Origin: a virus
Lineage: Duplodnaviria > Caudoviricetes
Length of the DNA: 64,000 nt
IMG/VR virus record: IMGVR_UViG_3300037439_000266
Location: 269 to 64,268 of that record
Reading direction: 5' to 3' (one strand)
In this document: in pieces, positions 1-64,000 of the stretch
Layout of the letters: every line of letters starts with the position of its first letter
Position numbering within the stretch: the first letter of the stretch is position 1
Notes under the pieces: generated by a model
What the model was told of the DNA's origin: nothing
Seen by the model: only the letters and a program-made list of their open reading frames with translations
Database searches by the model: none
Position numbers and translations under genes: made by a program

Positions 1-7
1 GGGCGCT

Positions 8-23
8 TGTTTCACGTGAAACA
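8..23. promoter_or_regulatory. parS: parS palindrome TGTTTCACGTGAAACA (copy 1, intergenic)
   Basis: Exact 16-bp match to the canonical chromosomal ParB/Spo0J site. Confidence 0.9.
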
Positions 24-73
24 CGACCCCCGCCCCCCGAACCTCACCCGCCTCACGAACCTCAGGAGTCCCA

Positions 74-271
74 ATGTCCCGCACCGATTTCCCCGCCGAG
101 CCTGTTGTTTCACGTGAAACAGCCCGCGCCGAGGCTCGACTCGCCCAGGCCGACCTGCGCCTGGTCAACCGCGCCCACCAGCTGGGCCAGGCAACCGACT
201 CGGAGCGCCGCAGCGCGGTCACTGCCTACTTCGCGGCTGCCGCTCGCTTCATGGCGACGCGTCCCGCCTGA
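74..271 (+). CDS. Early microprotein, 65 aa; paralog of 349..732
   Basis: RBS caggag; C-ending codon bias; shared A(R/E)xRLAQxDL...GQATDxE motif. Confidence 0.75.
   Translation: MSRTDFPAEPVVSRETARAEARLAQADLRLVNRAHQLGQATDSERRSAVTAYFAAAARFMATRPA
106..121. promoter_or_regulatory. parS: parS copy 2, inside CDS (encodes VSRET)
   Basis: Exact TGTTTCACGTGAAACA. Confidence 0.9.
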
Positions 272-348
272 CCCCCCTGCCCCGGGGGGCGAACGCCCCC
301 CGGGCCCCCGACTCCCGCCTCACCAACCCCACCCGAAAGGCTCTTCTC

Positions 349-732
349 ATGAACACCATCGACCTGCGCCGCCTCGCCGCCGAGACCCGCCTCGCCCAGC
401 TCGATCTGAACGCCGCCCGCCGGGCCGCCGAGGTCGGGCAGGCCACGGACCGCGAGGTCTCGATGGCCGAGGCTGGCCGCGACTCCGCGCTCGAATTCTA
501 CGAGGAGGCCGAGGCGCTGGCCGACGAGGCGACGCCCCTGTTCTCCCCCCGCCCCTGGCTCACCGACCCCTACCTGCTCGCAGTCGCCGACCTCGCCGAG
601 GCGACCTGGGCAGCCCGCGAGGCCGATGTTTCACGTGAAACACTCGTCGGCCTCGCCGAGGACCTGCAGCTCGACCCCTGGCCCACCGAGGCCGAGCTGG
701 AGTGGGCCCACGAGATCCTGAACGAGGGCTGA
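349..732 (+). CDS. Early hypothetical protein, 127 aa
   Basis: RBS gaaagg; codon bias; paralogous N-terminus with 74..271. Confidence 0.8.
   Translation: MNTIDLRRLAAETRLAQLDLNAARRAAEVGQATDREVSMAEAGRDSALEFYEEAEALADEATPLFSPRPWLTDPYLLAVADLAEATWAAREADVSRETLVGLAEDLQLDPWPTEAELEWAHEILNEG
627..642. promoter_or_regulatory. parS: parS copy 3, inside CDS (encodes VSRET)
   Basis: Exact TGTTTCACGTGAAACA. Confidence 0.9.
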
Positions 733-800
733 CCGGCCCCCAACCCCCCGGGAGGCGTGACCCTGTGACAAAGATCACCGGGCTCGCCTCCCAACCCCCC

Positions 801-829
801 TTGTCGCTCTGACACGAACCTGGTAGACT
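801..829 (+). promoter_or_regulatory. SigA/HrdB-type promoter TTGTCG-17-TAGACT with TGTC-N5-GACA palindrome
   Basis: Hexamers with 17-nt spacer upstream of gene 888. Confidence 0.7.
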
Positions 830-887
830 TGTCTTAGACACACGGACGGGGCCCCCGCCCCGTCCCCAACCCGAAAGAAGGCCCGAA

Positions 888-1538
888 ATGGACGCCAACC
901 TCACCGCCCAGGCCCCCGCCCTCCCCACCGACGAGTCCGGCCGCCAGGTCGTCCTGATCGAGGACGGCAAGCAGCAGTGCAGCTGCTCCGACAACTGCCC
1001 CGGCCGCACCACCCGGTTCTTCTCCCAGGGCCACGACGCTCGCCTCGTCACCCGCCTCCGCAACGCCGTCACCGCCGGAGAGCTGCCGATCGCCGAGGCG
1101 TTCGCCGAGATCCTGAAGCGCGGCGGCACGGACCGCCTCCAGATCAAGCTCGACGCGGCCGTCGCCAACGCTCGCAAGCCCAAGGCCCCCAAGAAGGGTC
1201 GGAAGGCCGCGAAGGCGGAGCCCGTCGAGACCTTCGAGCTGGGCGAGTTCACTCTCGCCGTCACGCCCCTGGCGCAGAGCACCAACTTCACCGCCAAGGT
1301 CGGCCGGTGGGAGTACCGGGGCGAGCTGCTCACGTACCAGATCGTGGAGGACGGCCAGCCGTCCGAGGGCGACACGGTCCTGGTGTTCGGGTACGATGAC
1401 AAGAAGGGTGAGCGCCAGCTGACGACCTCCTTCTCCCGCGTCGCCGACGAGCCCGAGGTGGCGATCGAGGGCGACGAGGAGGAACTCGCTCGCATCGTGG
1501 GCGAAGTCCAGGCGGACACCTCCGACATCCCCTTCTAG
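888..1538 (+). CDS. Early protein with CxCxxxC..GHDA Zn-binding N-terminus, Lys-rich linker and SSB-like C-tail (DTSDIPF)
   Basis: RBS gaaagaagg; motifs seen in translation. Confidence 0.8.
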   Translation: MDANLTAQAPALPTDESGRQVVLIEDGKQQCSCSDNCPGRTTRFFSQGHDARLVTRLRNAVTAGELPIAEAFAEILKRGGTDRLQIKLDAAVANARKPKAPKKGRKAAKAEPVETFELGEFTLAVTPLAQSTNFTAKVGRWEYRGELLTYQIVEDGQPSEGDTVLVFGYDDKKGERQLTTSFSRVADEPEVAIEGDEEELARIVGEVQADTSDIPF

Positions 1539-1546
1539 CCGAGCCT

Positions 1547-1568
1547 GGGGCCCCCTTCGGGGGGCCCC
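1547..1568 (+). terminator. 9-bp GC hairpin with cUUCGg loop after gene 888..1538
   Basis: GGGGCCCCC-TTCG-GGGGGCCCC. Confidence 0.6.
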
Positions 1569-1597
1569 GCCCGCTCCCCCGTGAAGCCGCCCGGCAG

Positions 1598-1613
1598 CGT
1601 TTCACGTGAAACA
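1598..1613. promoter_or_regulatory. parS: parS copy 4, CGTTTCACGTGAAACA (intergenic)
   Basis: 15/16 match; 14-bp core GTTTCACGTGAAAC is perfect. Confidence 0.85.
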
Positions 1614-1642
1614 AAACCTCACCGTCCCGAAAGGACCCCCTG

Positions 1643-2386
1643 ATGACCCCCGACCAAGCCCTCCAGCGCCAGCTGAACCGAGGCTGCTCCGACGAGTGCC
1701 ACTGCCAGTTCTGCGTTTCGGACGACCTGGACGTCACCGCGGCGGCCCACGGCCTCGACACCGCCCGGCTCCAGCGAATCGCCCAGGAGTCCCGCGATGC
1801 CGCCAGGTCCCGATCGCCGAGGGGCGGGAACCGCGCGGGCCGCGCTGGCGGAGGGGCGCCCCGTCGCCGAATGAGGCTCCCCAGCCCCAAGCAGCTCGAC
1901 CTCATTGCCCGGCTGTTCCGGGAGCGGGACCTGGGCTCACCTCTGGAGGCCCAGGTCTGGGCCAGCCAGACCTACCCCGAGTGGTCCCGTTCCGCTCGGG
2001 ACTTCGATGGCAAGCGGGCTTCGGCGCTGATCGACGCCCTGATGAAGCTGCCCCGCCGGGGGCAGGCGGAGCGAGAGGCCGCGCGCGACGCCGTCGAGGC
2101 CCAGCTCCAGCAGGGGCGCCTCTACGCCCTGGGGGACGAGATTTACCGGGTCGAGCGCTCGAAGTCGTCGGGTCGGCTCTACGCCCTCCGCGTTTTGGAG
2201 GGAGGCGGCACCGAGTTTGCCCCGGGCCAAGTCACCAAGCTTGACCCCAAGGCGATTCTGACCCTGGAGGCGGCTAAGGCTTGGGGCCGTAAAACGGGCA
2301 CGTGCTGCAACTGCTACGCCCGTTTGACCAACCCGACGTCAGTCGAGCTGGGCATTGGCCCGGTGTGCAGGGCCGCCTTCGCCTGA
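1643..2386 (+). CDS. DUF6011-like Zn-finger protein (possible internal start at 1871)
   Basis: C-terminal CxxC..LTNPxSVELGIGPVC motif; RBS gaaagga. Confidence 0.75.
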   Translation: MTPDQALQRQLNRGCSDECHCQFCVSDDLDVTAAAHGLDTARLQRIAQESRDAARSRSPRGGNRAGRAGGGAPRRRMRLPSPKQLDLIARLFRERDLGSPLEAQVWASQTYPEWSRSARDFDGKRASALIDALMKLPRRGQAEREAARDAVEAQLQQGRLYALGDEIYRVERSKSSGRLYALRVLEGGGTEFAPGQVTKLDPKAILTLEAAKAWGRKTGTCCNCYARLTNPTSVELGIGPVCRAAFA

Positions 2387-2421
2387 CGCCACAACCCCCG
2401 GAGTCCGCCAGGACCCGGGGG

Positions 2422-2450
2422 TTGTGCGTGTCTGGGAGACATGGTAAGAT
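2422..2450 (+). promoter_or_regulatory. Promoter TTGTGC-17-TAAGAT with TGTC-N5-GACA in spacer
   Basis: Hexamer spacing of 17 nt. Confidence 0.65.
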
Positions 2451-2500
2451 CGGGGGGTCCTGGCGCTCCGCGCCTCCGCCTCCTTCGTTTGGGGTTCCTC

Positions 2501-2779
2501 ATGACCACTCCCTCCGCCCGTCCCGCCGCTGACGTGGCCGCCGAACTGCTCCAGTTCCACGCCCGCGACCACGGTGCCTTCCAGGTCCGCGTCCTGGTCT
2601 GCGAGCTGGGCGCATTCGCGCACTCCGGCGAGGCGCTGGCCGCCTACGACCTCCTCTGTTCCAGTTACACCTCTGGGCGACCGGTCTCGCGGCGCGTTCG
2701 AACCGAACGCATGGAGGCCCTGCGCGACGCAATTGCGGCCCAATCGGGCCCGGTCGAGCTGCGCGAGCCGATCTGGTAG
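2501..2779 (+). CDS. Hypothetical protein, 92 aa
   Basis: Follows a promoter; codon bias; ends before terminator hairpins. Confidence 0.65.
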   Translation: MTTPSARPAADVAAELLQFHARDHGAFQVRVLVCELGAFAHSGEALAAYDLLCSSYTSGRPVSRRVRTERMEALRDAIAAQSGPVELREPIW

Positions 2780-2791
2780 CCCCCCGCCGAC

Positions 2792-2880
2792 AGCCCCCGC
2801 AGCACCGCTGCGGGGGCTCTTCCTTGCCCGGGGACAAACTTAGAGCCCCAGATCCCCACTGCAATAGGGATCTGGGGCTC
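2792..2880. terminator. Two perfect hairpins (12 bp, 2792-2818; 14 bp, 2843-2880) between convergent operons
   Basis: Inverted repeats at the +/- strand switch. Confidence 0.7.
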
Positions 2881-2911
2881 CGAGCTTACGGGCGGCCTTC
2901 CGAGGCGGCTC

Positions 2912-3079
2912 CTAACGCCCCTCCGCCTGCAGCTCGTTGAGGTCGATTTCCTCCTCGTCGTGGACCTCTCCGCAGTCCTCGCACGGGGCTCCCTCGGCCT
3001 CGCGCTGACCCGCGTTCGAGGCGAGGTCCTCCATCAGGTCGTCGCAGAACTCGGGTTCGGGGGTCTCTTCGCGGTTCAT
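2912..3079 (-). CDS. Acidic 55-aa microprotein with CxxC...H (MNREETPEPEFCDDL...)
   Basis: Translated manually; ATGA overlap with upstream gene. Confidence 0.6.
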   Translation of the reverse strand: MNREETPEPEFCDDLMEDLASNAGQREAEGAPCEDCGEVHDEEEIDLNELQAEGR

Positions 3080-3288
3080 CGGTCCAGGTCCTCCTCAGGG
3101 ATGGAGCCGTAAAGGCTCGGGTTAGTGGGGTCACCCAGTTCATCGACCAGCTGGTCCCAGGTGCGCAGCGGGTTGAACTGGGGCTGGGGCTCTTCGGCCT
3201 CCGCCTCGGCAATGGCTTCCATTGCGTCGGGGTCCGCCAGAATCGCAGCGGTTTCGCTTTCCGAGGTCGGCTCGGGTTCATCGGCCAT
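3076..3288 (-). CDS. 70-aa acidic protein resembling the toxin-binding half of Phd/YefM antitoxins
   Basis: ETAAILADPDAMEAIAEAEAE segment; RBS ggag. Confidence 0.6.
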   Translation of the reverse strand: MADEPEPTSESETAAILADPDAMEAIAEAEAEEPQPQFNPLRTWDQLVDELGDPTNPSLYGSIPEEDLDR

Positions 3289-3601
3289 TGCGGCGCTCCT
3301 TCGATTTGAGATAGTTGATGTCGCTTTGGGCCCAGGCGATGGCCGCCACGGTGACCAAGGTGCCGATCACGGCCAGCCCGCCCCAGGCGGACAGGCCGCC
3401 CTGGAGCATCTGGGCCCAGGCGCCGAGCAGGGTGGCCAAGGCGCCGCTCGTGCCGACGATCAGGGGCGCGGCCAGCCATCGGCGGGGGTTCCACCAGCTG
3501 CGTTCGGACCAGTGGAGACTGCCGGGGCGGGGTCGCTTGGGGGGACGGCCCCCTGAACCCCCGCCTCCAGCTGTCACGGAGTAGCTTCGGTACTCGGTCA
3601 T
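3278..3601 (-). CDS. Membrane protein, 107 aa, 2 TM
   Basis: Two hydrophobic helices; ATGA coupling. Confidence 0.7.
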   Translation of the reverse strand: MTEYRSYSVTAGGGGSGGRPPKRPRPGSLHWSERSWWNPRRWLAAPLIVGTSGALATLLGAWAQMLQGGLSAWGGLAVIGTLVTVAAIAWAQSDINYLKSKERRNGR

Positions 3602-3768
3602 TTCGTTTTGGCGCAATCGGGACACGGCTCGGTCACGATGTCGTACTGCTGCCGGGTGTGGTTCCCTGAGGGGAACCGGCCCCGAGACACCCTGACGGAC
3701 CCGGTGCCTCCGCACCCCTTGCACGGCGGCTTGGGCGCCGCTGGCGGGTTCGAGTTCTTCTTGGCCAT
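3598..3768 (-). CDS. Zn-ribbon microprotein 1, 56 aa (CKGCGGTG...CPDC)
   Basis: DnaJ-type CxxCxGxG motif. Confidence 0.7.
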   Translation of the reverse strand: MAKKNSNPPAAPKPPCKGCGGTGSVRVSRGRFPSGNHTRQQYDIVTEPCPDCAKTK

Positions 3769-3883
3769 GATCAGATCTTCCCGGTTCCGACGCAGCGGGG
3801 GCACCTCATCCAGCGCCGCTCCTTGGTTTTGCAGTCTTCGGCCCAGTGGCCTCCGCTGCCGCGGCAGACGGGGCAGGTCGCCA

Positions 3884-4108
3884 CTAGCGGACCCCCCGGC
3901 CGCCGCAGGTGGGGCAGGTGATCCGCTCACCTTTCGTGACGGGCTTACCCTTGGAGTTGTAGCTGGTGACGGATTGGGTGATGGTCCGGTTTCCGTTGCA
4001 GTTGCTGCAGGTTCGGGTGGGCTCGCGCTCAGCCCGCTGCGACCGGTCGCCCCGGACGAGGTCCTGCTGGATGTAGTCGTCGAATTCATCTTTGTCCTTG
4101 CGGCCCAT
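3884..4108 (-). CDS. Zn-ribbon microprotein 2, 74 aa (CSNCNGNR...CPTCGGRG)
   Basis: Paired CxxCxG motifs; RBS gaggag. Confidence 0.8.
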   Translation of the reverse strand: MGRKDKDEFDDYIQQDLVRGDRSQRAEREPTRTCSNCNGNRTITQSVTSYNSKGKPVTKGERITCPTCGGRGVR

Positions 4109-4134
4109 TGCTAGCTCTCCTCTTCCTGAGCGGG

Positions 4135-4332
4135 TTACTGGAGGCCCGAGCCCTTGCAGCTGGGGCAGGTTACATCAACGATCTCGTAGGCCGGTTGGCC
4201 CTTGGCGTTGGTGCCCTTCTCTTGCGTCTCACTGACGGTACGGTCGCCTCGGCATTGGGGGCAGCTCCGGCGCGGCTCCGGCTTCGAACGGCCAGAGGAG
4301 TCGAAATTCTGGTAGTCCTTCTTGCGAGCCAA
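4135..4332 (-). CDS. Zn-ribbon microprotein 3, 65 aa (CPQCRGDR...CPSCKGSG)
   Basis: Paired motifs; RBS ggagga; TTG start. Confidence 0.8.
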   Translation of the reverse strand: MARKKDYQNFDSSGRSKPEPRRSCPQCRGDRTVSETQEKGTNAKGQPAYEIVDVTCPSCKGSGLQ

Positions 4333-4334
4333 GG

Positions 4335-4460
4335 CTAGTCCTCCTTCTTCGGCTCGGGCTCCTCGCGCTTGGGCTCTGGCCGAGGTGCGGGGCGTCGGGC
4401 CTCCCGCTTCACCCAGTCTTCGAACTCTTCCTTGTGGCCCCGGTACCGGTCACCGGCCAT
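4335..4460 (-). CDS. Charged 41-aa microprotein (MAGDRYRGHKEEFEDWVK...)
   Basis: Fills the gap in a tight operon; RBS present. Confidence 0.6.
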   Translation of the reverse strand: MAGDRYRGHKEEFEDWVKREARRPAPRPEPKREEPEPKKED

Positions 4461-4462
4461 TG

Positions 4463-4618
4463 CTATTTCCCTTTCTTTCCGGTGCCGCCGCAGGCGGTGC
4501 ATTCGATCCAGTTCTTGAGGACGTACTTGCCGCCGAACCCCTTGCAGGAGTCGCAGTCGGACTTGGCGGGCTGGGGGTCGCGGGGCTGCCCGGTTCCGGG
4601 GCGGGGCCACTTTCCCAT
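4463..4618 (-). CDS. Zn-ribbon microprotein 4, 51 aa (CDSCKGFG...CTACGGTG)
   Basis: Paired motifs. Confidence 0.75.
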   Translation of the reverse strand: MGKWPRPGTGQPRDPQPAKSDCDSCKGFGGKYVLKNWIECTACGGTGKKGK

Positions 4619-4623
4619 CGCAG

Positions 4624-4842
4624 CTACACCCAGCCCGTTCCGTCGCAGTTGCCGCACTTCTCGTTGGTGACTCCGGTGGTTTCACGGTAGCCGACGACAC
4701 CTTTACCGCCGGGTCCGCGAACGGCGACCTGCTTGGTGACCTTGAACTCGACCCAGCCGGTGCCCTTGCACCCGGTGCATCGCACTCCGGAGTCTCCGGA
4801 ACCGCCAGCGGGGCCTCCGGCCCGGCCTTTCTTCTTGGCCAT
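4624..4842 (-). CDS. Zn-ribbon microprotein 5, 72 aa (CTGCKGTG...CGNCDGTG)
   Basis: Paired motifs; RBS gaaagga. Confidence 0.8.
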   Translation of the reverse strand: MAKKKGRAGGPAGGSGDSGVRCTGCKGTGWVEFKVTKQVAVRGPGGKGVVGYRETTGVTNEKCGNCDGTGWV

Positions 4843-4945
4843 CGTTGCCATCCTTTCGTCGGGGTTTGCCGGGCAGGGCCAGCCCGAAGGCTCCGATCAG
4901 AACCATGGCCAGCCCTGCCACGAATGCGAATTCTAGGGCTTGCAT
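4703..4945 (-). CDS. Possible small membrane protein (N-terminal TM); 3' part overlaps next gene
   Basis: Hydrophobic N-terminus MQALEFAFVAGLAMVLIGAFG. Confidence 0.4.
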   Translation of the reverse strand: MQALEFAFVAGLAMVLIGAFGLALPGKPRRKDGNDGQEERPGRRPRWRFRRLRSAMHRVQGHRLGRVQGHQAGRRSRTRR

Positions 4946-4953
4946 TGCTTTAG

Positions 4954-5241
4954 CTAGTTGACTTTCTTCCTGCGGCCGTCCGGGCGGGGGCGGCCGTTGA
5001 TTCCGTCGAGAATCCGTTGAATGGACGTGCCCCCGGTTGGGCCGGGGCCGAGGTCCCCCGACCGCAGGTCGGTCTTGGTGCCGTCCGGGGTTCGGCGCTG
5101 GAGGGTCCAGCGGCCATCCTGGAGTTTCAGGCTACCCCAGTAGCGGTCTTGGGTTCGGGCGAAGTGGGCCACCTTGAAGTCGCCCGTCCGGGCGTCCTTG
5201 TAGATCGGGGCGAAGTGGGGTTGCGAGGTTTCAGTTTCCAC
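4954..5241 (-). CDS. Hypothetical protein, 95 aa
   Basis: RBS ggag; follows a promoter with -10 TACAAT at 5309-5314. Confidence 0.65.
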   Translation of the reverse strand: METETSQPHFAPIYKDARTGDFKVAHFARTQDRYWGSLKLQDGRWTLQRRTPDGTKTDLRSGDLGPGPTGGTSIQRILDGINGRPRPDGRRKKVN

Positions 5242-5323
5242 GGGGAACTCCAGGTTTCGGGTTTTGGGGGCTGGGAGGCCGGGCCAGGCGGTCCGTGCCT
5301 CCCAGACAATTGTACCATGCCCG

Positions 5324-5707
5324 CTAGGGGGCCGCCTCCGGGGGGTCGGCCGGGTGCAGGGTCCCGGGACGGTTGTCGTGGGGGTGCTTCAGGACGAACG
5401 AGTAGCTGCCCCCGCCTCCCTGCCAGGAGCGGCGGCAGGGCTGCCCCGCCGAGGCCCGGCAGGTCGGGCACGGCCCCCAGCTCACGTCGCCGTGGCGCTT
5501 CTCCCAAGCCCGCCACTTTGCGCAGTTGGCGCATTCGGGGTCGGGACAGGCGGCCCGCCGGGCGGCGCTGAGTTCGGACCGCAGCCGCCAGAGATCGGCA
5601 TGCGCCGAATCCAGCGCGTCCTGCAGCTTCTCGGTCGGCATTCGGTGGAGGTACATTGGGCCCTCCGTTCGGACCGGGTAGCGCTCCTGCTTTTCGTCGT
5701 CGGCCAT
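5324..5707 (-). CDS. Zn-finger protein, 127 aa (CPTCRASAGQPC...HPH)
   Basis: Actinophage-type CPxCxAxxGxxC motif; RBS gaaagga. Confidence 0.7.
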   Translation of the reverse strand: MADDEKQERYPVRTEGPMYLHRMPTEKLQDALDSAHADLWRLRSELSAARRAACPDPECANCAKWRAWEKRHGDVSWGPCPTCRASAGQPCRRSWQGGGGSYSFVLKHPHDNRPGTLHPADPPEAAP

Positions 5708-5721
5708 TGCGGATTTCCTTT

Positions 5722-5964
5722 CTACCAGTGGTAGGGGTTGCGGTTCAGCAAGTCTTGGACAGCCGCCTCGTTGCGGCGGTTCCATTCGATTTCCCACTGC
5801 TCCAGCAGGAACCCGAGCATTTCGACGTGCTCCTCCCGGAGGCGGACCTGGGCGTTGAGCCGAGGTGCCGCCTCCAGGGAGTTCAGATCCTGCAGGCTCT
5901 GGCGGATTCGATCGATCTTGCGGTCGATCTCCATCTGCACCTGCATCCACTGGGGGAGCTTCAC
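5722..5964 (-). CDS. Helical hypothetical protein, 80 aa
   Basis: GTGA overlap; coiled-coil pattern. Confidence 0.6.
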   Translation of the reverse strand: MKLPQWMQVQMEIDRKIDRIRQSLQDLNSLEAAPRLNAQVRLREEHVEMLGFLLEQWEIEWNRRNEAAVQDLLNRNPYHW

Positions 5965-6902
5965 TTCAGGAGGCCCCGCATCTGGTCCAGGAGCTCGGCC
6001 TTCTGGCGGGTCTCGTCGTCGACCAGCTCCCGGGGGAGGTCCTGCGCGAGCTGGACCAGGGCCGCCCCCACGGTCTGGGCGTGATTGGCGAGGCGCTGGG
6101 CCTCGAAGTGGAGGTCCAGGACCTGGTTGCCGAGGTCCTCCATTCGGGCCATTACGCCAGTCGGGGGGGCGGTCGGCACCGGTTCGGCCTTCGGGGCGGG
6201 CTCGGTTCGGATTGCAACGGGGACGCGGTCGGCCAGGATTTCCTCCTTGGTCGGCCCCGGGCGCGGCTCGACGGGGAGCACCCCGCCAAGGTCCCGCTCC
6301 GGGTGCATTCGGCTCTGGTGGGTGGGGAGACCCCGGGGGTTGTCGAAGGTGCGGTTGCAGATCTCGGCCTTGCCGTCTCGGAAACCGCCGGTGGGCTTCA
6401 GGCACTGGAATCGGACCGAGCCGTCCACCAGGAGCAGCTCGCGGGCGTCCTCCACGACGCGGGGTTCGCCGCCCCGGGAGGGCTGGTAGCGCGCCTGCGC
6501 CACCTCGGCGATCCCGAGTCGGATTCCCTCCACCTCGACGTAGCCGAGGCTCGGGTTGCTGGGTTCCATTTTCGCTTCTTTCTTGGGTTCGGGGGCCTGC
6601 TTCGCAGACTGCATCAGGTGCTCGGGGACCCCGTTCAATTGGCGGTCCTGGGCGATTCGTTCGAGGCGGTCCTTCTCGCGCTGGAGCTTCAACTTTTGTT
6701 CGAGGGCGTCCAGGCCCTTGTGGCGAGCCTTGCGCATCGCCATCTTGTAGCCGTTGGTGTCGCTGGGGGATTCGGCCCAGGACATCGTGGTGCCGTCTGG
6801 GAGGTCGGCCTTCCAGTGGCCGTTGGGCACCAGGCGGGCGTTCCAGCCCACGGCGTTGCAGCGGTCGGCCAGCTCCCGGGGCCAGTTCTTCCTACTGCCC
6901 AT
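5961..6902 (-). CDS. 313-aa protein with HicA-like N-domain, C2H2-like finger and coiled coil
   Basis: GWxxRxxxxGHWK..PDG...SPSD; C..C...H..H pattern. Confidence 0.7.
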   Translation of the reverse strand: MGSRKNWPRELADRCNAVGWNARLVPNGHWKADLPDGTTMSWAESPSDTNGYKMAMRKARHKGLDALEQKLKLQREKDRLERIAQDRQLNGVPEHLMQSAKQAPEPKKEAKMEPSNPSLGYVEVEGIRLGIAEVAQARYQPSRGGEPRVVEDARELLLVDGSVRFQCLKPTGGFRDGKAEICNRTFDNPRGLPTHQSRMHPERDLGGVLPVEPRPGPTKEEILADRVPVAIRTEPAPKAEPVPTAPPTGVMARMEDLGNQVLDLHFEAQRLANHAQTVGAALVQLAQDLPRELVDDETRQKAELLDQMRGLLK

Positions 6903-7450
6903 CAGAGTTCCACCTCCTGCCCCCGCCACAGCTCGCCGGTTTTGACCCTGGTGCCGTTTCGGAACCGGACCTCGATGTTGCCCAGGATTCCGAGCCGGGC
7001 GGCCCAGGTGAGGACCTCCGAGGGGGTCGTGTCGTAGAGGTTGCGGCGACCCTGCGGCTGGTCGGACTCCAGGGTCAGGACGTGGGCCATTGCCACGGTG
7101 ACGCGGTAGCCGGGGCCGGAGCGCCAGCGGGTGGCGCGGTAGCCCCAGTCGCCGCTGCCGTGAGCGGCCTGCCAGGTTTCGTTGCCCTCAGCGTCGAGTC
7201 CCTTCTGGGGGGTCGCGCCGAGGCGGTCGGCCAGCTTCCAGAGTTCGGCCCAGCGGGGGCCGGGAACGGCCCGGAGGGTTCGGCTGAGAGGCCGCGTGAG
7301 ATGGCTGTTCGTCCAGGGCCTGCTGTCGCTGGTCCAGCGGGGGTCGTACCAGTGGATCAGGTTCTGGTCATCCACGAGGACCCGACCGTTGGGTCCGCTG
7401 CTAAGCTCGGCGAAGATTTCCTCGGTGCGGCTAGGCTTTGCCCATCCCAT
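6902..7450 (-). CDS. Hypothetical protein, 182 aa
   Basis: Translationally coupled ORF. Confidence 0.7.
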   Translation of the reverse strand: MGWAKPSRTEEIFAELSSGPNGRVLVDDQNLIHWYDPRWTSDSRPWTNSHLTRPLSRTLRAVPGPRWAELWKLADRLGATPQKGLDAEGNETWQAAHGSGDWGYRATRWRSGPGYRVTVAMAHVLTLESDQPQGRRNLYDTTPSEVLTWAARLGILGNIEVRFRNGTRVKTGELWRGQEVEL

Positions 7451-8178
7451 CAGACCTCTCCCCCTCGAACTTCGTTCGGCGCGGCGGCCTGCTCGGCCCG
7501 GCGGCTGGGCTCATCCTCCAGGTCGGGTTCGGGCAGGGGTCGGACCTCGCGGATTTCGAGGCCAGCAATTCGGCCTGGGCCAACCAGGACCTCGAAGCGT
7601 TGGCCGAGGCTCAGGCGGGCGAAGACTTCGGCGGGGACGGCGAACCCGTCGTCGGTGCCGGAGTTGAGGCCGGTCATGTCGGGGAACATCTGGGCAACCT
7701 GGAAGTTCCGAAGCACGTTCCAGGAGAAAGTGCCCATGCCGTCGATTCGGAAGTGGATCGGAATGAGATCGTGTTGGGAGTAGGTCTTACGGGATTCGAA
7801 ATAGACCACCTCGCCCTCCAGCCAGCGGCCGTTGGCGCGGATGGCGTCCTCCCCCGGGCGGCCGAACGGGGACTTCACGGGGGAGTCGGGCATCGGCTCC
7901 ACGATGAGGTCCACTCGGACCTCTCCGCGCCTGGCCTCCGCTGATGTCGGCGGGGGCCAGTGGAGGGTTCGGTCGCAGACCCTGAACGGCGTTTCGTGGC
8001 CCGGCAAGGTGATCTGGTCTCCATTGTGGGGGAGGAGGCCGCCGTCGATCTCGCCGGGGGGCCAAGCGATGACCTCGAAGGTGAACTCGGGGTCCTCGAA
8101 GGGGTTCGACTCGATGAGGTCGGCGGGGGGAACGACTGATCTGCGCAGGACGCGGACCCTGGCGGTTTCGAATTTCAT
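7450..8178 (-). CDS. Hypothetical protein, 242 aa
   Basis: Coupled ORF; codon bias. Confidence 0.7.
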   Translation of the reverse strand: MKFETARVRVLRRSVVPPADLIESNPFEDPEFTFEVIAWPPGEIDGGLLPHNGDQITLPGHETPFRVCDRTLHWPPPTSAEARRGEVRVDLIVEPMPDSPVKSPFGRPGEDAIRANGRWLEGEVVYFESRKTYSQHDLIPIHFRIDGMGTFSWNVLRNFQVAQMFPDMTGLNSGTDDGFAVPAEVFARLSLGQRFEVLVGPGRIAGLEIREVRPLPEPDLEDEPSRRAEQAAAPNEVRGGEV

Positions 8179-8180
8179 GG

Positions 8181-8453
8181 CTAGAGCCCGCCGTTCTCGT
8201 TGATGATTTCGTAGGCCAGTTCGAGGGCCTCGTCCTGCTGCCGCTGGTACTCGACCTCGGTCATCTCGCCCTGGGCGTCGATTCCGGTCTCGCAGGTGAG
8301 GGTGGTCGCCTCGCTGCCGAGGCCCCTGTCGGCGGCCCACTCCTGGCATGAGTGGCGGGGGAGGTCGGCGGCCCAGATGAGGAGGGCCCCGAGGGCAAGG
8401 GCTGCCGCCCAGTTCAGGAGGCGCGTTATGCCTTCGCGATTGCCGTCTTGCAT
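8181..8453 (-). CDS. Membrane-anchored protein, 90 aa
   Basis: N-terminal TM; promoter -10 TACACT at 8512-8517. Confidence 0.65.
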   Translation of the reverse strand: MQDGNREGITRLLNWAAALALGALLIWAADLPRHSCQEWAADRGLGSEATTLTCETGIDAQGEMTEVEYQRQQDEALELAYEIINENGGL

Positions 8454-8601
8454 TGTGAGGTTCCGTTCTTGTTGGGAGGGAGCCGGGGGCTTGTCCCCCG
8501 GGCACCCCACCAGTGTACCACGGCGTGCCCAGGGGGCACAAGACACCCCCCGGTGCCGCTTGTCACATCTGGGGTTGCGGTCCCGGGGGGCGGTCATTGG
8601 G

Positions 8602-9147
8602 TTAGAAGCCCTTGCCGCTCTGCAGACTGCCCGTTTGCCAGGCCGAGCCCCGGCAGCGGTTGCGCGGGGGGCCGTGCGTTCGGAGACGGCCGGTGGAGTT
8701 GACTGCGAATTCCAGGCCGCAGTAGGGGCACCGGGCCGTCGTCTTGCTCGGCTGGTTGCGGTCGCGGACCCCCTCCGTTCGGATGGGGTCGGGCGTCGGA
8801 ACCTCCGTTCGCATTCGGCGGCGCAGCTCCCGCAGCGCCCCTCGGATGAGGGCGTCGGCCGCCCGGTAGTCGGCCCGCTCAAGGCAGTCGTCCTCGTCGA
8901 ACTCGCCGTCGACCAGTCCGGCTCGGACCAGGGCCGCCTCGACGTCGACCTGCCAGGAGCTGAAGCCGAAGGGGCGCTTGCCGCTGAAGTTCTCGCCCTG
9001 GACCCAGACCTCCTCCGCCAGAATGACGAGGTACTCGCCCACGGTTCGGGCCCCGGACTCGCCAAGGACGTCCATCGGCATTGGGCAGGCGAGGACCTCC
9101 GAGACGCTGGGGGGCCGCTTCTGGGGGATGTCAGTTCCGGTCGTCAT
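8602..9147 (-). CDS. Phage protein, 181 aa (FSGKRPFG motif; C-terminal CPYC..H..C finger)
   Basis: Motifs in translation; RBS gaggagg. Confidence 0.7.
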   Translation of the reverse strand: MTTGTDIPQKRPPSVSEVLACPMPMDVLGESGARTVGEYLVILAEEVWVQGENFSGKRPFGFSSWQVDVEAALVRAGLVDGEFDEDDCLERADYRAADALIRGALRELRRRMRTEVPTPDPIRTEGVRDRNQPSKTTARCPYCGLEFAVNSTGRLRTHGPPRNRCRGSAWQTGSLQSGKGF

Positions 9148-9973
9148 CGGCGTCCTCCTCTGGGGGTCGGGCGAGTTCGCGCTTCGTTTCCTCGACGCGA
9201 ACCTGCTTCTTGGCGTCCTTCTGGGCCGCGCGCCAGCCCGAGGCGACGTTGCTGGTCGGTTTGTTGCGGTGGTGCGCCACGGTGTGGCCTCGCCTTCGTC
9301 GGTTGAGGATGATCACTAAGTTTGGCCCCTTCAGGTTGTGGGTGGGGTCGGTGCAGTAGCAGTCAGGCTCGTGGCCGATCGGCCGCACGCAGGTGACCCA
9401 GCAGTTTCCGAAGTCGCAGACCAGGCCGCACGGCCCATCCTTCTTGGAGAACGGGGGGCGGTCCCCACCTTCGTGGAGGTGGCAGGCATGGTCACCCGAG
9501 TGCCCCAGGAGATCCCCGCAGTTCGACCAGCAGTCGACCCGTGCGCACAGCACCTTGCACGGAGTGAGAGCGGCCCAGGTGCAGGCCCTGTCGGCAGTTT
9601 CGTGCCAGCCGTCGTGGCCTTCTGGTTTGGCGCAGGTGTCGCTGCAGCCCTCGTCCTCGCCGTCGCCCTCCGGGTCCCGGGCGCGGCAGGTCTGGCCGCA
9701 AGGCTTGCGCTGGCCCGAGACCCGCACGGTGAAATTGTTGGGGGGAACCGAGGTGCCCATGAGGAGGCCCCCGTTGACCTCGTCGAACTTCACGTTGTTG
9801 ACTACCATTGAGTAGGAGCCAGGCTTCAACTTGGTCGGCTCGGGTTCGGGAGGGAGCGTGGCCTCGGCCATTCGGGCTGCCCGCTCGTAGGCCACTCGGG
9901 ACTCGGGGTGCTCGACCTCGGCGGCCCGAACATTGTCCTCGTTGTCCCAGATCTCGATTCGGACGCGGGCCAT
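9131..9973 (-). CDS. Cys/His-rich repeat protein, 280 aa
   Basis: Three C-x3-C...C-x3-C-x4-GH repeats. Confidence 0.7.
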   Translation of the reverse strand: MARVRIEIWDNEDNVRAAEVEHPESRVAYERAARMAEATLPPEPEPTKLKPGSYSMVVNNVKFDEVNGGLLMGTSVPPNNFTVRVSGQRKPCGQTCRARDPEGDGEDEGCSDTCAKPEGHDGWHETADRACTWAALTPCKVLCARVDCWSNCGDLLGHSGDHACHLHEGGDRPPFSKKDGPCGLVCDFGNCWVTCVRPIGHEPDCYCTDPTHNLKGPNLVIILNRRRRGHTVAHHRNKPTSNVASGWRAAQKDAKKQVRVEETKRELARPPEEDADDDRN

Positions 9974-10308
9974 CAGTCGTCTCCCTTCGGAGCGGGGTCG
10001 GACCAGGAGCGGCCCGACTGGAAGTTCTCGTGGGCGAACATGTGCTGGGGCTGCAGGTTGCAGTGGTAGCCAGTGTCGCCCAAGACTAGGACCTCGTTGC
10101 ACCACGGCCCCTCAGCGGATTGGACCTGGCGGTCCACAGCCCGCTGGGCGTCGCGTTCGGCGTTCAAGAAGCCCTGGACGGCGTCCGAGGTGCGCTCCCA
10201 GGCTGCGTCGGCCGCAAGGCCATCGACCTTGACTTGGAGGATGTGGGGGACTTCGTGTCCGTCTGCGGTTCGGTGGTCGACCTGAATGAGAACTTCGATG
10301 TGAGCCAT
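9973..10308 (-). CDS. 111-aa protein with a single C...C-x4-H-x3-H unit
   Basis: Coupled ORF; N-terminus resembles that of the neighbour. Confidence 0.65.
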   Translation of the reverse strand: MAHIEVLIQVDHRTADGHEVPHILQVKVDGLAADAAWERTSDAVQGFLNAERDAQRAVDRQVQSAEGPWCNEVLVLGDTGYHCNLQPQHMFAHENFQSGRSWSDPAPKGDD

Positions 10309-10484
10309 TAGAGGACCCGCTGCCAGATTTGGACGACCCAGCCCGCGCAAGCCGCGAGCATCAGGAGGCCCGCCAGCCAGAGCAGGACCAGGCAGCCCTG
10401 GCCGCCCCGGGCCTCCTTCTTCTGGCCCTGGCCGTCGTCGAACTGGCCATAGATAACGTCAGGTTCTTCGGGCTTGTCGGGCAT
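10308..10484 (-). CDS. Small membrane protein, 58 aa
   Basis: C-terminal TM. Confidence 0.6.
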   Translation of the reverse strand: MPDKPEEPDVIYGQFDDGQGQKKEARGGQGCLVLLWLAGLLMLAACAGWVVQIWQRVL

Positions 10485-10489
10485 TTTTG

Positions 10490-11002
10490 TCACACCTTTC
10501 CGTTGCGGACTTGCAGGACATCGAGTTGGTGGGACTGCCACATGTGGGCGCAATCCTCGTCGTCCTCGAACACACCCCGGACGTTCCAATTAGGTTTGAT
10601 CGACTTCTGGTAGACCATTTCCTTGTAGTCGAAGTCCAGAGGCTGGCGATCGCTGGTGCTGTCCCGCATGAACAGGTGGGGCACCTCTTTCGGGCCGTCC
10701 CCCCAGCGACTGAGGAGGTAGTGGTTCTGGAGCTGCTCGATCGTGGCCTCGCGGCAGTCGTCGAAGCGCGCCGTCACGAACAGGAGCTGCTGCCCGGCCC
10801 GCTTGAGGCACAGGGCGACGTCAAGGACGGCCTGAATGGGCTCGGCTTGTAGGAGGCGCTGGCGCGTCTCCCAGTCGGGGTCGATTTGGAAGAGCGTTCC
10901 GTCGAGGTCGAAGATCCAGGCCAGGGGGCGGGGGTCGGTGGTGAAGGTTTCGCCGTCGAGGCTCGCCGAGGCGATGGCCTCATCGATCAGTCTGTTGTCC
11001 AC
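10490..11002 (-). CDS. HAD-family phosphatase (PseT/PNKP 3'-phosphatase-like, no kinase domain)
   Basis: IFDLDGTL, VTAR, LFMR, FEDD motifs. Confidence 0.85.
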   Translation of the reverse strand: MDNRLIDEAIASASLDGETFTTDPRPLAWIFDLDGTLFQIDPDWETRQRLLQAEPIQAVLDVALCLKRAGQQLLFVTARFDDCREATIEQLQNHYLLSRWGDGPKEVPHLFMRDSTSDRQPLDFDYKEMVYQKSIKPNWNVRGVFEDDEDCAHMWQSHQLDVLQVRNGKV

Positions 11003-11160
11003 TACTTCATGCCGCCTTCCCAGTCCTGGCAGTTCAGGGCAATGAGCAGAGCGAAGAACAGCAGGCCGAGGTCCCCGGAGTCCGCGGTGCCCAGCACGAG
11101 CCCGACAGCGGTGGCAACGATGCCGAAGGCGATGAGAGTGGTTGCGAGTGCGTTAGGCAC
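11002..11160 (-). CDS. Small membrane protein, 52 aa
   Basis: Translated manually; two hydrophobic segments. Confidence 0.55.
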   Translation of the reverse strand: MPNALATTLIAFGIVATAVGLVLGTADSGDLGLLFFALLIALNCQDWEGGMK

Positions 11161-11431
11161 CTGGGAACAGCTCCTTCATGAAGTCGCGGCGGCCGATCTC
11201 GACCTCCGCCGGGGGGATGAGGCAGGCCATCATGACGACGATTGCCACGGTGCCGGGGGGGTCCGCCTGGCAGGCGTCATTGACCACCTGAACGAGACGG
11301 GCCATGTCGTCGTCGGACTGGGAGTGGGCGAGGCGGACCATCTCGCCGATTGCGTCGAACATCGCCATGGCTTCGGTCGGATCGCCTGAGACCTCATCGA
11401 GGGTTTTGTACTCGGGTTCTTTTTCGTTCAT
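11153..11431 (-). CDS. Hypothetical protein, 92 aa
   Basis: RBS ggcagga; codon bias. Confidence 0.65.
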   Translation of the reverse strand: MNEKEPEYKTLDEVSGDPTEAMAMFDAIGEMVRLAHSQSDDDMARLVQVVNDACQADPPGTVAIVVMMACLIPPAEVEIGRRDFMKELFPGA

Positions 11432-11489
11432 CGTTTCCTGCCTAGGGTTGGGTTGGGGCCCCGGTGCGGGCCGAGGCCCCGTTCGTGCG

Positions 11490-11597
11490 TTAATTGTCGT
11501 CGCGGTTACGGCGGGAGCCGCCCAGCATGAAATAGAGGATTCCGAGCGAGACGACCGCTCCTGCGATCACCGTTACAACTTCGACCAGCCAGCCCAT
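11490..11597 (-). CDS. 35-aa TM peptide (MGWLVEVVTVIAGAVVSLGILYFML...)
   Basis: TAATG coupling; single TM. Confidence 0.5.
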   Translation of the reverse strand: MGWLVEVVTVIAGAVVSLGILYFMLGGSRRNRDDN

Positions 11598-12040
11598 TAC
11601 TGGGGGGCCCCTTCAGTGGGTTCGGCGCGGAGGCGACGAATAGTTTCTTCCCAGATTTCCTGGAGGTCGGAGTAGGAGATGTCGTTGTCCTCGTCGTCGA
11701 GGAAGCCGTGGGACTGGGCCAGTTCGTCGCGGGTCTGGACCTGGGCGTCCTTCTGGAGCCGGGCCTCGTACTGCTCCTGGGAGCCGTGGCACGCATCGCA
11801 GCAGTAGGCGGAGCGGTAGCGGGAGGTGGGGGCGTCCGGCCACATCGCGGCGGTGCCGTCGTGGTAGCCATCGAACAGCTGCCCGAGGATGCAGTCGGAG
11901 CCGTCGTGGAGGCTGAGGTCATCGAGGTCGATGCGGCTGGGCCAGATGGGGCCGAGGTCCGCGTTGAGCTTCTCCACGCCCCGGTCGACGCGAGCCTGGG
12001 CCTCGACGCGGGTCGTTTCCTTGTGGTTTTCGGTTTCCAT
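11597..12040 (-). CDS. Hypothetical protein, 147 aa (LSLHDGSDCILGQLF motif)
   Basis: RBS aggat; codon bias. Confidence 0.7.
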   Translation of the reverse strand: METENHKETTRVEAQARVDRGVEKLNADLGPIWPSRIDLDDLSLHDGSDCILGQLFDGYHDGTAAMWPDAPTSRYRSAYCCDACHGSQEQYEARLQKDAQVQTRDELAQSHGFLDDEDNDISYSDLQEIWEETIRRLRAEPTEGAPQ

Positions 12041-12087
12041 TCGGGGAATCCTATTCTTTGCGGTTGGTGTTACTTGGGGATTGGATG

Positions 12088-12465
12088 CTAGGGGGCCTTC
12101 AGTTGGGGGCCCAGGTCCTTTCGTGTGTTGCAGGGATAGGGGGTTCGGCATTCGACGCAGATCCAGAGGCCTCCCCCTTCTTCGTCCATCTGATGGGGGG
12201 TGTGGCGGTTCTGGATTCGCTGGAGGACATCAGCGCGGACTTCGGCCCAGCGTTGGACGCGGTCGATCTCCTTGAAGGATTCGTTGAGCCAGGCCACACA
12301 GAGGCAGTCCAAGCGTGCGAGTGCCTGGGCCCTCTGGCTCTCGGTGTTGACCATCGCCATCTGATCGTCCGGGTGGGCTGCTGGGGCCAGGACTTTTCGC
12401 AAGGTCTGCTCGGCCTCCTGCCGCATTGCAGGGAAACCGCCGTTGCCGTGGCTGGTGGTCGTCAC
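12088..12465 (-). CDS. Hypothetical protein, 125 aa, C-terminal CVEC..YPC finger
   Basis: Coupled ORF; H...CxxC..PC motif. Confidence 0.65.
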   Translation of the reverse strand: MTTTSHGNGGFPAMRQEAEQTLRKVLAPAAHPDDQMAMVNTESQRAQALARLDCLCVAWLNESFKEIDRVQRWAEVRADVLQRIQNRHTPHQMDEEGGGLWICVECRTPYPCNTRKDLGPQLKAP

Positions 12466-12611
12466 CGCTTCTCGCCCTCGCCCCGGTTGCGAACCTCGCG
12501 CTCGGGTCGACGGGGCTCGCCCCGAGACTCGCGGTCGTCCTCGCGCTCCTTCCGCTGCTGACGGCGCTCCTCGTAGTAGTCGGACAGGGTCTGGTCGTCC
12601 TTAGACGGCAT
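12462..12611 (-). CDS. Highly charged 49-aa microprotein
   Basis: Coupled ORF. Confidence 0.55.
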   Translation of the reverse strand: MPSKDDQTLSDYYEERRQQRKEREDDRESRGEPRRPEREVRNRGEGEKR

Positions 12612-12891
12612 TTCGGGTCTCCAATTCTCGGCGGAGGGTGCTGGCGCGGCGGTCGAGGTCCGCAGCGGTGATTGCCTGGGGGCGGTTTCCCCTGGCGTCG
12701 CGGAACTCCTGGGCCCATCGTTCGAGGGCGTTGATCTCGATTTCGGGGCCGATGGCGGCGAGAACGGCTTTTGTGGCCTGGGCGTAGCTGGGCTCCGCGC
12801 CACAGCCCCCGCAGGGCTCGAAGTGGTCGACGAGGGCGGTCAGGAGCTTCTGTTCGAGGTCGGTGAGTTTGGGTTCGGTCTGGGTTTCCAC
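12601..12891 (-). CDS. Hypothetical protein, 96 aa
   Basis: RBS gaagga; GTG start. Confidence 0.65.
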   Translation of the reverse strand: METQTEPKLTDLEQKLLTALVDHFEPCGGCGAEPSYAQATKAVLAAIGPEIEINALERWAQEFRDARGNRPQAITAADLDRRASTLRRELETRNAV

Positions 12892-12927
12892 GGTCGGGGT
12901 CCTTCTTTCTACCTTGGTGGTCGGCGG

Positions 12928-13341
12928 CTAAAGGTCGGAGGTGGCGCAGCTGCTGCGAACGGCCCACAGCTCCGGCGGAGCCCAGGCGGCCCAGACCTCG
13001 CAGGGGGCATCGGCGCCAGGGTTCTGGACCAGGTAGTCCCGGAGGGCGAGCTCCTCCTCGTAGGCCTGCTGGAGGAGATCCGCCTGGTCCTGGGGGTCCT
13101 CGGCGGCCATCGCCTCGGCGAGTAGAGTCTGGATGGACTGGTCGCGGTTGTAGAGGTCGAGCCACTCCTCGGAGGGCTGCCAAGGCTCGGCCGCGGCTTC
13201 GACCGGGGCCGAGGTGCTGACGGGGGCTTGGGAGGGGTCGCGGTCGTCGGCGGGCTCGGCGGGCTCGGCGGGAAGAGCGCAGGCGCTAATTGCGAGCCCA
13301 AGGAGGCAAGTGGCCCAGGTCAGGCGCGATTTTCGAGTCAC
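12928..13341 (-). CDS. Putative lipoprotein, 137 aa
   Basis: Basic N-terminus, hydrophobic stretch, lipobox AISA-C, Pro-rich linker; RBS gaaagga. Confidence 0.65.
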   Translation of the reverse strand: MTRKSRLTWATCLLGLAISACALPAEPAEPADDRDPSQAPVSTSAPVEAAAEPWQPSEEWLDLYNRDQSIQTLLAEAMAAEDPQDQADLLQQAYEEELALRDYLVQNPGADAPCEVWAAWAPPELWAVRSSCATSDL

Positions 13342-13915
13342 GAGGGGAATTCCTTTCGGGAGAGTAGGCGTTGGCCGAGGTGCGAGAGAGCGACGCGTGG
13401 CCGGGAGCCCACCAGGGCGAGGAGGCGGGGCCGCCGACAAGCGCCAACGGAGCCTGGATAGACACTCGTGGAAGCTGAGCCGTGTCCGAGCCGCTGAGCC
13501 ATTGCACTGGGGAGTTCGACGCCCAGTGAGAAAGCCAGATCGGGGGCTGTTCGGAAACTGCTGGGGTCGACTGCGGCTCCTCCGGGGGCGGGACTGAGGG
13601 TGAGGTCTCCTCGACCTCCGAGGACCGCGTACCAGACGCTGGTAGGGGAACTGCGAGGTGCCGGATAGGCAACGAGGCAGGGGAGGTTCTGGAGGAGGGA
13701 CCAGTCGGTCGTCGCCATTCGATGGAGATTTGCCCGGGTGTCGTCAAGGTCAGGGGCTCGTTCTGGCGGTAGGGCTCGGCCTGCGGCGTCAGGGAGGGCG
13801 ACCCAGGTGAGACTGGCGGGCCCGAAGCCTGGGACTCCCGGCCCGCCAGAAAGAACGCAGCCGTACAGGCTACGGCTGTCGTCAAAGGGAGTAGGGCTGC
13901 GATCCATTCCATCAC
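13286..13915 (-). CDS. Possible Pro/Ser-rich membrane-anchored protein
   Basis: N-terminal TM, but atypical codon usage and overlap. Confidence 0.3.
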   Translation of the reverse strand: MMEWIAALLPLTTAVACTAAFFLAGRESQASGPPVSPGSPSLTPQAEPYRQNEPLTLTTPGQISIEWRRPTGPSSRTSPASLPIRHLAVPLPASGTRSSEVEETSPSVPPPEEPQSTPAVSEQPPIWLSHWASNSPVQWLSGSDTAQLPRVSIQAPLALVGGPASSPWWAPGHASLSRTSANAYSPERNSPRDSKIAPDLGHLPPWARN

Positions 13916-14045
13916 GTCTCCGATCTAGGGCCGGGGCTTGTCTCCGGGGTAGGCGTCCATCGTAGCACGGGCTGTGCCTGGCGGACAATGGGGGGTCGGA
14001 TGTGGGAGTGGTCACGCTGCCCGGAGCGCCAGCTCCGGCAGCGGA

Positions 14046-14909
14046 TTACAGCTGCGCCACGTAGGCCGAGGCGCCCAGGAAGAGGCCCGGGAGGGCAACG
14101 CGGCGAACGGAGCTGCAGCTTACGTCGCCCTCGGCCCACTGGTCGCCCGCCAACTCTGCCAACATGTTGGCGTAGCCCCGCATCAGGACCGGGAAGGGGC
14201 TGGGGCGATTGGAGGGGTCCGCGGGGCGGGTGGCGCTGAGGGTGGCGCACAGGCTGCCCGCGACGCCGGAATCGAGGCTGCGAGGATAGACCTGGCCGAC
14301 ACTGCGAAGGAGGGCGTAAGGGGGGAAGCCGAGGTGGGAGGCGACCTGGGCGTTCAGTTCTTCGAGGGCCTGTCGATTCCCATTGAAGAGCTGGAGCTGG
14401 TCGACTCCCGTTCCCACGGCGCCGACGATGCCCCGGAACTTCACCTTTCGGGCGAGGCGGGCAACATCGGCACTGACGGACTCCTCGCCACGCCGGGCCA
14501 GGTCGGCGGCGAGGTGCTCCAAGGAGCGGCGGGTGAGATAGAGTTCGAGATTGTCGTCGAGGTCGCGGCCGGTCATGCCGAGGTGGGCGAGCTGGTGGCC
14601 CGCGCGCTCGTTGAAGATTTCGAGTCGGGCCTTCACGTCGTGGTGGACGATGAGTTCGCGGTCGTGGATGGCGCGAAGATCCTCGATTGGGACGTCCAAG
14701 GCGGCACGGTAGTCCTCGATGGCGACGTCTGGGATGTCGAGGCCGAGGTCGCGCTGAGAGGTCATGACGGCCAGCCAGAGGAGGCGTTCGAGGCGGACCT
14801 TGGTGGGGAAGGCCCAGAGGTTGCGCAGCTCCTGTGAGGCGGCTCGGTTGACGAGGTCGAAGCCCCAGTCGGTCGTGGTGCGGTAGCTGGCGTCGTTGGG
14901 TTCGTTCAC
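14046..14909 (-). CDS. purB: Adenylosuccinate lyase (PurB)-derived protein with internal and C-terminal deletions, about 287 aa
   Basis: Collinear with actinobacterial PurB (HHDVKAR, GMTGRD, GAVGT, SVGQVYPRSLD, GDQWxEGDVSCSxVRRVALP) but lacks RSH and SSAMPHKxN. Confidence 0.85.
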   Translation of the reverse strand: MNEPNDASYRTTTDWGFDLVNRAASQELRNLWAFPTKVRLERLLWLAVMTSQRDLGLDIPDVAIEDYRAALDVPIEDLRAIHDRELIVHHDVKARLEIFNERAGHQLAHLGMTGRDLDDNLELYLTRRSLEHLAADLARRGEESVSADVARLARKVKFRGIVGAVGTGVDQLQLFNGNRQALEELNAQVASHLGFPPYALLRSVGQVYPRSLDSGVAGSLCATLSATRPADPSNRPSPFPVLMRGYANMLAELAGDQWAEGDVSCSSVRRVALPGLFLGASAYVAQL

Positions 14910-15094
14910 GGTTCGGGGCCCTTCAAACGAGTCTGGGCCCCTGATGGGCCCAGTCGTTGAGGCACCGCCCGGACTTGAACCGGGGTACACTCGCTTTGCA
15001 GGCGAGGACATAACCACTCTGTCACGGTGCCAAGGCGGCGGCCCGCGAGCACCCCGGCCATCCTCGGTGAATGATTCGGTTACGGGCCGCCTAG

Positions 15095-15184
15095 CGGAAA
15101 CTAGAGGAGTTGAACCCCCGCCCCCATCGCTGGGGACGTCCCGGTTTTCGAGACCAGGTGCACGCCCTGTGGTGCATAGCTTCC
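15095..15184 (-). tRNA. tRNA-Ser(CGA)
   Basis: Cloverleaf, long variable arm. Confidence 0.85.
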
Positions 15185-15195
15185 ATTGACTTGCG

Positions 15196-15278
15196 CGGAG
15201 AAAGGGGGAATCGAACCCCGGCCCGTTAGGACCACCAGATTAGCAATCCGGCTGCCGCTGCCTATCGGCACATTCTCC
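15196..15278 (-). tRNA. tRNA-Ser(GCT)
   Basis: Cloverleaf, long variable arm. Confidence 0.85.
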
Positions 15279-15407
15279 ATGTAGTCTCGGCACGGGCAGT
15301 TGAATCGTGTCCGCTCCGCCCGAGACACCCCGCCTGCTAGCGGACGAGGTCCAGTTGAGCACCCGCCCCCGCGTCCGGGGTTGGGCTCGAAGGTCGGTAT
15401 CACCTTG

Positions 15408-15488
15408 TTGCCACGGTGAGATTCGAACTCACTTAGCCTGGGCGACCGCTTTACAGGCGGCCCGACCTCTCCTGCGGTCAGCGTGGCA
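15408..15488 (-). tRNA. tRNA-Tyr(GTA)
   Basis: Cloverleaf, CTGTAAA loop. Confidence 0.8.
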
Positions 15489-15499
15489 CCAGCTCTGGG

Positions 15500-15913
15500 T
15501 TAGTTACCCTCCCCAGAAGTTTCGAGGTTGACGTCCGGGATGAGCACCTCGGGACGGATCATGATCTCGTGGTGGAAGGGGTCGACCTCGAGCGCGTCGA
15601 GCTGCTCGGCCAGGTACGTGGAGTTGTCGGAGAGGCCGTAGAAGTGCTTGAGGTAAGCGCCCGCGTCGTCACCCTCGGCGACCTTGCAGGTGATTTCGAG
15701 CTGGTTGCCCTCGTCCACGAGATTGCAGAAGCCCTCGATGGTGAGGACGGCCTGACCGGTGATCCCGTTGATGAACGTGATCTCACGGTAGACCTTGAAG
15801 TTGTCGGCGGCGGTGGAGAGGTTGTCCGAGGCGGTGGTGGCCTCGTCGGAGCAGGCGGTGAGAGCCGTTCCGGCCAGGGCCGCGACCAGGATGAGCTTCG
15901 CTACGTTTCGCAT
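15500..15913 (-). CDS. Phage lipoprotein, 137 aa, embedded in the tRNA array
   Basis: Lipobox LTA-C; ASDNLSxAADNF...ITFINGIT motif typical of a phage lipoprotein family. Confidence 0.8.
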   Translation of the reverse strand: MRNVAKLILVAALAGTALTACSDEATTASDNLSTAADNFKVYREITFINGITGQAVLTIEGFCNLVDEGNQLEITCKVAEGDDAGAYLKHFYGLSDNSTYLAEQLDALEVDPFHHEIMIRPEVLIPDVNLETSGEGN

Positions 15914-15940
15914 TGAGTCTTCCTTCTGTCGATTCGGGGG

Positions 15941-16029
15941 TGTAGGCAGTCCGGAATCGAACCGGTCCCCCTTGCAGGGGCGCAGCTTTCGCTGACTGGA
16001 CGCACCAATACCCAGCACTCCGTGCCTAC
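15941..16029 (-). ncRNA. Aberrant tRNA-like RNA (acceptor and T arm, extended D arm, GAAA hairpin, CTGCAAG hairpin)
   Basis: GTAGGCA/TGCCTAC stem; CCGG-TTCGATT-CCGG T arm. Confidence 0.65.
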
Positions 16030-16030
16030 G

Positions 16031-16105
16031 TAGTCCGTGCGGGACTTGAACCCGCAAATGCCCAGATTGAAAGTCTGGTGGCTCTACCTATTCGCCCAAC
16101 GGACC
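16031..16105 (-). tRNA. tRNA-Glu(TTC)
   Basis: Cloverleaf. Confidence 0.9.
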
Positions 16106-16210
16106 TTAAACACCCGCGAGTGGCGCTCGATGGCAGTCTAACGCCAACGCAGGTGCGACCTCTGCCAAGGTCTTGAAGCCAATTCAGGTTTACAAGCCTG
16201 ACCGCTCCCG

Positions 16211-16283
16211 CTCCCCGGGGATGGCTCGAACATCCAACCTCGCGGTCCAGAGCCGCGCGTTCTTCCAGTTGAACTACCGGGGA
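16211..16283 (-). tRNA. tRNA-Gln(CTG)
   Basis: Cloverleaf. Confidence 0.9.
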
Positions 16284-16295
16284 CTAACTGTTGCG

Positions 16296-16368
16296 CTGTC
16301 CATCGAGGGGTCGAACCTCGCACCTCCCGAGCCAAAATCGGGCGTTCTTCCAACTGAACTAATGGACA
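16296..16368 (-). tRNA. tRNA-Gln(TTG)
   Basis: Cloverleaf. Confidence 0.9.
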
Positions 16369-16489
16369 AGGACCTCGGGGCGGGACCGATGGCTGTCAGT
16401 TCCGGGATCCGAGGTTCGACCCCCAGCCAGGGGTCTGGGGCCGACAGCGGGGTTAAGGGCGTGGTGTCCCCGGCCTGCTGCGGACCTTG

Positions 16490-16562
16490 CTGCCTGGGGA
16501 GGGCTCGAACCTCCGACCTCGCGGTTAACAACCGCTCGCTCTGCCAACTGAGCTACCAGACA
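16490..16562 (-). tRNA. tRNA-Asn(GTT)
   Basis: Cloverleaf. Confidence 0.9.
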
Positions 16563-16773
16563 CTGTGTAGGGGCCCCGGCCCACTCCTGCCACAGGCAGG
16601 TCGGGACCCCGTTAGACCGCGTTTCTCGTCCAGGTGCGTGGTCCATGCCTGGTGTTCGCAGGTAGGCAGTGTTGCCCAGGTCCCTCTTCAACGGGTGGCC
16701 ACCCTCCAAGGTTCGGGCCTCTGACGGCTCCTGCGGCTCACGACACCTTCGGTACCAAGGTGCCTATCTTGCG

Positions 16774-16846
16774 TACACCGAGCGGGATTCGAACCCGCGT
16801 TCTCCTCATTGAGAGTGAGGTGAGATTACCGCTACTCTACCGGTGC
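16774..16846 (-). tRNA. tRNA-Glu(CTC)
   Basis: Cloverleaf. Confidence 0.9.
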
Positions 16847-16999
16847 TCGGACCGGCCGGTGCAGACGACCGGTCCCCGGGCCTCCGCTTCCAACAGAACG
16901 CCCGGCTATGAAGGCCGCCTGCGGAATCAGGTGGGCCGTTGTTGTTCGAGCTGGTCTATCTGAAGGCCACGGTGGCTCCGTGTCGATGCGCCTTCATTG

Positions 17000-17071
17000 C
17001 AGGGCAGGAGGGGTTCGAACCCCCGACCTTCGGTTTTGGAGACCGCTGCTCTTCCACTGAGCTACTACCCA
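17000..17071 (-). tRNA. tRNA-Trp(CCA)
   Basis: Cloverleaf. Confidence 0.9.
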
Positions 17072-17245
17072 TCGTATTTTGTTAGTGCGACCCCGGGCCG
17101 TTTTCAGCCGACCCGGGGTCGCTCCCCCATCCCTCAACCCCTGAAGGAAGTCGGGCGGGGCGGTGCAAGGTCCTGACGCTCGGCAAGCGGAAATCTCAGA
17201 GAGATCTCGCTCGGCATCCCGTGTCGGTGTCAATGACCGCCCCTG

Positions 17246-17318
17246 TGGCCCTCCAGGGACTCGAACCCCGGACCCTCTGATCCGTAATCAGATGCTCTAT
17301 CCTCTGAGCTAGAGAGCC
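17246..17318 (-). tRNA. tRNA-Arg(ACG)
   Basis: Cloverleaf. Confidence 0.9.
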
Positions 17319-17445
17319 GTACCTTTTTTCGCTGCCCCCGCCCCGTCCCCACGAACCGGGGGCAGCTACCCGTAGATCTATGCAGTTATTCGCGGCTCCT
17401 CATCGAGGAGGCCCCGAGCCGGTCTCTCTCCGGCGGTACCCCATA

Positions 17446-17474
17446 ATCGTACCATACCGGTGCCTATAGGACAA
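17446..17474 (-). promoter_or_regulatory. Promoter TTGTCC-17-TACGAT driving the minus-strand tRNA array; TGTC-N5-GGCA over -35
   Basis: Hexamers with 17-nt spacer. Confidence 0.65.
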
Positions 17475-17504
17475 GAGGGGGTCCCTGTGGGCTGTGTCTC
17501 ATAG

Positions 17505-17873
17505 TCACTGGGGCGGCGACAGTTCGGGGAAGCGGAGGTCCTCGATGCAATAGACGAACCCGTTGACACCGGGGTGGCTGTCCAGCTCAAACCAGGCCCG
17601 GGTAGCCACGGTGCGGGACGTGGGACCTCGGTACAGGACGATCAGGAGGGCGTCCCGACCGGTCTCGATCCGGGCCTCGGGCGGGGCGGCGTCGTTGAGA
17701 TAGGCGCTGATGGGGTCGTTGCCCTGCATCAGGGGCTCTCCGCGCACGGGATAAGAAAAGAGGTGTGCGGCGGCGGCCTCGTAGCCGCCCTCCTGGATGA
17801 GGTTCTCCAGGAAATCGAGATGGGCGAAGACTGGGACGAGGTCCACGACTGTGAGGTCTGGTGCGCGTGTCAT
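17505..17873 (-). CDS. Hypothetical protein, 122 aa
   Basis: Codon bias; short or leaderless 5' end. Confidence 0.65.
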   Translation of the reverse strand: MTRAPDLTVVDLVPVFAHLDFLENLIQEGGYEAAAAHLFSYPVRGEPLMQGNDPISAYLNDAAPPEARIETGRDALLIVLYRGPTSRTVATRAWFELDSHPGVNGFVYCIEDLRFPELSPPQ

Positions 17874-17990
17874 GAGGACAGTGTAGCAGAGGAGCGTGTC
17901 CGAGAGGAAAGAAGATCTATTACTCGCTGGTAATAGGCGATTGGGCCTCCAGGGGGCGGATTCCGGACCGGCTCGCGCCAGCGAGTCGCG

Positions 17991-18043
17991 CCCCCCGCCC
18001 CCTGTTACGCGATGACTCCGTCAGCGTAACAGGGGGCGGGGGG
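17991..18043. repeat. Perfect 20-bp inverted repeat next to an AT-richer tract; candidate replication origin
   Basis: CCCCCCGCCCCCTGTTACGC/GCGTAACAGGGGGCGGGGGG; noncoding, upstream of primase. Confidence 0.6.
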
Positions 18044-18442
18044 CGGGCGTCCGGCAATCCCCCCCGGGGCCCGATAACGGGGAGTAGTTGCGTACCCCCG
18101 GTGGGGTAACGAATCATAACCCAGAGTAGCGATATTGTCTACAGATTGTTTATATACTCAGTATGGCAGTTACGACGTCGTTACTACTGTCTGGTAGGCT
18201 AGGGGATATGGTGCACTTCCTATTGGTGGTTTCCAACACACTTTCCACAGGAAGTATGTGACATAGACGGTCATCTATGGCACTGCTCCCACGCACCGCG
18301 TACCGGTAGTTGCGCAGCCACGAGGAGTCACTGTGTGACCAACGACACGGTACAGATGGGGCTGCTGGGGCTCCTGTGACTCCTGGGCACGGCCCGTGCT
18401 AGACTGGTCTCCTCTAACTCCACGCACGAGGAGGTCCCCACC

Positions 18443-20221
18443 TTGGCTCAACTGATGATGCCTGACTTCGACGGGTCCGAGACGCCCGAAGAGGCGGCCC
18501 TGGCCTACGCCGAGGCGGGCTGGTACGTGATCCCGGTGGACCGGGAGTTCGAGACGGGCAAGAACCCGGGCTCGATCCTTGGCAAGGACTGGCCGACCCA
18601 ATCGAGTCGGGACCCCGACCAGATCCGCGACTGGTTCTCGGGGGCCTGGCGCGAGCGCAACATCGCCCTCCACGTCGGCCGATCGGGCGCCGTGGCGTTC
18701 GACCACGACCAAGGTGCCCTGCCTGACCCACTGGTCGACGCCCTGGTCGCCTACGCCCCGCCCCAGCAGTTCACTCCCTCCGGCGGGGAGCACTACATCT
18801 TTGCCCAGCCGCCGGGCCGGTCAATCGGCAACTCCGGTGGGAAGCTCGGCTCGGAGTGGGGGGAGGTCCGGGGCCACAACGGCGTCATCGTCGTCTACCC
18901 CTCAGCGCTGCCCGAGAAGGGTAAGTACGAATGGTCCGAGGGGACCCTGCTTGCCCCCCGCCTCGCGGTCCCGGTACTGCCCACCTCGGTGGCGGAGCTG
19001 CTGCCGGACGCGGGCCTGCGGGACCGATCGGCCACGGCAGACCAGCGGCAGGAATTCCTGGACCGATACACCGAGGGCACTCGGCCCGAGATGCTGCGGC
19101 CCGTCCTGGACTACTACGAGAAGAAGGCGCACGCGGGTTCGCGGCACGAGACCCTGGTGCACTGCGCGTGCTGGGCCATGCGGGAGGCGCGGGCGGGCTT
19201 CTACGCCGCCCGGACGGCCTGGGAGGCCCTCTGGCAGACGTTCCTGGACACCGCCGGGCAGGAGCGCTTCATCGACTCCGAGTTCGACGGGATCATGGAC
19301 TGGGCGATCGGGCAGGCTCGGGCGCTGTCGGACACCCAGCTCGCCCAGGCCGTGGCCGAGTACCAGATCGCCGTCACCGATGAGGAGGTCGCCGAGCTGG
19401 AGGCGAAGCTGCTCGACACCGAGGCCCTGGATGACCTGCCCGACCCCCGCTGGCTGGTGGCGGGCTGGCTCGAGATGGATACGATCGCCCGCATGACCGG
19501 AAAGTCCCGCCACGGCAAATCGTTCGTGGCGCTGGACCTCGCCGCTGCAATCGGGGGCGGTTTGGACTGGCACGGCTCCAAGGTGCTGCAGGGGGAGGTC
19601 ATCTACATGGCCGCCGAGGGCGCGTACGGCATGAAGAAGCGCGTCCGGGCCTGGGAGACCACCTACGGACGCCGCATGCGGGGCGTCTACCTGCTGCCGG
19701 AGGCGCTGCAGGTCAGGTCCCGAGACTGGGACGTCCTGTGTGAGCTGGTGAAGAGGCGCAAACCCGCGCTGATCATCCTCGACACCCAGGCGCGCGTCAC
19801 CGTGGGCCTGGACGAGAACGACGCCAGCGAGATGGGCCATCTGGTCAACCAGATGGAGAAGATGCGCCAGGTCTCGGGGGCCTGCGTGATGGCGGTCCAC
19901 CACCTCGGTCACAACGGGCGCGAGGGCCGAGGCTCCACGGCCGTCATCGGCGCGCTCACCTCGGAGATCCTGGTGGCGCGTGAGGACTCGAATTCCGAGT
20001 CGGACGGCGGCAGCCCCGGGGAGGAAGGCCCCCGCGTCATTCGCGTGGAGTGCATGAAGCAGAAGAATGCCGAGGACGGCGAGGTCCGGCTGTTCGAGAT
20101 GCGCCAGGTCGAACTGGGCCACGACGTCGACGGGAACCCCGTCACCTCGGCGGTCATCCGGGAGACCATTCAACTTGAGCAGGTGCTGCGCAACTGGGGA
20201 CAACACTACGTGCCCGGCTAG
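18443..20221 (+). CDS. Bifunctional primase-polymerase fused to AAA (RepA-like) helicase
   Basis: A..YA..GW.VIP, NI, FDHD, GGEHY motifs; Walker A GKSRHGKS; IILDT. Confidence 0.9.
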   Translation: MAQLMMPDFDGSETPEEAALAYAEAGWYVIPVDREFETGKNPGSILGKDWPTQSSRDPDQIRDWFSGAWRERNIALHVGRSGAVAFDHDQGALPDPLVDALVAYAPPQQFTPSGGEHYIFAQPPGRSIGNSGGKLGSEWGEVRGHNGVIVVYPSALPEKGKYEWSEGTLLAPRLAVPVLPTSVAELLPDAGLRDRSATADQRQEFLDRYTEGTRPEMLRPVLDYYEKKAHAGSRHETLVHCACWAMREARAGFYAARTAWEALWQTFLDTAGQERFIDSEFDGIMDWAIGQARALSDTQLAQAVAEYQIAVTDEEVAELEAKLLDTEALDDLPDPRWLVAGWLEMDTIARMTGKSRHGKSFVALDLAAAIGGGLDWHGSKVLQGEVIYMAAEGAYGMKKRVRAWETTYGRRMRGVYLLPEALQVRSRDWDVLCELVKRRKPALIILDTQARVTVGLDENDASEMGHLVNQMEKMRQVSGACVMAVHHLGHNGREGRGSTAVIGALTSEILVAREDSNSESDGGSPGEEGPRVIRVECMKQKNAEDGEVRLFEMRQVELGHDVDGNPVTSAVIRETIQLEQVLRNWGQHYVPG

Positions 20222-20246
20222 CATGCTGGTATGCTATAATAGAGAC

Positions 20247-20516
20247 ATGGCACAGATGACCAACACGCAATTCGCGGCAGAGACGGGGTACCACCACACC
20301 TCGGTGTCGCGTCTGCGCAACGGGCATCGCCTGCCGAGCACCCAACAGCTGGTCCACATCTGCGACACGTACGGTCTGGACCTGGCCAAGTTCACTCGGG
20401 CCCACGCTGAGGGGGCGGACGTCTTCTCGGCTCTGCTCCGCGAGGCGGTCCTGGGTGAAGAGGAGCCGCTCTGGCAGGGAGAGCTTCCGGAAGAGGCAGC
20501 TGGCTTCGAGGGGTAG
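20247..20516 (+). CDS. XRE-family HTH DNA-binding protein, leaderless (TGC-TATAAT at 20232-20240)
   Basis: FAAETGYHHTSVSRLRNG.RLP HTH. Confidence 0.85.
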   Translation: MAQMTNTQFAAETGYHHTSVSRLRNGHRLPSTQQLVHICDTYGLDLAKFTRAHAEGADVFSALLREAVLGEEEPLWQGELPEEAAGFEG

Positions 20517-20618
20517 CCAGCTGCCCAACCCGCCTCGTCCCCGAGAATGTAGGGGAACAAACGAGGCGGTCGGGGAGGGCCGTTGTGAGGTTCGGCCCTC
20601 CCCAATTCCCCCTCGGGA

Positions 20619-20690
20619 CGCGGAATAGCTTAACGGCAGAGCACCAGCCTCATAAGCTGGAAAGTCTCGGTTCAAATCCGAGTTCCGCTA
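20619..20690 (+). tRNA. tRNA-Met/Ile2(CAT)
   Basis: Cloverleaf; C1 mismatched, but no 3 G-C initiator anticodon stem. Confidence 0.85.
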
Positions 20691-20821
20691 CGAAACGATG
20701 CAATACCTAAGTAGTCAGACTGAGTGGGCCCCGGCGAGGGTCGTGTCAGACATTCGAACGGTGCGCTAGTTTCGGTGCCCCCCGGCGCAAGTGCTGAGCA
20801 CGCGAGGCCGGGGGGACCCAA

Positions 20822-20898
20822 GCTCGCTTAGCCTAGAGGCCGAGGGCGTCCCCCTGTCGAGGGGAAGAACACGGGTTCGAATCCCGTAGCGAGTGCCA
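20822..20898 (+). tRNA. tRNA-Asp(GTC), CCA encoded
   Basis: Cloverleaf. Confidence 0.9.
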
Positions 20899-20969
20899 TT
20901 GTGTCGGGCCCCAAGCGTCTGCAGCGTTGTTGGAGCCTCCCGGGAGGTGCGCCCGGCACGGTGAAATAG

Positions 20970-21044
20970 CGGGATGTAGCCAAGCTTGGTAAGGCGCTTG
21001 CTTTGGGAGCAAGAGACGCGGGGGTTCAAATCCTCCCATCCCGA
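20970..21044 (+). tRNA. tRNA-Pro(TGG)
   Basis: Cloverleaf. Confidence 0.9.
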
Positions 21045-21046
21045 CT

Positions 21047-21118
21047 GTGGCCGTAGCTCAACGGAAGAGCGCGCGGATGTGGCCCGCGTGGTTGTGGGTT
21101 CAACTCCCATCGGTCACC
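21047..21118 (+). tRNA. tRNA-His(GTG)
   Basis: Cloverleaf. Confidence 0.9.
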
Positions 21119-21120
21119 CC

Positions 21121-21193
21121 GCCTTGGTAGCTCAACGGATAGAGCGCCCGGTTCCGGACCGGGAGGCTGCAGGTTCGAATCCTGCCTGGGGCA
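21121..21193 (+). tRNA. tRNA-Arg(CCG)
   Basis: Cloverleaf. Confidence 0.9.
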
Positions 21194-21202
21194 CGTGAGA
21201 GT

Positions 21203-21273
21203 GGGCCGGTAGCTTAATTGGTAAAGCAGGCCGGGGACGGCTATTTTGTGCGGGTTCGAGTCCCGCCCGGAAG
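21203..21273 (+). ncRNA. tRNA-like RNA with GGGA tetraloop in place of the anticodon loop
   Basis: Canonical D and T arms; GGCCG-GGGA-CGGCT; acceptor stem only 4 bp. Confidence 0.65.
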
Positions 21274-21303
21274 TGCACACCCACTCCCACACTAACTTAA
21301 CAA

Positions 21304-21377
21304 GCCCGGGTGGCCCAATTGGCAGAGGCGTCCGCTTCAGGAGCGGAAAGTTGGGGGTTCGAGTCCCTCTTCGGGTA
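21304..21377 (+). tRNA. tRNA-Leu(CAG), short variable arm
   Basis: Cloverleaf. Confidence 0.85.
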
Positions 21378-21445
21378 CGGGGCACGCTGGGGTGCCCTTG
21401 CAGCGATGTCGGTCATGAACGGCAGAGTGTAAAACCCCAGCACAA

Positions 21446-21518
21446 GCTCGTCTAGTCCAATGGCAGAGACACCGGCCTCAAAAACCGGCAAGTCCCGGTT
21501 CGAGTCCGGGGGCGAGTA
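21446..21518 (+). tRNA. tRNA-Leu(CAA), short variable arm
   Basis: Cloverleaf. Confidence 0.85.
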
Positions 21519-21580
21519 CTAGCCAGGTAGTTCTAGATAAGCCTGGCCGAATGGAGATGGGCGTCGCGCAAGCGCCCCCT

Positions 21581-21652
21581 CAGCACGTAGCTCAGATGGT
21601 AGAGCGCCGCCCTCGCGGGTGGAGGTCAGGGGTTCAAATCCTGCTCGTGCAC
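21581..21652 (+). tRNA. Degenerate tRNA-Ala(CGC)-like (6-nt anticodon loop, weak T and acceptor stems)
   Basis: D arm canonical; CCGCC-CTCGCG-GGTGG. Confidence 0.55.
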
Positions 21653-21654
21653 CC

Positions 21655-21726
21655 GCCGCAGTCGGTTAATTGGCAAACTCACTGACTTCCAATCAGTTAC
21701 TGGGGGTTCGAATCCCCTCTGCGGCT
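21655..21726 (+). tRNA. tRNA-Gly(TCC)
   Basis: Cloverleaf. Confidence 0.85.
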
Positions 21727-21731
21727 CTGAA

Positions 21732-21790
21732 GGGACGTCATCTGGACAGCAGGTGCGCGCACCGGGGAGGCTCGAAACCTCCGGCGTCCC
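21732..21790 (+). ncRNA. Short tRNA-like RNA lacking an anticodon arm
   Basis: GGGACGT/GCGTCCC acceptor stem; GGAGG-..TCGAAA-CCTCC T-like arm. Confidence 0.5.
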
Positions 21791-21796
21791 TTCTCC

Positions 21797-21869
21797 GCCC
21801 TTGTAGCTCAGTGGTCAGAGCAGCTGTTTAGTAATCAGCTGGTCCGGGGTTCGAATCCTCGCGGGGGCT
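21797..21869 (+). tRNA. tRNA-Thr(AGT)
   Basis: Cloverleaf, TTAGTAA loop. Confidence 0.8.
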
Positions 21870-21870
21870 C

Positions 21871-21942
21871 GGCTTGTTAGCTCAGTTGGAAGAGTACCGG
21901 AGTGAAGTCCCGGGAGCGGCGGTTCGAATCCGTCACGAGCCA
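21871..21942 (+). tRNA. tRNA-Phe(GAA), atypical 31-39/32-38 positions
   Basis: Cloverleaf. Confidence 0.8.
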
Positions 21943-21943
21943 C

Positions 21944-22016
21944 GCGTCGTTAGCTCAGTTGGTAGAGCTTCGTCCTCTTAAGTCGAAGGTCCTAGGTTCG
22001 ATCCCTAGACGGCGCA
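21944..22016 (+). tRNA. tRNA-Lys(CTT)
   Basis: Cloverleaf. Confidence 0.9.
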
Positions 22017-22017
22017 C

Positions 22018-22090
22018 GCCTCGCTAGCTCAGTGGTAAGAGCAGCTTCCTTTTAAGTAGCGGGTCCGGGGTTCGACTCCCTGGCGGGGCA
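22018..22090 (+). tRNA. tRNA-Lys(TTT)
   Basis: Cloverleaf. Confidence 0.9.
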
Positions 22091-22091
22091 C

Positions 22092-22164
22092 AGCTGACTA
22101 GCTCAACGGTTAGAGTACCACTCTGATAAGGTGGGGGTTCTCGGTTCGAATCCGAGGTTAGCTA
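22092..22164 (+). tRNA. tRNA-Ile(GAT)
   Basis: Cloverleaf. Confidence 0.9.
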
Positions 22165-22165
22165 C

Positions 22166-22238
22166 GCACCGTTAGCTCAGTGGAACGAGCGGCTGTCTTA
22201 CAAGCAGCGGGTCGGGGGTTCGACTCCTCCACGGTGTA
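22166..22238 (+). tRNA. tRNA-Val(TAC)
   Basis: Cloverleaf. Confidence 0.9.
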
Positions 22239-22322
22239 CAAGGTTCCAGAGGACGTAGTCGCTAAGTCGGTTGGCGCGGGGTCAACAAACGCGGGCGTGG
22301 CGCACCGCCTGGAACCGAGCAA

Positions 22323-22396
22323 GGGCTGTTAGCTCCAATTGGTAGAGCGTCTGTTTTGCATACAGAGGGTTGTCGGTTCGAATCCGTCACGGTCCA
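22323..22396 (+). tRNA. tRNA-Ala(TGC)
   Basis: Cloverleaf, G3:U70. Confidence 0.9.
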
Positions 22397-22457
22397 CTCG
22401 GGGTGTTCGCCGAGCTGTCCTCTTTAGGGTCTTACCGCCTGAATCAGCTCGGATCTA

Positions 22458-22530
22458 GGGCGCGTAGCTCAGCGGATAGAGCTGGACTTTCCTAAAGTCT
22501 GCGGCGAGGGTTCGAATCCTTCCGCGCCCA
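22458..22530 (+). tRNA. tRNA-Arg(CCT)
   Basis: Cloverleaf. Confidence 0.9.
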
Positions 22531-22553
22531 CGGGTCCATTCGGGGGTCCTTCA

Positions 22554-22589
22554 AGGCCCGCACCTCACGTCTCACCGAGGTGCGGGCCT
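22554..22589 (+). terminator. 13-bp hairpin closing the plus-strand tRNA array
   Basis: AGGCCCGCACCTC/GAGGTGCGGGCCT. Confidence 0.6.
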
Positions 22590-22714
22590 CTCGCTGTGCG
22601 AAGTTTGAGGTGCCTGTGATGGCTGGGGCGGGGGGATACTGCTGTGCCTGGGGGGCACGCGTGTGGTACGATAGTCCTACAACGCCACGGCACAGCGAGA
22701 GAGACGAGAGCCCC

Positions 22715-23734
22715 TTGCACTATCTGCAGCCCGAGCTTCCCCCGATCACAGCTCCGATCGTCGTCTCCAACTCCGAGGTGGAATCCGCCGCCCGTTGCGA
22801 CTTCCAGCATCAGCTGGGCTACCGCGAGCGCTGGACCAAGGGCCCCTTCAATCCCGAGTCGGCCGCCGGTCAGGGCATCGCCTGGCACGAGATCCTCGAA
22901 GTCCACTACCGCGCCATCCAGGACTGGCAAAAAGAGGCCGAGGCCGCCGGTCGACCGTGGTGGGACTTCAACCACGAGCAGGCCCTGGACACCGCACGCC
23001 TCCGCATCCAGTATCTCCTCGATCGCTTCACGGAGATGTCTGAGGACCTTGGGCAGTTGATGTCCTGGATGTACGCGGGCCACGTCAACCACTGGGGCGT
23101 GGACCCCGAGTGGCGAATCATCGACGTCGAGCGGGCCGGGCAGGTCCCACTCAACCCCCCCGCCTCCCTGCTGGAGACCTCGCTGGTGCGCCGCCCCCGC
23201 TACAAGCGCATCGGAGCCACCCTCGACTTCCAGTTCAAGTACCGCGCCGACCTGATCGTGGAGGAGCGCGGCAAGCTCTGGCTGGTCGACCACAAGAGCG
23301 TCGGCAACTTCCCCTCCCAGCTCGACCTCGACTTCGACCCCCAGATCGACCGCTACACCTGGGCGCTGCGCCAGGAGGGCGTGCCGATCTACGGGCAGCT
23401 GTTCAACCAGGCCCGGCGCAAGATGCTGAAGCGCGCCCAGACCCTGGAGGAGCGGCACCGCAGGCCCCGCACCCACCGCACCGACCGCGAGCTGGACTCC
23501 ATCGCCGCCGACTTGTTCCAGGTCATCTACGCCCGCTACGAGCAGCAGATCCGGCTTGAGGGCCGCAACGCCCTCCCGGAAGCTCCGCCCGTCGACGCCC
23601 CGCGCCAGGCCAGCTCCCGCCACTGCTCGTTCCTCTGTGACTTCACCGAGGCGTGCCTCAGTGGCCGGAAAGGGAACGACAGCCGCCAGTACCTGGTCGA
23701 GCTCGGGATGACCCAAAACTTTACTCGCCATTAA
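22715..23734 (+). CDS. Cas4-like / PD-(D/E)XK exonuclease (TTG start inferred)
   Basis: S.S.....RC, G...HE.LE, RADL...LVDHKS, Q...Y motifs; C-terminal Cys. Confidence 0.85.
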   Translation: MHYLQPELPPITAPIVVSNSEVESAARCDFQHQLGYRERWTKGPFNPESAAGQGIAWHEILEVHYRAIQDWQKEAEAAGRPWWDFNHEQALDTARLRIQYLLDRFTEMSEDLGQLMSWMYAGHVNHWGVDPEWRIIDVERAGQVPLNPPASLLETSLVRRPRYKRIGATLDFQFKYRADLIVEERGKLWLVDHKSVGNFPSQLDLDFDPQIDRYTWALRQEGVPIYGQLFNQARRKMLKRAQTLEERHRRPRTHRTDRELDSIAADLFQVIYARYEQQIRLEGRNALPEAPPVDAPRQASSRHCSFLCDFTEACLSGRKGNDSRQYLVELGMTQNFTRH

Positions 23735-23758
23735 GCACCCCCGAAAGGAAAGGAATCA

Positions 23759-24595
23759 ATGCAATCACTCGATGAAGGGGACGACTTCGTCCGCGTGGCA
23801 ATGTACGGGGACCCCGGCAGCGGCAAGACCACGGCCGTCGCAGGGGCCGCCCGCCTTGGCCCCGTGGCCGTGGCGGCAGCCGAGGAGGGCCTGTACGCTC
23901 GCCCGCTGAAGAAGCTCGGAATTCCGGTGGACAAGGTTGTTCCATTCCGGAACACCAGCTTCGACGGCCTGATCGGCCTGGCCGAGGCGCTGCGAGACGA
24001 CCTGGACACCAAGTCCGACGCCTGGGCGGCGTTCGCCTTGGACACCGTGACCGAGCTGGCCTCCCAGTGGGTGTCCGCCGAGGTGGACCGTCGCATTGCG
24101 AAAGAGATGCGCAACATCTCCTCGATGGAGGAGTACAAGAAGAAGCCTTTCAACACGGAGCGAGACGACTACGGCGTCGCGACGCAACAGTTCCGTCGCG
24201 TGCTCCGAGCCTTCGCCGACCTCCCGCTGCACGTGGCCTACACGGCTCACGTCCGCCGGGACGTCGACGAGGACTCCGGGATGGTGGCCTACGGGCCATC
24301 GCTGTTCCCGGCAATGCAGGCCGACCTGATGGGGCACGTCTCCATCCTGATCTGGACCCGCGTAGCCGGGGAGTACGATGATGGGCGCCCGATCCACGTC
24401 GGCCAGACGCGGAACACCGGCAAATACAAGTCCAAGGATCGGCTGAACGCCCTACCTCGGACCATGGTGAACCCCTCCCTCGATCGAGTGGTGGGGTACG
24501 TCAACGGGGAACTCGAAGAGGACTCGGATCCCCTGCAGAAGGAATTCCTGGACTGGAAGGCCAGCCAGGCGGAGAACAGCAAGAAGGAGAACTAA
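23759..24595 (+). CDS. AAA_24 / Sak4-like ATPase (recombinase)
   Basis: YGDPGSGKT Walker A; LDTVTE; sits between exonuclease and SSB. Confidence 0.85.
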   Translation: MQSLDEGDDFVRVAMYGDPGSGKTTAVAGAARLGPVAVAAAEEGLYARPLKKLGIPVDKVVPFRNTSFDGLIGLAEALRDDLDTKSDAWAAFALDTVTELASQWVSAEVDRRIAKEMRNISSMEEYKKKPFNTERDDYGVATQQFRRVLRAFADLPLHVAYTAHVRRDVDEDSGMVAYGPSLFPAMQADLMGHVSILIWTRVAGEYDDGRPIHVGQTRNTGKYKSKDRLNALPRTMVNPSLDRVVGYVNGELEEDSDPLQKEFLDWKASQAENSKKEN

Positions 24596-24596
24596 C

Positions 24597-25049
24597 ATGC
24601 CCAAACTCTCGAATGAGGCCGCCAAGCAGGTCAACGAAGCCGAGGGCAGCTCGTCCCGCGAGCCGCTGCCGGAGGGCAAGTACCGCGTCCGCCTGATCGA
24701 CGTGGAGTCGACCAAGTCGCAAGCCGGGAACCCCATGTGGGTCTGGAAGTTCGAGGCCGAGGTTCCCTCGGAGCACGCGGGCCGCTGGCTCTGGGAGCGT
24801 ACCGCCATCCAGGACAACACCATGTGGAAGATCCGCCAGGTCTTCGACGCCTTCGGGGTTCCGGCCGACACCGACACCGACGACCTCATCGGCGCGCGCG
24901 TCGACCTGATGGTCGGCCAGACCGTGGCCCAGCGCGGCAAGATGCAGGGCAAGATCGTCAACGAGATCACCGAGTTCCTCCCCGCCTCGGCCCCCGCGAC
25001 GCTCGCCGCTCCCGCCACTCCCAAGGCCGATGAGGTCATCCCGTTCTAG
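24597..25049 (+). CDS. ssDNA-binding protein (DUF669-like)
   Basis: PLPEGKY.V..., SQAGNPM, acidic ..EVIPF tail. Confidence 0.8.
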   Translation: MPKLSNEAAKQVNEAEGSSSREPLPEGKYRVRLIDVESTKSQAGNPMWVWKFEAEVPSEHAGRWLWERTAIQDNTMWKIRQVFDAFGVPADTDTDDLIGARVDLMVGQTVAQRGKMQGKIVNEITEFLPASAPATLAAPATPKADEVIPF

Positions 25050-25104
25050 CTCCTTGAGCCCCGGCCCTCGCGGGCCGGGGCTCCTCTTCCGAAGGACCCC
25101 GAAG

Positions 25105-25470
25105 ATGGACCCACTGACCGAAATGATGATCCTGGACACGCTGCCCGTGGCGCGCGCGGTGCTGGGACTGCCCGACGACCTCGCAGAGCTGGCCGTCCGG
25201 CACGCCTACACCTGCCCTGAAAGGCCGTGCCTGGTGGAGCGCTACCTCACCAGCAAGATGCTGGAGGCCGCTGCCGAGAGCAACGGCGTTCCGATCGAGC
25301 AGGTCACCGACCTGACCCTGGCCGTCTCAAAGGGACTGGCCGACACCCTCCGAATCCGGAAGGAGCAGCAGGGGGAGCTTGCCCCCGGCGAGGCTGAGGC
25401 GGCCTACCGCCAGAGCGCCGAGGCGCTGCACGCCACGATGGAACTCCTGCGGGGAGGCTCCCGTGACTAG
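25105..25470 (+). CDS. Hypothetical protein, 121 aa
   Basis: RBS gaagga; codon bias. Confidence 0.7.
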   Translation: MDPLTEMMILDTLPVARAVLGLPDDLAELAVRHAYTCPERPCLVERYLTSKMLEAAAESNGVPIEQVTDLTLAVSKGLADTLRIRKEQQGELAPGEAEAAYRQSAEALHATMELLRGGSRD

Positions 25471-27481
25471 GCTCAATGAACTTCCCCCGGGACATCCTGT
25501 CACCGTGGACATCGAGGGCAGCGGCCTCCATCCCGACGACGGGGCCACGGTCTCCGTGGTCAGCTTCGCCTACCGTGACCCGACGGACGGCTCCATGGTC
25601 TCCCAGGCGGTGCCGTTCGACCAGGGCCTGCATTCCCCGCTGGGGGAGAAGGTCCTGACGGCCGCAACGCAACGCCGCCTCAAGAAGTGGCCCGAGTGGG
25701 CTCTCGCCGAGGTGGCCCCCAACCGCCCGCCGGAGGACTTCGACCGCCTCCTGCAGCTCTTGGAACCGATGGACCTGGTCTTCCACAACGCCAAGTTCGA
25801 CCTGATGTTCCTGGAGGCCGGTCTGCGGGGGCACCCCGGCCGGAACCTGCAGCCCCGTCTCGCCTGGGACACTATGGTTGCGCAGTGGGTCCGGGAGCCG
25901 CAGATGCCGAAGGGTCTCAAGCCCTCGGCGGTCCGGCTGGAGTTGACCGACTCCGGCGCGGAGGACGCCGAGGCCGAGGCTCTCAAGCCGTGGCTCGGCC
26001 CCAAGTCCGGCAAGAACTCCGACCCTCGCTTCGACCTGGTGCCGTGGTCCGTGATGGAGCCCTACGCCCGAGTCGACGCCGAGCTGACCCTGCTGCTGTG
26101 GGAGTACCAGAACGACCGCCTCGACCCCGAGACCGACGTCGGGTTCTGGAAGTACTTCGATGAGGAGATGGAGTTCATCCACGTCCTGCGCAATATGGAG
26201 CGCCGGGGCGTGGGATTCGACGCCGAAGGCTGCCGGGCCGCCGCCGAGGTGCTGCGCGCCGAGCAGGCCGCCTCGGCGAAGCTCCTGCCTTTCAAGGGCA
26301 GCACGGGCGGCCCCACTCCCAACGCGGCCCGCAAATTCTTCTTCCAAGGCCCCCCGCAGTTCCAGCCGTCCTACGACACCGGCGGCAACGAGATCGAGCT
26401 GGAGGTCCCTGTTGAGGAGCCGGTGCGGCCCGGAACCGAAGACTTCCGGGGGATTCCGCCGTTCCCGGACAAGCTCACCGCCGGGGGCCAGCCCCAGGTG
26501 GATGAAGAGACGGTCACCCGGCTCGTCGCCCAGGGCATTCCGTGGGCGGAGGAGTATGCCAACCACGAAGGCCTGAAGTCGGCCCTGTCGAAGTGGTACG
26601 ACCCGTGGCCCCTGGCCTGCGGGCCGGACGGTCGCCTGCGGACCTCCTACAGGCAGGGCGGCACGATCTCGGGGCGGCTCGCCGTGGGCCGGGTGCAGCT
26701 GCAGGCGATTCCGCACGACTACCTGATGCCCTCGAAGTCGGTGCCCTCGGTCCGAAACTTCTTCCAGCCCCGGCCCGGGTTCCAGCTCTGGGAGTTCGAC
26801 GTCTCGCAGGCCGAGATCCGGCTGGCCACGGCCCTGGCCCGCTGCCGTCCGATGCTGGAGGGCATCGAGCGCGGGGACGACTCCCACTCGATCGCTTGCA
26901 AGCTCATGTTCGGGATCGACGAGTCGGATCCGCTCTGGGACCAGCGACGCCAGATCGCCAAGCGGTGCAACCTCGGAATCCTGTACGGGGCCGGGGCCAA
27001 GGTGATTCGGGAGCAGCTGCTGAAGTTCGCCAACATGGACGTCAGCCTCAAGCAGGTGCGCGAGTGGATTAACGACTGGAAACAGGCGTTCTCCCCGTTC
27101 ACCGTGGCGCTGGAGCGCGCGCAGGACCAGGCCGAACGGATGGGCTACGTGCGGCTGTACAACGGGCGGCAGCGCTGGTTCTCGGACTATGAGCCCTCCC
27201 ACAAGGCGTTCAATCAGATCGTGCAGGGGTCGCTGGCGGAGATCATGAAGACCGCGATGATCGATATCGATCGGCTCTTTCCGGGCGAGTTGCTCCTGCA
27301 GATTCACGACAGCGTTGTGCTGGAGGTTCCGCAGGAACTGGCCCAGGAGCGCGGGCAGCAGGTCTGCGACATCCTGCGGGACCGCTTCGAGCGGGCCGTC
27401 TGGACCCCGTGGGAGACGGGCGGGGAGCCGATCCGCGTCCCGTTCGCCTCGGACGCCAAGGAATGGGTGCGTGCCGCATGA
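25463..27481 (+). CDS. polA: Family A DNA polymerase with 3'-5' exonuclease
   Basis: ExoI DIE, ExoII HNAKFD, ExoIII YARVD; motifs A (DVSQAEIR), B (RQIAKRCNLGILYG), C (IHDS). Confidence 0.95.
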   Translation: MTRLNELPPGHPVTVDIEGSGLHPDDGATVSVVSFAYRDPTDGSMVSQAVPFDQGLHSPLGEKVLTAATQRRLKKWPEWALAEVAPNRPPEDFDRLLQLLEPMDLVFHNAKFDLMFLEAGLRGHPGRNLQPRLAWDTMVAQWVREPQMPKGLKPSAVRLELTDSGAEDAEAEALKPWLGPKSGKNSDPRFDLVPWSVMEPYARVDAELTLLLWEYQNDRLDPETDVGFWKYFDEEMEFIHVLRNMERRGVGFDAEGCRAAAEVLRAEQAASAKLLPFKGSTGGPTPNAARKFFFQGPPQFQPSYDTGGNEIELEVPVEEPVRPGTEDFRGIPPFPDKLTAGGQPQVDEETVTRLVAQGIPWAEEYANHEGLKSALSKWYDPWPLACGPDGRLRTSYRQGGTISGRLAVGRVQLQAIPHDYLMPSKSVPSVRNFFQPRPGFQLWEFDVSQAEIRLATALARCRPMLEGIERGDDSHSIACKLMFGIDESDPLWDQRRQIAKRCNLGILYGAGAKVIREQLLKFANMDVSLKQVREWINDWKQAFSPFTVALERAQDQAERMGYVRLYNGRQRWFSDYEPSHKAFNQIVQGSLAEIMKTAMIDIDRLFPGELLLQIHDSVVLEVPQELAQERGQQVCDILRDRFERAVWTPWETGGEPIRVPFASDAKEWVRAA

Positions 27482-27843
27482 GTGAAGAGTTGGCATGGCC
27501 CAACCTGGTCCTGATTGACCTGCGATCCGCCAAGGCGCTGTCCGAGGATGAGTCGCCCGACGCCGACGAGATTTACGCGTCCGCCATCGACGTGCCGGAC
27601 CTCCTCACCGAGGTCAAACGCCTGCGGCAGGAGAACCTGAACCTCCGTGAGATGATCGAGGCAGGGGGCGATCGAGCCCGACGTCTGGAAGGGGCCAACA
27701 CCAAACTGACCAGCGACGCCAAGTGGCTGTTCGGGGAGTTCGGATGGGAGCATTGGCGCGAATGCGACATTCCCGACGAAGAGGATGGCGGATGCGGGTC
27801 CTGCGCCGCCCTAAAGAAAATGAGGCCTGAGTATGGAAATTGA
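27478..27843 (+). CDS. Hypothetical protein, 121 aa
   Basis: ATGA coupling. Confidence 0.7.
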   Translation: MSEELAWPNLVLIDLRSAKALSEDESPDADEIYASAIDVPDLLTEVKRLRQENLNLREMIEAGGDRARRLEGANTKLTSDAKWLFGEFGWEHWRECDIPDEEDGGCGSCAALKKMRPEYGN

Positions 27844-28042
27844 CCTGGAGCGCATCAAGGCCGACATCGCGGACGAGTTCGACATGCCGGACTGGGTCAA
27901 GGCGCACGTTGCGGACCTGATTCTCGAAGTTGAGCGGCTGACTCAGCGCGAGCACAAGCTCAACGCTCTGGAGACGTACGGCGTCGACAATTGGGAGGGC
28001 TACGAGCCCGCCATGAATGACGAAGAGGGGGAGTTCGATTGA
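27833..28042 (+). CDS. Hypothetical protein, 69 aa (LNALETYGVDNWEGY motif)
   Basis: Common phage microprotein motif. Confidence 0.75.
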   Translation: MEIDLERIKADIADEFDMPDWVKAHVADLILEVERLTQREHKLNALETYGVDNWEGYEPAMNDEEGEFD

Positions 28043-28217
28043 AGCGAGACTTCCACGCCCGACTCACTCCAGACGGCTATACTCTGCACTGTCGGCGATG
28101 CGGCACCTACGAGCCACTCGCACGGGACACCCTCCTGCACGACGTGGCCGCCATCCACGCCCGGTGGTTCCACCAGTGGGGCAAGCCCCAAATCCCGCCG
28201 ATGGGAAGGATCGTCTG

Positions 28218-28463
28218 ATGCGGATTAATTATCGGATCAGTTTCGTGGACGCCGCCGGGAACAAGATCCCAGGGCCCGTGATGCAAGCTCCTGAGGACGC
28301 CGTGGAGGTGGCGGGCATGGAGATCTGGATCGTCCCCGAAGTCAACAACCCGTTCTACCCTAACACCGGTCGTCCGGAGGCGGGGGACGTTCGAATCGTG
28401 GGCAACCAGGTTGAAGCGTTCGATGGAACCGAGTGGGCCGAGTATCGGAAGGAGACCATGTGA
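28218..28463 (+). CDS. Hypothetical protein, 81 aa
   Basis: RBS ggaagga. Confidence 0.65.
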   Translation: MRINYRISFVDAAGNKIPGPVMQAPEDAVEVAGMEIWIVPEVNNPFYPNTGRPEAGDVRIVGNQVEAFDGTEWAEYRKETM

Positions 28464-28474
28464 GGCAGGACGAT

Positions 28475-28502
28475 CCCCGAGACTGGCCGCAGCACGTGGT
28501 GG
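28475..28502 (+). repeat. 28-bp direct repeat, copy 1 (orphan 5' end of resolvase gene)
   Basis: CCCCGAGACTGGCCGCAGCACGTGGTGG, identical at 29035-29062. Confidence 0.9.
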
Positions 28503-28514
28503 TAGGCTGTACCC

Positions 28515-29033
28515 GTGGACAAGAGATGCTCTAAGTGCCAAGAAATTAAGCCGCTCGACGCTTTCGGGCTGGACAAACGAGCCGCGACGGGCCGCCAGTC
28601 GCAGTGCAGGGCCTGTCAGTACGCCTACGATCTCGAACGATATCGTAACAACCCGGACCGCCAGGCCAAGGCTCAGCACCGAAATCGGGAAGGAGCCAAG
28701 CGCCGCTGGCGTGCTGGCGGCCCTGATAAGGCCCGAGAATACCGAACCAAGCTGCGAGCTGACGCCATCTCCGCCTATGGCGGGGTCTGCCAGTGCTGCG
28801 GCGAGAGCTGGGAGCCGTTCCTTCAAATAGACCACATAAAGGGGAACGGCAACCAACACCGCAAAGAGATCGGACAGTCCAACATTTACCAATGGCTAAG
28901 GTCTAATGATTACCCCCCGGGGTTTCAAGTCCTGTGCGCCAACTGCAACTCCGTCAAGGAGCGCGGGCAGTGCCCGCCCGAACACAAGAGTGGAGGTGAT
29001 TTGACAAGTGAAAAACTCTATGAAAATGGATGA
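28515..29033 (+). CDS. HNH-type endonuclease 1
   Basis: CSKC...CRAC; CQCCGE...IDH...LCANCN. Confidence 0.85.
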   Translation: MDKRCSKCQEIKPLDAFGLDKRAATGRQSQCRACQYAYDLERYRNNPDRQAKAQHRNREGAKRRWRAGGPDKAREYRTKLRADAISAYGGVCQCCGESWEPFLQIDHIKGNGNQHRKEIGQSNIYQWLRSNDYPPGFQVLCANCNSVKERGQCPPEHKSGGDLTSEKLYENG

Positions 29034-29668
29034 CCCCCGAGACTGGCCGCAGCACGTGGTGGCGATCGACCCGGGCGCGCCCCATCACGGCGTGGTGATG
29101 GCCAAGGTGACCCCCGAGGGTTGCCTGCTCACGGGAGCCTGGGAGCTGAGCGGGGAGGACGAGCTTTACGACCGGTTCTCCCTCTGGGCTCGCAGCGGCG
29201 GCCTCGCCAACCTGGTGCTGGAAGAGTATCGCTTGTATTTATCCCTGGATGGCGCGGCAGCAGGGGTTCTCGGACTTCCCGGTGCCGCAAGCGATCGGCG
29301 CGCTGCGCTATATCGCCAGGCAGCACAACATCCCGGTGACGATGCAGAAGGCGGCCGATAAGAAGATCGCCCGCAAGCTGGCCGAGGTGCGCGGGGTGCC
29401 GATGGCGCTCCGGTCGCTGGGGTCGGGGAAGGGAGCGTACAAGGGTCCCGACTTCGACGCGAAGTGGCTCCGGGACTTGTACGGCGTGAAATCGTCGCAG
29501 CACGTCCGCGATGCCTTGGCGCACCTGGTACATTGGGTCTGGACGAACAAAGAGGCCCCGGCGCTGCGGTACACAGGAGCCCCACACGCCCCACCCACCC
29601 CAGAGAGAACAGCGCTGGGCTGGGTGTTACGATTGTCAGGTACGCACACAACGCAGGGAAGGAGCCCG
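29008..29668 (+). pseudogene. RuvC-like Holliday junction resolvase, frameshifted at about 29235-29243, C-half in frame with HNH 2
   Basis: AIDPG, VLEEYRLY|(Y)PW, QAIGALRY, QHVRDALAH motifs split across two frames. Confidence 0.75.
29035..29062 (+). repeat. 28-bp direct repeat, copy 2
   Basis: Identical to 28475-28502. Confidence 0.9.
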
Positions 29669-30103
29669 ATGGACTGTATTAACGGACACAAGAACCCCGA
29701 ACGCTACGCCAACGGCACCTGCAAGCAGTGCACCAAGGACAAAGCTGAGGAGTGGAGGCGCGACCCCGTCAACTGGGAGAAGCGCCGGGAAACAGAGCGA
29801 CTCCGGGCCCAGCGCCAGCGTCAATCCGACCGAGAAGCAGCCCTGACCAAATACGGCCCCGGCTGCCGCTGCTGTGGCGAATCGATCGAGACCTTCCTTA
29901 CGATTGACCACGTAGACGGGGGCGGGGCCGCACATCGAAAAGAGATTTTCGGCCCCAACTACTCGGGACGTCGTCCGGCGGGTAGCCGCACCTACCGCTG
30001 GCTGCGCCTTAACAACTACCCCTCAGGATTTCAGGTCCTGTGCTTCAACTGCAATTATGCCAAGCACGCTCTCGGAGCGTGTCCTCACCAGAAGGGCAAG
30101 TAA
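29669..30103 (+). CDS. HNH-type endonuclease 2 (same family as HNH 1)
   Basis: RBS aaggag; CRCCGE...IDH...LCFNCN. Confidence 0.85.
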   Translation: MDCINGHKNPERYANGTCKQCTKDKAEEWRRDPVNWEKRRETERLRAQRQRQSDREAALTKYGPGCRCCGESIETFLTIDHVDGGGAAHRKEIFGPNYSGRRPAGSRTYRWLRLNNYPSGFQVLCFNCNYAKHALGACPHQKGK

Positions 30104-30104
30104 G

Positions 30105-31286
30105 ATGGAACGTGGCAGGATCTCCGTCGTAGTCGGAGGGCAATTCGGGTCCGAGGGTAAGGGGGCCGTTGCCGCCTGGATCGGACGAACGGCAGTCAAT
30201 GAGGGTCGAGAGGTGTTGGGGGTGCGCGTGGGGGGGCCGAATGCTGGCCATACTACGTACGGCCGCTGCCCCTACGAGATCGATAAGCAGGACAACCCTC
30301 AAGCGAGCTGCGCCAAGTGCAACGAGTTCGGACACCCGTGGGCGCTGCGCCAGGTGCCGGTCGTGGCAGTCACGAACCCCGAGGCGGGGCTGGTCATCGC
30401 GGCCGGTTCCGAGGTGGACCCCGAGGTCCTGGCCACCGAACTGGCCCTGCTCGACCGGGCCGGTTACCGGGCCACGGAGCGCTTGGTCCTGGACGGCAAC
30501 GCGACCCTCCTGATGGAGTCGCACCGTTCGGCCGAGGCCGGGAAGGAGCTGCAGAAGCGGCTCGGCTCCACGGCCAAGGGAATCGGCGGGGCCCGGGTCG
30601 ACCGGCTCTGGCGCGAGGCCCGCACCGTGGCCCTCCACGACGGTTTCCCGCCAGAGCTCTACGGGGACCCGGACATCTCGATGGACACGGCCGACCTGAT
30701 GGAGCGTGTCCTGGCCGAGGGCGGCCACGTCATCATCGAGGGGACCCAGGGCTACGGGCTCGGTCTCCACACCGAGTACTACCCCTTCACGACCTCGGGT
30801 GACTGCCGCGCCATCGACTTCCTGGCGCAGGCCGGGCTCAGCCCTTGGCTCCCCGAAACAGAACTCAAGGTCGTCGTCTGCTTCCGGCCGTTCCCGATCC
30901 GCGTCGCCGGGAACTCCGGGCCGATGGGGGTCGAGACCACCTGGGACAACCTGGGGCTCCCGCAGGAGCTGACCACGGTGACCCAGAAGGTCCGTCGCGT
31001 CGCCGAGTGGGACCCCGCCCTGGTCGAGACCGCAATCCGCGCCAACGGCGGCCTCGGCCCCCACATGGTCCTGGCCCTCACCATGGCCGACCACGTCATC
31101 CCGGAGCTGAAAGGCATGTCCCGGTTCATCGAGGTCGGGGCCGACAATGAGGCGGCCATCCAGAAGTGGGTCGAATCCTCGGGGCTGTCCCCCGAGGTTC
31201 GGGGGGCGCTGTGGGGCCAACTGGGCTACGGCCGCACCCTGCTGGGAACCGGGCCGACTACGATGTTGGGAGACCTTCCCGAATAA
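30105..31286 (+). CDS. purZ: Diaminopurine synthetase, PurZ/PurZ0-type (adenylosuccinate synthetase homolog)
   Basis: GQFGSEGKG (Ser for PurA catalytic Asp), GPNAGHT, EGTQG, TTVT..RR, TMAD. Confidence 0.85.
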   Translation: MERGRISVVVGGQFGSEGKGAVAAWIGRTAVNEGREVLGVRVGGPNAGHTTYGRCPYEIDKQDNPQASCAKCNEFGHPWALRQVPVVAVTNPEAGLVIAAGSEVDPEVLATELALLDRAGYRATERLVLDGNATLLMESHRSAEAGKELQKRLGSTAKGIGGARVDRLWREARTVALHDGFPPELYGDPDISMDTADLMERVLAEGGHVIIEGTQGYGLGLHTEYYPFTTSGDCRAIDFLAQAGLSPWLPETELKVVVCFRPFPIRVAGNSGPMGVETTWDNLGLPQELTTVTQKVRRVAEWDPALVETAIRANGGLGPHMVLALTMADHVIPELKGMSRFIEVGADNEAAIQKWVESSGLSPEVRGALWGQLGYGRTLLGTGPTTMLGDLPE

Positions 31287-31391
31287 AGCTCGGGGCTAGA
31301 GGCTATGGCAATAGCCCCCCGGCCCTGATAATTTGAAGACGGGCAAGGGAGGCCCCATCGCGGGGCCTCCCCGAGCAAGAAGGAGCTAGCC

Positions 31392-31733
31392 GTGGCGGAC
31401 AAGACCGACAAGATCGGGGACCTGCGACCCAACTTCCACCGTTGGTGGGCCGAGATGGTCGACAAGGAAGCCCCTACGATTCAGGCCAAGGCTCAGGAGT
31501 ACGGATCGAACTCGCTGGCTCAGATGGGCCACATGTTCGCCCGAGCCCAGGGACGAGGCGTCACCGAGGCCGAGGCCCTGGAGATCGGCAGCTTCATCTA
31601 CGCCTACGGCAAGCTCCAGCGCGTGGGGGACGCTCTTCTCCACGGCAAACTCCCGTCCACCGACACCTGGACGGACTTGGCCGTGTACTCGACGATGTCC
31701 CTCTACATTCGCGAAACCGGCCAGTGGCCCTAA
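31392..31733 (+). CDS. All-alpha nucleotide-modification-associated protein (DUF1599/MazG-like)
   Basis: K..EYG...K..R...DT..DL..Y pattern; lies between purZ and dut. Confidence 0.6.
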   Translation: MADKTDKIGDLRPNFHRWWAEMVDKEAPTIQAKAQEYGSNSLAQMGHMFARAQGRGVTEAEALEIGSFIYAYGKLQRVGDALLHGKLPSTDTWTDLAVYSTMSLYIRETGQWP

Positions 31734-31753
31734 CGAAAGGTAAAGCCTCACCA

Positions 31754-32323
31754 ATGAGCAATCCGATTGAGATCCCCGAATACCTGAAGGACCCCGACCC
31801 GCACGAGTTCCGCGAGGTCCGAATCGACCTGGACGGGTTCGCCGTTCCGGACCCGCCCTTCACCGGGAAGCTGCGCTACGAGGCCAGCGACCCCGACTTC
31901 GAGCTGAAGCAGGGCTACCCCGGCGACGCCGGGTTCGACCTCGCCGCCAGCGAGGACTGGACCGTGGACGCCCACGACCACGGCCTGATCCCGACCGGGG
32001 TCAAGCTCGAAATCCCCGAGGGGCTGTTCGTCTGGATCGTGGCCCGATCCTCCACGATGAAGAACTGGGGATTCATGGTCCTGCCGGGCATCATCGACAC
32101 CGGATTCCGAGGTGAGCTGTACGCCTCGGTCTACAACACCCGAGGCTACTCGGTTTCGGTGAAGAAGGGCGACCGCATCGCGCAGGTCGTGCCGCTGCCG
32201 AACGTCGCGCCTCTCCTGGAGCCCCAGCGCGTCGACTTCGTGGACGCCGACACCTCCCGAGGTGCGGCCGGTTTCGGCTCGACCGGGGTCGGGGGCAGCG
32301 GCTGCCTGGCCGGTTGCCCCTAG
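31754..32323 (+). CDS. dut: Trimeric dUTPase-family pyrophosphatase
   Basis: AGFDL, ARSS, GIIDTGFRGE, GDRIAQ, RG..GFGSTG. Confidence 0.9.
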   Translation: MSNPIEIPEYLKDPDPHEFREVRIDLDGFAVPDPPFTGKLRYEASDPDFELKQGYPGDAGFDLAASEDWTVDAHDHGLIPTGVKLEIPEGLFVWIVARSSTMKNWGFMVLPGIIDTGFRGELYASVYNTRGYSVSVKKGDRIAQVVPLPNVAPLLEPQRVDFVDADTSRGAAGFGSTGVGGSGCLAGCP

Positions 32324-32330
32324 CAGCAAC

Positions 32331-32360
32331 GAGCCCCGCCCCCAAAAGGGGGCGGGGCTC
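32331..32360. terminator. 13-bp hairpin between convergent early/middle and late operons
   Basis: GAGCCCCGCCCCC-AAAA-GGGGGCGGGGCTC. Confidence 0.8.
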
Positions 32361-32371
32361 CGCTGTGTTCG

Positions 32372-32590
32372 CTAGGAGTTGGGGTCCAACGGGTCAATTT
32401 CCCGAGGCTCGGGGCCCGGGGGCGACAGGAACGCCCGAGCCAGGAGATTTCCTGCCGCCGTGGCAGCCAGGGCCACCGCAACCAGCAGGTCGCCGAGGTC
32501 CTCAACTCGCGTCGCTCCGAAAACGACTAGCGCCAGACCCGCCAGGAACAGGCCCACATAGAGCCCGCCGCGAAGATTCCGATTCTTCAT
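32372..32590 (-). CDS. Holin-like 2-TM membrane protein
   Basis: Two TMs; lysis module position. Confidence 0.6.
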   Translation of the reverse strand: MKNRNLRGGLYVGLFLAGLALVVFGATRVEDLGDLLVAVALAATAAGNLLARAFLSPPGPEPREIDPLDPNS

Positions 32591-32603
32591 CCAATTCACC
32601 CCC

Positions 32604-32879
32604 TCAGTTGAACGCAACGTAGGCAGAAACCAAGAGGGCCATCATGGCGATTGCAGTGGCTGCGGAGGGGATGGCCCACGCCCTACGTTCCACTGCCCTC
32701 AACCGGGTTTCGTGGTCCTCCACGTCCCTAGCGATCTTGTCCACGGTGCTCTTCAAGTCCCGCAGGTCGCCTCGGATTTCCCCGCTCTGACTTCGAAGTT
32801 CTACGCAAAGGTTGTAGATCTCCTGGGCTCCAATCACAACGTGCCCGAGTCCTCCCCCGGGATCAGGCACGGAACTCAT
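32604..32879 (-). CDS. Coiled-coil protein with C-terminal TM (lysis accessory)
   Basis: DHETRLRAVE..W + TM. Confidence 0.7.
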   Translation of the reverse strand: MSSVPDPGGGLGHVVIGAQEIYNLCVELRSQSGEIRGDLRDLKSTVDKIARDVEDHETRLRAVERRAWAIPSAATAIAMMALLVSAYVAFN

Positions 32880-32881
32880 GG

Positions 32882-33739
32882 TCACTTCTCGCCCAGCAGG
32901 TAGGTCCAGCTCCAGCGTCCGCAAATGCGGTCACCCTTGCCGTTCACCACGGAGTTGGGGACCCGCTTGGCCTCCTGGAACGCCTCCAGGGCGTCCCCAG
33001 TGCCGTCGCCGAAGCTGTCGTCCGGCTCGCCCTTCGAGTTGAACGAACGGGCGGGTGGGAACCCGTTCGCGGCGAGCAGCGACTGGAGGCGGCCGACGTC
33101 CGCACCTCGGTCGCCCTGTTCCAAAGTTGGCAGTGCCATGATGACCTCCGAGGTCCAGTCGTTGCCCGAGGCGGGCGGGTTGGAAGGCTTGGGCGGGGCG
33201 GACCCCCCGCCTCGGACCAGCTGCAACAGGTAGTCCATCGGGAAGTTCGGTCCCGGGTCCGTGTGGGTCGTGTCGCCCCAGGCTCGGCGGCACTGGTCGT
33301 GGGTCACAATCCCGGACTTCCCGGCCCGCATCTCGGCAATCGAGAGTGTCCGGGCGGCGATGCCGTGGACGTCCATGTCGGCTCGGATCTGGGCCGCCAG
33401 TCCGCGCCAGTAGACGTTGCTGATCCACCAGCTCCGGGACTTCCCATTCGAGCCGGTGATCTCGTAGGAGATGCCCGTTCCGTTGCCCTCGGGCGACCCG
33501 ACGTGCCAGGCTCGCCAGTCGGTGTCCAGGCTCTGGCGGATGGAGTTGTCGTCCACGTAGTAGTGGGAGCTGACGCCGTCCGTCCGCCGCTTGGCGTACG
33601 ACGCCTCGGCCGAGTCGGATGCGTCGTTGCTGGTGTTGTGGATGACGATGATCCGCTTCGCGGTACGAAGCGGTCGACCTTTCGAATCCTTGCTGTAGTT
33701 CCGACCTGGGCCGTCCCAGATCGACGCGTATTTGGCCAT
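32882..33739 (-). CDS. Endolysin: Amidase_2 plus peptidoglycan-binding domain
   Basis: IVIHNT, SSHY, AWH, E, H.DPG; GxxVxxLQ...DG..G..T. Confidence 0.9.
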   Translation of the reverse strand: MAKYASIWDGPGRNYSKDSKGRPLRTAKRIIVIHNTSNDASDSAEASYAKRRTDGVSSHYYVDDNSIRQSLDTDWRAWHVGSPEGNGTGISYEITGSNGKSRSWWISNVYWRGLAAQIRADMDVHGIAARTLSIAEMRAGKSGIVTHDQCRRAWGDTTHTDPGPNFPMDYLLQLVRGGGSAPPKPSNPPASGNDWTSEVIMALPTLEQGDRGADVGRLQSLLAANGFPPARSFNSKGEPDDSFGDGTGDALEAFQEAKRVPNSVVNGKGDRICGRWSWTYLLGEK

Positions 33740-33755
33740 TCCTGCCCTTCTTTCC

Positions 33756-34712
33756 CTAGCTGTAGAACTCCTGGACCATGACGACCCCGGCGGCCCCGGC
33801 CCCGCCCGCAGTAGCAGCTACCCCCCCAGAGTTGCAGGCCCCGCTGCCCCCTCCCCCGTACAGACGGCCAGCGAAACCGGCAAGAGCCTGCCCGGCCGAG
33901 TTAGTGCGCCGCGGCGCAGCCCCCCCGCCGAGATGCGCCGACCCTCCCACACCGGAGATGCCGAGGCCGTTGGCCGCGCCCCACCCGGCGGCTCCGCCGC
34001 TGCCGCCGTGGATCACCCCGGTAAGAGTGCCTCCGATCGTAGCCCCGCCGTTGCCGCCGTCGACGCCGAAGTCCACAGCCGCCGCATTCCTGAACGCACC
34101 ACCCGAGCCCCCGTTGGCGGTGAACAACCCACCAAAACTGGTGGTACCCCCGCTGTTCCCGTTGCCTCCCGCCACGCCCCCGCCTCCGGCCCCAACGGTC
34201 ACCGTGGTGGTGTGAGCAAAGTCGTCAGCCGCGAGCAGGAACTCCACGGCGCAGCCCCCCCCGCCGCCGCCCCCCACCGAGGATTGGCCCGCTGCCGTGG
34301 TTGCGGCTCCGCCCCCGGCCCCGCCACCGCCGCTGGCTACCCCCCGAATGAAGGTCAGCCCCCGGGGCTGGACGTAATCGCCCGAGGCGGTGACGAGTTC
34401 CGTAGTAGCGGCCGACCTGGAGACTCCGATGATTCCCAGGACGTAGACCCCGGCGGGCGGAATCTGGACGCACCAGACTCGTTGGCTCGGCATGACTGAC
34501 CCGACCATCGAGCGGGCGTAGATTGTGGAGCTGTCCCCGTCGAGCCGCACCGGCACGCTCTCGGGCTGGGCCGGGAGGCTCCCGCCCACGGTGCCGGGGC
34601 GCAGCCGCCACAGGATGCCGAGGCGAACGGCGTCGTTGACGGCCGCCCGCACGGCGTGCACCGCCGAGGCCGTGATGAGCCTCGGAACCCGAACGTTCGG
34701 GAGTTTCGCCAT
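33756..34712 (-). CDS. Minor tail protein with glycine-rich C-domain
   Basis: LRPGTV; GGGGxGG repeats; G.V.V.E.Y end. Confidence 0.8.
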   Translation of the reverse strand: MAKLPNVRVPRLITASAVHAVRAAVNDAVRLGILWRLRPGTVGGSLPAQPESVPVRLDGDSSTIYARSMVGSVMPSQRVWCVQIPPAGVYVLGIIGVSRSAATTELVTASGDYVQPRGLTFIRGVASGGGGAGGGAATTAAGQSSVGGGGGGGCAVEFLLAADDFAHTTTVTVGAGGGGVAGGNGNSGGTTSFGGLFTANGGSGGAFRNAAAVDFGVDGGNGGATIGGTLTGVIHGGSGGAAGWGAANGLGISGVGGSAHLGGGAAPRRTNSAGQALAGFAGRLYGGGGSGACNSGGVAATAGGAGAAGVVMVQEFYS

Positions 34713-35860
34713 CAAGCACCTCCTGCCAGGACTTGGTCGACGGTTCCGCTGAGCACCTGGGGGCTCGGCGGGTAGGACCGCTGGAGCGAATGTTGCATCT
34801 CGCCTCCGGCCGCCAGCTGCATCGACCAACCGGTCTCAAGCCAGCGCTTTTCCTGAAAGTCTACAGTATTCCAGCCGTCGTGCCTAGGGTCGAGCGCAGT
34901 CGACAAATCGACCTCCTCCGCCACGGTCTGGGTCAGGCAGTACAGGTCGGCCACGGCCTGGCACTGAGCCACCGAGGTGGCCTGGATCTCCATGATCTCG
35001 GGCCGCGCAAATCCGAGGTTCATGATCGAGTGGGGAGCCGTGGACGGCACGTCGCAGAACGCCATCATCGGGCCGGGGTCGATCGGGTCCACCGGGTTCT
35101 TCTCCGAGGACGAGCCACCGTAGGTGTTGCCGCCGTTGGAGACGACCACGATCCGGTTGGGCGCGTAGATGGTCGAGTCGGACCGGGTTACGCTCTCGGC
35201 AAACACACTCTGCTGCTCATCGAAGTCGAAGTCGGCCACGCCAGTGGTCGGGTCGAACTGCCGCCGGACCTGCAGCACCCCCTCGTGGTCGAACCACGGC
35301 GCGAGGTACCCGCCCAGCTCGGCAATCGATTCCAGCACGGCCTTGCGGGAGGTCCCGGCCATCCAGGAGTTGCTGATGAGCTGCCCCGAGTCCTCGATCT
35401 GCATCTCGATGTCGAGGTCCGCCAGCAGCCGCTCGATCGCCGCACGGGCGGGCTCCAGAACTGCGGTAAACGAGGTCTCCAGCTGGGCGTCCACAATTGA
35501 CATGTAGTCCGAGAGCTGACAGGAGGTCAGCGACCGGACCTCCCCGGCCTCTTCGTCGGAGTAGTCCTGCTGGGTGGCGTCGGCGAACCGGAACCGGCCT
35601 AGGGGGCGGGCCTCGCCGTCGACCAGCATCGAGGCGTAGACCCGCTCCGAGACGAAGTTCACCTCGGCCGACTCCGTCTCGCCCACCTCGAAGGTGAGGG
35701 TCCGCATGACCGACCGCCCGGCGGTGTGAGTGAGGGTGCCCCCCCAGATCGGGTGCAATAGGCCCAGCGGCCGGAGGCTGGAACCTTCCCGCCGCTCGAA
35801 TCGGAAGCTAGACGCCCGCTGGCCCCGACCGTTGGAGAAATCGTAGAACTCAAGCGCCAT
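34712..35860 (-). CDS. Minor tail (hub/Tal-like) protein, 382 aa
   Basis: Position after large tail gene; coupled. Confidence 0.7.
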   Translation of the reverse strand: MALEFYDFSNGRGQRASSFRFERREGSSLRPLGLLHPIWGGTLTHTAGRSVMRTLTFEVGETESAEVNFVSERVYASMLVDGEARPLGRFRFADATQQDYSDEEAGEVRSLTSCQLSDYMSIVDAQLETSFTAVLEPARAAIERLLADLDIEMQIEDSGQLISNSWMAGTSRKAVLESIAELGGYLAPWFDHEGVLQVRRQFDPTTGVADFDFDEQQSVFAESVTRSDSTIYAPNRIVVVSNGGNTYGGSSSEKNPVDPIDPGPMMAFCDVPSTAPHSIMNLGFARPEIMEIQATSVAQCQAVADLYCLTQTVAEEVDLSTALDPRHDGWNTVDFQEKRWLETGWSMQLAAGGEMQHSLQRSYPPSPQVLSGTVDQVLAGGA

Positions 35861-38800
35861 CAGAGCCTCCGGTCCACGGTGCAGATGCCGTTCGCGACGT
35901 TCCACTGGTTGCCCTGGTCGTCGGTGAACTCCACGGTGTCCCCATCCTGGGCGCTGAAGTCTGGGTTCGCCAGAATGGTGTCGCTCGCTGGGTCGGCGGT
36001 GATGGCGGCCGTCCCATGGAGGGTCCAGGTCTTGCCGACCGAGTCCACGAAAACAGTGGTGCCCGGAGCCTGCGCCTGGAAGTCGGGGTTGCCCACCAAG
36101 GTTCCGGCGATCCCGCTGTAGACCTGGGCCGCGTAGACGGTACCCGTGAATTGCTCCTGGGTTCCCGCGTCAGCGGAGCCCACCTCGACAGGTGCGGTCC
36201 CGCTGAACATCGTGACCACTCCGCCGCTGGTGATCGGGGTTCCGAGCTGCGTCCACGGCCCGTCGATGTCGGGGCCGTAGTAGAACGTGATGGTGCGCCC
36301 GGCCGCACCGTTGTCGGCGTCGAGAGTCACTCGCAGTGCGCGGGGAAGGTCTCCCGGGTCGGGGAGGGGCACCGTGGAGGCCGACGAGGCTGTGGCGAGG
36401 CCGTCCTGCGAGAACCTGAAGCGGAGAGTACCAGCCGCGTCCAGCATGAACTTCCAGGAGCGCTGGTCACCGGCCTGAGCGAATTTGCCCACAAGGGTCT
36501 GGGCCCCGGCGGGAGTCCAGTCGTCGGCCAGGACCTGGACTCGAACGTCGATGTCACCAGTGATGTCGAAATCGGCGTGGTCGGGGCTGTCGGCGTAGGC
36601 TCCGGAGCTGCCGTCCAGCACCATTCCCTCGGTACCCCCCGCGTCGAGATCGCGCACCTCGGCCTGCACGATGACGCCGTTCCAGCCGCCTGCCCCGCCG
36701 AAGTTCTCGCCGCTACTCCAGTCGGAGGTGCCGTCCGCCACCGCCCCGATGGTCAGCGGCTGGTCGTCGGCGAAGGTCAACGGGGTGGGCGCGTTGAGCA
36801 CCATGGTGGTGGCTAGTGGGTTCCAGGTAACCCCGTCTGGGCTGGTGTAGAACTGTCCCAAGGAGACCAGACCGCCCCCGTTGGAGTCGTAGTCGAACCG
36901 CACCCAGTACAGATCCCCGGGCCCGAACGGCACCGGATCCGACACGAATTCGACCGGGAACACCGCGAACGCATCGAACCGCAGGACTCCATTGTCATAG
37001 GTGAATGCCCAACCCTCCGACAGGGGGTTGAGGCGGGCGATCAACGGGATGAACTGGTCGAAACGATCGAGCCGGAGCTGAACCCGCAGCGACGCGTCGT
37101 CAGAGGACAGAGCGGCCGAGGCCGGAGTCGTGGCGAACCGGGGCTCGTAGACCGTGGACGGCAGCGAGCCGCGAGCGGTCATACCCTCGCAGTGAGTCAG
37201 GTCGGGGGCGTAAGGCTCTGCCGCGACCTCGTTGATCTCCACCTCGGCCACGTAGAGCTTGCGCCGGTTTCGGATGCTGCCGCCGGGCACGTTCACGTTG
37301 GAGAGCCAGCGGTCCCCTCGGTCGGAGCGAACGCAGACGTAGGGCAGATCAGCCCAGGCCATGTCCCGCAAGGAGGTGAATCCTTCCCGCAGCGTCTCCA
37401 CCGGCACCTGGGCCGCGTTGACCAGGATCGTCCGGGTGAACCGCACCCCGCCGCGCTCCAGCGGCCGGAACGCGACCTGGAAGTCGCGGCCGTACATGCG
37501 CTGCAGCTCGCGGGTTCCGGCCTCCACGAATTCGAAGTCCTCGTTGGCGGCCCCGCCCCAGACCTGTACGTAGGCGAGGTTGTGGGACGGGTCGACGTTG
37601 GAGCTGAAGATCAGCACGCCCTTGTTGGTCTGGACTCCGCTCACGCCGGGAGCCGGGACTTCGCCCGTCGCCTGGGTGGACCAGGCTCCGAACATGCCGT
37701 TCTGGTGAACGTAGCGGATGCGGTATCGGGTCTCGACGTCGACTCGGACCTCGTAGTCATCGAACTGGTCGACCAATGGGTGGATCGCTTGAGCTACGAT
37801 CTCCCACTCGTCGGGGTCCATGGTGGCGTCCTGGCGCTGCAGCTCGTAGGAGCCCAGGCCGACGAACTCGTAGCCCTCGTCCTGAGGCGCCCAGGTGACG
37901 CTCAGGTAGTACAGGCCGTCCGCGATGCAGGCCGCCGGAATCGGACACTCAGAGTCCACGATTTCGAGCGGCTGGGTCTCGAGGGTTACGGTCAGTCCCT
38001 CCAGGGTCGGCAGTGCCTGGCCCCAGACCACCGCCACGTCGATGTCGTCGGTGCTAGGGTTGTTCCCTTCCTGGCTGCCCTCGACCAGTTCGTCGCCGTA
38101 GGTGGCGCGGCCGGTGGTGCCGGAAATCAGCGGGTTAATGGGCATGGTCCAGGAGCTGTCCCAGTTCTCGCGGCGAACGCGTGCAGCCAAGATCTCCCAA
38201 GCTTTGAACTCGGAGGTGTCGGACTCCCACCGAGGCGCGCCGGGGGAGAGAATCCCGCCGTCATCGTCGACCAACAGCGCGGTGTCGACCGGAATGGTGA
38301 TCTGCCGCCAGCCGTCCGCAATCTCAGGGAAGGTCTCGAAGTCGCTGGTGGACACGTAGGCCACGGTGATGGGTCCCTGCTCCGAGGTCTCGATCGAGAC
38401 TTGGAGGGCGGCCGTGGCCGCGTTGTGCCGGGCCCAGAACCTGAGCTGCGGGTAGGGCACGTCGGTGCCGTTGGCGGTCTCCAGGACCTCCTGCACGACC
38501 GGCTGGCCGCCGAACACGGCCAGTGGCTCCTGCACCCCGTAAGGGTGAATCCACGGAACGGCCGGAGCCTGCCAGTCCGCCTCGGCTCCCTCTGGCTCGG
38601 TGTGCAGGATGATCTGCGGAATCAGGTCGGTCTGCGACACGGTGTTGAATGCGCCGGGCTCGAGGGTGTTGTTGATGACCACGCCGGGGTGGCCGGGGAA
38701 GACGTCCACGGTCCGCAGCGCACGCAGCTCGGGCAGAGGGCCCTGGTTGTTGTAGGCCCCGTAGTCGGCACGTTTCAGGGTGAGGGTCAGGTCGTTGACC

Positions 38801-39819
38801 TGGGTGTTCCCCGAGCTGAAGAACGAAGACCCGGTCCCGCAGTTGTAGTTGTACCCCTGGGGGTTGATCATCCCGACGCTGAAGCTGTTGGGGGTATTCC
38901 GTCCGGGCAGATAGCCGGAGAACGGCTCGCCCGTGGTGACGTCGCCGTTGATGTAGTCTGACCCGGCCACCATTCCGGCCACGGCTTGACGGTTCTCTTC
39001 GCAGTAGGTGATTCGCATGCGGGCGTGGTGCAGGCGGATCTCGCGGGGGAGGTCCTGAGCAGCCGAGGCGGTGCGGAACTCGACCCCCCAGTTGGAGGAC
39101 ACGCCGCCGAAGTTCTGCAGCTGGAGGCTGTTCCAAGGGTACCTGGCGGTGCTCTCGGTAAGAGAGTTGCCGGTCCAGTTCCAGGTTCCGATCTCGCCCC
39201 AACGGCTGCGCTGCAGGTCGGCGATGAGCGACTCCCGGAGCGCCACCGTGGCGTTGCCGTAGGGGACCCGCTGGGAGGTACAGAAGTTGTAATGGTTGAT
39301 CTCCAGCGGGACCGGGTCGTCGTTCCCGGGCTCGGCCGAGGCGGCGTACATGATGGACACGTCTACGATGCGCTTGTTCTCGACCGCGAAGAACGGAGTT
39401 GCGGCGGCCGAGTCCACGGCGAGTCGGATGTAGGATTCGCCCGTGCCGCCGGTCCGGAACCGGATGTAGTTGCCGTCCGTCTGGAACTCGATGTCGTTGG
39501 TGCCGGGGGCCGCCCCGTCCTGGTCGAGGGAGTTGGTGGAGGCCCTCACGGTGGTGAAGGGCAGGTCGAACGTCTTCATCGGCCCCGTGCTGACCTCCTG
39601 CCCCCGGCGGTACAGGGTCCACAGGTAGGCGTGACCCGGAACGGCCCAGGCGGGCAGCTTGTCGACGAACATCGACACCCACCCGTTGAGGAATTCGGAG
39701 TCGTCGTGGCGGAAGGAGTAGCCCCGCTCCACGAACAGGTCGGGCTGGTAGTTGGCTTGCAGGACGGGCGCGTATTCGTTGCCTACCATGAGCGGAGCGC
39801 TCGGGTTGTACTGCCCCAC
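35860..39819 (-). CDS. Large minor tail protein, 1319 aa, with two LamG/ConA-like domains
   Basis: Follows tape measure; DITGDIDVRV..W..L..K, W..VRVT motifs. Confidence 0.8.
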   Translation of the reverse strand: MGQYNPSAPLMVGNEYAPVLQANYQPDLFVERGYSFRHDDSEFLNGWVSMFVDKLPAWAVPGHAYLWTLYRRGQEVSTGPMKTFDLPFTTVRASTNSLDQDGAAPGTNDIEFQTDGNYIRFRTGGTGESYIRLAVDSAAATPFFAVENKRIVDVSIMYAASAEPGNDDPVPLEINHYNFCTSQRVPYGNATVALRESLIADLQRSRWGEIGTWNWTGNSLTESTARYPWNSLQLQNFGGVSSNWGVEFRTASAAQDLPREIRLHHARMRITYCEENRQAVAGMVAGSDYINGDVTTGEPFSGYLPGRNTPNSFSVGMINPQGYNYNCGTGSSFFSSGNTQVNDLTLTLKRADYGAYNNQGPLPELRALRTVDVFPGHPGVVINNTLEPGAFNTVSQTDLIPQIILHTEPEGAEADWQAPAVPWIHPYGVQEPLAVFGGQPVVQEVLETANGTDVPYPQLRFWARHNAATAALQVSIETSEQGPITVAYVSTSDFETFPEIADGWRQITIPVDTALLVDDDGGILSPGAPRWESDTSEFKAWEILAARVRRENWDSSWTMPINPLISGTTGRATYGDELVEGSQEGNNPSTDDIDVAVVWGQALPTLEGLTVTLETQPLEIVDSECPIPAACIADGLYYLSVTWAPQDEGYEFVGLGSYELQRQDATMDPDEWEIVAQAIHPLVDQFDDYEVRVDVETRYRIRYVHQNGMFGAWSTQATGEVPAPGVSGVQTNKGVLIFSSNVDPSHNLAYVQVWGGAANEDFEFVEAGTRELQRMYGRDFQVAFRPLERGGVRFTRTILVNAAQVPVETLREGFTSLRDMAWADLPYVCVRSDRGDRWLSNVNVPGGSIRNRRKLYVAEVEINEVAAEPYAPDLTHCEGMTARGSLPSTVYEPRFATTPASAALSSDDASLRVQLRLDRFDQFIPLIARLNPLSEGWAFTYDNGVLRFDAFAVFPVEFVSDPVPFGPGDLYWVRFDYDSNGGGLVSLGQFYTSPDGVTWNPLATTMVLNAPTPLTFADDQPLTIGAVADGTSDWSSGENFGGAGGWNGVIVQAEVRDLDAGGTEGMVLDGSSGAYADSPDHADFDITGDIDVRVQVLADDWTPAGAQTLVGKFAQAGDQRSWKFMLDAAGTLRFRFSQDGLATASSASTVPLPDPGDLPRALRVTLDADNGAAGRTITFYYGPDIDGPWTQLGTPITSGGVVTMFSGTAPVEVGSADAGTQEQFTGTVYAAQVYSGIAGTLVGNPDFQAQAPGTTVFVDSVGKTWTLHGTAAITADPASDTILANPDFSAQDGDTVEFTDDQGNQWNVANGICTVDRRL

Positions 39820-42530
39820 TAGATCCCCCTGATCGCGAGTCGAACGTTGCGGGCTGCGAGGGTGTTGAGCAGGCCCTCGCCAGCGGCGTTTCCGACGCGG
39901 CGGGCCTGCTGCTCGTCAGGCACCCCTCCACTGAATTGAATCACGACAGCGCCTTCTTCCACCACCACGGTCGGCTCTCCGCGCGAGCCGCTGGCGCTGC
40001 GGCCGACGCTGCGAGCCGTGGTCATGCTGGAGCTGCCGGACAGGAGCACGTCCATCAGGCCCGACTGCATCGCCAGTTCGCGCGCTCGGGCGGGTTGGCT
40101 GAGCGGCAGCACGACCTCGGGCCCGGCCTCGCCGATAATGGCGGCCGTGGCGCGGTTGACGATGCCGCCGTCAGCGAAGAAGTTAAATAGTCCCCCGCCG
40201 AGGCCCGAGGGCAGGGAGGGGATGTCGGAGATCGCCGAGGCCAGCCTACGGGCTGCGCTCCGCATGTTTTCGAAGAGGCTGGCTACTCGCAGACCCCGGT
40301 CGATGATGCCCTTGATGGTGCCGATAAGGTCGATGCCCGACTTCCGTAGGACCTGAATCGACTCCCGCAGGGCCCTCACTCCGGCGGCTGCCCTCTGCAT
40401 CGCCTTGACCCAGGGCTTGACGATCTCGATGAGGATGCGGATGATGATGATCAGCAGGTTGATCCAGCTCCGCAGCACGGCGACGGCCACGCGAACGGCG
40501 AGTACCGCCAGCTCGGCGGTGCCCATCTCGGGGTCGACGTCCTCAACCAGGACCAGGACCAGCTTTGCCAGCTCCCTCGCGAGGTTAACGATCTCATCCC
40601 ACAGGTCCTCGAACTCGTCCCGCAGATCGGCCAGAGCCGGGATCAGCTCGTTCTGGATCAGCGGCCACAGCTGGTCACGGATGATGGGGACAACGTTGTC
40701 CTTGATCCAGGTCCAGATGACCCTCAGGATGCCGACGAGTCGGTCGTTGTGCTGAATCCACAGGTCGATCAGGAAGATGATGCCCTCGACCACAAACATC
40801 GTGGCCTGGATGGCGAACGGCAGCAGCTCCAGCATCAGGTCCATGAACACCCCGCCGAGCTGCTCGATCAGCGGCACCATGGCTTCAGTCAGCCGCCGGA
40901 AGGCGTCGATCAGGGGCGGCAGCGCCGCCTCCGCGATGGCGAGCCACGCTTGGAAGACGGGCAGCAGGACGGCGGCGATTCCGGTTGCCTGTGCCTCGAT
41001 CGCCGGGACCAGCAGTTCCACGATGGCGGAGGCTAGGTTAAGCACCATGCCGATCAGGGCGGCCACGGGCTCCAGCAGGGGCGACACGGCCTTGAGCAGC
41101 GAGCCGAGGGCCCCGCCCAGGATCGCGAGGTGGGGAGAGAGGAGGATGAGGGCGTCGGACAGGTCCTCCATGAACTCCCGACCGCCGGAGTCCACCAAGG
41201 CGATGAGGGCGTCGGCGATTCCGTCGAACGCGGCCTTGGCGCCGGGGGCCAGGGCTTCGACCAGGTCGGCCAGCGGTGCGGTCAGGCGGCCGATTGCGAC
41301 GGCGGCGGCACCGAGGACGGGCAGCAGCGCTTGAATAACCCGGTCGACGGAGACGAAGAAGTCCTGAATTCCCGCCTGAGCTTCGAAAGCCTCAGAGAGG
41401 TCGGCGGCCTGTTCGATCAGATCGGCCACGGTGTCGAACAGGTCGACCCCGGCAGCGTGCGACGCGTCCACGCCCGCGGCCACGAGCCGGAATGCTCCAG
41501 CCACGATGCGACCGAGAGTGTCCATGAACTGGGCGGCCTGCTCGAACCGTTCCAGGGCCTCCCCGGACTCTTGCGCGGCCTCGGCCCAGTCGCGGAAGCT
41601 CTCGGCCGAGCGCTCCAGGTCCTCGGTCATGGCTTCGATCTGTGGGGCGAACACCTCAACCAGAGTTCGAAGTCCCTGCAGGAAGGGGACCGTGGCGTCG
41701 GCAATGTTGTCGAAGGCGGCAGCGGTGTGCTGGAACACGAGGTTCAGGGCCTCGACGGTGTCTCGCTGAGCCAGGAATTTGGCGAACTCCAGTACCACGC
41801 TGCCCATGGCGGTGGAGACCAGTACCATTCCGGCGCGCATCGGCCCGGCCAGAACCGAGGCCACCTTGGTGAGAACGGTTTCAAGCTGCTCCCAGAATGC
41901 CTGCTGCACGTCGATCCGGATCGACTGGAACAGGGGCAGCAATGCCCGGAATTCACGGACCACGGCCTGGGCGGCGGGGGCCAGGTTGGCAATCGCCTCC
42001 TCGAACTTCTCGCTGTCCTCCCCGGCCGCTGCGAAGGCGTCGCTCATGCCGAACATTGCTACGCTCAGAGTGGCGGCAGCGACCCCCACCCCGGCGAGCA
42101 GCGCGGGAACGGGCAGCAGGAGGCCTAGGAGTTCGTCGGTGGCGGCCACCGCCGCGGCGAGGGCGATGGTGATGGCCCCGCCGAACAACAGGATTCGGGA
42201 CCGGAAGGTGAACAGGACGTTCGATAGGCGCGAGACGACGCTGCGCACCTTCTTATAGGCGTCCTGGAACTCGTCGCCGATCTTGCGACCGACCCGGCGG
42301 GCGGTGTCGCCGGACTCTTCTAGACTCTGGGTGGCGGACCCTGCGAGGTCCTTGATCGACTTGGCGGCTCGCTTCGCGCCACCTGCGACGCCGTCCCCGA
42401 TCCCGTCACCCAGGCCGGACGAGTTAACCTTGACCTTGTCAACGGCCTTCTGCAGGTCCTTCTGGAGTTGCTTGCCAAACCGGGACAGGTCAGCAACAAT
42501 CTCGACCTCTGCGCGTCCAACGTTTGGCAC
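39819..42530 (-). CDS. Tape measure protein
   Basis: Ala-rich helical; FADGGIV...IGEAGPEVVLPL; RBS ggagg. Confidence 0.9.
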   Translation of the reverse strand: MPNVGRAEVEIVADLSRFGKQLQKDLQKAVDKVKVNSSGLGDGIGDGVAGGAKRAAKSIKDLAGSATQSLEESGDTARRVGRKIGDEFQDAYKKVRSVVSRLSNVLFTFRSRILLFGGAITIALAAAVAATDELLGLLLPVPALLAGVGVAAATLSVAMFGMSDAFAAAGEDSEKFEEAIANLAPAAQAVVREFRALLPLFQSIRIDVQQAFWEQLETVLTKVASVLAGPMRAGMVLVSTAMGSVVLEFAKFLAQRDTVEALNLVFQHTAAAFDNIADATVPFLQGLRTLVEVFAPQIEAMTEDLERSAESFRDWAEAAQESGEALERFEQAAQFMDTLGRIVAGAFRLVAAGVDASHAAGVDLFDTVADLIEQAADLSEAFEAQAGIQDFFVSVDRVIQALLPVLGAAAVAIGRLTAPLADLVEALAPGAKAAFDGIADALIALVDSGGREFMEDLSDALILLSPHLAILGGALGSLLKAVSPLLEPVAALIGMVLNLASAIVELLVPAIEAQATGIAAVLLPVFQAWLAIAEAALPPLIDAFRRLTEAMVPLIEQLGGVFMDLMLELLPFAIQATMFVVEGIIFLIDLWIQHNDRLVGILRVIWTWIKDNVVPIIRDQLWPLIQNELIPALADLRDEFEDLWDEIVNLARELAKLVLVLVEDVDPEMGTAELAVLAVRVAVAVLRSWINLLIIIIRILIEIVKPWVKAMQRAAAGVRALRESIQVLRKSGIDLIGTIKGIIDRGLRVASLFENMRSAARRLASAISDIPSLPSGLGGGLFNFFADGGIVNRATAAIIGEAGPEVVLPLSQPARARELAMQSGLMDVLLSGSSSMTTARSVGRSASGSRGEPTVVVEEGAVVIQFSGGVPDEQQARRVGNAAGEGLLNTLAARNVRLAIRGI

Positions 42531-42578
42531 GGCACACCTCCACCCCAATTATCCCACAGGGAAAGCGTGTGCGCCAGT

Positions 42579-43103
42579 TCAATCAGACGGGATGGAGCCC
42601 CAAGCCTTCATGTTGGCCGCGTCATCAATGACCGCTTCGTAGTCGACGCCGGGCGGGGGCTTCTCGATCTCGTGCAGGATTCGGTTTCGGTCTTTCTCCT
42701 CCGCGTTGCGGGTAGCGATTCGCCAGGTGGCCACGCAGGTCTGGGCCAGCGAGCGCTCTTCGAGCCTGAAGCCTTGCAGGAGCAGCTCGCCTCCGAGTCC
42801 GTCCCAGTCCAGGGCCAGGGCCAGCAGCCGCTGCGCCTCCCACCATTTTACGCCTGAGGCGGCCTCGATGGCGTCCCGGTGGGCGGTTTCCAGGTCGAGC
42901 CAGCTGAGGGCTCTGTCGAACAGGGCGTCCTCCACGGCGGAGGTGTCCTCGGCAATCATTTCCAGAAGCAGCTCGGGCTGATCGCCCAAGACCATGAACA
43001 CCCATTCCGAGGCTGGAGCGGCCGGGATGGTCCAGGTCTTCCCAGCCAGCTCCACCTCGCAGTCCCAGTTGCCGACCGGGGCCAGGGGGTCGAAGTTGGG
43101 CAC
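42579..43103 (-). CDS. Tail assembly chaperone 2
   Basis: Directly upstream of tape measure. Confidence 0.65.
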   Translation of the reverse strand: MPNFDPLAPVGNWDCEVELAGKTWTIPAAPASEWVFMVLGDQPELLLEMIAEDTSAVEDALFDRALSWLDLETAHRDAIEAASGVKWWEAQRLLALALDWDGLGGELLLQGFRLEERSLAQTCVATWRIATRNAEEKDRNRILHEIEKPPPGVDYEAVIDDAANMKAWGSIPSD

Positions 43104-43106
43104 CGC

Positions 43107-43505
43107 TTACTTCTTGCCCGCTGGGGCCTTCTTGCGGCTGGCCTTGGCGCGACGCTGCTCGCGGTTGCCCGCCTTGCCCCACTCAGCGGTGGCCTGCTCC
43201 ATGACCTCGGTGGCCTCCTCCAGATTCATTTCCTTCTGCAGGAGGAGGTCCTCGATCCAGTCGCGATCGTCGCGGTTGACCAGAATGGAGGTCACGATCT
43301 GGATGACCTTCTCGTAGACCCGCAGCGCCTCCTCGTTGGAGGTGTTCGCGGGATCGAGCCGAGCCAGCCGGTTGGCGGTCAGCCGCATCATGGCGAGCTG
43401 GGTGGGTTCCGAGGGCCCGATCTCGATCTCCTGCCCCCGGACCTGGATGAAGTGCTTCTTGGGCGCGGTCTCTTCGACCGACTGTTCGGGTTTCTCCTCA
43501 GTCAT
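43107..43505 (-). CDS. Tail assembly chaperone 1 (leaderless, -10 TAAAAT at 43512-43517)
   Basis: GNREQRR tail; position. Confidence 0.65.
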   Translation of the reverse strand: MTEEKPEQSVEETAPKKHFIQVRGQEIEIGPSEPTQLAMMRLTANRLARLDPANTSNEEALRVYEKVIQIVTSILVNRDDRDWIEDLLLQKEMNLEEATEVMEQATAEWGKAGNREQRRAKASRKKAPAGKK

Positions 43506-43523
43506 GGTCCAATTTTACCATGC

Positions 43524-43952
43524 CTACACGACACCCGCCGGGGTCCCACTGATGCGGAACCCGAGCGGCCTGCACTCGTCCGCCAGGGCGTGCGCCAGCC
43601 ACGGCCGGGCCCGAACTCCGGGGTGGTTGACCGACTTGCGGTACAGTACCTGGCCTCCGGCCTCGAATCGGAGATAGCCGTCGCCCCGGGCTCGAATTAC
43701 GTGCGGTCGGGCTCCCGCGTGCACGGCCATGGAGTAGTTGGCGTCGCTGATGACGCGGCCAACGACCCTACGCTTCCCCGCTCGCTTGTTCATCCGGTGC
43801 AGGGCCCGCAGGTTTCCCGTGTCCACTGGCGCTGTCACTGACGCTCGGCTGAACGTCCTGACCATCCCCAGCGTTACGAGTCGGTCGCCGTGGCGCCGTG
43901 CTACGGCGTCGGCTTGCTGCTGGTTTACTTTTACCTTGACCAGACTTGCCAT
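43524..43952 (-). CDS. HK97 gp10-like tail completion/neck protein
   Basis: APVDTGNLR, YA/S..VH.G, HPG..A.PWL. Confidence 0.8.
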   Translation of the reverse strand: MASLVKVKVNQQQADAVARRHGDRLVTLGMVRTFSRASVTAPVDTGNLRALHRMNKRAGKRRVVGRVISDANYSMAVHAGARPHVIRARGDGYLRFEAGGQVLYRKSVNHPGVRARPWLAHALADECRPLGFRISGTPAGVV

Positions 43953-44202
43953 TGTCGACCTCCTCAGGGTCGGGGGCCGGTTCTACCCAGCCACTGGAGC
44001 CGTCCTTCGCCGCCGGAAGGTCAGGCAAGTTCGGGTAGACGAGAGGCGCGACCGGAACGGGGTCGGGGAGATACTCAACCACCTGCAGGTAGCCTGCGTT
44101 GATCATGGCGTCGACGTGGGTCGTTCCGAGCTCGACGTCCCCCTCGTCGCCTCGGCGCAGCCCCATCACGTTAGCCACGGCGCGCACGCGCACTTGTCCC
44201 AC
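43768..44202 (-). CDS. Small virion-associated protein with disordered tail overlapping the next gene
   Basis: Strong RBS gaaaggagg. Confidence 0.55.
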   Translation of the reverse strand: MGQVRVRAVANVMGLRRGDEGDVELGTTHVDAMINAGYLQVVEYLPDPVPVAPLVYPNLPDLPAAKDGSSGWVEPAPDPEEVDNGKSGQGKSKPAASRRRSTAPRRPTRNAGDGQDVQPSVSDSASGHGKPAGPAPDEQASGEA

Positions 44203-44929
44203 GGCGGCCTCCTTTCAGTTCGTTGGTCTCGTACGGGCTGGGCGTCGGGAAGCGCACCCGCAAGGCCGCGCCAGTCGAGCCGGACCACGCTTGGTCCGAG
44301 GTCGACAGGAACGAGCCCCGCAGGGTGGCGTTTCCCCACTTCGAGTGTACCTTGCAGTCCTGGCTCCGCTGGCCTCCGAGCTGCGCCCAGTTGCCCACCC
44401 AGGTGCGCTTCATATAGAACCGAGGCTCCAGCTCCCGCACCCCGTGCAGTGCCTCCAGGGCTCCAGTGAGCTGGGGTCGCTGGAGGGGAAGCGGAAGATG
44501 AAGCTCGTAGGTGAGCAGGCTGGGCACGTCGAAACCGAGCCGCTCGAAAGCCCGCCGAGTGTGGCGGCCTCGCGCGGCCCAGGCGCGGAGGCCGGGCTTG
44601 CGCTCGTAGTAGGCGATTCGCTCATCGAGACTCCCTCGGTGGAACAGCGGGACCTCGCGCATCGGGTGCAGGAGGAAGTAGTCGTCGTTGAACAGGTAGA
44701 ACGACTCGGGGCCGTTCTTCGCCAGCTCCTCGAAATTGCGCCAGGTGTTGGAGTGCTTGGGTCCTCGTTGGGCCACGGGCAGAAACTGCACGTCCTTGAC
44801 CCACTCGGGCTTGTGGCCCACAATCCAGACCCGGTCATGCCGCAGGTTTACCAGGCTCCGGAGGCTGTAACGCAGCTGGTCGTTGTGCTCCCCGGGCCCC
44901 ACCAGGTACACGATGTCGCGCCTAGGCAC
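44171..44929 (-). CDS. Stealth-like sugar-1-phosphate transferase / glycosyltransferase
   Basis: DIVY, LRYSLRS, V.IVG..P.W, FYLFNDD. Confidence 0.7.
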   Translation of the reverse strand: MPRRDIVYLVGPGEHNDQLRYSLRSLVNLRHDRVWIVGHKPEWVKDVQFLPVAQRGPKHSNTWRNFEELAKNGPESFYLFNDDYFLLHPMREVPLFHRGSLDERIAYYERKPGLRAWAARGRHTRRAFERLGFDVPSLLTYELHLPLPLQRPQLTGALEALHGVRELEPRFYMKRTWVGNWAQLGGQRSQDCKVHSKWGNATLRGSFLSTSDQAWSGSTGAALRVRFPTPSPYETNELKGGRRGTSARARRG

Positions 44930-45644
44930 GCCGGACCGCCTGACGGGCCCGGCCCCGGGAGCGCCCAATTGCCGCCGCGGGTGGCGAGACGGGCACCACG
45001 GGGCCGTTCCAGTTCAGCCCAGAGGCGGAGGCGTGCTCGCCGATGAACCGGTAGGCGTAGCGCCCCCGCCAGCCTCGGCCCTCCACCAGGGACGGCGCTT
45101 GGCGGTGCGACACCAGCGACGGCCACGGGTAGTAGACCGGAATGCCGAGCTTCATGCAGGCGGCCGAGATCCGGGAGTCATAGTTGGGGATATCCTCGAA
45201 CTCGTCGCCGATCGCCACGATCTCCTCGATCCGGGCGGTCGGCACTACGACACCCACCCCCCACATCAGTTCGTTCATCCGTACCCAGCGCAGCGCGGGC
45301 TGGGTGCGCTGGACCCTGAGCCAGATAGGCTTCCACGCCCGGGTGCGCCCCAGGTACAGCCCCAGAATCGAGTTCCGGGGAGCCGCGGCTAGAGCCTTCT
45401 CGACCCCGGCGGGCAGGTCCCGGCAGACCACGGCGTCATCCTGAATCACCATGTGGTGGGTCTTGCGGGCGTCGTAGGCCAGCAGGGAGCGGCGGCCGGT
45501 GTCCCAGCGGTCGTTGATCTGGTCCCAGACCACCTGGACCGGGCGGCCGATCCGGGCCCGCAAGCCGGGGATGTAGGATTCGCGCCTCGGGTGGGCCATG
45601 ATGGCGACGGACACCGAGAACTTCGAGTTGCGCCTAGTTGCCAC
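44922..45644 (-). CDS. GT-A fold glycosyltransferase
   Basis: IMAHPRR, HMVIQDDAVVC, PSLVSH. Confidence 0.7.
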   Translation of the reverse strand: MATRRNSKFSVSVAIMAHPRRESYIPGLRARIGRPVQVVWDQINDRWDTGRRSLLAYDARKTHHMVIQDDAVVCRDLPAGVEKALAAAPRNSILGLYLGRTRAWKPIWLRVQRTQPALRWVRMNELMWGVGVVVPTARIEEIVAIGDEFEDIPNYDSRISAACMKLGIPVYYPWPSLVSHRQAPSLVEGRGWRGRYAYRFIGEHASASGLNWNGPVVPVSPPAAAIGRSRGRARQAVRRA

Positions 45645-46335
45645 TGGGAGCCCCCCAGCCTGCACCCTTGCTGCGGGCGAACCCGAAGGTTGGCGTCTTG
45701 CCGAATTGACCGAAGCACTTCCACTTCGGACCGAGGAACCCCTGGATCTCCGCACGCTCGCCTTCGACGTAGAGCAGCGGCCGGTCCCGTTCCAGGGTCT
45801 CGACCGCCCCGGCCAGGACGTCCATGGCCGACCCCTCCACGTCGATTTTGATGAGCGCGGCTCGGCGTTCTGGGTTGAACATCCGGGCGGTCTCGGCGAT
45901 CGAGTCCAAGGTGACCACAGCGACGGAGCCGCCCTCGTCCGGCACGATTCGACCCATCCCGGAGTTGCCGGGGGGCCCAGGCTCGACGCGGCCCCGCCCC
46001 TCGGCGGCACCCAGGGCTACGTTGTAGATTTCGACCTGGTCGGCCTTGGCGTTCATGCGCACGTGCGAGTGCAGGTGCACGGCCGACTCCAGGTTGGGCT
46101 CCACGGCGACGACCGACAGACCGCACACCTTGGCGAACCAGAGAGTGTGGTTGCCGATGTGCGCGCCGACGTCAATGACGTAGCCGCCCTGGCCCCGGAG
46201 TCGTTGGTAAGCGTCTTCCAGGAGGTCCTGCTCGTACCAACGTCGGGACTTCAGGATCACGCGACCGATATGGTCGTCCTCGCTGACGTTCATAACCGCC
46301 GACCGGCGATGGGCAGTCAAATTAACTTGTGTCAT
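45634..46335 (-). CDS. FkbM-family SAM methyltransferase
   Basis: VIDVGAHIGNHT, VEPN, IKIDVEG. Confidence 0.9.
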   Translation of the reverse strand: MTQVNLTAHRRSAVMNVSEDDHIGRVILKSRRWYEQDLLEDAYQRLRGQGGYVIDVGAHIGNHTLWFAKVCGLSVVAVEPNLESAVHLHSHVRMNAKADQVEIYNVALGAAEGRGRVEPGPPGNSGMGRIVPDEGGSVAVVTLDSIAETARMFNPERRAALIKIDVEGSAMDVLAGAVETLERDRPLLYVEGERAEIQGFLGPKWKCFGQFGKTPTFGFARSKGAGWGAPSGN

Positions 46336-46961
46336 CAGTACCCCAGCTCCTCGGCCATGGCCATCGTTTTCCTCTTGGTGGGGCCCGTTGGGAGTTCGTC
46401 CCACTCCAGTCGCCGGGGCTGCCCGCCCTTGGTGTTCCAGTTGGGCGGGACGTTGGTGGGCAGCATCGCCCGGTAGAGGGCCCCTTCCAGCCGAGGCCGA
46501 CCGGAGTCTTGCAAGGCCAGCCCCAGCTGGGCCTCGTCGATCTCCTCGATCCGGATCCGGAGGGCCGCCAACCGCTCCACTCGTCGGTTCCACTGCAGCC
46601 AGTACCGCATGGCCGCGATGCGCGGGTCAAGTTCTTGGAGCAGCTCCGGGCACCAGAACCGCATGTACCGCCGGATGTTGGGGTAGCGGCTCACTCGCGA
46701 CCGGAGCCACGAATCGACCCAGGTCCGAGGGTCCCGCACCAGGTGCACCACCAGGACCTCGGCCAAGGTGCTGCCCTCCAGGAATGGGGCGGCGAACCAC
46801 GAGGACTCTACGGTTGCAGGCTCCAGCCGCCCCTGCTCCTCGGGCGTCGCCCGCCCTCGGAAGATCCGCTCATGGCCGCAGTCGACCCCGGCCAGGGTCA
46901 GGACCTGGGCGACGTACCCGGTTCCGGACCGCCCGCATCCGGTGAACACTAGGGGCTTCAT
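46335..46961 (-). CDS. Sulfotransferase-family protein
   Basis: TGCGRSGT (5'-PSB), HLVRDP..VDS, IRIEE. Confidence 0.8.
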   Translation of the reverse strand: MKPLVFTGCGRSGTGYVAQVLTLAGVDCGHERIFRGRATPEEQGRLEPATVESSWFAAPFLEGSTLAEVLVVHLVRDPRTWVDSWLRSRVSRYPNIRRYMRFWCPELLQELDPRIAAMRYWLQWNRRVERLAALRIRIEEIDEAQLGLALQDSGRPRLEGALYRAMLPTNVPPNWNTKGGQPRRLEWDELPTGPTKRKTMAMAEELGY

Positions 46962-47626
46962 TGCCAACGCCCCGTCCGGCTCCGCTTTCCATTCCAGTGG
47001 TGGACCGCCACGCACTCGGGCGGCCACGGCGGACGCGACTTCGGCTTACCGAGGTCTGACCACAGGTAGGGGTAGAACCTCTCTGGGCCGAGAAACTGCA
47101 TCGGCTCGCCGTTTTCGAAGTGCAGCTCCGTCATGAACTGCGGCCCCGACAGTCGGGTCGGGGTCTCGCCCCGGCGGCTGTGCGCCACCTCGGGTAGCCG
47201 CCGAATCAGAGTGTCCATGAACCAGTGACCCTGGGGGGACCCCATCAGGCCGTTGGCGGCCCACTTGCCGGGCACCTCCCAGGCGGCGAATGGTCGGTCC
47301 TGGTCGATTTCGCCGAACCACGAGTCCAGGGGCTTGAGGGGCTCGAAGTCCATGTCGATCCATACGCCGCCGAAGTTGCGCAGCAGCTCGTACCGCACTA
47401 CGTCCGACTTGAACTGTTCGGCGCGGTCGCGGCCGACGTACTCGCGGGGGTTGTGCCACTGGTGGGCGTTGTCGAGGTCGAACTGGCCGAGGCTCGTGGG
47501 GGTGTCGCCCCACAGGTAGAGAGTCCAATCGGGGTTCATCTCGGCCCAGGCGTTGCTGTACTCTTGGTACTGCCGGGGGACGGGGCTGCCGCCCCAGTAC
47601 TGGTGAATCACGCGCGGAATCGTCAC
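46958..47626 (-). CDS. GT32 / DXD sugar-binding glycosyltransferase
   Basis: IPRVIHQYW, KSDVVRYELL..FGGVWIDMD. Confidence 0.9.
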   Translation of the reverse strand: MTIPRVIHQYWGGSPVPRQYQEYSNAWAEMNPDWTLYLWGDTPTSLGQFDLDNAHQWHNPREYVGRDRAEQFKSDVVRYELLRNFGGVWIDMDFEPLKPLDSWFGEIDQDRPFAAWEVPGKWAANGLMGSPQGHWFMDTLIRRLPEVAHSRRGETPTRLSGPQFMTELHFENGEPMQFLGPERFYPYLWSDLGKPKSRPPWPPECVAVHHWNGKRSRTGRWQ

Positions 47627-48168
47627 GAGGTATCGCCTACCCACTCCGGGGGCATGGGCCAGCCAAGGGCCACGGCTCCGCCCAACAGTTCAATGTTGAA
47701 AGATTTCCGGAAGTGCGCGAGGTCGGGCTGCCGGATCGAGGGGTTGACGAAGCAGTGCTTCAGGCCCTCCGCCTCGGCCGCCAGGAGAATCCGATCAGCC
47801 GCGAAGGCCATGTCGAGGTAGGGCATGAAGTCGATCTCGCCGGGGGCCTTGTACGCCTCGGGGTCGACGTGCAGCAGCAGGATCACAGGAGATCGGTGAA
47901 TCCATCCCACACCTCCGACCAGAAGCCCCCCGAGTCGGGCCCGGTCGTCGCGCGCCCGGACCTCGGCGACTTGGACCGCTTGGCGGTTGCACGAGCTGGG
48001 CGCGGTTTTCGCCGCCACCAGAATCCGTTCAAGCGTTTCATCGCTGACCTCCGCCGAGTCGAAAATTCGGTCCGAGTGACAACGCGTCATCAGGTCCCGG
48101 AGCACCTCGGCCTTCCGCGCTTGGTGCTCTAGGTACCTTCGCTGGTAGATGTCATCGTCCTGCCCCAC
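47623..48168 (-). CDS. Nitroreductase-family flavoprotein (leaderless, -10 TAAAAT at 48175-48180)
   Basis: R.S.R.F, APSSCNRQ, AEAEGL..C, ALGWP. Confidence 0.85.
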   Translation of the reverse strand: MGQDDDIYQRRYLEHQARKAEVLRDLMTRCHSDRIFDSAEVSDETLERILVAAKTAPSSCNRQAVQVAEVRARDDRARLGGLLVGGVGWIHRSPVILLLHVDPEAYKAPGEIDFMPYLDMAFAADRILLAAEAEGLKHCFVNPSIRQPDLAHFRKSFNIELLGGAVALGWPMPPEWVGDTS

Positions 48169-48188
48169 CAGTCAATTTTACCTCACGG

Positions 48189-48767
48189 TCAAGGCGAGGG
48201 TGACTCACCAGGACTGTCGGAGGGGCTCTCGTCGGGCAGCTCCTCACAGCAATCGACGTACTCGGCGGCCACGGTGACCATCTGCGTTCCGCCCGAGCAG
48301 CGGCCCGAGACGGGCAGCGGGTTCCAGTCTCCGAGCAGGTAGGTGATGTCGAGGTCCCCGAAGCAGCAGATCACGGCTCGGCGCATCGCGGCGGCGTCCT
48401 GCATCTGCTTCTCGACCAAGGCTCCCCAGTCGTCGTTGCTGGGGATGGCGGTGGCGTCCGGGGTCGGGGCGCAGCGGACCGCGCCCATCTCCATCTCCAC
48501 GGCCCACGCGCGCGGGGCCGGGCAGCCGATGGCGACCTGGTCCTGCGTCGGGAAGTCGTCGATCGAGGAGGGGAAGATTCGGTTGATTCGGACCCAGGCC
48601 AGGCCCGAGCAGCACTCGTCGTCGTAGATCGACAGCAGCGGGTCGACCTGCTGGCCGGGCCGGAGGCCGACCGAGGCGGGAGGGTCGAGCACCAGGCTGA
48701 TCTGGTCTTCCAGACAGGCCACCAGAGCCTGCGCCATTGGGAACGCTACGAGGTCTGGATAGGACAT
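48189..48767 (-). CDS. Virion protein (possible tail terminator), ends DESPSDSPGESPSP
   Basis: Position after adaptor; typical of mycobacteriophage cluster-B-like layouts. Confidence 0.6.
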   Translation of the reverse strand: MSYPDLVAFPMAQALVACLEDQISLVLDPPASVGLRPGQQVDPLLSIYDDECCSGLAWVRINRIFPSSIDDFPTQDQVAIGCPAPRAWAVEMEMGAVRCAPTPDATAIPSNDDWGALVEKQMQDAAAMRRAVICCFGDLDITYLLGDWNPLPVSGRCSGGTQMVTVAAEYVDCCEELPDESPSDSPGESPSP

Positions 48768-48768
48768 T

Positions 48769-49557
48769 CTAAGTCACCCTCCGGGCGCGTCGGCGGTCTG
48801 GGCTCCACACCCGGGGCCGGGCTTGCAGAGCAAAGGGGTTCTCGGTCTGGATGACCATGTCGATCTCCTCGATTCCGGTCAAGAATCGGGAGGAGTTGCG
48901 GTCGACGTCCTCGACTTCGATCTCGACGCCCTGGCGGGTCATCCGGCGCAGGCGCTGCGGCAGGCGGCACGGCCCCCCGGCGCAGGCGCGGCCGAACTCG
49001 CAGGCGAGGATCGAGGCGGCGTCCAGGACCGTGGGCGGCACCGGCAGGCCGCGAAGATAAACGACCTCGAAGTCCGGTGGGTCCTGGTTGCCGAAGTTCA
49101 CGCAGGTGGGCCAGCACTCCCCGTCCGTGCGGACCAGGATCGACCCGTTCATGACGACGTACGAGGCTGGCGGCACGACCACCCCGGCCTGGGTGACCGA
49201 GGTGATGGCCGAGGTCCGCGTGGGGCCCTGCAGCACGAGTTCGCAGTGGGATCCGCAGCACCCGCAGCCGCCCGCGCCGGGGTTGAACCACTGGCCGTTG
49301 ACGATGTAGGGGTAGAGGCTCCAGCCTCCACCCGCCCAGCGCCCCCAACGCTCAGGGTAGACCTGGTACAGGGGAGCTTCGCTCCGGGGCATGCAGGGCT
49401 GAATGGTCACTTCGCAGGGGCCGTAGCGGCGCCCCGTGGCGGCCCACATCATTCGAGTGGCCAGCCGGATGGCCCTGGCCTGCACGTCCTGCCCGAGCTG
49501 GGGCCAGTCGGCGCAGCACAGCTCAGGCTCTAGGGTCCAATCGCAGGGAGCTACCAT
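48769..49557 (-). CDS. Head-to-tail adaptor
   Basis: A...W.ATGRRYG.C; C.LP..V....RQGV. Confidence 0.75.
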   Translation of the reverse strand: MVAPCDWTLEPELCCADWPQLGQDVQARAIRLATRMMWAATGRRYGPCEVTIQPCMPRSEAPLYQVYPERWGRWAGGGWSLYPYIVNGQWFNPGAGGCGCCGSHCELVLQGPTRTSAITSVTQAGVVVPPASYVVMNGSILVRTDGECWPTCVNFGNQDPPDFEVVYLRGLPVPPTVLDAASILACEFGRACAGGPCRLPQRLRRMTRQGVEIEVEDVDRNSSRFLTGIEEIDMVIQTENPFALQARPRVWSPDRRRARRVT

Positions 49558-49628
49558 TGCCTACCTCCAGGGCTCGGAATTTGAAGACCCCCGCCAGACC
49601 GGGCAGGTCGGCCTGGCGGGGGCGTCGA

Positions 49629-50327
49629 TCACGGCGACTCGATGGTCAGCGGCTGGCAGCCGCACAGAGGCTCCGGCGGAGCCACCTGGGTGAACATGAA
49701 CCGTCGTGGAGTCGAAGGTGCGATGGGCGTGATCATCGGCCCGGCGACGCCGAGGGCGTCGAGTTCGACGTCGTACGGCCCGGTTCCCCACGGGGTGCCG
49801 CGGTTGGAGGTGGCGCTGACCGTGAAGTTGATGCCCGCGTTCTCGATCGTGAGGTCCCCGAAGGAACCGCGCGCCAGGAACGGCATCAGGAAGTAGCCCC
49901 AGCGCTGCCCGCCCGGAGGGCAGGCGGCCGAGTTGGTGGCCGGAACCCGGCTCCACAGCTCCAGCGCGAAGAACGCCGAGGCGTAGGTCTCGTGGTCGGT
50001 GTCGAAGCCCGAGGTGTCGCCGTTGGCGTCGAGCACCAGGGGCGAGCCGGTCATCATCTCGTACAGGTCAGGGTCGACCTCGCAGAGCTGCACCTCGGCG
50101 TTGACGAAGTTCAGCAGCGGCTTGGTCTGGTCGTAGTAGCAGTAGTCCCCGTCCGCGTTCATCTGGTTGAGGACCGTGGGGGCCTCGACGTCGTCGGACA
50201 TGCCGACCGAGATGAAGCCCTTGGAGACGACTTGCGAGCATTCGCCCTCGACGGGCTCGCCGCACTCATCCAGGCGGGTGACCCGGATCCGGGTCCCTCG
50301 CACCAGCGGGTGACAGATGGTGGCCAT
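49629..50327 (-). CDS. Major tail (tube) protein, ends CGCQPLTIESP
   Basis: RG..IRVTRLD.CG motif. Confidence 0.85.
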   Translation of the reverse strand: MATICHPLVRGTRIRVTRLDECGEPVEGECSQVVSKGFISVGMSDDVEAPTVLNQMNADGDYCYYDQTKPLLNFVNAEVQLCEVDPDLYEMMTGSPLVLDANGDTSGFDTDHETYASAFFALELWSRVPATNSAACPPGGQRWGYFLMPFLARGSFGDLTIENAGINFTVSATSNRGTPWGTGPYDVELDALGVAGPMITPIAPSTPRRFMFTQVAPPEPLCGCQPLTIESP

Positions 50328-50329
50328 GG

Positions 50330-50836
50330 TCAGCCCTCCTCAGTGGTGTCAGCCAGGGCCTGGAATTGGGCCTTGGTAAAGGTTTCTACCTGCTCGGCGT
50401 CCAGCCCGATTTCCCGAGCCCACTCCGCCCAGGCGTCGCGGTTGGCCTTCTTGCCGGGGGGCTTGGGCCGCGAGACGACCGCCACGGTGACCTGACCCGG
50501 GTCGGGGAACTCGGTCTGCTCGAATTCGGGCAGGACCTCCTCCTCGTCGGGCTCATTGAGGTACAGGTACAGTTCGCGCAGGGCGGCGTCCGAGGCGCGG
50601 CGACCGACCAGGTCCTCCAGCTTCGGGTCGACCCGAATCAAGCTCTCCAGGAACTCGGGGCTCGGCGCGGTCGTCAGGGTCAGCCACATCAGGGCCAGCT
50701 CGTCGTCCACGATTGCGCCCGAGCCGTGAACGGCTCGGCGCACCCGGTGGGGGGCCCCGCCGTCCAGGAGCTGCAGGTCTCGGATCAGGGACAGGAGGTC
50801 GTGGCTGTTCTGGCTGGTGTGAATCGTAACGGTCAT
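50330..50836 (-). CDS. Virion-associated hypothetical protein, 168 aa
   Basis: Position; small helical C-domain. Confidence 0.7.
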   Translation of the reverse strand: MTVTIHTSQNSHDLLSLIRDLQLLDGGAPHRVRRAVHGSGAIVDDELALMWLTLTTAPSPEFLESLIRVDPKLEDLVGRRASDAALRELYLYLNEPDEEEVLPEFEQTEFPDPGQVTVAVVSRPKPPGKKANRDAWAEWAREIGLDAEQVETFTKAQFQALADTTEEG

Positions 50837-50839
50837 GGT

Positions 50840-51610
50840 TCAGGCCCCCAAGGTGACGCTGGCTACGGCGCACTCGACCGCCACGGCATAGACCCGCTCG
50901 GCGACCGTGAACCACTGGTTGGTGGCGCGGTCGAAGGTCTGGACCGGGTCCGGCACCTCGATGTCGGAGCGCCACACCCGGGCCTCGCCCGAGATGAAGA
51001 TGGTGCCCTCGGGGTAGCCCCCGCCCACGGACCAGATGGTACCGTAGGGCGTGCGGTAGCGGCTGCCGTCGCGTTCCCACTGCATTTCGGCGGCGGCCAA
51101 GGCCGCAACCCCGGGGCTGGCGTGAATGAAGCCCTCGCGGCCGTAGGCGGCAGTGCCGTAGAGCCACTGCTCCAGCTCGGCCACGGCTCCCGCCACGAGG
51201 ACCTCGTTGCCCAGCGCCACGTCCTGGGAGGCGAGGACGGCCGCCATGGCGGACTCGACCTCGAACTGCTCCCCGTTCTCCAGGTTCTGGCGGGCCCGCC
51301 GCTCAGACTTCGCGGCCGAGGTGCCCAGCGACCCGCAGGTGCTGGAGCCGTAGACTACGAACGGCTCCGCCTCCACGAACGCGGGGATCTCGTCGAAGAC
51401 CTTCTCGGCGGGCGACTCGTCGGCGGGCGAATCGTCCTCGCAGTCCATCGGCCAGGAGTGCGCGATCCCGCAGGTGTTGGGCTCGTAGATGAGCCCTCCG
51501 CCTGACTGGTGGTCGGTGAGTGGGAGCAGGGCCCCCACGGCGGCGAACAGCCCGTACCGCAACGGCCGGGGCATCGGCGGTTCGATGACGTCGGGTGGCA
51601 TGATTGCCAT
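50840..51610 (-). CDS. Second capsid protein (putative pentamer/vertex capsomer)
   Basis: Follows major capsid; YGLF, PFVVYG..C, T..G..V/W.GGGY. Confidence 0.65.
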   Translation of the reverse strand: MAIMPPDVIEPPMPRPLRYGLFAAVGALLPLTDHQSGGGLIYEPNTCGIAHSWPMDCEDDSPADESPAEKVFDEIPAFVEAEPFVVYGSSTCGSLGTSAAKSERRARQNLENGEQFEVESAMAAVLASQDVALGNEVLVAGAVAELEQWLYGTAAYGREGFIHASPGVAALAAAEMQWERDGSRYRTPYGTIWSVGGGYPEGTIFISGEARVWRSDIEVPDPVQTFDRATNQWFTVAERVYAVAVECAVASVTLGA

Positions 51611-51651
51611 GGCCCTGCTCCCTTCTCAGAGTTAGTTCGGTCAGATCAGGG

Positions 51652-53505
51652 TTACGGCGACTCGATGACCGACGACGCCTCGCAGAGGCAGCCGCATGGG
51701 TCGAGACGAACAGTGAACACCCGGCTGATCGGGCACATCTGCATGACCGCCCAGCCGTCCTCCACGAAGATCGCGGTGTACTGGTTGGTGGTCAGCAGGG
51801 TGCTGTCGTAGATGGTGTCGAGGTTGACGACGTCGGCCGTTGCCTTCAGCCAGGTACCCGCCGGGTACATGATGAAGCGGACCTCGGTCGGCAGCGCGGT
51901 CCGGGGGACCAGGCCACCCATTCCGCCGACTCCGCCGTCGCTGAACGCGTCCTGCCAGTCGTAGACGAAGCGCGGAACGAGGCGGCGAGCGGTGAAGAAC
52001 GACAGCAGCTCGGCGTCCGAGACCATCATCTCGAAGACCCCGCGCCGACGAGCGGCGGCAGCACGCAGCTGGGGGATCACCCAGTGCGGCAGGATCATCT
52101 CCATGGAAGTCGCGAATGGCATGCGGGCCCGGTAGAGGATGTCCTCGCGAGCTGCCTCCGCTGCGCTCAGCAGCGAGCCGAGGGCGTCGTCGCCGCCCGC
52201 ACCCAGGCAGTCCTCCATGGTGCCGCCGTCGACGGAACCGGCTTCGATTCCGGCGATGACACCCTGGTTGATCTTGTGGGCGAGGGCGATCATCGCACCT
52301 CGGCTGAACCGCTGCACGACCTCGGGGTAGCCGCGGCGCTGCAGCAGCCCTCCGGTGATGCAGACGTAGTCGACGCCGAGCCGGATGTCCTCGAATGGAG
52401 GACACGGGATCTCGGTGCAGACCTTCTCGGTCGGGATCGCGACCTCGGCCTCGGTCAGGTGGGTGTCACCTGCGTTGCCGATGCTGGTGAAGATGGTGCT
52501 GAAGTCGATGCCGCCGTCGATCGGGATGTTGAACCCGCCTCGGTCGGCCGTGACCTCAGGGACCGCCAGGAGGCCGTCCAGCGACTCCTGCTCGCACAGG
52601 TCGTAGATGGTCTCCGAAGGCGCACACCAGCCGGTGGCGGCGACGAGGTTTCCGGTCTGCTTGACCTCGGCCTCCAGAGCCGCGACCAGCGAGCCGCCCG
52701 TGAGGCGCTTCTCCGATACGGCCGACTCCATCGCCCGGAGGTTGAACTCCGCGCCGTTCTCCGAGGAGAGCCGCAGCTCGTCCGGGTACTCGCGCTTGAA
52801 GTTCACCGCCTGGTGACGGCTGAAGGTCTTCATCTTGTGGCGGTCGACGTTGCGGAAGCGACCGGCGCGGTCCACGTCCTCGACCGAGGTGACATCGACG
52901 TCGATGACCTTGGACGCCCGAGGAGCCTTGCGGATGGTCTTGTTCTTGCCGGTCATCGAGTAGGCGTCGAGGCGGTTCTGAACCACCCGGGCGGCCTGGC
53001 CGAAGCTGGTCAGCGGCGTCTGGGCGGGAACGCCCGGGACGTCCACGGCGGCGACCATCGAGGCCCGCAGGCGCGGGCTCTGAGGCTGTCCCTCGCGGAC
53101 GGGGGCCTGCGGCTGAGTGGAGCTGGCGACGTCGGCCACGCGAGGTGCGGCCGCCACGACGCCGGGGGCGACGGGCTCGACTGCTGCGGGGTCCGCGGCA
53201 GGCGGCTCGGCCACCTCGGGCTCGACGGGAGCCTGCGGCTCGGTGGGGGCCTCGGGCTCAGCCGGAGCGCTCAGCTCAGTCAGGCGGGCCTGGGAAGCGG
53301 CGAACCGGTCGCGGCGCTCGCGCTCGGCGACCACCGGCCCGGACAGCTCAGCGAGCTGGTCCATCTGCTCCACGACCTCTTCGGTCAGGGCGTCTCCCGT
53401 GAGGGCCGCGAATTCGGCTCCCACGGTGGCGAACTGTCCGATCAGCTCCTGGAGAGCCTGGTCCGACAGGCCCCGGAGGTTATCCGGAACGATTGGGAAA
53501 GTCAT
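51652..53505 (-). CDS. Major capsid protein with N-terminal scaffold-like domain, ends CGCLCEASSVIESP
   Basis: GWCAPSETIYD; HK97-type C-half. Confidence 0.9.
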   Translation of the reverse strand: MTFPIVPDNLRGLSDQALQELIGQFATVGAEFAALTGDALTEEVVEQMDQLAELSGPVVAERERRDRFAASQARLTELSAPAEPEAPTEPQAPVEPEVAEPPAADPAAVEPVAPGVVAAAPRVADVASSTQPQAPVREGQPQSPRLRASMVAAVDVPGVPAQTPLTSFGQAARVVQNRLDAYSMTGKNKTIRKAPRASKVIDVDVTSVEDVDRAGRFRNVDRHKMKTFSRHQAVNFKREYPDELRLSSENGAEFNLRAMESAVSEKRLTGGSLVAALEAEVKQTGNLVAATGWCAPSETIYDLCEQESLDGLLAVPEVTADRGGFNIPIDGGIDFSTIFTSIGNAGDTHLTEAEVAIPTEKVCTEIPCPPFEDIRLGVDYVCITGGLLQRRGYPEVVQRFSRGAMIALAHKINQGVIAGIEAGSVDGGTMEDCLGAGGDDALGSLLSAAEAAREDILYRARMPFATSMEMILPHWVIPQLRAAAARRRGVFEMMVSDAELLSFFTARRLVPRFVYDWQDAFSDGGVGGMGGLVPRTALPTEVRFIMYPAGTWLKATADVVNLDTIYDSTLLTTNQYTAIFVEDGWAVMQMCPISRVFTVRLDPCGCLCEASSVIESP

Positions 53506-53602
53506 GACTGCACATCCTCTCAGATGTCTCTGTCCCGGCCGGACCAAGGCCGACGCTGAATTTTCTTCCGGGCAAGCCTACCACGAAAGCGGTTTCGAAT
53601 TG

Positions 53603-53770
53603 TTACGACTCGATCGGTTCGATCGTGGCCTTGGGGTCCCGGGAGGCCCGGATGCGGGCCGCCGCGAGGGAGCTGCGCTCCTCGGTCTTGCCGTCCGAGT
53701 ATCGGATCAGGAACCTCTGGGGGGTCTTGGCACTCTTGCCGCAGCACGCCCCGGGAGTCTTAGTAGTCAT
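53603..53770 (-). CDS. 55-aa head-module microprotein (GACCGK...)
   Basis: Translated manually; RBS gaaagg. Confidence 0.65.
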   Translation of the reverse strand: MTTKTPGACCGKSAKTPQRFLIRYSDGKTEERSSLAAARIRASRDPKATIEPIES

Positions 53771-53783
53771 TTTCTCTGCCTTT

Positions 53784-55586
53784 CTACTTGAACTTCTTGA
53801 GCTGCAGGTTCAGCATCGCAACCCGCGCGCGAGCGCGACGGGCGGCGATCTGCCGAGCCTCGTTGCCGGGCGTAATGGCCTCCGAGGCGACCATGGTTCC
53901 GGCCGACAACTCCACAGTGCGCTCCGCCCCCGGCTCCACGGTCGGAGCCTGAGGCTCGGGAACCGGGACCGGTCGAGGGCAGACCTGGGAGGCGGCGACC
54001 AGGGAGACCTGGCGGCCGTCGCGGTAGCCCACGGCGACCCGAGGCACCTCGAAGCCAGGCTCCTCGCGGGCCAGTGCCAGGACCTCGCACAGTTCGCGCG
54101 TGGCCCCGAGGTCCCGCCAGTCGCCCGAGACGCGGCGGCGAGCCAGAACGGCCCGCTCCGCCTCGCCGAGGCCGGGGGCCTCGACGCCCGAGAACCAGAT
54201 CGCACCGGGGATTCGTTCGGTGTCGATGCCGACCCGGACCCAGGCAAGGGTTTTCAGGCCGTCGTGGTGCTTCACGGCATCCAGGAATTCGAAGTCCACG
54301 CAGGCGTGGTCGTCGAGGCCCTTGCAACCGAGGTGCGAACAGCTGTTGCCGACCTGGCCGAGGCCCGAGGTGATTCGGCCGACCGTGATCGCCCCCTCGG
54401 CGGTGTCGAACGGGTAGCGGTGGAACAGGCCGTAGTCGGTCTGCGACTCCGGCGGGGTCATGCACTGGTCCCGGAACCCCCGGTGGCAGCTGTTGGGGTC
54501 GGTCAGGTGACCGAACACCCGAACGGTGCCGTCCGGCTGAACCTCCCGCACCAGGGCGGTCAGCTGATCCAGCTTGGGGTCCATGAACAGCCCCACTGGA
54601 GGAAGTGCAGCTCGAAGCCGGTCGGCGGCCACGGCGCTTTTCCGGGCAGCCTCGGCGGTGGCCTCGACGTCGTTTTGGCCGAACGGGCAGGTGGGCCAGT
54701 CCTCGAACTCGCGCCGGACCCGGTCGTAGAGCGCGCAGACCCGAGACTCGACCTTCGCCCGGTCCGAATCGGGAATCGAGGCGGCACTCACCCCCCGGCC
54801 TCCGGCGGTCGCGGCGACCCCGGCGGGGATGATCTCCAGGCCGCCGTTCAGGACATCCGCGAACGGCAGCTTGTACGAGCCCCGGTCCTGGGGGTCCCCC
54901 TCGGAGTCGCGCCACAGGAAGGCCCGAGCCACCCCGCTGACGTCGACGTTGCCCGCATCGTCGGTGAACAGGTCGAACACCCGGCTGGCTGCGGCGTCGC
55001 CATCCCAACTCCGGTCGCGTCCGGCAACGGGCAGGTCGGTGGAGCCGATGACGGCGGCAACCAGCGTGGCAGCCTCGGCGTCCTCGTCCAGTTCGAGCTC
55101 GAAGGTGACCCCCGAGAAGGCGGGGGTCGCGACCAGGGTCGCGCCTGCGATCTCGTAGTGAGTGAACAGCAGCTCCACATCCGGGAACTCGCCCGCCTCC
55201 TCGTCCAGGGCGGCCTCGAACATCTCCCAGGTGAGGGGCTCGTCCGTTCCCGCGAGGACCTCTACGGCCTGAACAGCGCCAGGATCGACACTCGGCCCCA
55301 CGACGCCCTGCCGGATCAGCTCCATGACGTGCTGGACGTCGGCCCGCAGCGACTCGGACTCGGCGTCGTCGAACATGACCCCGGAGCCGTCGACCCACTC
55401 GTCGCTGATCTCCAGCTCCTGGATGGAGCCCACGGTGACCGAGGTCAGGTGGCCCTCCGAGGACTGGCGCTGCCAGTTGATCGGCTGGGGCAGAGCCCGA
55501 TTGGAGACGCCCCCGGCCTTGAAGCGGCGACCATCCCCGGTGGGCTGGTTGACCAGGGCCAGCCGCCCTTTCCACTTAGTTGCCAT
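53784..55586 (-). CDS. Capsid maturation protease/scaffold
   Basis: TGDGR.F, GPSVD, GATLV..PAF; position. Confidence 0.8.
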   Translation of the reverse strand: MATKWKGRLALVNQPTGDGRRFKAGGVSNRALPQPINWQRQSSEGHLTSVTVGSIQELEISDEWVDGSGVMFDDAESESLRADVQHVMELIRQGVVGPSVDPGAVQAVEVLAGTDEPLTWEMFEAALDEEAGEFPDVELLFTHYEIAGATLVATPAFSGVTFELELDEDAEAATLVAAVIGSTDLPVAGRDRSWDGDAAASRVFDLFTDDAGNVDVSGVARAFLWRDSEGDPQDRGSYKLPFADVLNGGLEIIPAGVAATAGGRGVSAASIPDSDRAKVESRVCALYDRVRREFEDWPTCPFGQNDVEATAEAARKSAVAADRLRAALPPVGLFMDPKLDQLTALVREVQPDGTVRVFGHLTDPNSCHRGFRDQCMTPPESQTDYGLFHRYPFDTAEGAITVGRITSGLGQVGNSCSHLGCKGLDDHACVDFEFLDAVKHHDGLKTLAWVRVGIDTERIPGAIWFSGVEAPGLGEAERAVLARRRVSGDWRDLGATRELCEVLALAREEPGFEVPRVAVGYRDGRQVSLVAASQVCPRPVPVPEPQAPTVEPGAERTVELSAGTMVASEAITPGNEARQIAARRARARVAMLNLQLKKFK

Positions 55587-55615
55587 AGGGCACCTCCATT
55601 TCGAATTCTATCTCG

Positions 55616-55855
55616 CTAAGGGGACTCGTCGGGGTCGGGAAGGGGCTCGGGTGCCCCCTCCACCGGAATCCGGATGTGGTGAATGATGTCGTCGTCGTTG
55701 CTTCGCACCAGCACGCCGTTGGGGTCCAGCTTCACGCACTGGGCGGTTACCTCGCTGGCGGTGAGCTGCACAGCGATGGTCAGCTTGGGGTTGAGACCCA
55801 AGGAGTTCAGAATCGCCGCCAAGGTGGCAGGCGTGATCGAGGCCGGGATCGCCAT
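55616..55855 (-). CDS. 79-aa head-module protein, ends PDPDESP
   Basis: RBS gaggag. Confidence 0.65.
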   Translation of the reverse strand: MAIPASITPATLAAILNSLGLNPKLTIAVQLTASEVTAQCVKLDPNGVLVRSNDDDIIHHIRIPVEGAPEPLPDPDESP

Positions 55856-55857
55856 TG

Positions 55858-56112
55858 TTACTCCTCGGTCTTGTTCATGTGGATGGCGACGGCGGCGTTG
55901 GCCGCCCACATGGCCTTCTGAATCGTGGTGAGGGCGATGGACTTCTCGCGGCTGGCAGGCAGCCAGGCGTTCATCAGCTGTGCGGTGTAGTTGAACTGGT
56001 CCCGGATGCGTTCGTGCAGCTGCCCTACCTCGGGGGACTTCGGCGGGTGGTAGGCGAACAGCTCGCCGAGGTCCTTGTCGTAGTCGATCGGTTCGAATTC
56101 GGGCTTCTTCAT
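55858..56112 (-). CDS. Acb2/Tad1-like helical hairpin protein, 84 aa
   Basis: F.YHPP...HERIR...P.SREKSIALT.IQ.AMW.ANAA. Confidence 0.7.
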   Translation of the reverse strand: MKKPEFEPIDYDKDLGELFAYHPPKSPEVGQLHERIRDQFNYTAQLMNAWLPASREKSIALTTIQKAMWAANAAVAIHMNKTEE

Positions 56113-56128
56113 TTCCTGCCTCTTTCTG

Positions 56129-56977
56129 TTAGAGAATTCCCCGGAACCCTCGGTTGCTGAAATTGACTTCCCGGCCCTCTTCGACCAGAATTGTGGTGCA
56201 CCGGCACTGAATGGTCTCGTCCGCCGGGCCCAGGGGGTCCCCCGGGAACCGCAGCTCGGAGCTTCCCACTTGGAACCTTGCACCGACTGCGATTCGTTGG
56301 CCGTCCGCCGCCCGGTGGGTGGGGCGCGTTCGCAGGTCGTCCGTGGCGAGCCACTGCTGCTCGAACCTGAGCTCCGGCACCTCAGTGGCAATTGCCTGGA
56401 AGCTGTCGGTGCGGCCCGCGTTGAGGGCCCCGATGGTCTCGGTTCGAGCGACCACGGTGGCCCGGTTGCGCCACAGCGGGTTGTTCTGGTCCAGCAGCTC
56501 CGAGAGTGCCTCGGCGGTCTGGGGGATTGACCAGCCCTCCTGGGTGCCTTGGGCCACGCGGGCGGCAACCCTCGTGTAGACCTCGTTGTCGACGTCGCGC
56601 ATCCGGCTCTCGACCTGCGCCAGGTAGGCCACCACGGCGGGGCGCGAGTCGAATTGGACGTCCGGGCCGAAGATCGCTTGGAAAACGCTCTCGATCACGT
56701 CCCGAATCGCCGTCGCCACGAAGTCGGCCATGGCGCGGTGCCAACTGCCCTCGACGCTGAACACGCTCTGGGGGTCGGGAACTTGCGAAGCAAGCACTGC
56801 CCGCAGGACCTCGACCAGGAACGTCGACAGGTACGACCAGAAGCTCTCGTAGACCCGCTGCTCCGCCGCCGCAATTTGGGCCGAGGCGCGCAGCCGCGAG
56901 GGCAGCCACGGGTCGAACCCCTCGCCGCCCCAAACCGGCGGGGGGAAGTCCTCCTCGCCGTTGCCTCGGTCGCTCAC
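56129..56977 (-). CDS. MuF-like minor head protein
   Basis: RA..VARTE, W.AT.D.RTRPTH..ADGQ, FPGDP, I.CRC. Confidence 0.9.
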   Translation of the reverse strand: MSDRGNGEEDFPPPVWGGEGFDPWLPSRLRASAQIAAAEQRVYESFWSYLSTFLVEVLRAVLASQVPDPQSVFSVEGSWHRAMADFVATAIRDVIESVFQAIFGPDVQFDSRPAVVAYLAQVESRMRDVDNEVYTRVAARVAQGTQEGWSIPQTAEALSELLDQNNPLWRNRATVVARTETIGALNAGRTDSFQAIATEVPELRFEQQWLATDDLRTRPTHRAADGQRIAVGARFQVGSSELRFPGDPLGPADETIQCRCTTILVEEGREVNFSNRGFRGIL

Positions 56978-59160
56978 GGCAGCTCCCGCGCCGGAGGCTG
57001 AGCCCCCGCCAAGGCCCGCGCCAGCACCTGCTCCAGAAGGTCGGAGTGGTGCGCAACGCCCCGCATGATGAGTTCGACGCAGTACTGGTGCAGGAGCGTT
57101 TCGAGCCCTGCGACGTCTCGAACGCCGAGACTCCGCACGACCGGGGCCAGGTGCGTCCAGGAGCCCTTCAGGGCCCACTCGGCGCGGTCCCGGGTGACCC
57201 CCTCGGCCCAGGTGTGCAGTTCGTGGCGGGCGGCGTCGCGGGGCCGGTTCGGAACGAGTCGGCCCCCAGCCAGCTCCAGCGCCCGCAGCACTGCCAGGTT
57301 GCAGCAGGCAACGAGTCCGGAGGGAATGGTCTGCCCATCGTCGTCCTCCCGCGCGGGCCTCTCGGGCAGCTCCCGCTCGGGGTCGGGAACCTCCCGTCCC
57401 TCTTCGACGTTCTCGGTGTTGCCCGATGGCGGTGGCGGTTTGCGCCCCTCGTCCGTGGGCCGCCCCCGGTCGTCGGTGTCGATCGACGGGTTGAGCAGGT
57501 ACGCGATCTCGGGGTTCAGGCCCAGAATCCGCCGCACGTCCGGGTCCATCATCATGGTGGACGGAGCAACGCGGATGGCGTCCTCGACCATTCGGCGCAG
57601 GCGCTCGTCCGCCGCCGGGGCGAGGGCGTCATCGAAGTCGGTGATCTCCCGCAGCGCGGCGTCGCTGATGATGCGCCTCTCGTGCAGCTCAAGCGCCGTA
57701 GTGGTCTTGTCCCCCCGAACCTGCAGGCTCGAAGTGTTGAACTTGTAGGCGAACCGCTTGGGGTCCCGCCCGATCCTCCGGAGAACCGGCATCAGCCACG
57801 GCCGAGTGAGGCCGTCCGCAATCAGGCCCAGCAGCGGCTCGATGTGGGTGCTGATGGTGTTCTCGTCCAGCAGCCAGGCCGACCAGTGGTTGGTCTGCCC
57901 CATCCCCTGCATCATCTCGACCGGGGCGTCGAGGCTCATGGCCGTCATCTTCAGCGCGGAGTCCTTCATCGGAAGGATCGCCTCGGACAGCTCGGTCCAG
58001 AACGTGATGTGCCGGATCTCTTTGAGGGCCTCGGCCGGACCCTGAATCCCAATGGGAACCATGGCGGCGGCCGAGCTTCGGTCCTGGAGGGACTCGCTCA
58101 TGGCGTTGCCGAGGTCCGCCAGGAAGCCGTCGAGGCCGCTCTCGCTCTCGGTGTCGTCGTCGGCGTCCCCCCGGGGGAAGTCCATGTTGTCCGGAACGGC
58201 GAAGATTCCCGCGCCCGCAAGCCTTGAGTCCAGCTCGGCGAACTCGCGCTTCCGGAGGGCCTCCAGTTCGCGCAGATCGGGAATTGCGGACCTCACCGGG
58301 CTGTCGGGCTCGTCGATGTCGACCGGGTGCGGCACCCAGATCCGCATCAGGATGTCCTTCTCATCGACCGGGGTGAAGTAGCCCCCGCCCATGAGGGTGG
58401 GCCGCCGGATGATGACCTGGTCACCCTGGAGGGTCAGTTGCTCGGCGCTGACCACGTACCAGCGGTCGGCGTCGTCGCCGTCCGGGCCGACCAAGGTGGG
58501 GGGGCGGTCGTTGCCGTTCTCGTCAACGTTCTGGAACCCGCCGACACTCTGTCCGCCGCCCGGCAACGGCTCGTTCAGAGTCTGGTCGAAGCCCTCCGCA
58601 ATGACGTAAGCCTCACCCGCCACCTGCAGGTTGATACACATGAGCCGAATCGCCTCGGCCCGGGACTCGCCCGAGCCCAGCGGCCCCTTCGCCAGCTCGG
58701 CGACTTCGAGGTCCTGGGTCTCGACGTGGATGTCGCCGGAGTCGTCGACCTCCCCCACGAACAGCTTGGCCTTGGAGGCCGTTTTGGCGATGCTGTTGAC
58801 CACGAACCGCAAGGGCCCGGTGATGTCGTAGAGTCGCCACGCCTCCCGCTGCCACTCGCGGCTGTTGATCGGCCAGTTCCTCCACGAGGCCCCGCCGAAC
58901 TGAATCCTGGCCACGGCGGCTACGGTTCCGCGCGTTCGCGCGTTCGCTCCGCCCCGGTTGCTGGCCTCGCCGAGGTTCGCCCGCTCGACTTCGGGCCGCT
59001 GGGGGGTGTGGGCCTTGCAGTAGCCGCCGTGCGTGGGAACTCCCCAGAGGCGGCACGGCTGGCCGGACTTCGTTTTGCCCAGGCACTGACGGCCCTCGGT
59101 GGGCGACGGGAACGCGGGGGCAACGGTCGGCTGGCGGCGATTGAGACGGAGTCGGCTCAT
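56974..59160 (-). CDS. Portal protein
   Basis: Position between terminase and MuF; WQREAW..YD...LRF motif. Confidence 0.8.
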   Translation of the reverse strand: MSRLRLNRRQPTVAPAFPSPTEGRQCLGKTKSGQPCRLWGVPTHGGYCKAHTPQRPEVERANLGEASNRGGANARTRGTVAAVARIQFGGASWRNWPINSREWQREAWRLYDITGPLRFVVNSIAKTASKAKLFVGEVDDSGDIHVETQDLEVAELAKGPLGSGESRAEAIRLMCINLQVAGEAYVIAEGFDQTLNEPLPGGGQSVGGFQNVDENGNDRPPTLVGPDGDDADRWYVVSAEQLTLQGDQVIIRRPTLMGGGYFTPVDEKDILMRIWVPHPVDIDEPDSPVRSAIPDLRELEALRKREFAELDSRLAGAGIFAVPDNMDFPRGDADDDTESESGLDGFLADLGNAMSESLQDRSSAAAMVPIGIQGPAEALKEIRHITFWTELSEAILPMKDSALKMTAMSLDAPVEMMQGMGQTNHWSAWLLDENTISTHIEPLLGLIADGLTRPWLMPVLRRIGRDPKRFAYKFNTSSLQVRGDKTTTALELHERRIISDAALREITDFDDALAPAADERLRRMVEDAIRVAPSTMMMDPDVRRILGLNPEIAYLLNPSIDTDDRGRPTDEGRKPPPPSGNTENVEEGREVPDPERELPERPAREDDDGQTIPSGLVACCNLAVLRALELAGGRLVPNRPRDAARHELHTWAEGVTRDRAEWALKGSWTHLAPVVRSLGVRDVAGLETLLHQYCVELIMRGVAHHSDLLEQVLARALAGAQPPARELP

Positions 59161-59179
59161 GCCCGACCTCCCTTATTCC

Positions 59180-59533
59180 CTAATCATTTTCGGTTGAGCG
59201 CGGGCGGTTTCTCAAATAGAATCTTAGATCCCCAAGCATACCAGCCACCTGACTCAGGGCCATGATTGAAAGCGCTGCCCACAGCACTGGCGACTCCAGC
59301 CAGAGCCACCCGGCCGCCACCATTGCCGCCGCCCACCACACCGAGGCGCACCAGCCGCACTCCAGAAGGTAGGCCACCTTGAGGTCGAACGCTCGATCTG
59401 GGTCAAGCCGCCGTAGGACGGCCCGCCGCGCGCCCGCGAAAATCTCGTCCACGGTTACCAGTCGCGTGAGGCGGGCGTTAGCCAGCCCCGCCACAACTGC
59501 AGCCAGAACTGCCCAGCCCAGTTCCACGGTCAC
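59180..59533 (-). CDS. DUF1360-like membrane protein
   Basis: RLTRLV..D.I; LL.C.WC.SVW. Confidence 0.75.
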   Translation of the reverse strand: MTVELGWAVLAAVVAGLANARLTRLVTVDEIFAGARRAVLRRLDPDRAFDLKVAYLLECGWCASVWWAAAMVAAGWLWLESPVLWAALSIMALSQVAGMLGDLRFYLRNRPRSTEND

Positions 59534-61350
59534 AGCCCGCCCTTCGTTCGCCCGGCCGTGCGACCCTCGCCCAGGGGGCTCAAGCTGGTGGCGGCCGTCT
59601 TTCCTCGGCCCTGCCCTCGGCCCTGCGCCACCCGAGCCCGGTTCTTCACGCTCTGCGCCACGGGGCCCATGGTGGTGGTGCCCTGGATCGGGGCACCCTG
59701 GGAGCCCGCCTTGGCGACTGCGACCGGCCGCCGGGCGGCCCCTGCCCAGTAGGCCATTGCCACGGCGTCCCCGAAGTCGGGGCTGCGCCCGAGCTTGAGC
59801 TTGACGTCCGCCTTGGGCTCGACCTTGATCAGAGGGGGCTTGCCGGTTTGGTTGATGCTCCAAGTGGGGGCGGTCAGGTCGGCCACCAGCTCCTCATCCG
59901 GGGGGAGCATTGCGCCCGTTTCGTTCTGGGGGTCGAGGGCCTCCCGAACCATCCACCACGCCGCCGACCTACTGTTGGTAAAGCCGTACTCCCGGGTGAG
60001 GTTCGTCAGTTTGGTGCTGGCCGCACCGACGAAGGCGATGGGGCGATGGACCACCTTTTTCTCCTCCCACAGCTGCTTCAATCGACTGGTCACGCCCTGC
60101 CCGATGCCCAAGGTGTCGATCACGTAGCGGTAGTCCCGGACGCGGCTGATTTCGCGGGCGATCTTCATCAAGTCGGTGTCCCGGGGGTACTCAAGCCGGG
60201 TGATGTGCCAGCCGGTTCGCCTGGCCATCACGGTGTGGTCGGCCCCGCCTCCGGCGACGTCCACGCCCAGCCACTTCGCCCCCTCCAGGGCTGGCCTTCC
60301 CGCTGCCTTCCAGTCCTGCCAGCGCGCCTGGGCCGCCTCGACCCAACTGAGGGGAATCAGGGCGTCGGGGTCGTCCAGGAAGAACTCGCCCAGGACGCGC
60401 ATCTGGTAAACCGAGCTTCCCTCGCCCCACTGCTTTTTTCGCTGATCGGCCCACTTCGCGCTCATTCGGCCCGCGTCCAGGACCTCCTGCTTGTCGACCT
60501 TGCGGACCGTCCAGTCCTCGTAGCCGGGCTTGCCGGTGGCAATCTGGTAGAACCGGCCCGTCGCTGGACCCGGGGTGCTCATTGCCACGGCGATGATGTT
60601 CTTGATTTGGGGCCTTGTGTCCTCGGCCCCCTCACCTTGGCTTTCTGGGTTCCCTTCTGCCCCCTCGCCGTCGTGGGCCTGGAAACCGTCCAGGTCCTCG
60701 GTGCTGAACGCGCCTTCGATGGCGTCCCAGGTGCCGGGCCCGATCGCCTTGGCCTCATCGAGAACGTACATCAGGTGGGTGGCGTGTGCCCCCTCCATCT
60801 TGGCGGGATCGGTGCTCGCGGCTGCGCTCGCGGCCCCCCAGGGCCACTTGAGGGCGAGGCCGAGGAGGTCCTGGCCGAGCTGGGGCTCGGGAATTCCCAG
60901 TCGCTCCCAGTTGACGAACTTGGCCCACTTGTGCACCTCGGGCCAGAGGAAGTCGTTCAGCTGCTTCCAGCTCGATGCGGTCGTGATGATCTTCCAGTCG
61001 ATTCCGGCGAGCTCCCTCGTGGTGGCGAACCACCAAACGAGGAGAGCCATGGTGGTCGACTTGCCGAGGCCGTGCGGCCCGAACATCAAGAGTCGGCCCT
61101 GTTGCGCCGCCTGCCTCATTGCGCCGCCCTGGTAGGGGGCGAGCCCCTGCTTGCGGACGCGGTAAGCCTTGGGAGGCTCTGGAAATTTTACGATGTCGGC
61201 CACCCAGGAGACGGGGTCGGCCATCCAGTCCCAGGCGCGCTGCTTGGCCGCCTGCCGGGCCTTCTCCTCCAGCCGGGCCTTCTTTTCCTGCAGCTCCATG
61301 AGGAGGTCGTTCTTGAGGCGGAGGTAGCCGCCCTGGCCGAGGTCCGTCAT
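59530..61350 (-). CDS. terL: Terminase large subunit
   Basis: GPHGLGKS, VLDEA, GVDVA, SPD.GDA. Confidence 0.95.
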   Translation of the reverse strand: MTDLGQGGYLRLKNDLLMELQEKKARLEEKARQAAKQRAWDWMADPVSWVADIVKFPEPPKAYRVRKQGLAPYQGGAMRQAAQQGRLLMFGPHGLGKSTTMALLVWWFATTRELAGIDWKIITTASSWKQLNDFLWPEVHKWAKFVNWERLGIPEPQLGQDLLGLALKWPWGAASAAASTDPAKMEGAHATHLMYVLDEAKAIGPGTWDAIEGAFSTEDLDGFQAHDGEGAEGNPESQGEGAEDTRPQIKNIIAVAMSTPGPATGRFYQIATGKPGYEDWTVRKVDKQEVLDAGRMSAKWADQRKKQWGEGSSVYQMRVLGEFFLDDPDALIPLSWVEAAQARWQDWKAAGRPALEGAKWLGVDVAGGGADHTVMARRTGWHITRLEYPRDTDLMKIAREISRVRDYRYVIDTLGIGQGVTSRLKQLWEEKKVVHRPIAFVGAASTKLTNLTREYGFTNSRSAAWWMVREALDPQNETGAMLPPDEELVADLTAPTWSINQTGKPPLIKVEPKADVKLKLGRSPDFGDAVAMAYWAGAARRPVAVAKAGSQGAPIQGTTTMGPVAQSVKNRARVAQGRGQGRGKTAATSLSPLGEGRTAGRTKGGL

Positions 61351-61361
61351 TGTCCCATCAC

Positions 61362-61859
61362 CTACCGATTCGCGTGTCGATGGCCGGGCTCAAGCTCAAG
61401 TTGGAGAGCGTTTTCGTCCTCGATGACCTCGCCATCGACCCAGGTGGGGCGGTCGGCGACCTCCAACTGGCGGTTGATTCGGCGGAGTTCGGCCTCGATT
61501 GCGCCGACGCTGATCACTTCGAGTTGGGCGGGGGCGTCCAACCCGAGCAACTTGCAACGTCGATCGACTGCGGCCATGCAAATTTTGAGGGAGTCGATGT
61601 GGCCCGCCTGCGCCTGGGGCCAGGCGGCAGCCTGCAATGCATCGAGGCGGTCCAATTCTTGCTGGCGGAGGACATCGGCCTCGGCGTCCCTCAGCCTGAT
61701 GGTTTGGACGAGGCGGTTGTTGATGATCTGGGAGATTGTTTGGGAGGTGAGATCGAACTGCTCGGCAATGTCGTGGATCGAGTGCCCAGCCTGGCGGGCC
61801 CGGATGATGCGCCGGTCACGAATCGCCCGCTCAACCTCGGAAGCCTTTAGTTTGGACAT
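61362..61859 (-). CDS. terS: Terminase small subunit (HTH), leaderless (TG-n-TAAACT at 61866-61871)
   Basis: R.AG.S...IA; EL.RLD.L; R..LLGLDAP. Confidence 0.8.
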   Translation of the reverse strand: MSKLKASEVERAIRDRRIIRARQAGHSIHDIAEQFDLTSQTISQIINNRLVQTIRLRDAEADVLRQQELDRLDALQAAAWPQAQAGHIDSLKICMAAVDRRCKLLGLDAPAQLEVISVGAIEAELRRINRQLEVADRPTWVDGEVIEDENALQLELEPGHRHANR

Positions 61860-62009
61860 GAGTCAAGTTTATCACGCATGGGGTGTCTCAGAGGCAAATA
61901 GTTTCCGTCCGAAACGACTCGTACCCAGAAAAACCAATACCGCCCAAACCAACCCTCCGCGAGAAAACGCTTCCCAGCGCGCAGTCACTCCCCGTGACGG
62001 CATTGTCAC

Positions 62010-62112
62010 CATACCCAGTATGGCATACCAGGTAAGTACGTACTAAGTATGGCATACTGGGTAGGTACTAGCATACTGGGTAGGTACTGGCATACTCAGT
62101 ATGCCATACCAC
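62010..62112. repeat. Nested direct/inverted repeats (GCATACTGGGTAGGTACT x2, AGTATGGCATAC x2); candidate packaging site
   Basis: AT-richer tract between terS and the early region. Confidence 0.6.
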
Positions 62113-62560
62113 CTACCCCACCCGCCTCGTCCGTCCCACGGGCCTCAGGAACCTCGTTCGTCTCGCGAACAACAACCGCCCCACCCACCTCACCCACCCC
62201 AGGAATGCCCCCCTACCCCACCTACCCCAGGTACCCCACCCATACCACCCACCTCACGCGTCGCTTTCGCACCACGGTGCCCATCCGTCACACCCGCCCC
62301 CCGGACCCCACCTGACCCAGGGGCACCCCCCGCCCCGGGGACCCCCCTCGCCCCAGGGACAACGTGTGACCCACGCAACTCACAAGCCTCGTCCGCCCCA
62401 CGCGAAACAGGGGTCTCAGGGGGCACGGAGACGGTTTTCCGACCCACCTGCCACTCCCATCCCACCAGCCTCACGCACCTCCCGAACCCCACCTGTCCCA
62501 GGCGTCGCCAGCCGCCCTGCCCATGTGACAAACCTCACATCGAGGAAACCGCTTACCAAT

Positions 62561-62589
62561 TTGTCGCCCGGTCACGGGGCGGGTAAGAT
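62561..62589 (+). promoter_or_regulatory. Promoter TTGTCG-17-TAAGAT
   Basis: Spacing; module duplicated at 63376. Confidence 0.75.
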
Positions 62590-62655
62590 TGGGGGGCGGG
62601 GGCCGGTCGGCCCCCGCCCCGGGGCCCCGGCCCCACGAACCTCAGGAGTCACACG

Positions 62656-62934
62656 ATGCACGCGGACCTCACCCCCCTCACCGGCCCCGCCCGCCCCACC
62701 GACACCACCCTCCTCGTGGCCATCGCCGCGACCCACGCGTACCACGTGTCCCAGGGATGGCACGCGACCTGGTCCGTCACGTCCGTCATCCGGAACCTCA
62801 TCGACACCATGAGCGACATCGACCTCAAGGACCTCACCGACCTCAACGCCCTCGCGATCCTCAAGGACCCCACCCGCGCCATGCGCCTCGCCCGTCACAT
62901 CGATGCCATGGCGGCCCAGACGGACCAGGAGTAA
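62656..62934 (+). CDS. Early protein, 92 aa; paralog of 63468..63725
   Basis: RBS caggag; W...WS....NLI.TM.DID...D..A motif. Confidence 0.8.
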   Translation: MHADLTPLTGPARPTDTTLLVAIAATHAYHVSQGWHATWSVTSVIRNLIDTMSDIDLKDLTDLNALAILKDPTRAMRLARHIDAMAAQTDQE

Positions 62935-63063
62935 CACCCGCCCCACCCGCCCCACCCGCCCCGGGAGCCTCGCGGCTCCCGGGGCTCTCGCATGCCCCAC
63001 CCACCTCACCAGCCCCACGTGCCCCTGTGACAAGCCTCACATTGAGGAAATCGCTTACCATAC

Positions 63064-63092
63064 TTGACAGGCGGTCACGCGGCTGGTAAACT
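63064..63092 (+). promoter_or_regulatory. Consensus promoter TTGACA-17-TAAACT
   Basis: Near-perfect SigA consensus. Confidence 0.85.
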
Positions 63093-63144
63093 TGTCGTAA
63101 GACACCTCACCGGGGCCCCGCCCCATGACCGCACGGAGATCACG

Positions 63145-63300
63145 ATGAGTAACGACACCGTCACTGCCCCCGGCACCCCCGCCACCCGCGCCGAGCGGGC
63201 CCAGGCGCGCGCCATGGCCGGGCCGGGCGCCACCCGCGAGGAGATCCGCACCGCGCTCGCGTGCGTCGTCGTCGCCCGGTGGTTGCGCGAGGCCGAGTAG
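63145..63300 (+). CDS. Early microprotein, 51 aa
   Basis: RBS ggag. Confidence 0.7.
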   Translation: MSNDTVTAPGTPATRAERAQARAMAGPGATREEIRTALACVVVARWLREAE

Positions 63301-63375
63301 CCGCCCGCCCCGGGGGGCCCTCGGGCCCCCCGCCAAAATGTGGCGAACGTCACCCCCCGGCAAACCTTTGCTGAT

Positions 63376-63404
63376 TTGTCGCCCGGTCACGGCGGGGGTA
63401 TGCT
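63376..63404 (+). promoter_or_regulatory. Promoter TTGTCG-17-TATGCT
   Basis: Spacing; paralogous module. Confidence 0.75.
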
Positions 63405-63467
63405 TGGGGGGAACGGCCCCGCCGGGGCCCCGGTCCCGCAAACCTCACGAACCACAAGGAGCACACG

Positions 63468-63725
63468 ATGAACACGAACCTCACCGGCCTCGCGAACCTC
63501 ACCGACCACGAGGTCATCGCCGCCATCAAGGATATCCACGCGACCCACCAGACCCAGGAGTGGCGTCCCGAATGGTCCGCCACACAGACCACCGAGAACC
63601 TCATCGCCACCATGGGCGACATCGACCCCACCGACATCGACGACCTCGCCGTCCTCATCGTCCTCGCCGACCCCGCCCGCGCCATGGACCTCGCCCGTCG
63701 CGTCGACCACGACCGCAACGCCTGA
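63468..63725 (+). CDS. Early protein, 85 aa; paralog of 62656..62934
   Basis: RBS aaggag. Confidence 0.8.
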   Translation: MNTNLTGLANLTDHEVIAAIKDIHATHQTQEWRPEWSATQTTENLIATMGDIDPTDIDDLAVLIVLADPARAMDLARRVDHDRNA

Positions 63726-63828
63726 CCCACCGACCCCGGGGCCCTCACGGGCCCCGGGGGGCCCGCCCGCCTCACGGACGCCATCCCGGCACGGACAGCC
63801 CGTGAACCTCACCCGAAAGAAGGACCTC

Positions 63829-63999
63829 ATGACCACCACCAGCCCCGCCCGCCCCCGGTTCGGCCACGGCCCGATGGCCCCCGCCCCCGCCAAGGCCGCC
63901 GCCCAGAACGCCCGTCGCGAGGCGGCCCAGGCACGGTGCGCCGCCGCCGGTCACGTCGTCCCCGCCGATCGCCTGGCCTGCGCCGCCTGTGGGGGGTAA
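63829..63999 (+). CDS. Early microprotein, 56 aa (C...H...CAAC)
   Basis: RBS gaagga. Confidence 0.7.
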   Translation: MTTTSPARPRFGHGPMAPAPAKAAAQNARREAAQARCAAAGHVVPADRLACAACGG

Positions 64000-64000
64000 C

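Follow-up and report, generated by a model that had tools for sequence, protein, structure and literature searches.

Organization of the early block

The window, that is, the whole 64,000-nt stretch analyzed, corresponds to bases 269–64268 of a 64,268-bp IMG/VR virus record, which CheckV rates as 100% complete. The 268 bases of the record beyond the window contain only one ORF, of 51 aa. Both terminase genes (small and large, 61859 to 59530) are on the minus strand and run leftward, as do the virion genes. The 750 bp on the right-hand side of the small terminase gene are non-coding and contain iteron-like repeats (62012–62109) and a C-rich tract. A block of small rightward genes comes next, spans the end of the record, and ends at position 2386 of the window. 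Four copies of a parS-type palindrome (parS1 to parS4) are all located in this early block, about 2.4–4 kb from the terminase-proximal non-coding region. Since the copies lie in a rightward early operon near that region, they would be on the first DNA to be transcribed, which is probably also the first to enter.

The genes around the copies are on the plus strand. The genes of a 65-aa protein (74–271) and a 127-aa protein (349–732), which carry parS2 and parS3, respectively, are paralogues (62% identity over 26 residues), and neither has a match in Pfam or PHROG. The gene of a 216-aa protein (888–1538) is clade-specific and was used as the marker to find relatives. The gene of a DUF6011 protein (1643–2386) is the last plus-strand gene of the early block. 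Several families of duplicated mini-genes are also found in the block.

Four paralogous promoter modules, each composed of TTGTCG or TTGACA, a 17-nt spacer, and TAnnnT, are distributed over the early block, and one of them scores 10/12 against the sigma-70 consensus. Two are the plus-strand promoters at 801–829 (TTGTCG and TAGACT) and 63064–63092 (TTGACA and TAAACT), and their sister modules are at about 62561–62589 and 63376–63404. A palindrome, GTGACAA and TCAC separated by 3–4 bases, is located upstream of the promoter in the modules. This palindrome differs from parS and is probably the phage's own operator system. The modules span 755–845, 63018–63108, 62510–62600, and 63330–63415; in each, the −35 and −10 boxes flank a GGTCACG element, and such modules are also present in L127, a related contig described later.

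Direct and inverted repeat units of GCATACTGGGTAGGTAC (62012–62109) adjoin the small terminase gene and are followed by a strongly C-rich repetitive tract of 500 nt (62110–62600). This whole region (62012–62600) is a candidate for the pac/cos site or the origin region. The positions 63829–63999 in the window and bases 1–253 of the record (L001) each contain a tail of small "MTTT..." genes next to a poly-G/poly-C run, and the two tails are almost identical. They are either tandem paralogues or, in a circularly permuted genome, an overlap that was imperfectly assembled.

Sequences and positions of the parS copies

The 16-mer TGTTTCACGTGAAACA occurs exactly three times, at 8–23 (parS1), 106–121 (parS2), and 627–642 (parS3), and CGTTTCACGTGAAACA at 1598–1613 (parS4) differs from it only in the first base (C), leaving the 14-bp core intact. 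Thus, the 16-bp palindrome of the parS consensus, tGTTNCACGTGAAACa, is matched at 16/16 positions by three copies and at 15/16 by one. The sequence-only reading had described four host-type sites of this composition and had taken the palindrome for the chromosomal ParB site of actinomycetes. Both descriptions hold, the palindrome being identical to the ParB site of C. glutamicum, M. smegmatis, and S. coelicolor (PMC7022226, Table 1). When up to two mismatches are allowed, the four matches compare with 0.01 expected, and none of 100 shuffled sequences reaches four. All copies are within 1.6 kb, and the rest of the record is devoid of copies in searches with the 12-mer and 14-mer cores with one mismatch allowed. 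The four are thus all the copies in the 64,268-bp record, which answers the genome-wide count proposed in the same reading. A single isolated half-site is present outside the cluster in the whole record, and no enrichment of half-sites was found in the record.

The positions of the copies relative to genes should be noted. parS1 is intergenic, 50 nt 5′ of the start of the gene at 74–271 and directly 3′ of the GC-rich hairpin at the end of the preceding 51-aa gene. parS4 is also intergenic, with the 216-aa gene on one side and the DUF6011 gene on the other. In contrast to these, parS2 and parS3 are in frame within ORFs 74–271 and 349–732 and are both read as V-S-R-E-T, as the earlier reading had stated (residues 12–16 of the 65-aa protein and residues 94–98 of the 127-aa protein, respectively).

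Constraint on the in-frame copies

The codons GTT, TCA, CGT, and GAA used for V-S-R-E in the in-frame copies account for 9%, 2.2%, 5.5%, and 16% of their synonymous families in the phage genome, respectively. The probability of these codons given V-S-R-E is 1.8e-5, i.e., about 2 in 100,000. Though the two genes are paralogues, parS2 and parS3 are outside the aligned paralogue segment, and their positions are non-homologous. The use of the same frame in both is explained by the third frame of the palindrome, which contains TGA.

Conservation of the sites among relatives

No cultured relatives of the early region or the 216-aa protein were found by megablast, blastn, and tblastn against 50,697 phage records. 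Among isolates, Actinoplanes phage phiAsp2 comes nearest (terminase 46% identical). The 216-aa protein has 25 metagenomic homologues. Nine syntenic loci (L130–L138) were taken from the contigs of these homologues, and L127, an IMG/VR contig with a terminase 75% identical, was added.

Nine of these relative loci (L127, L130–L133, and L135–L138) have one to three sites each with the same GTTTCACGTGAAAC core, giving 17 parS-type sites in the relatives. L134 has no site, but this locus stops at the 216-aa gene. Sites with the GTTTCACGTGAAAC core are present in each locus that extends past the marker gene into the early block. Within the stretches of the relatives examined, no sites were found beyond the early block at up to three mismatches. 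Conservation in related phages, another check that the sequence-only reading had named, is thus observed. Among more distant relatives, phiAsp2 and L128 lack parS.

The position of parS4 is the best comparable one. L127 has only one parS, which is exactly at the place of parS4, 3′ of the homologue of the 216-aa gene and a hairpin, in a spacer that is otherwise diverged. The parS4-type site is intact in five of the seven aligned relatives, and its position is kept in six. In L133, the site has one core mismatch, and in L131, the right half is lost while the left flank is kept. These two cases indicate that the parS4 position is not absolutely constrained. The L132 and L135 orthologues have parS3 at identical codon positions, although their neighboring residues differ. 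As judged from these comparisons, parS4 and parS3 are conserved in position despite diverged flanks.

A Rho_N-domain (SAP-like) early gene replaces the small paralogous genes of the window in L130 (8571–9668), L131 (9162–9890), and L133 (8378–9076). An in-frame parS is present in the variable linker of this gene in three of five homologues.

The rare codons, the non-homologous positions in the paralogues, and the conservation amid diverged flanks indicate that selection acts on the DNA motif, not on the protein. This constraint at the DNA level, together with the conservation across the clade, suggests that the parS copies are functional elements rather than accidents. The number and positions of sites do vary among the relatives, as would be the case if the sites were functionless remnants that arose accidentally or were picked up through recombination with host DNA. 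However, such an origin conflicts with the negligible number expected by chance, the positions conserved in diverged surroundings, and the rare codons of the in-gene copies, and the genes around the sites are specific to the phage clade. The neutral explanation is strongly disfavored, and we regard it as very improbable.

Absence of partition genes and phage lifestyle

A six-frame search of the entire record with the profiles of ParB_N (PF02195), HTH_ParB (PF17762), and AAA_31 (PF13614) yielded nothing at E ≤ 1. The same profiles do hit the control genomes. The lack of parA and parB noted earlier for the window is thereby extended to the complete record. A phage parB outside the window, which would argue against the use of host ParB, was looked for and is absent, and genes for ParA or ParB of the phage's own elsewhere in the genome are ruled out by the three profiles. 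The ParB family is also absent from the gene neighborhoods of the relatives' loci. The parS sites are orphan in this sense, since the complete record has no ParA/ParB profile match.

Profiles of tyrosine integrases and serine recombinases also have no match in the record. A temperate partition system of the plasmid-prophage type was rejected, there being neither an integrase or recombinase match nor par genes. The replication genes encode a PrimPol-helicase, a PD-(D/E)XK nuclease, an AAA_24 protein, and a family-A polymerase (PolA). The 69-aa protein encoded at 27833–28042 belongs to the T7 gp5.9 RecBCD-inhibitor family (PF25708, E = 4e-12). Because of the lack of an integrase or recombinase match, the presence of its own replication genes, and the gp5.9-like inhibitor, the phage looks virulent from its gene content, in which many genes have no assigned function.

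PurZ0-type synthetase and probable 2-aminoadenine in parS

The earlier remark that the phage DNA may contain 2-aminoadenine (Z) is reasonable, as a PurZ0-type synthetase is encoded at 30057–31286 on the plus strand. The closest structure to this ORF is 7VF6 (E = 8e-74), followed by the PurZ structures 6FM1 and 7ODX. 7VF6 is PurZ0 of Gordonia phage Archimedes (PMC12884076). In the PurZ clade, Ser replaces the catalytic Asp in 147 of 147 surveyed phage sequences (PMC12884076), and this diagnostic Ser is present here in the motif GSEGKG. The phage DNA, including parS, therefore probably contains 2-aminoadenine in place of A, as far as the enzyme predicts. PurZ0 homologues with 69–70% identity are on contigs of 60,055 nt and 51,642 nt. 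The sizes of these contigs equal those of the L131 and L130 contigs, suggesting that the clade probably shares both PurZ0 and parS.

If 2-aminoadenine is present, it occupies five positions per strand of the parS 16-mer. As A is replaced, a protein that reads the Z-substituted site must tolerate an extra amino group in the minor groove. ParB reads parS mainly via a helix-turn-helix in the major groove. This mode of reading makes tolerance of a Z-substituted parS by ParB plausible, though ParB is not known to recognize such a site.

Hairpins, intergenic sites, and the 216-aa protein

Two hairpins on the plus strand are predicted 3′ of the 216-aa gene. The first is a GC-rich terminator-type hairpin (1546–1569). 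The second, conserved hairpin (1580–1606) uses the left half of parS4 as its 3′ arm, which pairs with the conserved flank GTGAAGCCGCCCGGCAG. For parS1, parS4, and the sites at 9703 in L130, 1193 in L137, and 9476 in L132, a hairpin lies on one side and the start codon of the following gene on the other.

The pairing of parS4 with its flank raises the question of whether ParB is the reader of the palindrome at all. The palindrome could be read by an unrecognized phage protein or function as an RNA hairpin or a terminator-associated element, the identity to parS being coincidental. In line with such a role, L131 keeps the hairpin after losing the right half-site, and most early proteins have no known function. 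In addition, host proteins might be impeded on Z-containing DNA, a modification that RNA does not carry. However, L127 keeps parS4 without the GTGAAGCCGCCCGGCAG flank, the hairpin exhibits no covariation in support of an RNA role, and the other sites have no such flank. A coincidental identity of 14–16 bp to the universal ParB site, in four copies here and 17 in the relatives, is very unlikely, and the regulatory palindrome in the promoter modules is a different motif, a difference that also counts in favor of ParB as the reader. Nor does the protein encoded next to parS4 appear to be a dedicated reader, judging from its predicted structure described below. We therefore give a low probability to a reader other than ParB.

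Alternatively, ParB bound at the sites may act as a sensor of the host state or as a roadblock, modulating read-through or expression of the early operon. Abundant ParB, for example before sporulation, would then damp the lytic program. A single early transcription unit, whose promoters are repeated, contains all the sites, and several are directly 3′ of terminator hairpins and just 5′ of ribosome-binding sites, as would suit such a device; the intergenic spacers are short, however, so that the placement may be forced. Deferral of the lytic cycle is coupled to host developmental regulators in phi29, but the repression there is exerted by Spo0A, not by Spo0J (PMC2731898). Furthermore, Spo0J binding in B. 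subtilis barely affects neighboring genes (PMC7022226). We consider a sensor or roadblock function quite improbable.

The 216-aa family has invariant Cys31, Cys33, and Cys37 and an F-x-QGHDAR motif, followed by three helices, a β-barrel, and an acidic tail. The tail ends with DIPF and in this resembles the C-terminal tip of bacterial SSB. Neither Pfam nor PHROG nor the folds of the PDB contain a match to the protein; with its confidently predicted model (pLDDT 80), Foldseek retrieved nothing at E ≤ 0.001 and VIA nothing at Z ≥ 5. A role as a hidden ParB-like binder was rejected, since the model has neither a ParB-like nor a helix-turn-helix fold. We regard the protein as a possible new single-strand binder or SSB mimic.

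Comparison with known parS systems

The nearest clusters of the lysin are from Actinomycetota, while a scan of 185,579 species genomes with the lysin detected no relative. The nearest isolate, phiAsp2, grows on Actinoplanes. The host is thus placed at the phylum level, in Actinomycetota, and hyphae and sporulation are an assumption of ours.

The closest likeness is found in phi29 and Nf. Host-type parS sites on these virulent phages, which lack ParB, are ascribed to Meijer et al. 2005 as cited in PMC2731898. phi29 DNA has five parS sites that are bound by host Spo0J, and evidence that segregation of the phi29 genome into the prespore depends on Spo0J has been reported (PMC2731898). In both cases, several host-consensus parS sites are present without phage ParA/ParB or an integrase, and the host partition protein is the presumed reader. 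The differences are also clear. phi29 and Nf are 19-kb podoviruses with protein-primed replication, whereas the phage in this study is a 64-kb tailed phage with terminase packaging, in which all sites are in one early block, two of them are in frame, and the DNA probably contains Z. The Spo0A boxes of phi29 have no identified counterpart here, and the present case is known from sequence alone. Since the host is an actinobacterium, the entrapment of phi29 in endospores is not directly transferable.

The chromosomal ParABS-SMC systems of S. coelicolor, M. smegmatis, and C. glutamicum use the same palindrome of 14–16 bp, likewise clustered within a few kb. In contrast to the chromosomal sites, those of the phage are not beside oriC or a parAB operon, and their partners would be those of the host; the 64-kb virus does not represent an origin-proximal chromosomal domain with a parAB operon. 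Centromere-like repeats are also carried by the genomes of plasmid prophages, such as P1 (parABS), N15 (sopAB), and mycobacteriophages (parABS). These phages are temperate and have their own ParA, ParB, and centromere sequence, none of which is true here, and no self-encoded ParABS cassette is found, as parA and parB do not adjoin the sites.

No paper on host-type parS in actinophages was found by a full-text literature search. What is new here is the orphan host-type parS in an actinophage clade with probable Z-genomes, while the principle itself has a precedent in phi29.

Proposed function of the sites

The sites are real, orphan, and conserved at the DNA level across the clade. On the basis of these sequence features, the four parS copies are rather likely to be functional loading sites for host ParB, with positioning or carriage of the phi29 type as the leading purpose. 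Host ParB dimers would load at the phage parS sites, close as CTP clamps, and spread. The loaded ParB would tie the phage DNA to ParA and, in some species, to SMC and TopA. Unreplicated or silent phage genomes could then be positioned or inherited with the host chromosomes and reach, for instance, spores or daughter compartments. The gain for the phage is the weakest link in this scheme, and positioning or carriage is a guess guided by analogy to phi29. The sequence-only reading had proposed that the phage recruits host ParB to position or segregate its DNA along hyphae or cells, or titrates ParB. Its foundation, that the sites are real, beyond chance, and orphan, stands, whereas the binding, the positioning along hyphae, and the titration are what we infer at most.

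Several observations count against loading sites for host ParB. It is not obvious why a lytic phage that encodes its own replication proteins would need partition. The lack of sites in the distant relatives phiAsp2 and L128 and the imperfect constraint on the place of parS4 are also unfavorable.

The titration mentioned above would make the sites a sink. Replicated parS copies, numbering in the hundreds, would draw host ParB away from the origin-proximal sites as a form of sabotage, which would disturb segregation, SMC/TopA recruitment, or sporulation septation and hold the cell in a state favorable to the phage. The evidence from the sequences and their conservation fits a sink as it fits ParB loading for positioning. 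Self-replication by the PrimPol-helicase and PolA would multiply the sites, and actinobacterial chromosomes have only 3–21 parS sites each (PMC7022226). On the other hand, parB is non-essential in the actinobacteria listed in PMC7022226, and the phenotypes of its loss are slow, giving little gain per lytic cycle. A sink would also work anywhere in the genome, yet the sites of the relatives are all in the early block within the stretches examined. We thus consider a sink unlikely.

A bolder form of the preferred reading, ParB loading on phage parS, is that host ParB reads a parS in which every A is 2-aminoadenine and that a lytic clade with Z-genomes depends on ParB at its first-expressed end, for a step not described for phi29. 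We hold this to be possible but doubtful. In that step, the phage might be carried through exospores or hyphal compartments, or its incoming DNA might be protected or organized. If both the reading of all-Z parS and the dependence of the clade are true, orphan parS in the early region would be a general phage strategy across lineages, not a peculiarity of phi29.

If the sites work, the phi29-style use of a host centromere protein extends to actinobacteria. This could explain the persistence of virulent phages through development, since actinobacterial ParB organizes the chromosomes in hyphae and spores. The phage also provides a clean test case for a sequence-specific host DNA-binding protein on a site fully substituted with 2-aminoadenine, and tolerance of such a site bears on how Z-genomes evade some host proteins and yet use others. 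Mutants of the sites, with synonymously recoded or deleted intergenic copies as appropriate, are easy to design owing to the conservation at the DNA level throughout the clade.

parS in other viral contigs

A pattern scan of IMG/VR gave more than 118 contigs with the parS 16-mer, from all GC classes, 27 of which have at least two sites. These contigs, together with phi29, indicate that host parS on phages is a known and recurrent principle. One viral contig with high GC content (68%), L040 (IMGVR_UViG_3300042013_000076), has two exact parS cores at 3236 and 3759. A tblastx search with L040 returned noise and nothing informative, and the contig is weakly similar to the head-gene region of the phage. 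The sites in L040 suggest that the location of parS in the early block may not be universal.

Follow-up and report, generated by a model that had tools for sequence, protein, structure and literature searches.

In the synthesis of 2-aminoadenine (Z) by phages, the second step, the conversion of dSMP to dZMP, is credited to the PurB of the host (PMC12884076; bioRxiv 10.1101/2025.10.22.683976). The literature that we searched, which did not cover the PurZ0 paper of Tong et al. 2023, names host-encoded PurB alone for this step and contains no description of a catalytically dead form of the enzyme. Each PurB active site is assembled from three subunits (PMC2917274). In S. aureus PurB, subunit A contacts the ligand through Arg67, His68, Asp69, Ser94, Thr95, Gln212, Ser306 and Arg310, subunit B through the acid His141, and subunit C through Arg4, Tyr5 and Asn276 (PMC2917274). 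We infer that the mobile Ser262 loop also belongs to the share of subunit C. In PurB, domain 2 forms a long helical bundle that separates domain 1 at one end from domain 3 at the other (PMC2917274).

Phages with a PurZ-type synthetase may also carry a PurB relative of their own. A 'PurB-like adenylosuccinate lyase' is annotated in the Streptomyces phages Hiyaa, Keanu, Spocter and Galactica and in the Gordonia phages Archimedes and Sapo. The catalytic motifs GRTHG and GSSxMPHKxNP are present in the two that we read, Hiyaa gp76 (457 aa) and Archimedes gp38 (365 aa). The latter (L277:3746-4843) has a divergent domain 1 and falls ∼60-90 residues short of the remaining intact viral PurBs, the missing part apparently being at the C-terminus; loss of sequence appears to be tolerated in phage PurBs. 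In IMG/VR, a PurB-like match was found in 17 of 50 PurZ-bearing records and in 7 of the 24 that were at least 90% complete. These matches were mostly open frames of 415-553 aa, and the two that we read (L265 and L267) keep both catalytic motifs. The PurZ-bearing records G005 (L184), G007 (L185) and G009 (L187), of 73-94 kb, encode PurB-like proteins of 480-538 aa that likewise contain both motifs, the N-terminal domains of those in L185 and L187 being very divergent.

The DNA analysed here, a stretch of 64,000 nucleotides referred to as the window, covers almost all of a 64,268-bp IMG/VR record with a CheckV completeness of 100%. Its closest PurZ relatives are the four Streptomyces phages named above. 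The PurZ of the window has GSEGKG where PurA has GDEGKG, and 7VF6, to which it was matched (see table), is the PurZ0 of Gordonia phage Archimedes (PMC12884076). The predicted PurZ0-type synthetase would make the intermediate that a PurB-type lyase must cleave. Judged by its gene set alone, comprising this synthetase, PolA and a dUTPase-family gene, the phage is predicted to have a Z genome; the dUTPase-family gene is a candidate for DutZ, whose role in Z phages has been described (PMC12884076). The window also codes for a primase-helicase, a lysin and 28 tRNAs. The tRNA genes form divergent arrays at 14959-17318 (-) and 20619-22531 (+), on either side of the primase-helicase gene, and the one at 21582-21654 received a 2-nt anticodon call that could not be assigned. 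Shortly after the polymerase gene, a 69-aa ORF at 27833-28042 (+) matches the T7 gp5.9 RecBCD-inhibitor family (E 4e-12).

The gene under study is a short purB on the minus strand. Its start was placed at the GTG at 14909, which has GAAGGG 9 nt upstream; an alternative start at 15017 was rejected because the longer frame would overlap the tRNA-Cys gene at 14959-15031. The GC contents of its three codon positions (0.72/0.45/0.86) indicate a strong coding bias, like that of the phage's real genes. Just downstream, the region 13286-14045 (-) has 42% amino-acid-level conservation with L001:10886-11590, a Pro/Ser-rich ORF with a hydrophobic stretch at its start. Within this region, the ORF at 13286-13915 was considered as a partner gene and rejected: it is conserved in relatives but has no codon bias of the coding type. 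A HAD/PNKP-type phosphatase gene lies at 10490-11002 (-) and recurs in L001, L006, L007, L011 and L014; most relatives have it downstream of the short purB at a distance of a few kb. It might encode another nucleotide-pool enzyme.

Table. Features of the window that bear on the short purB and its proposed pathway.
Feature	Position	Strand	Remark
Short PurB-derived gene, 287 aa	14046..14909	-	Domain 1 and domain-1-proximal part of the helical bundle
EGDVSCSSVRR	14100..14132	-	Counterparts of the chain-A phosphate-binding Ser306 and Arg310 (PMC2917274)
Variable linker (deletion 2)	14193..14237	-	In place of the SSxMPxKxN catalytic Ser loop
GQVYPRS	14277..14297	-	Q206 = S. aureus Gln212, chain A, contacting base N6 (PMC2917274)
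Deletion 1 junction	14463..14495	-	38 residues, PurB 135-172 with the catalytic His segment, missing
MTGRDLDDN (host PurB: MTSRDLTEN)	14550..14576	-	T113, D116 and N120 family-conserved; G114, D118 and D119 clade-specific
HHD motif	14637..14645	-	H90-D91 = S. aureus PurB His68-Asp69, chain A (alignment reading; roles from PMC2917274)
tRNA-Cys	14959..15031	-	Last of an 11-tRNA array; directly upstream of the short purB
Family A DNA polymerase (PolA)	25379..27481	+	Upstream of purZ
PurZ0-type synthetase, GSEGKG serine signature	30057..31286	+	E 8e-74 to 7VF6
Frame with dUTPase-family domain, candidate DutZ	31442..32323	+	Just after purZ; true start probably later in the frame

To relate the short protein to PurB, we searched for structurally characterized homologues. 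In the PDB, phmmer matched it to the PurBs of M. tuberculosis (9OO0, E 4e-50) and M. smegmatis (4NLE, E 2e-49). The alignment comprised three blocks, in which residues 19-146, 151-222 and 234-281 of the query corresponded to PurB residues 8-137, 177-246 and 291-338, respectively; PurB residues 138-176 and 247-290 were skipped, and the alignment stopped at 338. An alignment of 90 full-length PurBs with 29 short forms placed the missing parts at PurB residues 135-172, which include GRSHNVAAQ and the catalytic acid, at 255-284, extending into GSSAMPHK, and at 359-479. In the protein of the window, the catalytic His segment GR(S/T)H is absent, a 13-residue unconserved linker stands at the site of the SSxMPxKxN loop, and the C-terminus lies 17 residues past EGDVSCSSVRR, at approximately PurB residue 348, with the end of helix 5 and domain 3 missing. 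The initial annotation had described a PurB homologue that has lost its His segment, Ser loop and C-terminal domain, and the phmmer blocks and the alignment of 90 PurBs confirm this description. The motifs that it had named were all found in the ORF, within HHD, MTGRDLDDN, GQVYPRS and EGDVSCSSVRR.

An AlphaFold model of the short PurB, computed with 29 homologues, had a pLDDT of 86.7 and a pTM of 0.87. Foldseek matched this model to M. tuberculosis PurB (9OP0) with a probability of 1.00 and a TM-score of 0.76 (query-normalised). The short protein shares common descent with PurB and has the fold of domain 1 and of the helical bundle. Nevertheless, it falls under the thresholds of the PurB family: a Pfam-A search, in which PurB is represented by Lyase_1 and ADSL_C, gave no match to any family at E <= 1, and the NCBIfam purB model TIGR00928 scored 98.9 bits over three stretches, below its cut-off of 326.2. 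Scores of this kind would suit a decaying, functionless remnant of a captured host purB.

The homologues of the short PurB argue strongly against such a remnant. A first protein search returned 28 short relatives of 256-322 aa, 45-71% identical, which ranked above thousands of full-length PurBs and all of which had the same three gaps. A profile search of 1.84 billion cluster representatives extended the family to ∼48 clusters (50% identity), with single-stretch forms of 233-303 aa. In 90 of 90 three-deletion forms, the His block was reduced to 0-2 residues (0 in nearly all) and domain 3 was missing; at the position of the Ser loop, these 90 short forms had an unconserved linker of 3-16 residues, variable in both length and sequence. 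The protein of the window fits this family, as it has all of the deletions and retains the chain-A motifs. The dN/dS ratio was 0.18 for L011 versus L014, whose proteins are 90% identical, and 0.12 for L011 versus L012. These ratios were taken from close pairs only, the NG86 values of distant pairs (0.34-0.75) being inflated by saturated dS in GC3-rich genes. Neutral decay with inconsistent deletions, the outcome that the initial annotation had set against its own reading, is ruled out by the same deletions in 90 homologues and by dN/dS ratios of 0.12-0.18. With identical deletions in homologues that have diverged, a frame that is intact everywhere and a strong codon bias, we attach practically no credence to a gene in decay.

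In a phylogenetic tree, 35 of 37 sampled short forms made up one clade (support 95), nearer to bacterial PurB of the actinobacterial type than to the viral full-length PurBs. The latter, from IMG/VR, formed a separate starred group in the same tree (support 99). The PurB-like proteins of Hiyaa and Archimedes lay outside the sampling of the tree and resemble the L265/L267 type by their motifs. P0126 and P0158, which are three-deletion forms, were placed among bacterial full-length PurBs, and this could mean that the truncation arose on more than one occasion. With p = 0.227 in the AU test, one clade of all short forms is not rejected.

Other searches delimited the distribution of the short form. 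In a scan of IMG/VR, a narrow alignment yielded 0 loci and a wider one 10 loci. The best 80 loci from 185,579 species genomes contained full-length bacterial purB only, with no prophage short form. Four weak tblastn matches to 'Bacteriophage sp.' from human faeces were unrelated; MT835488.1 contains an ordinary full-length purB beside purF. PurZ was not found in either of the two human-faeces 'Bacteriophage sp.' records searched. Separately, L145:553-1935 (+) (JGI Ga0335070_10196323, 2 kb) encodes a PurB of 460 aa in which only the Ser loop is missing, the His segment and domain 3 being present. This protein might represent an intermediate with one deletion, a dead paralogue from a bacterium or an artefact of assembly.

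To identify the residues under constraint, we compared 56 diverse short forms with a mean column identity of 32%. Twenty residues were invariant: E85, H90, D91, A94, H109, T113, D116, G160, G163, G166, Q206, R210, G245, W258, E260, G261, D262, S266, R269 and R270. From the alignment and the roles assigned to the S. aureus enzyme (PMC2917274), H90, D91, T113, Q206, S266, R269 and R270 are chain-A active-site residues, and the counterparts of His68, Asp69, Gln212, Ser306 and Arg310 are invariant in the short forms. By contrast, His141 of chain B and the loop and Asn276 of chain C are deleted, and the N-terminal Arg-Tyr (R16/Y17), which belongs to the share of chain C and is invariant in PurB, is unconserved. 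These data bear out the earlier proposal that the short protein keeps one subunit's share of the site: the chain-A counterparts are invariant and the shares of chains B and C are deleted or relaxed.

The residues that are special to the window's clade were considered as well. The position of Ser94 is occupied by Gly in this clade and by Ser in most of the short-form family. Moreover, only the window's clade has S106G, T110D and E111D fixed (MTGRDLDDN); the prevalent sequence in the family is MTSADVVDN. The Ser-to-Gly and Asp-Asp changes were therefore rejected as the general basis of a switch in specificity, because they are absent from most of the family.

On its own, the short PurB is predicted from its sequence to be unable to act as a lyase by the known mechanism. 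As the fold and the substrate-side residues are retained, a homo-oligomer might still be a lyase with other residues serving as acid and base. However, both catalytic segments are gone, and what stands in place of the Ser loop is a linker of variable length and sequence. Furthermore, no new catalytic candidates emerge from the only positions conserved in the short forms yet variable in PurB, an Ala, a Gly and another Ala. We consider residual lyase activity very improbable.

The conserved pocket could also serve a protein that acts alone. Read from the topology of the bundle, deletion 1 removes the tip between bundle helices 1 and 2, deletion 2 the tip between helices 3 and 4, and deletion 3 domain 3 together with the end of helix 5. 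If the PurB bundle is, as we take it to be, an up-down five-helix bundle, all three deletions would be at the domain-1-distal end and would amount to one transverse cut. Loss of one whole end is what might be expected of a self-sufficient domain, the monomer model is compact and confident, and the residues of the pocket that receive ribose, base and phosphate do not vary among the short forms. A monomer or homo-oligomer could thus hold a purine or succinyl-nucleotide (AMP, dAMP, adenylosuccinate or the PurZ product) as a buffer, as a carrier to host PurB or as a sensor, and would not enter a PurB tetramer. Several features count against this possibility. The contacts from the two other subunits, among them those of Arg-Tyr and Asn276 with the phosphate (PMC2917274), are lost, so that affinity may be low; the bundle helices are very hydrophobic for a free domain; and sequestration has no obvious worked-out benefit. 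We regard a binder of this type as conceivable but doubtful.

The genomic contexts of the short-form relatives were examined for a link to Z synthesis. Every context was phage-like. Wherever enough sequence was readable, a PurZ-type gene was co-located with the short form, that is, in the window, in two Logan contigs and in two IMG/VR records (G001 and G002). One of the contigs (L001/L005) spans 60 kb and is syntenic with the window. The other, L176, is deep-branching and has another genome layout; its Adenylsucc_synt gene is cut by the locus end, and the Ser signature is unreadable. The Ser signature of PurZ was read in the window, L005, G001 and G002. The co-occurrence with purZ to which the initial annotation had drawn attention holds in the window, L005, L176, G001 and G002, and the purZ-linked short forms span at least three deep branches of the family. 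No PurZ was seen within 10 kb on either side of the gene in L175, L177 and L178 or in G003 (61% complete), a coverage too limited to mean absence. Among 50,697 deposited phage records, 199 matched the PurZ of the window, and none of those matching records contained a short PurB at E <= 1e-5.

Consistent co-occurrence of the two genes would also be expected if the short protein were an adaptor, with a PurB-like surface that docks PurZ or another phage enzyme and no involvement of host PurB. However, the short purB lies 4-15 kb from purZ in neighbourhoods that differ, no partner gene is conserved throughout, and an adaptor would leave the conserved pocket unexplained. Such a role is improbable.

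We then compared the short form with the intact PurBs of other PurZ phages. No second PurB-like gene was seen in the records that carry the short form. Because other PurZ phages carry an intact PurB and none was seen beside the short form, the latter takes the place of the lyase of related phages. As read from their genes, PurZ phages would exist in three states: with no PurB, with an intact PurB or with a short form that is predicted to be dead. The initial annotation knew of no description of the pairing of such a gene with purZ, and this has to be narrowed: phage PurB-like genes together with purZ had already been annotated, as in Hiyaa (gp76) and Archimedes (gp38), and it is the dead form that is new. 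Among the PurB-like genes of PurZ phages, the short form appears to be a new and widespread variant that is, on its predicted chemistry, catalytically dead.

Overall, we propose, with a probability of roughly 40%, that the short PurB works at the PurB step of Z synthesis through assembly with subunits of host PurB. This reading is favoured because the protein has no catalytic loops, yet its substrate-side residues are constrained, in genomes that need the PurB step. The short PurB keeps the N-terminal domain and the adjacent bundle, which would provide one subunit's residues for binding of ribose, base, phosphate and succinyl group. As part of a mixed tetramer, the short PurB would be an 'A' subunit, on the substrate-recognition side, and the catalytic residues would come from host subunits. 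Sites that need a His or a Ser loop from the short PurB itself would be knocked out. On balance, the host would make less AMP and purine, and some sites would be retained or retuned to act on the PurZ product. In a stronger and more tentative version, the short PurB would be a 'parasitic subunit' whose hybrid sites divert the host enzyme from AMP/IMP synthesis to cleavage of the PurZ product; we hold this to be possible, though unlikely.

Several observations bear on whether the short PurB could assemble with host PurB. Of 40 bundle positions that are hydrophobic in PurB, 34 are still hydrophobic in the short form and 1 has turned polar. This hints at a kept subunit interface, in a count that cannot separate the core of a monomer from an interface. 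The position of the short clade, closer to PurBs of the host type than to viral full-length ones, likewise hints at co-assembly. Lee et al. 1999 reportedly regained activity when B. subtilis PurB inactivated at His68 was combined with PurB inactivated at His141. Such complementation would mean that PurB subunits can form working hybrid sites. On the other hand, the shorter bundle helices may bar the short PurB from entering a PurB tetramer, and a phage without its own lyase depends on host PurB for dZMP, so that poisoning would be costly. In addition, the Ser-to-Gly and Asp-Asp changes, which might retune the pocket, occur in the window's clade only, and a stand-alone binder is equally compatible with the conserved pocket residues.

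Co-assembly could also serve inhibition alone. In that case, the short PurB would enter host PurB tetramers only to destroy sites, forming no useful hybrid site, and would lower the supply of AMP and hence of dATP, adding to the dATP-depleting enzymes of Z phages. Since each site draws on three subunits, incorporation of one that has neither the His nor the Ser loop would necessarily abolish two sites in a tetramer, and depletion of the dATP pool by Z phages is known (PMC12884076). However, a poison needs interface residues alone, yet the active-site residues are invariant in 56 sequences that are 32% identical; the conserved pocket is poorly explained by a pure poison. Moreover, host PurB is required for dZMP and for the de novo dGMP precursor, and the records with a short form show no lyase of their own. 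A purely dominant-negative role is therefore unlikely, and we prefer an assembly with host PurB in which the retained substrate side has a use.

The short-form family adds to the host-only and intact phage lyases a third state, in which a putatively dead lyase is maintained by selection. Action through host PurB, if confirmed, would make the short form a clear example of viral retuning or throttling of a central metabolic enzyme by subunit replacement, and would provide a natural tool for adjusting the A/Z balance in engineered Z-DNA systems. If the protein is indeed a parasitic subunit, the virus would reprogram the output of a host enzyme by subunit substitution, encoding neither an enzyme nor an inhibitor. 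For annotation pipelines, the short form is either unnamed or an 'adenylosuccinate lyase', and both labels are misleading.

In comparison with actinobacterial PurB (9OO0/9OP0, 4NLE), the short form has the same HD, T-x-x-D, GQVYPRS and EGDVSxSxxRR motifs. It differs in having no His segment, no Ser signature loop, no distal ends of the bundle helices and no domain 3, in being phage-encoded, in its unconserved N-terminal Arg-Tyr and in scoring far under the family cut-off. With Hiyaa gp76, Archimedes gp38 and the intact PurBs of IMG/VR it shares the presence of a phage PurB relative alongside a PurZ-type synthetase, and thus the same place in the logic of the pathway. The intact phage proteins contain GRTHG and GSSxMPHKxNP and are presumably active, whereas the short form has neither motif; those from IMG/VR also represent a different, divergent group of PurBs.

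Hybrid sites and dead homologues have precedents in the fumarase/aspartase superfamily, which includes the intragenic complementation of argininosuccinate lyase and the inactive delta-1 crystallin. In these cases, as in PurB, sites are built from three subunits, and dead subunits can poison or complete mixed tetramers. They concern full-length proteins with point changes, whereas the short PurB has lost one whole end and its putative partner is the enzyme of the host. The AdoMetDC prozyme of trypanosomes is a dead paralogue that acts as a regulatory subunit. Both it and the short PurB are dead homologues kept by selection, the pairing of the short PurB with an active enzyme being putative. In the case of the short PurB, however, the dead copy is viral and the active copy is cellular.

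Follow-up and report, generated by a model that had tools for sequence, protein, structure and literature searches.

The 64,000 nt of viral DNA analysed here (the window, i.e., a 64,268-bp IMG/VR record minus its first 268 bases) encode a protein of the PurZ0 branch of the adenylosuccinate synthetase-like enzymes, with the diagnostic residues of this branch and in a gene context which is conserved among PurZ0 phages. We consider it quite probable that the phage operates a PurZ0-type pathway with GTP as the phosphate donor and that its genome contains 2-aminoadenine (Z) in place of adenine. The IMG/VR record is rated 100% complete by CheckV. The window has a G+C content of 67%, and its 28 tRNA genes are grouped in two arrays. 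Its large terminase is nearest to that of Actinoplanes phage phiAsp2 (46%), followed by that of Streptomyces phage TurkishDelight (44%), and the assignment to the actinophages is made on this account. To judge from the sequence, the source is an uncultured 64 kb actinophage, a phage of high-GC bacteria. The trait as such has already been described in cultured actinophages; what is new is an uncultured PurZ0 example.

The ATG of purZ0 at position 30105 is located one base past the stop codon (TAA) of the preceding HNH gene; an RBS-like GAAGGG is found 11-16 nt ahead of this ATG. For positions 30057-31286 the GC content at the three codon positions is 0.69/0.49/0.87, which is coding-typical for this genome. 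An alternative in-frame ATG at 30057 was rejected; a start at this position would overlap the HNH gene and misfits the N-termini of the homologues. The coordinates of the gene, of its motifs and of its neighbours are compiled in Table 1.

Table 1. Positions in the window of purZ0, of sequence motifs within its product and of genes discussed in the text.
Feature	Position	Strand	Remarks
purZ0, candidate GTP-type N6-succino-2-amino-2'-deoxyadenylate synthase	30105..31286	+	393 aa; NF038379, 7VF6, tree
P-loop GSEGKG, residues 15-20	30147..30164	+	Ser16 at PurA Asp13 position, preceded by Phe14; MAFFT alignment, motif table
Cys-bearing insertion of about 20 residues (GRCPYE...CAKCNEF)	30261..30329	+	between catalytic His49 and GHPW
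TTVT aspartate-loop motif, residues 290-293	30972..30983	+	PurZ-type signature; E. coli PurA has GATT
TMAD, base-specificity motif of the phosphate-donor pocket, residues 326-329	31080..31091	+	Asp329 in E. coli Asp333 column
C-terminal GTGP	31245..31256	+	E. coli STGP; PurZ GFGP or GWGD
Family A DNA polymerase, Wayne-type DpoZ-like	25379..27481	+	start codon provisional; Pfam DNA_pol_A 1.2e-43
DutZ-like trimeric dUTPase-fold dNTP diphosphatase candidate	31754..32323	+	189 aa; Pfam dUTPase 4.2e-26
Shortened PurB-like protein (adenylosuccinate lyase remnant)	14046..15017	-	M. tuberculosis PurB 9OO0 1.2e-49, in three pieces
Primase-polymerase/helicase	18443..20221	+	Pfam Prim-Pol 3.5e-24, AAA_25 2.8e-34
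Two paralogous HNH endonuclease genes	28515..30103	+	28515-29033 and 29249-30103; PHROG 2255 2.8e-23, 9.6e-11
Four-helix protein, conserved PurZ0 partner	31392..31733	+	113 aa; AAGGAG RBS, then GTG start

Evidently, the protein is a member of the family: the matches of its sequence to Pfam PF00709 (4.8e-27), to the PurZ family of the PHROGs (phrog_1211, 2.5e-74), to NCBIfam NF038379 and to the structure 7VF6 are far beyond chance. Model NF038379, succino-amino-deoxyadenylate synthase PurZ, is matched with 311.2 bits (6.4e-93) and its cut-off of 300 is passed; for comparison, PurZ0 from Archimedes scores 325 and PurZ from VP5 396. The PurA equivalog models of NCBIfam all remain far under their cut-offs. 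When the structures in the PDB are ranked by sequence, PurZ0 of Gordonia phage Archimedes (7VF6) comes first with 7.4e-74, the PurA of P. horikoshii has 1e-31, and the ATP-using PurZ proteins of phiVC8 and S-2L have 4e-25 and 6e-19, respectively. An AlphaFold2 model of the protein (pLDDT 84.2, pTM 0.88) gives the same picture. Foldseek returns PurA, PurZ and PurZ0 structures with a probability of 1.00; the best match is 7VF6 (1.3e-30, TM 0.74/0.80), the second-best is P. horikoshii PurA (5K7X), and the PurZ structures follow. The archaeal enzyme, solved with GTP, is likewise of short architecture and has a GTP pocket of the TMxD type, yet it has kept the catalytic Asp (GDEGKG), has GTVT instead of TTVT, and its substrate is IMP.

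Among phages in the collection searched the best matches are Streptomyces phages Keanu, Galactica, Spocter and Hiyaa with 52-55% identity. Wayne-like Arthrobacter phages follow with about 46%, Gordonia and Microbacterium phages with 42-44%, and PurZ of Vibrio, Acinetobacter and other phages with 25-30%. In a tree of 64 rows (IQ-TREE quick search, LG+C20, one long outgroup) the protein is assigned to a clade of 39 rows which also holds Keanu, Wayne, Johann, Archimedes and Ghobes (SH-aLRT 99), and within this clade to a subclade of 13 rows composed of metagenomic proteins (SH-aLRT 100). PurZ forms a clade of its own (SH-aLRT 100), and the bacterial PurZ-like proteins are also located outside of the PurZ0 clade. 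The earlier note had assigned the protein to the PurZ0 branch known from actinophages; the tree supports this placement, as the protein shares its clade with all five reference PurZ0. The closest cultured PurZ0 has only 54% identity. A family of at least 13 metagenomic relatives with 62-78% identity indicates that the branch has many members in nature. A scan of IMG/VR with the single protein as a query retrieved no close relative; an alignment-based scan was required. Sequence, predicted structure and phylogeny thus agree and support a placement in the PurZ0 branch, and neither with PurA nor with ATP-type PurZ.

An ordinary PurA, acquired as an auxiliary metabolic gene to convert IMP to adenylosuccinate and to provide more AMP, would have the PurA fold, the catalytic His, the P-loop Lys and a GTP-type pocket as well, and all of these are kept. 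We consider such a function extremely unlikely. Ser stands in place of the catalytic Asp13, TTVT is present and not GATT, the PurZ model is passed at the same time as the PurA equivalog models fail by far, and the protein is positioned in the PurZ0 clade.

The residues were compared in a MAFFT alignment which comprised E. coli PurA, five PurZ0 from cultured phages, three PurZ and three metagenomic relatives. In the context QFGSEGKG, Ser16 occupies the Asp13 column of the E. coli sequence GDEGKG, and LTMADHV aligns column for column with LTKLDVL of E. coli. The wording of the earlier note, GSEGKG with Ser at the Asp13 position of PurA and TMAD at the position of TKLD, is therefore exact. TTVT is present in all PurZ and PurZ0 references, too; both TTVT and the Asp of the donor pocket are kept in 119 of the 119 closest metagenomic relatives. 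The roles of F12 and S14 have been described for phiVC8, in which S14D abolishes selectivity (bioRxiv 10.1101/2025.10.22.683976); likewise, a role has been described for S23 of S-2L, and the tip T273-T276 of PurZ is conserved (PMC8342488). Phe14, Ser16 and TTVT of the protein match these signatures, which suggests that they form a dGMP side of the PurZ type.

In the earlier note Ser was taken as the mark of PurZ. The residue is real and it is in the right column, but Ser alone is not specific for Z phages. A pattern scan of species-representative genomes detected chromosomal Ser-type short PurA-like genes in at least 569 prokaryote species. Because so many species carry Ser-type PurZ-like genes, the assignment to a Z phage is based on clade and gene context and not on Ser. 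These chromosomal proteins from bacteria and archaea, about 345 aa long, have Ser at the Asp13 position and retain the donor-pocket Asp as does the window protein. They differ by an NH[LV]D motif, by an identity of 33-40%, and by their position outside the phage PurZ0 clade.

The donor pocket looks different in PurZ and PurZ0. The structural basis for the selection of adenine versus guanine has been outlined (PMC8342488). In the alignment the donor column has Asn in the three PurZ (motif NFxN) versus Asp in PurZ0, and in S-2L PurZ the residue is Gln (PMC8342488). Retention of Asp had been named as the mark of PurZ0 in the earlier note; the contrast to PurZ with its Asn or Gln is true for every aligned sequence and agrees with that publication. 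TMAD of the window protein is aligned to SMAD in 7VF6 and to TMLD in P. horikoshii PurA. Together with the terminal GTGP, which 7VF6 has as well, it matches the guanine-type donor pocket of 5K7X and 7VF6, and a preference for GTP is suggested by these residues. The PurZ proteins which use ATP or dATP (phiVC8, 6FM1; S-2L, 7ODX; Acinetobacter phage SH-Ab 15497) share with the window protein the Ser P-loop, TTVT and the expected reaction, dGMP plus Asp to dSMP. In contrast, they have only 25-30% identity, form the separate clade, possess NFxN/Q and GFGP instead of TMAD and GTGP, and are accompanied by the helpers DatZ and MazZ, which the window does not have.

As far as the cultured actinophage PurZ0 are concerned, the relationship is much closer (same clade, 41-54% identity), and the Ser P-loop, TTVT and (S/T)MxD with its Asp are common property. 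Differences exist nevertheless. The P-loop of the cultured phages is GSEAKG, that of the window protein GSEGKG, as in 51 of the 119 relatives. Further, the window protein has the Cys insertion, in common with enzymes of the Keanu type, and it is without a DmtZ or DUF5664 partner. Of the 119 closest relatives, 118 possess an insertion with at least two Cys, as does Streptomyces phage Keanu; it was not found in Archimedes, Ghobes, Wayne and Johann, in PurZ, in E. coli PurA or in the bacterial PurZ-like proteins. Its proximity to the catalytic His and its absence from the crystallised PurZ0 count against the proposed PurZ0-type pathway.

One may ask whether an enzyme of the PurZ0 clade might use ATP or dATP, or both donors, and not GTP. 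Measurements of the preferred donor exist for few PurZ0, and in the part of the literature that was covered we found no assay of any insertion-bearing PurZ0. According to work by Tong and colleagues from 2023, PurZ0 reportedly uses GTP. A preprint paraphrases this consistently and regards ATP use as a later transition made by PurZ (bioRxiv 10.1101/2025.10.22.683976). One sentence in a further publication has the order of donors reversed and ascribes ATP to PurZ0 (PMC12884076); the residue logic argues against this sentence. The guanine pocket seen in 7VF6 and in 5K7X with its bound GTP recurs here in Asp329 and GTGP, whereas ATP-type PurZ has Asn or Gln in place of the Asp and Phe in place of the Met (PMC8342488). 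We therefore deem use of adenine nucleotides quite unlikely and retain GTP as the probable donor.

The gene purZ0 is part of a plus-strand module which successively encodes the primase-polymerase/helicase, a tRNA array, a PD-(D/E)XK nuclease, AAA_24 and DUF669 proteins, the family A polymerase, a T7 gp5.9-like protein, the two HNH endonucleases, PurZ0, the 113-aa protein and the dUTPase homologue. The order of the module is as in Wayne, Archimedes, Ghobes, Johann and Keanu, and the succession polymerase, HNH, purZ0, small gene, dut is identical to that in Wayne, Archimedes and Keanu. The primase-polymerase/helicase has the same architecture as gp45 of Wayne. Both HNH genes match the HNH gene gp49 of Wayne, which likewise is positioned just before purZ0.

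The best 40 of 2769 phage matches of the polymerase are all from PurZ0 phages (E 1e-62 to 1e-90, >90% coverage); polymerases of phages without PurZ, inspected in 60 rows sampled from the ranking, match with the C-terminal half only and reach 8e-24 at best. The best NCBIfam model is NF038381 DpoZ, the Wayne type of polymerase, which has been named DpoZ-1 (PMC12884076). It is hit with 289 bits versus a cut-off of 350; scores for comparison are 1145 for Wayne, 415 for Archimedes and 184 for Keanu. The dUTPase homologue possesses all five dUTPase motifs common to the characterised DutZ of Ghobes and Wayne, and its best phage matches are mostly from PurZ0 phages. The two characterised enzymes split dATP and dGTP, with the monophosphates as products, and dutZ was present in 98 of 98 surveyed PurZ0 genomes, which were treated as Z-DNA phages (PMC12884076). 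The homologue in the window is a stand-alone protein, i.e., an NDT-like domain is not attached. The PurB-like protein is encoded at a distance. Its match to 9OO0 leaves out chain residues of about 137-177 and 246-292 and extends no further than residue 338 of 479; against TIGR00928 it attains 98 bits (cut-off 326). From its sequence the gene product looks non-catalytic. Taken as predicted from sequence, the DpoZ-like polymerase, the DutZ-like protein and the PurB remnant support a Z genome.

Other helpers are missing. For DmtZ, no PF05014 match was obtained in the genome at E values up to 10, nor a tblastn match with DmtZ of Wayne, Keanu and Archimedes as queries. DatZ, MazZ, MazG, DUF550 and DUF5664 are absent by the same token, with no match in the genome for PF13023, PF04447, PF03819 and PF18909. 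We compared 80 viral PurZ0 loci in this respect. Of the 70 loci in which the sequence continues for at least 2.5 kb beyond purZ0, about 68 have a Dut homologue on this side. About 10 adequately flanked loci do not have DmtZ, which means that a layout without DmtZ is recurrent; a published survey noted its absence in 13 of 98 PurZ0 genomes (PMC12884076).

A further indication may be contained in the use of palindromes. In the window, hexamer palindromes consisting of G and C only are more depleted (observed/expected 0.64) than those which contain A or T (0.78); GCCGGC has 0 occurrences versus 42 expected. In Wayne the respective values are 0.28 and 0.66, and the medians over 44 viral PurZ0 loci are 0.50 and 0.73. 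In phiAsp2 the relation is reversed (0.53 for GC-only versus 0.39 for A/T-containing hexamers). GC-only palindromes are those sites which Z cannot protect. A/T-containing sites are still avoided in the window, e.g., CTCGAG (4 observed, 36 expected) and GAGCTC (8 versus 39). This avoidance weighs little against Z because Wayne shows the same. Since phiAsp2 is the single control without Z and the hosts are not the same, the pattern is a hint and not a test; it points, weakly, to Z.

The following pathway is proposed. PurZ0 would condense dGMP and aspartate to dSMP, most probably with GTP as the phosphate donor, in analogy to the characterised PurZ0 and PurZ enzymes. The PurB and kinases of the host would convert dSMP to dZTP. 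The DutZ-like enzyme would destroy dATP and at the same time supply dGMP from dGTP, and the Wayne-type DpoZ-like polymerase would then synthesise DNA with most or all A replaced by 2-aminoadenine. Because DmtZ, DUF5664, DatZ and MazZ are not available, the exclusion of dATP would be left to DutZ and the polymerase alone. For the window phage we infer from these likenesses the substrates, the preference for GTP, Z in virion DNA and, as had been suggested in the earlier note, resistance to restriction; the gene context is in favour of the latter two.

Several observations count against a Z genome, i.e., the polymerase score below the DpoZ cut-off, the absent helper genes and the apparently non-catalytic PurB-like protein. 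The first two would equally suit a phage which does make dZ nucleotides, yet substitutes its genome only in part, or in which the pathway mainly reshapes the nucleotide pools, e.g., so that the host or a defence system is starved. The depleted A/T-containing restriction-type palindromes would fit here, and the bacterial PurZ-like genes imply that the chemistry is usable outside of genome replacement. We regard this interpretation as unlikely. The lack of DmtZ is shared with the loci and the surveyed PurZ0 genomes mentioned above, the polymerase of Keanu scores lower still on the DpoZ model, the palindrome pattern recurs in Wayne, and the window protein is a member of the phage clade, not of the bacterial one. 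Extensive replacement of A by Z is thus the reading which we prefer.

Between purZ0 and the dUTPase homologue is the gene for the 113-aa protein. Members of this family directly follow purZ0 in 66 of the 80 loci; in the other 14, all Wayne-like, DUF5664 takes this position. Gp51 of Archimedes, gp51 of Ghobes, gp55 of Johann and the C-terminus of gp66 of Keanu belong to the family. Eleven of twelve long PurZ0 homologues (522-562 aa) are fusions of PurZ0 and this domain; they are from 11 metagenomic protein clusters, and the domain is at the C-terminus of PurZ0. K33, E36-YGSNSL, QGR55, K74, R77, D80 and D91 are invariant in the family. AlphaFold2 predicts a four-helix bundle (pLDDT 89.6). In view of all this we read the protein as a partner of PurZ0.

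What the partner does is more difficult to say. No family in Pfam, the PHROGs or NCBIfam and no sequence in the PDB was matched. Foldseek lists the MazG-like DR2231 on top with a non-significant E of 1.8, and in VIA-align many helical bundles reach a Z of about 6, which is not significant either; the MazG-like 2A3Q and 2YXH and the S-2L MazZ (7ODY) are among the few VIA-align matches which span all four helices. A relationship to DUF5664/MazZ-2 was examined by hhalign with DUF5664 of Wayne, MazZ-2 of an Ochrobactrum phage and a 16-row DUF5664 alignment, and was rejected as no relation emerged. The models DUF1599 and DUF6378 have no match in the genome; in a protein atlas DUF1599 came up as a lead only, on 14% of the members of one cluster. 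In the part of the literature covered we came across no description of the protein. That it might be a nucleotide diphosphatase is a guess suggested by its position. It is conceivable, though somewhat doubtful, that it is a core component of the PurZ0 system, either as a dGTP/dATP diphosphatase which feeds PurZ0 or as a binding or tuning subunit. If this were true, a phage without DmtZ and DUF5664 would possess a minimal PurZ0 Z-cluster of purZ0, the 113-aa gene and dutZ. In any case the locus presents a compact candidate gene set (purZ0, small helical gene, dutZ) for Z-DNA in high-GC hosts, and it singles out a conserved, unstudied partner protein as worth testing.

Finally, the virion genes have a different affinity. 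The virion module resembles that of Actinoplanes phage phiAsp2, a non-Z phage which has no PurZ, a different polymerase and ordinary replication genes, and which is the nearest cultured relative of the virion backbone. A Z module on a phiAsp2-like virion backbone is consistent with a published notion, namely that phage lineages exchange Z modules. The known PurZ0 phages gain an uncultured phiAsp2-like lineage which has 28 tRNA genes.

The reading frame which follows purZ0, the candidate GTP-type synthetase gene, encodes a four-helix protein of 113 aa. The family of this protein is positioned directly downstream of purZ0 in 66 of the 80 viral PurZ0 loci compared (L091-L170); in the other 14 DUF5664 takes its place. 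In 11 metagenomic protein clusters the family is joined to the C-terminus of PurZ0 (P0032, P0035, P0045, P0065, P0069, P0074, P0077, P0094, P0099, P0112 and P0120). Pfam, PHROG and NCBIfam contain no model which matches the family, and no mention of it was found in the accessible literature. The spacer ahead of the gene carries a perfect 10-bp GC hairpin, GGGAGGCCCC ... GGGGCCTCCC, which is not accompanied by a T-run; the gene has a strong AAGGAG ribosome-binding site 3' of this hairpin.

Features of the purZ0 region and the replication module
Feature	Position	Strand	Remark
PurB-like ORF	14046-15017	-	M. tuberculosis adenylosuccinate lyase match, 1e-49
tRNA array	14959-17318	-	one of two arrays
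tRNA array	20619-22531	+	one of two arrays
69-aa protein, T7 gp5.9 RecBCD inhibitor family	27833-28042	+	Pfam PF25708, 4.4e-12
Cys-bearing insertion, ~20 residues	30261-30329		PurZ0 residues 53-75, after catalytic His
Spacer with hairpin	31287-31391		between purZ0 and 113-aa gene
113-aa four-helix protein gene	31392-31733	+	immediately 3' of purZ0
Gly/Cys tail of Dut homologue	32291-32323		C-terminus

PurZ0 itself possesses an insertion with two or three Cys, located in the loop which in PurA closes over the substrates. The insertion is present in 118 of the 119 closest relatives and likewise in the Keanu-type enzymes of Streptomyces phages, whereas the crystallised PurZ0, PurZ and PurA all lack it. 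It could constitute a metal or disulfide site.

With respect to the phosphate donor, one paper assigns, by the word 'respectively', a preference for ATP to PurZ0 and for GTP to PurZ (PMC12884076). This order is the opposite of what the donor-pocket residues imply and of the paraphrase of Tong et al. in a preprint (bioRxiv 10.1101/2025.10.22.683976); it is probably a slip. Short PurA-like genes with the Ser P-loop of PurZ also exist on the chromosomes of no fewer than 569 species of bacteria and archaea (genome loci L011-L090). Their donor motif is NH[LV]D, and in the tree their products are placed outside the phage PurZ0 clade.

The DutZ-like Dut homologue downstream of purZ0 differs from five aligned DutZ sequences in two respects, i.e., it ends in an additional tail, VGGSGCLAGCP, which these lack, and motif III has a Phe instead of their Tyr. 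The PurB-like ORF lacks the C-terminal third as well as two stretches in the interior, at chain residues of about 137-177 and about 246-292, unlike the full-length PurB-like genes of the phages Keanu and Archimedes.

In the whole window GCCGGC is completely absent (42 expected), and CCGCGG, GGCGCC, CTCGAG, GAGCTC and AGGCCT are depleted 3- to 9-fold. All six are sites which classic restriction enzymes of actinomycetes recognise.

The start of the replication module is flanked by two arrays with 28 tRNA genes; a single one received an odd two-base anticodon call. The gp5.9-family gene is positioned between the polymerase and HNH genes.

Follow-up and report, generated by a model that had tools for sequence, protein, structure and literature searches.

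A predicted glycan-building and tailoring cassette in the late operon of an actinomycete phage, with C-terminal serine tags as candidate acceptor sites

The late virion operon of an uncultivated actinomycete phage, known from a 64-kb IMG/VR sequence (IMGVR_UViG_3300037439_000266; the window is the whole stretch of 64,000 nucleotides analysed) and closest among isolates to Actinoplanes phage phiAsp2, includes six genes for predicted transferases, modifying enzymes and a flavin enzyme. Which molecule could these enzymes modify: the phage's own particle, its DNA or the envelope of its host? A first-pass annotation had proposed that the virion is coated with a sulfated, methylated and possibly phosphodiester-linked glycan. 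Virion glycosylation was reportedly first described in 2023 for mycobacteriophages, where it is said to shield particles from antibodies.

Locus and operon context

The genes g1–g6 (Table 1) were placed on the minus strand at 44171-48168, within the late virion operon, by GC3 frame analysis, in agreement with the earlier description of a six-gene cassette at this site. The flanks match that description too, with a phrog_810 connector-region gene on the upstream side and a tail-completion/Neck1 gene on the downstream side. The source phage shares with phiAsp2 and Rosebush (cluster B-like structural module) the order portal, MuF-like, capsid hexamer, capsid pentamer, major tail, adaptor, phrog_810. 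In phiAsp2 nothing is inserted at the cassette site, and a glycosyltransferase–methyltransferase–glycosyltransferase set (pas33-35) follows the tail genes.

Translational coupling, claimed for the whole cassette, is overt at g1/g2 (GTGA), g2/g3 (ATGA) and g3/g4 (TGATG); at g4/g5 and g5/g6 it hinges on the choice of start codon. The proposal of a leaderless promoter of its own stands in part. The hexamer TAAAAT is present, and the closest relative, L003, has TACAAT at the equivalent position. However, in the more distant relatives L104 and L007 the start codon of the nitroreductase gene adjoins or overlaps the preceding stop, leaving no intergenic space, and a consensus promoter scan found nothing on the minus strand. 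A promoter belonging to the cassette is therefore possible, but not conserved.

Table 1. Predicted cassette genes, promoter-like element and candidate acceptor proteins in the window
Feature	Coordinates	Strand	Basis
g1, nitroreductase-superfamily FMN enzyme, 181 aa	47623..48168	-	PF00881 1.4e-15
g2, GT32-type (Gly_transf_sug) glycosyltransferase, 222 aa	46958..47626	-	PF04488 1.5e-10
g3, PAPS-type sulfotransferase-like protein, 208 aa	46335..46961	-	PAPS motifs and predicted fold
g4, FkbM-family SAM methyltransferase, 233 aa	45634..46335	-	PF05050 7.6e-12, TIGR01444 1.2e-25, phrog_8156 2.6e-17
g5, Che8 gp110-like glycosyltransferase, about 230 aa	44922..45614	-	phrog_854 ('glucosyltransferase') 6.6e-30
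g6, minimal Stealth-family protein, predicted hexose-1-phosphate transferase, 252 aa	44171..44929	-	phrog_7999 1.7e-57
-10-like hexamer TAAAAT, possible leaderless promoter, 6 nt before g1 GTG	48175..48180	-	read directly
Phrog_810 connector-region protein, ends in DESPSDSPGESPSP, several SP sites; candidate acceptor	48189..48767	-	C-terminus read
Major tail protein, ends in CGCQPLTIESP; candidate acceptor	49629..50327	-	phrog_792 1e-80
Major capsid (hexamer) protein, ends in CGCLCEASSVIESP; candidate acceptor	51652..53547	-	phrog_777 1e-123
Small head-module ORF, ends in PDPDESP; candidate acceptor	55616..55855	-	C-terminus read

Enzyme families of the six genes

The families named earlier for g1, g2 and g4 (nitroreductase, GT32 and FkbM) are all above the Pfam cut-offs. 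The flavin enzyme g1 matches PF00881 with 58.3 bits (cut-off 23.5); its closest solved relatives in the PDB are NAD(P)H:FMN oxidoreductases, no NCBIfam equivalog was reached, and its family is strongly conserved (mean column identity 56%). For g2 (42 bits to PF04488, cut-off 23) the DXD motif, DMD, lies inside the matched region, and the PDB sequences closest to the protein are those of TcdA-type GT44 domains and of the alpha-1,6-mannosyltransferase Och1. The methyltransferase g4 scores 46.1 bits with PF05050 (cut-off 22.7) and 90.6 bits with TIGR01444 (cut-off 37.7).

The sulfotransferase assignment of g3 is confirmed by motifs and a predicted fold; the protein lies below the Pfam cut-off (Sulfotransfer_3, PF13469, 0.064, 13.9 bits vs 27). 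Both PAPS motifs are present, an RSGT loop for the 5'-phosphosulfate and R-x7-S for the 3'-phosphate, and the positions invariant across 13 homologues include T7, G8, R11, S12, G13, T14, R76, P78 and S84. Only 13 relatives were found among 5.8 billion proteins, lying among phage structural genes in every context examined. In VIA-align searches with the AF2 model (pLDDT 91), all 50 matches listed are sulfotransferases: TPST1/2 and CurM/OLS at Z 12-13 over about 185/208 residues (TPST1: Z 13.2, 185 aa aligned, rmsd 3.7), heparan sulfate 2-OST at Z 10.8, and SgdX2 and Cpz8 at about Z 10. The top Foldseek matches are likewise all sulfotransferases, with 3-OSTs heading the list (E about 1e-3). The protein shares with the small PAPS-dependent sulfotransferases (TPST1/2, CurM/OLS ST domains, StaL/Teg12/14, Cpz8, SgdX2) the fold, at Z 10-13 over nearly the full length, and both PAPS motifs, but differs from them in sequence (13-20% identity among the best 22 matches). 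The missing Walker-A lysine argues against a kinase.

The putative glycosyltransferase g5, labelled GT-A in the first-pass annotation, has no Pfam match and no PDB sequence relative. It belongs with Che8 gp110 to phrog_854 (27% identity across 129 aa, blastp 4e-13) and has 34% identity to phiAsp2 Pas35 (tblastn). Viral glycosyltransferase clusters are its Atlas neighbours; a faint relation to GT25 shows as a 12% share of one Atlas cluster, and the g5 family has a conserved (Q/E)(D/E)D motif. PMC12363180, citing Freeman 2023, names gp110 of Che8 as essential for capsid glycosylation.

The "Stealth-like" g6 is, judging from its profile and model, a minimal Stealth hexose-1-phosphate transferase. 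The protein itself is below the Pfam gathering cut-off (Stealth_CR2, 0.0055, 17.3 bits vs 39.4), and several of its homologues have a precomputed PF11380 match. The family profile retrieves GNPTAB (2.3e-10) and CpsY (6e-7) from the PDB, with LRYSLRS, NDD and H-x-P aligned. For the AF2 model (pLDDT 93) the top Foldseek match is CpsY (1.4e-8), followed by GNPTAB, both with probability 1.00. Compared with the Stealth family (GNPTAB GlcNAc-1-phosphotransferase, M. tuberculosis CpsY, meningococcal capsule polymerases), g6 keeps the fold and the motifs LRYSLRS, NDD, H-x-P and FP-x-PS-x-(Y/F)E, whereas the mini-Stealth proteins have only about 230-250 aa, lack accessory domains and are encoded in phage virion operons. 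They belong to phrog_7999 ("unknown function"), which is represented in at least 507 viral contigs of IMG/VR; in this phage group the gene is always found within virion operons.

C-terminal serine tags and the target of the cassette

Both the capsid and the tail tube end in IESP. The end ESP is found on four virion proteins and on none of the ORFs of at least 60 aa outside the virion operon (613 stop-to-stop ORFs, six frames). In L003 the homologue of the phrog_810 protein ends in ESPAESPSESP and that of the small head-module ORF in DPAESP. All six genes are present in L003 and L104 (40-85% identity), and in both the capsid and the tail tube retain IESP, so that three phages, including the source phage, combine the six-gene cassette with this tag. 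In L007, methyltransferases replace the sulfotransferase/FkbM pair, and the tags are TSP, VSP and GSP. At the sequence level, tag and cassette type vary together in these relatives.

In Rosebush-like loci with mini-Stealth, serine is the last or second-last residue in 25/27 distinct capsid, tail-tube and phrog_810 tails and in 0/9 adaptor tails. In general, however, terminal serine near mini-Stealth genes is enriched only about 2-fold (21.5% vs 10.8% in three control phages, Fisher p=0.016). Also weighing against the link, phiAsp2, L005 and L006 have C-terminal serine tags yet lack the six-gene cassette; they carry other glycosyltransferase and methyltransferase genes, and Rosebush is therefore the only related negative control free of glycosyltransferases. 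Rosebush lacks both a GT2 match and a shared tag.

The homology of g5 to Che8 gp110, the shared IESP tag, its co-variation with the cassette, and soluble enzymes without export genes point to the virion as the target, as the first-pass annotation had suggested. The six genes probably form a cytoplasmic glycan-building and tailoring module that is co-transcribed with the late virion genes and acts on structural proteins of the phage itself, at a short C-terminal serine tag. Coating of the virion with an unusually decorated sugar chain is quite probable because the cassette lies in the particle operon and the same serine tag is found on capsid and tail tube.

Two other targets were considered. 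Remodelling of a glycopolymer in the envelope of the infected host, for instance for superinfection block or release, would be in line with the roles of CpsY, a solved relative, and PF05704 (Caps_synth), a Pfam neighbour, in exopolysaccharide and capsule synthesis, and with a Saccharibacteria nitroreductase homologue that stands beside a GT2/epimerase/aminotransferase/LytR-CpsA-Psr cluster. However, membrane segments are absent from all six enzymes (no hydrophobic 19-mer >1.6 in any). Among the 35 other window ORFs scanned, no Pfam family of another glycosyltransferase, polyprenyl-phosphate priming transferase, flippase or transporter was found, nor any lipid-carrier or export gene. The genes are embedded in the late structural operon and coupled to it, and the co-variation of the tag would be left without explanation. 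This function is quite unlikely.

Phage glycosyltransferases often act on DNA, and this genome appears to modify its DNA, as an adenylosuccinate-synthetase-like gene suggests. Hypermodification of phage DNA by sugars on modified bases, T4-like or Mu-like, is nevertheless highly improbable. The adenylosuccinate-synthetase-like gene is part of the replication module, some 14 kb from the cassette and on the other strand, and no base hydroxymethylase was found in the ORFs scanned. To our knowledge, sulfotransferases, FkbM and Stealth enzymes are not DNA-modifying families, and the characterised relative of g5 has the capsid as its substrate.

Proposed chemistry and relation to known systems

With the virion as the target, we infer the acceptor, the order of the steps and the product as follows. 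The acceptor would be the tag IESP-COOH of the capsid and tail tube, together with ESP/SP repeats on two further virion proteins. A priming transferase could add the first sugar to the tag serine; g5 is the leading candidate, and the mini-Stealth g6 or the TcdA/Och1-like GT32 g2 could act instead. The chain could then be extended by the GT32 enzyme. The Stealth enzyme may add a sugar-1-phosphate from a UDP-sugar, giving a phosphodiester and UMP. O-methylation could be performed by the FkbM enzyme with SAM, and sulfate from host PAPS could be added by the sulfotransferase. Some redox step, by the nitroreductase-fold FMN enzyme with its genetic link to the Stealth enzyme, would complete the pathway. 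The product would be an anionic glycan coat on head and tail, whose sulfated, methylated and phosphodiester-linked character would follow from the enzyme families.

The sulfate may not end on a sugar, because the closest structures of g3 include protein-tyrosine and "activating" sulfotransferases. The sulfotransferase might still serve virion modification by acting on the peptide tag or by making a transient leaving group for the flavoenzyme, the product then not being a sulfated glycan. The tie between tyrosylprotein sulfotransferases and activating CurM/OLS as best structural matches is consistent with this, as is the acidic residue that precedes the tag serine. The tag, however, contains no tyrosine, carbohydrate sulfotransferases also match g3 (heparan sulfate 2-OST, and the 3-OSTs that lead in Foldseek), and the nitroreductase is mostly found without any sulfotransferase. 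This route is unlikely.

By its gene neighbourhoods, the flavin enzyme is a conserved companion of the Stealth gene and no stray insertion: the nitroreductase gene opens the cassette in L003, L007 and L104, and forms a pair with mini-Stealth in L012, L041 and L101. The pair may itself be the core of the system, with Stealth placing a sugar-1-phosphate directly on the C-terminal serine (Ser-O-phospho-sugar) and the glycosyltransferases, methyltransferase and sulfotransferase elaborating this primer. In unrelated phages the pair directly follows major capsid genes of unrelated families (L012; L041 and the Micromonospora prophage L101). No g5-like or g2-like gene was found in the DNA examined of these three, which covers parts of contigs. 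Their capsid proteins end in DES or AES, their tail tubes in GGS or TGS, and several connectors in serine. Mini-Stealth alone stands beside the capsid gene in L014, where the capsid ends in AAS; the cultured mycobacteriophage Fionnbharth also has it alone, as gene 6 and without a phrog_854 glycosyltransferase, and its capsid ends in SGS. Against this, the DNA examined of L012, L041, L101 and L014 covers parts of the contigs, so that other glycosyltransferases may be encoded outside these parts or come from the host. The acceptors known for Stealth enzymes are sugar hydroxyls, as for GNPTAB and the capsule polymerases; the acceptor of g6 may differ and be a protein-linked glycan or serine. The source phage also has a gp110-like glycosyltransferase, the essential enzyme in Che8. 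It is a tentative suggestion, somewhat doubtful at present, that a compact nitroreductase and mini-Stealth module, found in many tailed phages that are not related, phosphoglycosylates capsid and tail proteins at their C-terminal serine; the further suggestion that it is extended here to a methylated, sulfated anionic glycan is equally tentative.

The system would be a variant of known actinophage virion glycosylation. O-glycosylation in Che8 (gp108-110), Corndog/cluster O and Myrna likewise relies on phage-encoded soluble glycosyltransferases, with or without a methyltransferase; in cluster O, according to PMC11600133, glycosyltransferase and O-methyltransferase genes modify capsid and tail tube. 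Capsid and tail tube of Che8 both end in GS, those of the source phage in ESP, each phage having a shared C-terminal serine tag. The mycobacteriophage tag ends in serine, whereas that of the source phage is Ser-Pro-COOH. The mycobacteriophage cassette lies at the genome end, that of the source phage between connector and tail-completion genes. Judged by its genes, the source phage adds a Stealth hexose-1-phosphate transferase, a sulfotransferase and a nitroreductase-fold enzyme; in the literature we found no description of these in phage particle glycosylation. We know of no phage particle for which protein phosphoglycosylation or glycan sulfation has been described.

If the cassette works as proposed, phage particles can carry phosphodiester-linked and sulfated glycans, and such strongly anionic coats could alter adsorption, aggregation, soil survival and immune recognition. 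Serine as the last or second-last residue of exposed virion proteins offers a signature for predicting particle-decorating phages. Cultured, genetically tractable phages with related genes allow the chemistry to be tested, and phrog_7999, a large family of "unknown function", gains a proposed function.

Genome setting and gene order

The parent IMG/VR record comprises 64,268 bases and is rated complete by CheckV; the window (GC ~67%) covers almost all of it. According to GC3 frame analysis, a long late operon occupies the minus strand. Its PHROG matches run from terminase through portal, MuF-like, major capsid and capsid pentamer-like proteins to a connector-like protein (phrog_2322), the major tail protein, the head-tail adaptor and a phrog_810 protein. 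The cassette follows. Beyond it lie the genes for a tail-completion/Neck1 protein and a probable tape measure of 909 aa, with two small genes between them; the tape measure is assigned from where it lies and from tblastn similarity to annotated tape-measure genes. The closest isolate is Actinoplanes phage phiAsp2 (capsid identity 52%), which shares the Rosebush-type structural module. Megablast of the cassette region against 50,697 phage records returned no match. Judging by this isolate, the GC content and homologues in a Micromonospora prophage, the host would be an actinomycete, probably one of the Micromonosporaceae. In the relative L105 the MuF-like head protein carries a 2H-phosphoesterase (2_5_RNA_ligase2/LigT) domain, which is unusual for a head protein; the domain also occurs in one of the ORFs of the record of relative L005 (L097-L099).

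All six genes (g1-g6) proposed in the first-pass annotation were found in place. Translational coupling, claimed for the entire cassette, holds for g1-g2-g3-g4, which have start/stop overlaps (GTGA, ATGA, TGATG), whereas at g4/g5 and g5/g6 it hinges on the start codon chosen. A -10-like hexamer is likewise present, as TAAAAT 6 nt 5' of the g1 GTG, and TACAAT occupies this place in the closest relative, L003. In the relatives L104 and L007 the nitroreductase start lies right at the upstream stop or overlaps it, without intergenic space, which leaves no room for a promoter; a conserved cassette promoter was therefore ruled out. A promoter/terminator scan found neither on the coding strand.

Further genes were observed in and beside the cassette. 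L007 has a Bro-N/KilAC antirepressor-type gene (PF02498 1e-17, PF03374 1.5e-21) between nitroreductase and GT32, mid virion operon, and L003 has an additional ORF of 163 aa, unmatched in Pfam, between GT32 and sulfotransferase, absent in the window. The 218-nt 'spacer' 3' of g6 holds an open frame of high GC3, which extends, in a different frame, into the 5' end of the tail-completion gene. It may be an unannotated small gene, possibly overlapping or frameshifted; four relatives (L020, L021, L022, L025) encode a protein of 73-104 aa here.

Coordinates of the features discussed in the window and in comparison loci
Feature	Sequence	Positions	Strand
Late operon	window	~61350 down to 32882	minus
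Cassette g1-g6	window	44171-48168	minus
Cys-rich motif codons, capsid	window	51652-51700	
Cys-rich motif codons, tail tube	window	49629-49670	
Cys-rich motif codons, phrog_810 protein	window	48189-48250	
Conserved end of nitroreductase	window	47623-47631	
Nitroreductase, same ending	L041	6456-6998	
Nitroreductase, same ending	L101 (Micromonospora prophage)	7001-7543	
Nitroreductase, same ending	L104	4262-4804	
Open frame 3' of g6	window	43768-44202 (ATG at 44166)	minus
Candidate ORF for the adenylosuccinate-synthetase match	window	30057-31286	plus
Bro-N/KilAC antirepressor-type gene	L007	15650-16528	
Additional 163-aa ORF	L003	16568-17059	
MuF-like protein with 2H-phosphoesterase domain	L105	5876-7801	
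Gene 6 (mini-Stealth)	L008 (Mycobacterium phage Fionnbharth)	1273-1959	

Enzymes of the cassette

Nitroreductase (g1, PF00881), GT32 (g2, PF04488) and FkbM methyltransferase (g4, PF05050 and TIGR01444) are clear by curated models. The GT32 is TcdA/Och1-like, and the FkbM protein gave no match in the PDB. The g5 product matches phrog_854 ('glucosyltransferase', 6.6e-30) and is homologous to Che8 gp110 (blastp 4e-13) and phiAsp2 Pas35. Its link to GT25 is faint, and PDB searches with the single sequence and a six-sequence profile gave chance matches only; a GT-A fold is plausible.

Among 5.8 billion proteins, the sulfotransferase (g3) found only 13 relatives. The T-G-x-x-R-S-G-T loop and the R-x-P-x5-S motif, the two elements that bind PAPS (the sulfate donor) in sulfotransferases, are retained in all 13, and a Walker-A lysine is absent. 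The g3 model (pLDDT 91) gave only sulfotransferases in the best 13 Foldseek rows. VIA-align placed it at Z 12-13 to tyrosylprotein sulfotransferases and CurM/OLS domains and at Z ~10 to StaL, Teg12/14, Cpz8, SgdX2 and heparan sulfate sulfotransferases. Both PAPS motifs and the modelled fold thus bear out the original assignment. The top PDB matches of the family profile, designer PPR proteins, were discarded as summed repeat matches; the first genuine one is a sulfotransferase (0.0024). Distant g3 relatives likewise lie in phage head modules; one is encoded two genes 5' of a 679-aa GT2.

The last gene, g6, matches phrog_7999 ('unknown function', 1.7e-57), and Stealth_CR2 at only 0.0055. Invariant residues in an alignment of 44 sequences fall within LRYSLRS, NDD, H-x-P and a C-terminal PS-x-YE. 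The family profile matches GNPTAB (zebrafish 2e-10, human 1e-8) and M. tuberculosis CpsY (6e-7), and Foldseek on the AlphaFold model (pLDDT 93) gave CpsY as best match (1.4e-8), then GNPTAB. Since motifs, profile and predicted fold agree, the earlier 'Stealth-like' call could be sharpened: g6 is predicted to be a minimal Stealth enzyme of ~250 aa.

This mini-Stealth family is encoded in at least 507 IMG/VR stretches with contig GC of 31-72%. In Rosebush-like phages it lies within the virion operon, at varying junctions (phrog_810/tail completion, tail tube/adaptor, capsid/tail tube), in all cases except one pair (L032, L039), where it stands on the opposite strand, between head genes. Its place in Streptomyces phage TurkishDelight is between the major tail protein and adaptor genes, with a 678-aa glycosyltransferase gene one gene ahead of it; the capsid and tail tube of this phage end in STS and VAS, respectively. 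Mini-Stealth genes annotated as hypothetical also occur in cultured cluster K-like mycobacteriophages, including Fionnbharth, where gene 6 ('hypothetical protein') lies just 5' of the terminase. The Fionnbharth capsid ends in GSGS, no phrog_854 glycosyltransferase was found in its genome, and the literature search yielded nothing relevant on its glycosylation.

Nitroreductases 53-56% identical to g1 stand directly between the major capsid gene and, 3' of them, mini-Stealth in phages whose capsids are unrelated: Mu gpT/Phage_capsid_4-type in locus L012, P22/Phage_capsid_2-type in locus L041 and the Micromonospora sp. Llam0 prophage. In all three, Ser is the last residue of the capsid, the tail tube and several connectors. 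As this adjacency spans unrelated capsid families, the nitroreductase is no stray insertion; it is conserved as a partner of the Stealth enzyme. Conservation within its family is tight (28 invariant positions). The nearest solved structures are NAD(P)H:FMN oxidoreductases, largely uncharacterised, and no NCBIfam equivalog was reached. One cellular homologue, in a Saccharibacteria genome, adjoins a wall-glycopolymer gene cluster. The nitroreductases, too, have a conserved C-terminus, WVGDTS; the terminal Ser could be a coincidence, or the enzyme itself could be modified.

C-terminal serine tags

The strongest clue to the target lies outside the cassette coordinates, in the predicted C-termini of virion proteins. 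The major capsid protein ends in ...CGCLCEASSVIESP, the major tail protein, of 232 aa, in ...CGCQPLTIESP, the phrog_810 protein in ...DESPSDSPGESPSP and a small head-module ORF in ...PDPDESP. Among 613 stop-to-stop ORFs (>=60 aa, six frames), exactly these four end in ESP. Relatives drawn from IMG/VR and Logan show, in their sequences, that the tag follows the cassette type.

Cassette type and C-terminal tags in relatives
Relative	Capsid identity	Cassette at this site	Tags
L003	69%	complete set of six, 57-85% identity	IESP on capsid and tail, ESP on the other two proteins
L104	70% (partial, C-terminal 330 aa)	complete set of six, 41-61% identity	capsid and tail IESP
L007/L004	55%	variant: nitroreductase, Bro/KilAC, GT32, two class-I methyltransferases, two g5-like GTs, mini-Stealth	TSP, VSP, TSP, GSP
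L005/L006	47%	none	GS, AS
phiAsp2	52%	none	SS, SP, GS

Relatives without the cassette here carry other glycosyltransferases and a methyltransferase elsewhere in the genome (two GT2 genes in the L005 record; pas33-35 in phiAsp2). In Rosebush neither a GT2 match nor a shared tag was found. In Che8, the phage studied by experiment, GS ends both capsid and tail tube.

In 16 further Rosebush-like mini-Stealth loci, Ser occupies the last or second-last position in 25 of 27 distinct capsid, tail-tube and phrog_810 tails by our own tally, counts that are inflated by phylogenetic non-independence. The head-tail adaptor is buried in the neck, so its tails (0/9 in the same loci) provide a useful internal contrast. 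By a cruder and weaker statistic, 21.5% of 372 genes beside mini-Stealth end in Ser versus 10.8% of 83 control genes of L5, Bxb1 and Rosebush (~2-fold, Fisher p=0.016); in view of these controls, the p of ~1e-25 against amino-acid composition was dismissed as overstated.

A Cys-rich motif just precedes the tag in three virion proteins (PCGCLC, LCGCQ, DCC) and is kept without this cassette in L005 (GCC, VCGCQ, CDC) and phiAsp2 (GCC, CGC, CDC). Disulfide formation, metal binding or another modification are possibilities. An azoline-oxidase-type role of the nitroreductase, suggested by these CGC/CC motifs, was rejected because relatives that lack the cassette have them too and the window ORFs scanned yielded no cyclodehydratase.

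Probable acceptor and predicted chemistry

The cassette encodes six soluble enzymes of defined families and is co-transcribed with the virion genes; a conserved serine tag, which tracks cassette type, is common to exposed virion proteins. No membrane segment was found in any of the six enzymes. A Pfam scan of 35 other window ORFs revealed no further glycosyltransferase, priming transferase, flippase, transporter, APS kinase, integrase or base hydroxymethylase. The sole DNA-modification candidate is an adenylosuccinate-synthetase-like gene (PF00709, 5.9e-27), which belongs to the replication module on the strand opposite the cassette. Soluble enzymes expressed alongside structural proteins fit a cytoplasmic protein acceptor, and the virion proteins are rather likely to be the acceptor of a cassette-built glycan.

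The tag serine would be primed most likely by the Che8 gp110-like g5, or alternatively by mini-Stealth or the GT32. The chain could then be extended, a sugar-1-phosphate joined via a phosphodiester, and the glycan O-methylated and sulfated with host PAPS; the flavoenzyme g1 could perform a redox step tied to the Stealth reaction. The chances that the final product is both sulfated and phosphodiester-linked are about even.

In Che8, Corndog and Myrna, the C-termini of capsid and tail tube are known to be glycosylated by phage-encoded enzymes (Freeman 2023, cited in PMC12363180, PMC11600133 and PMC11256854), and cassettes of a glycosyltransferase and an O-methyltransferase are described for cluster O phages. 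The present cassette would be a variant of this known system, here from an uncultivated phage, to which it adds Stealth, sulfotransferase and nitroreductase-fold enzymes. No report of any of these three acting on phage particles was found in the literature searched, which lacks many subscription papers. The cassette offers a new predicted chemistry, a putative function for a large unannotated phage family, the mini-Stealth proteins, and a simple candidate acceptor signature.
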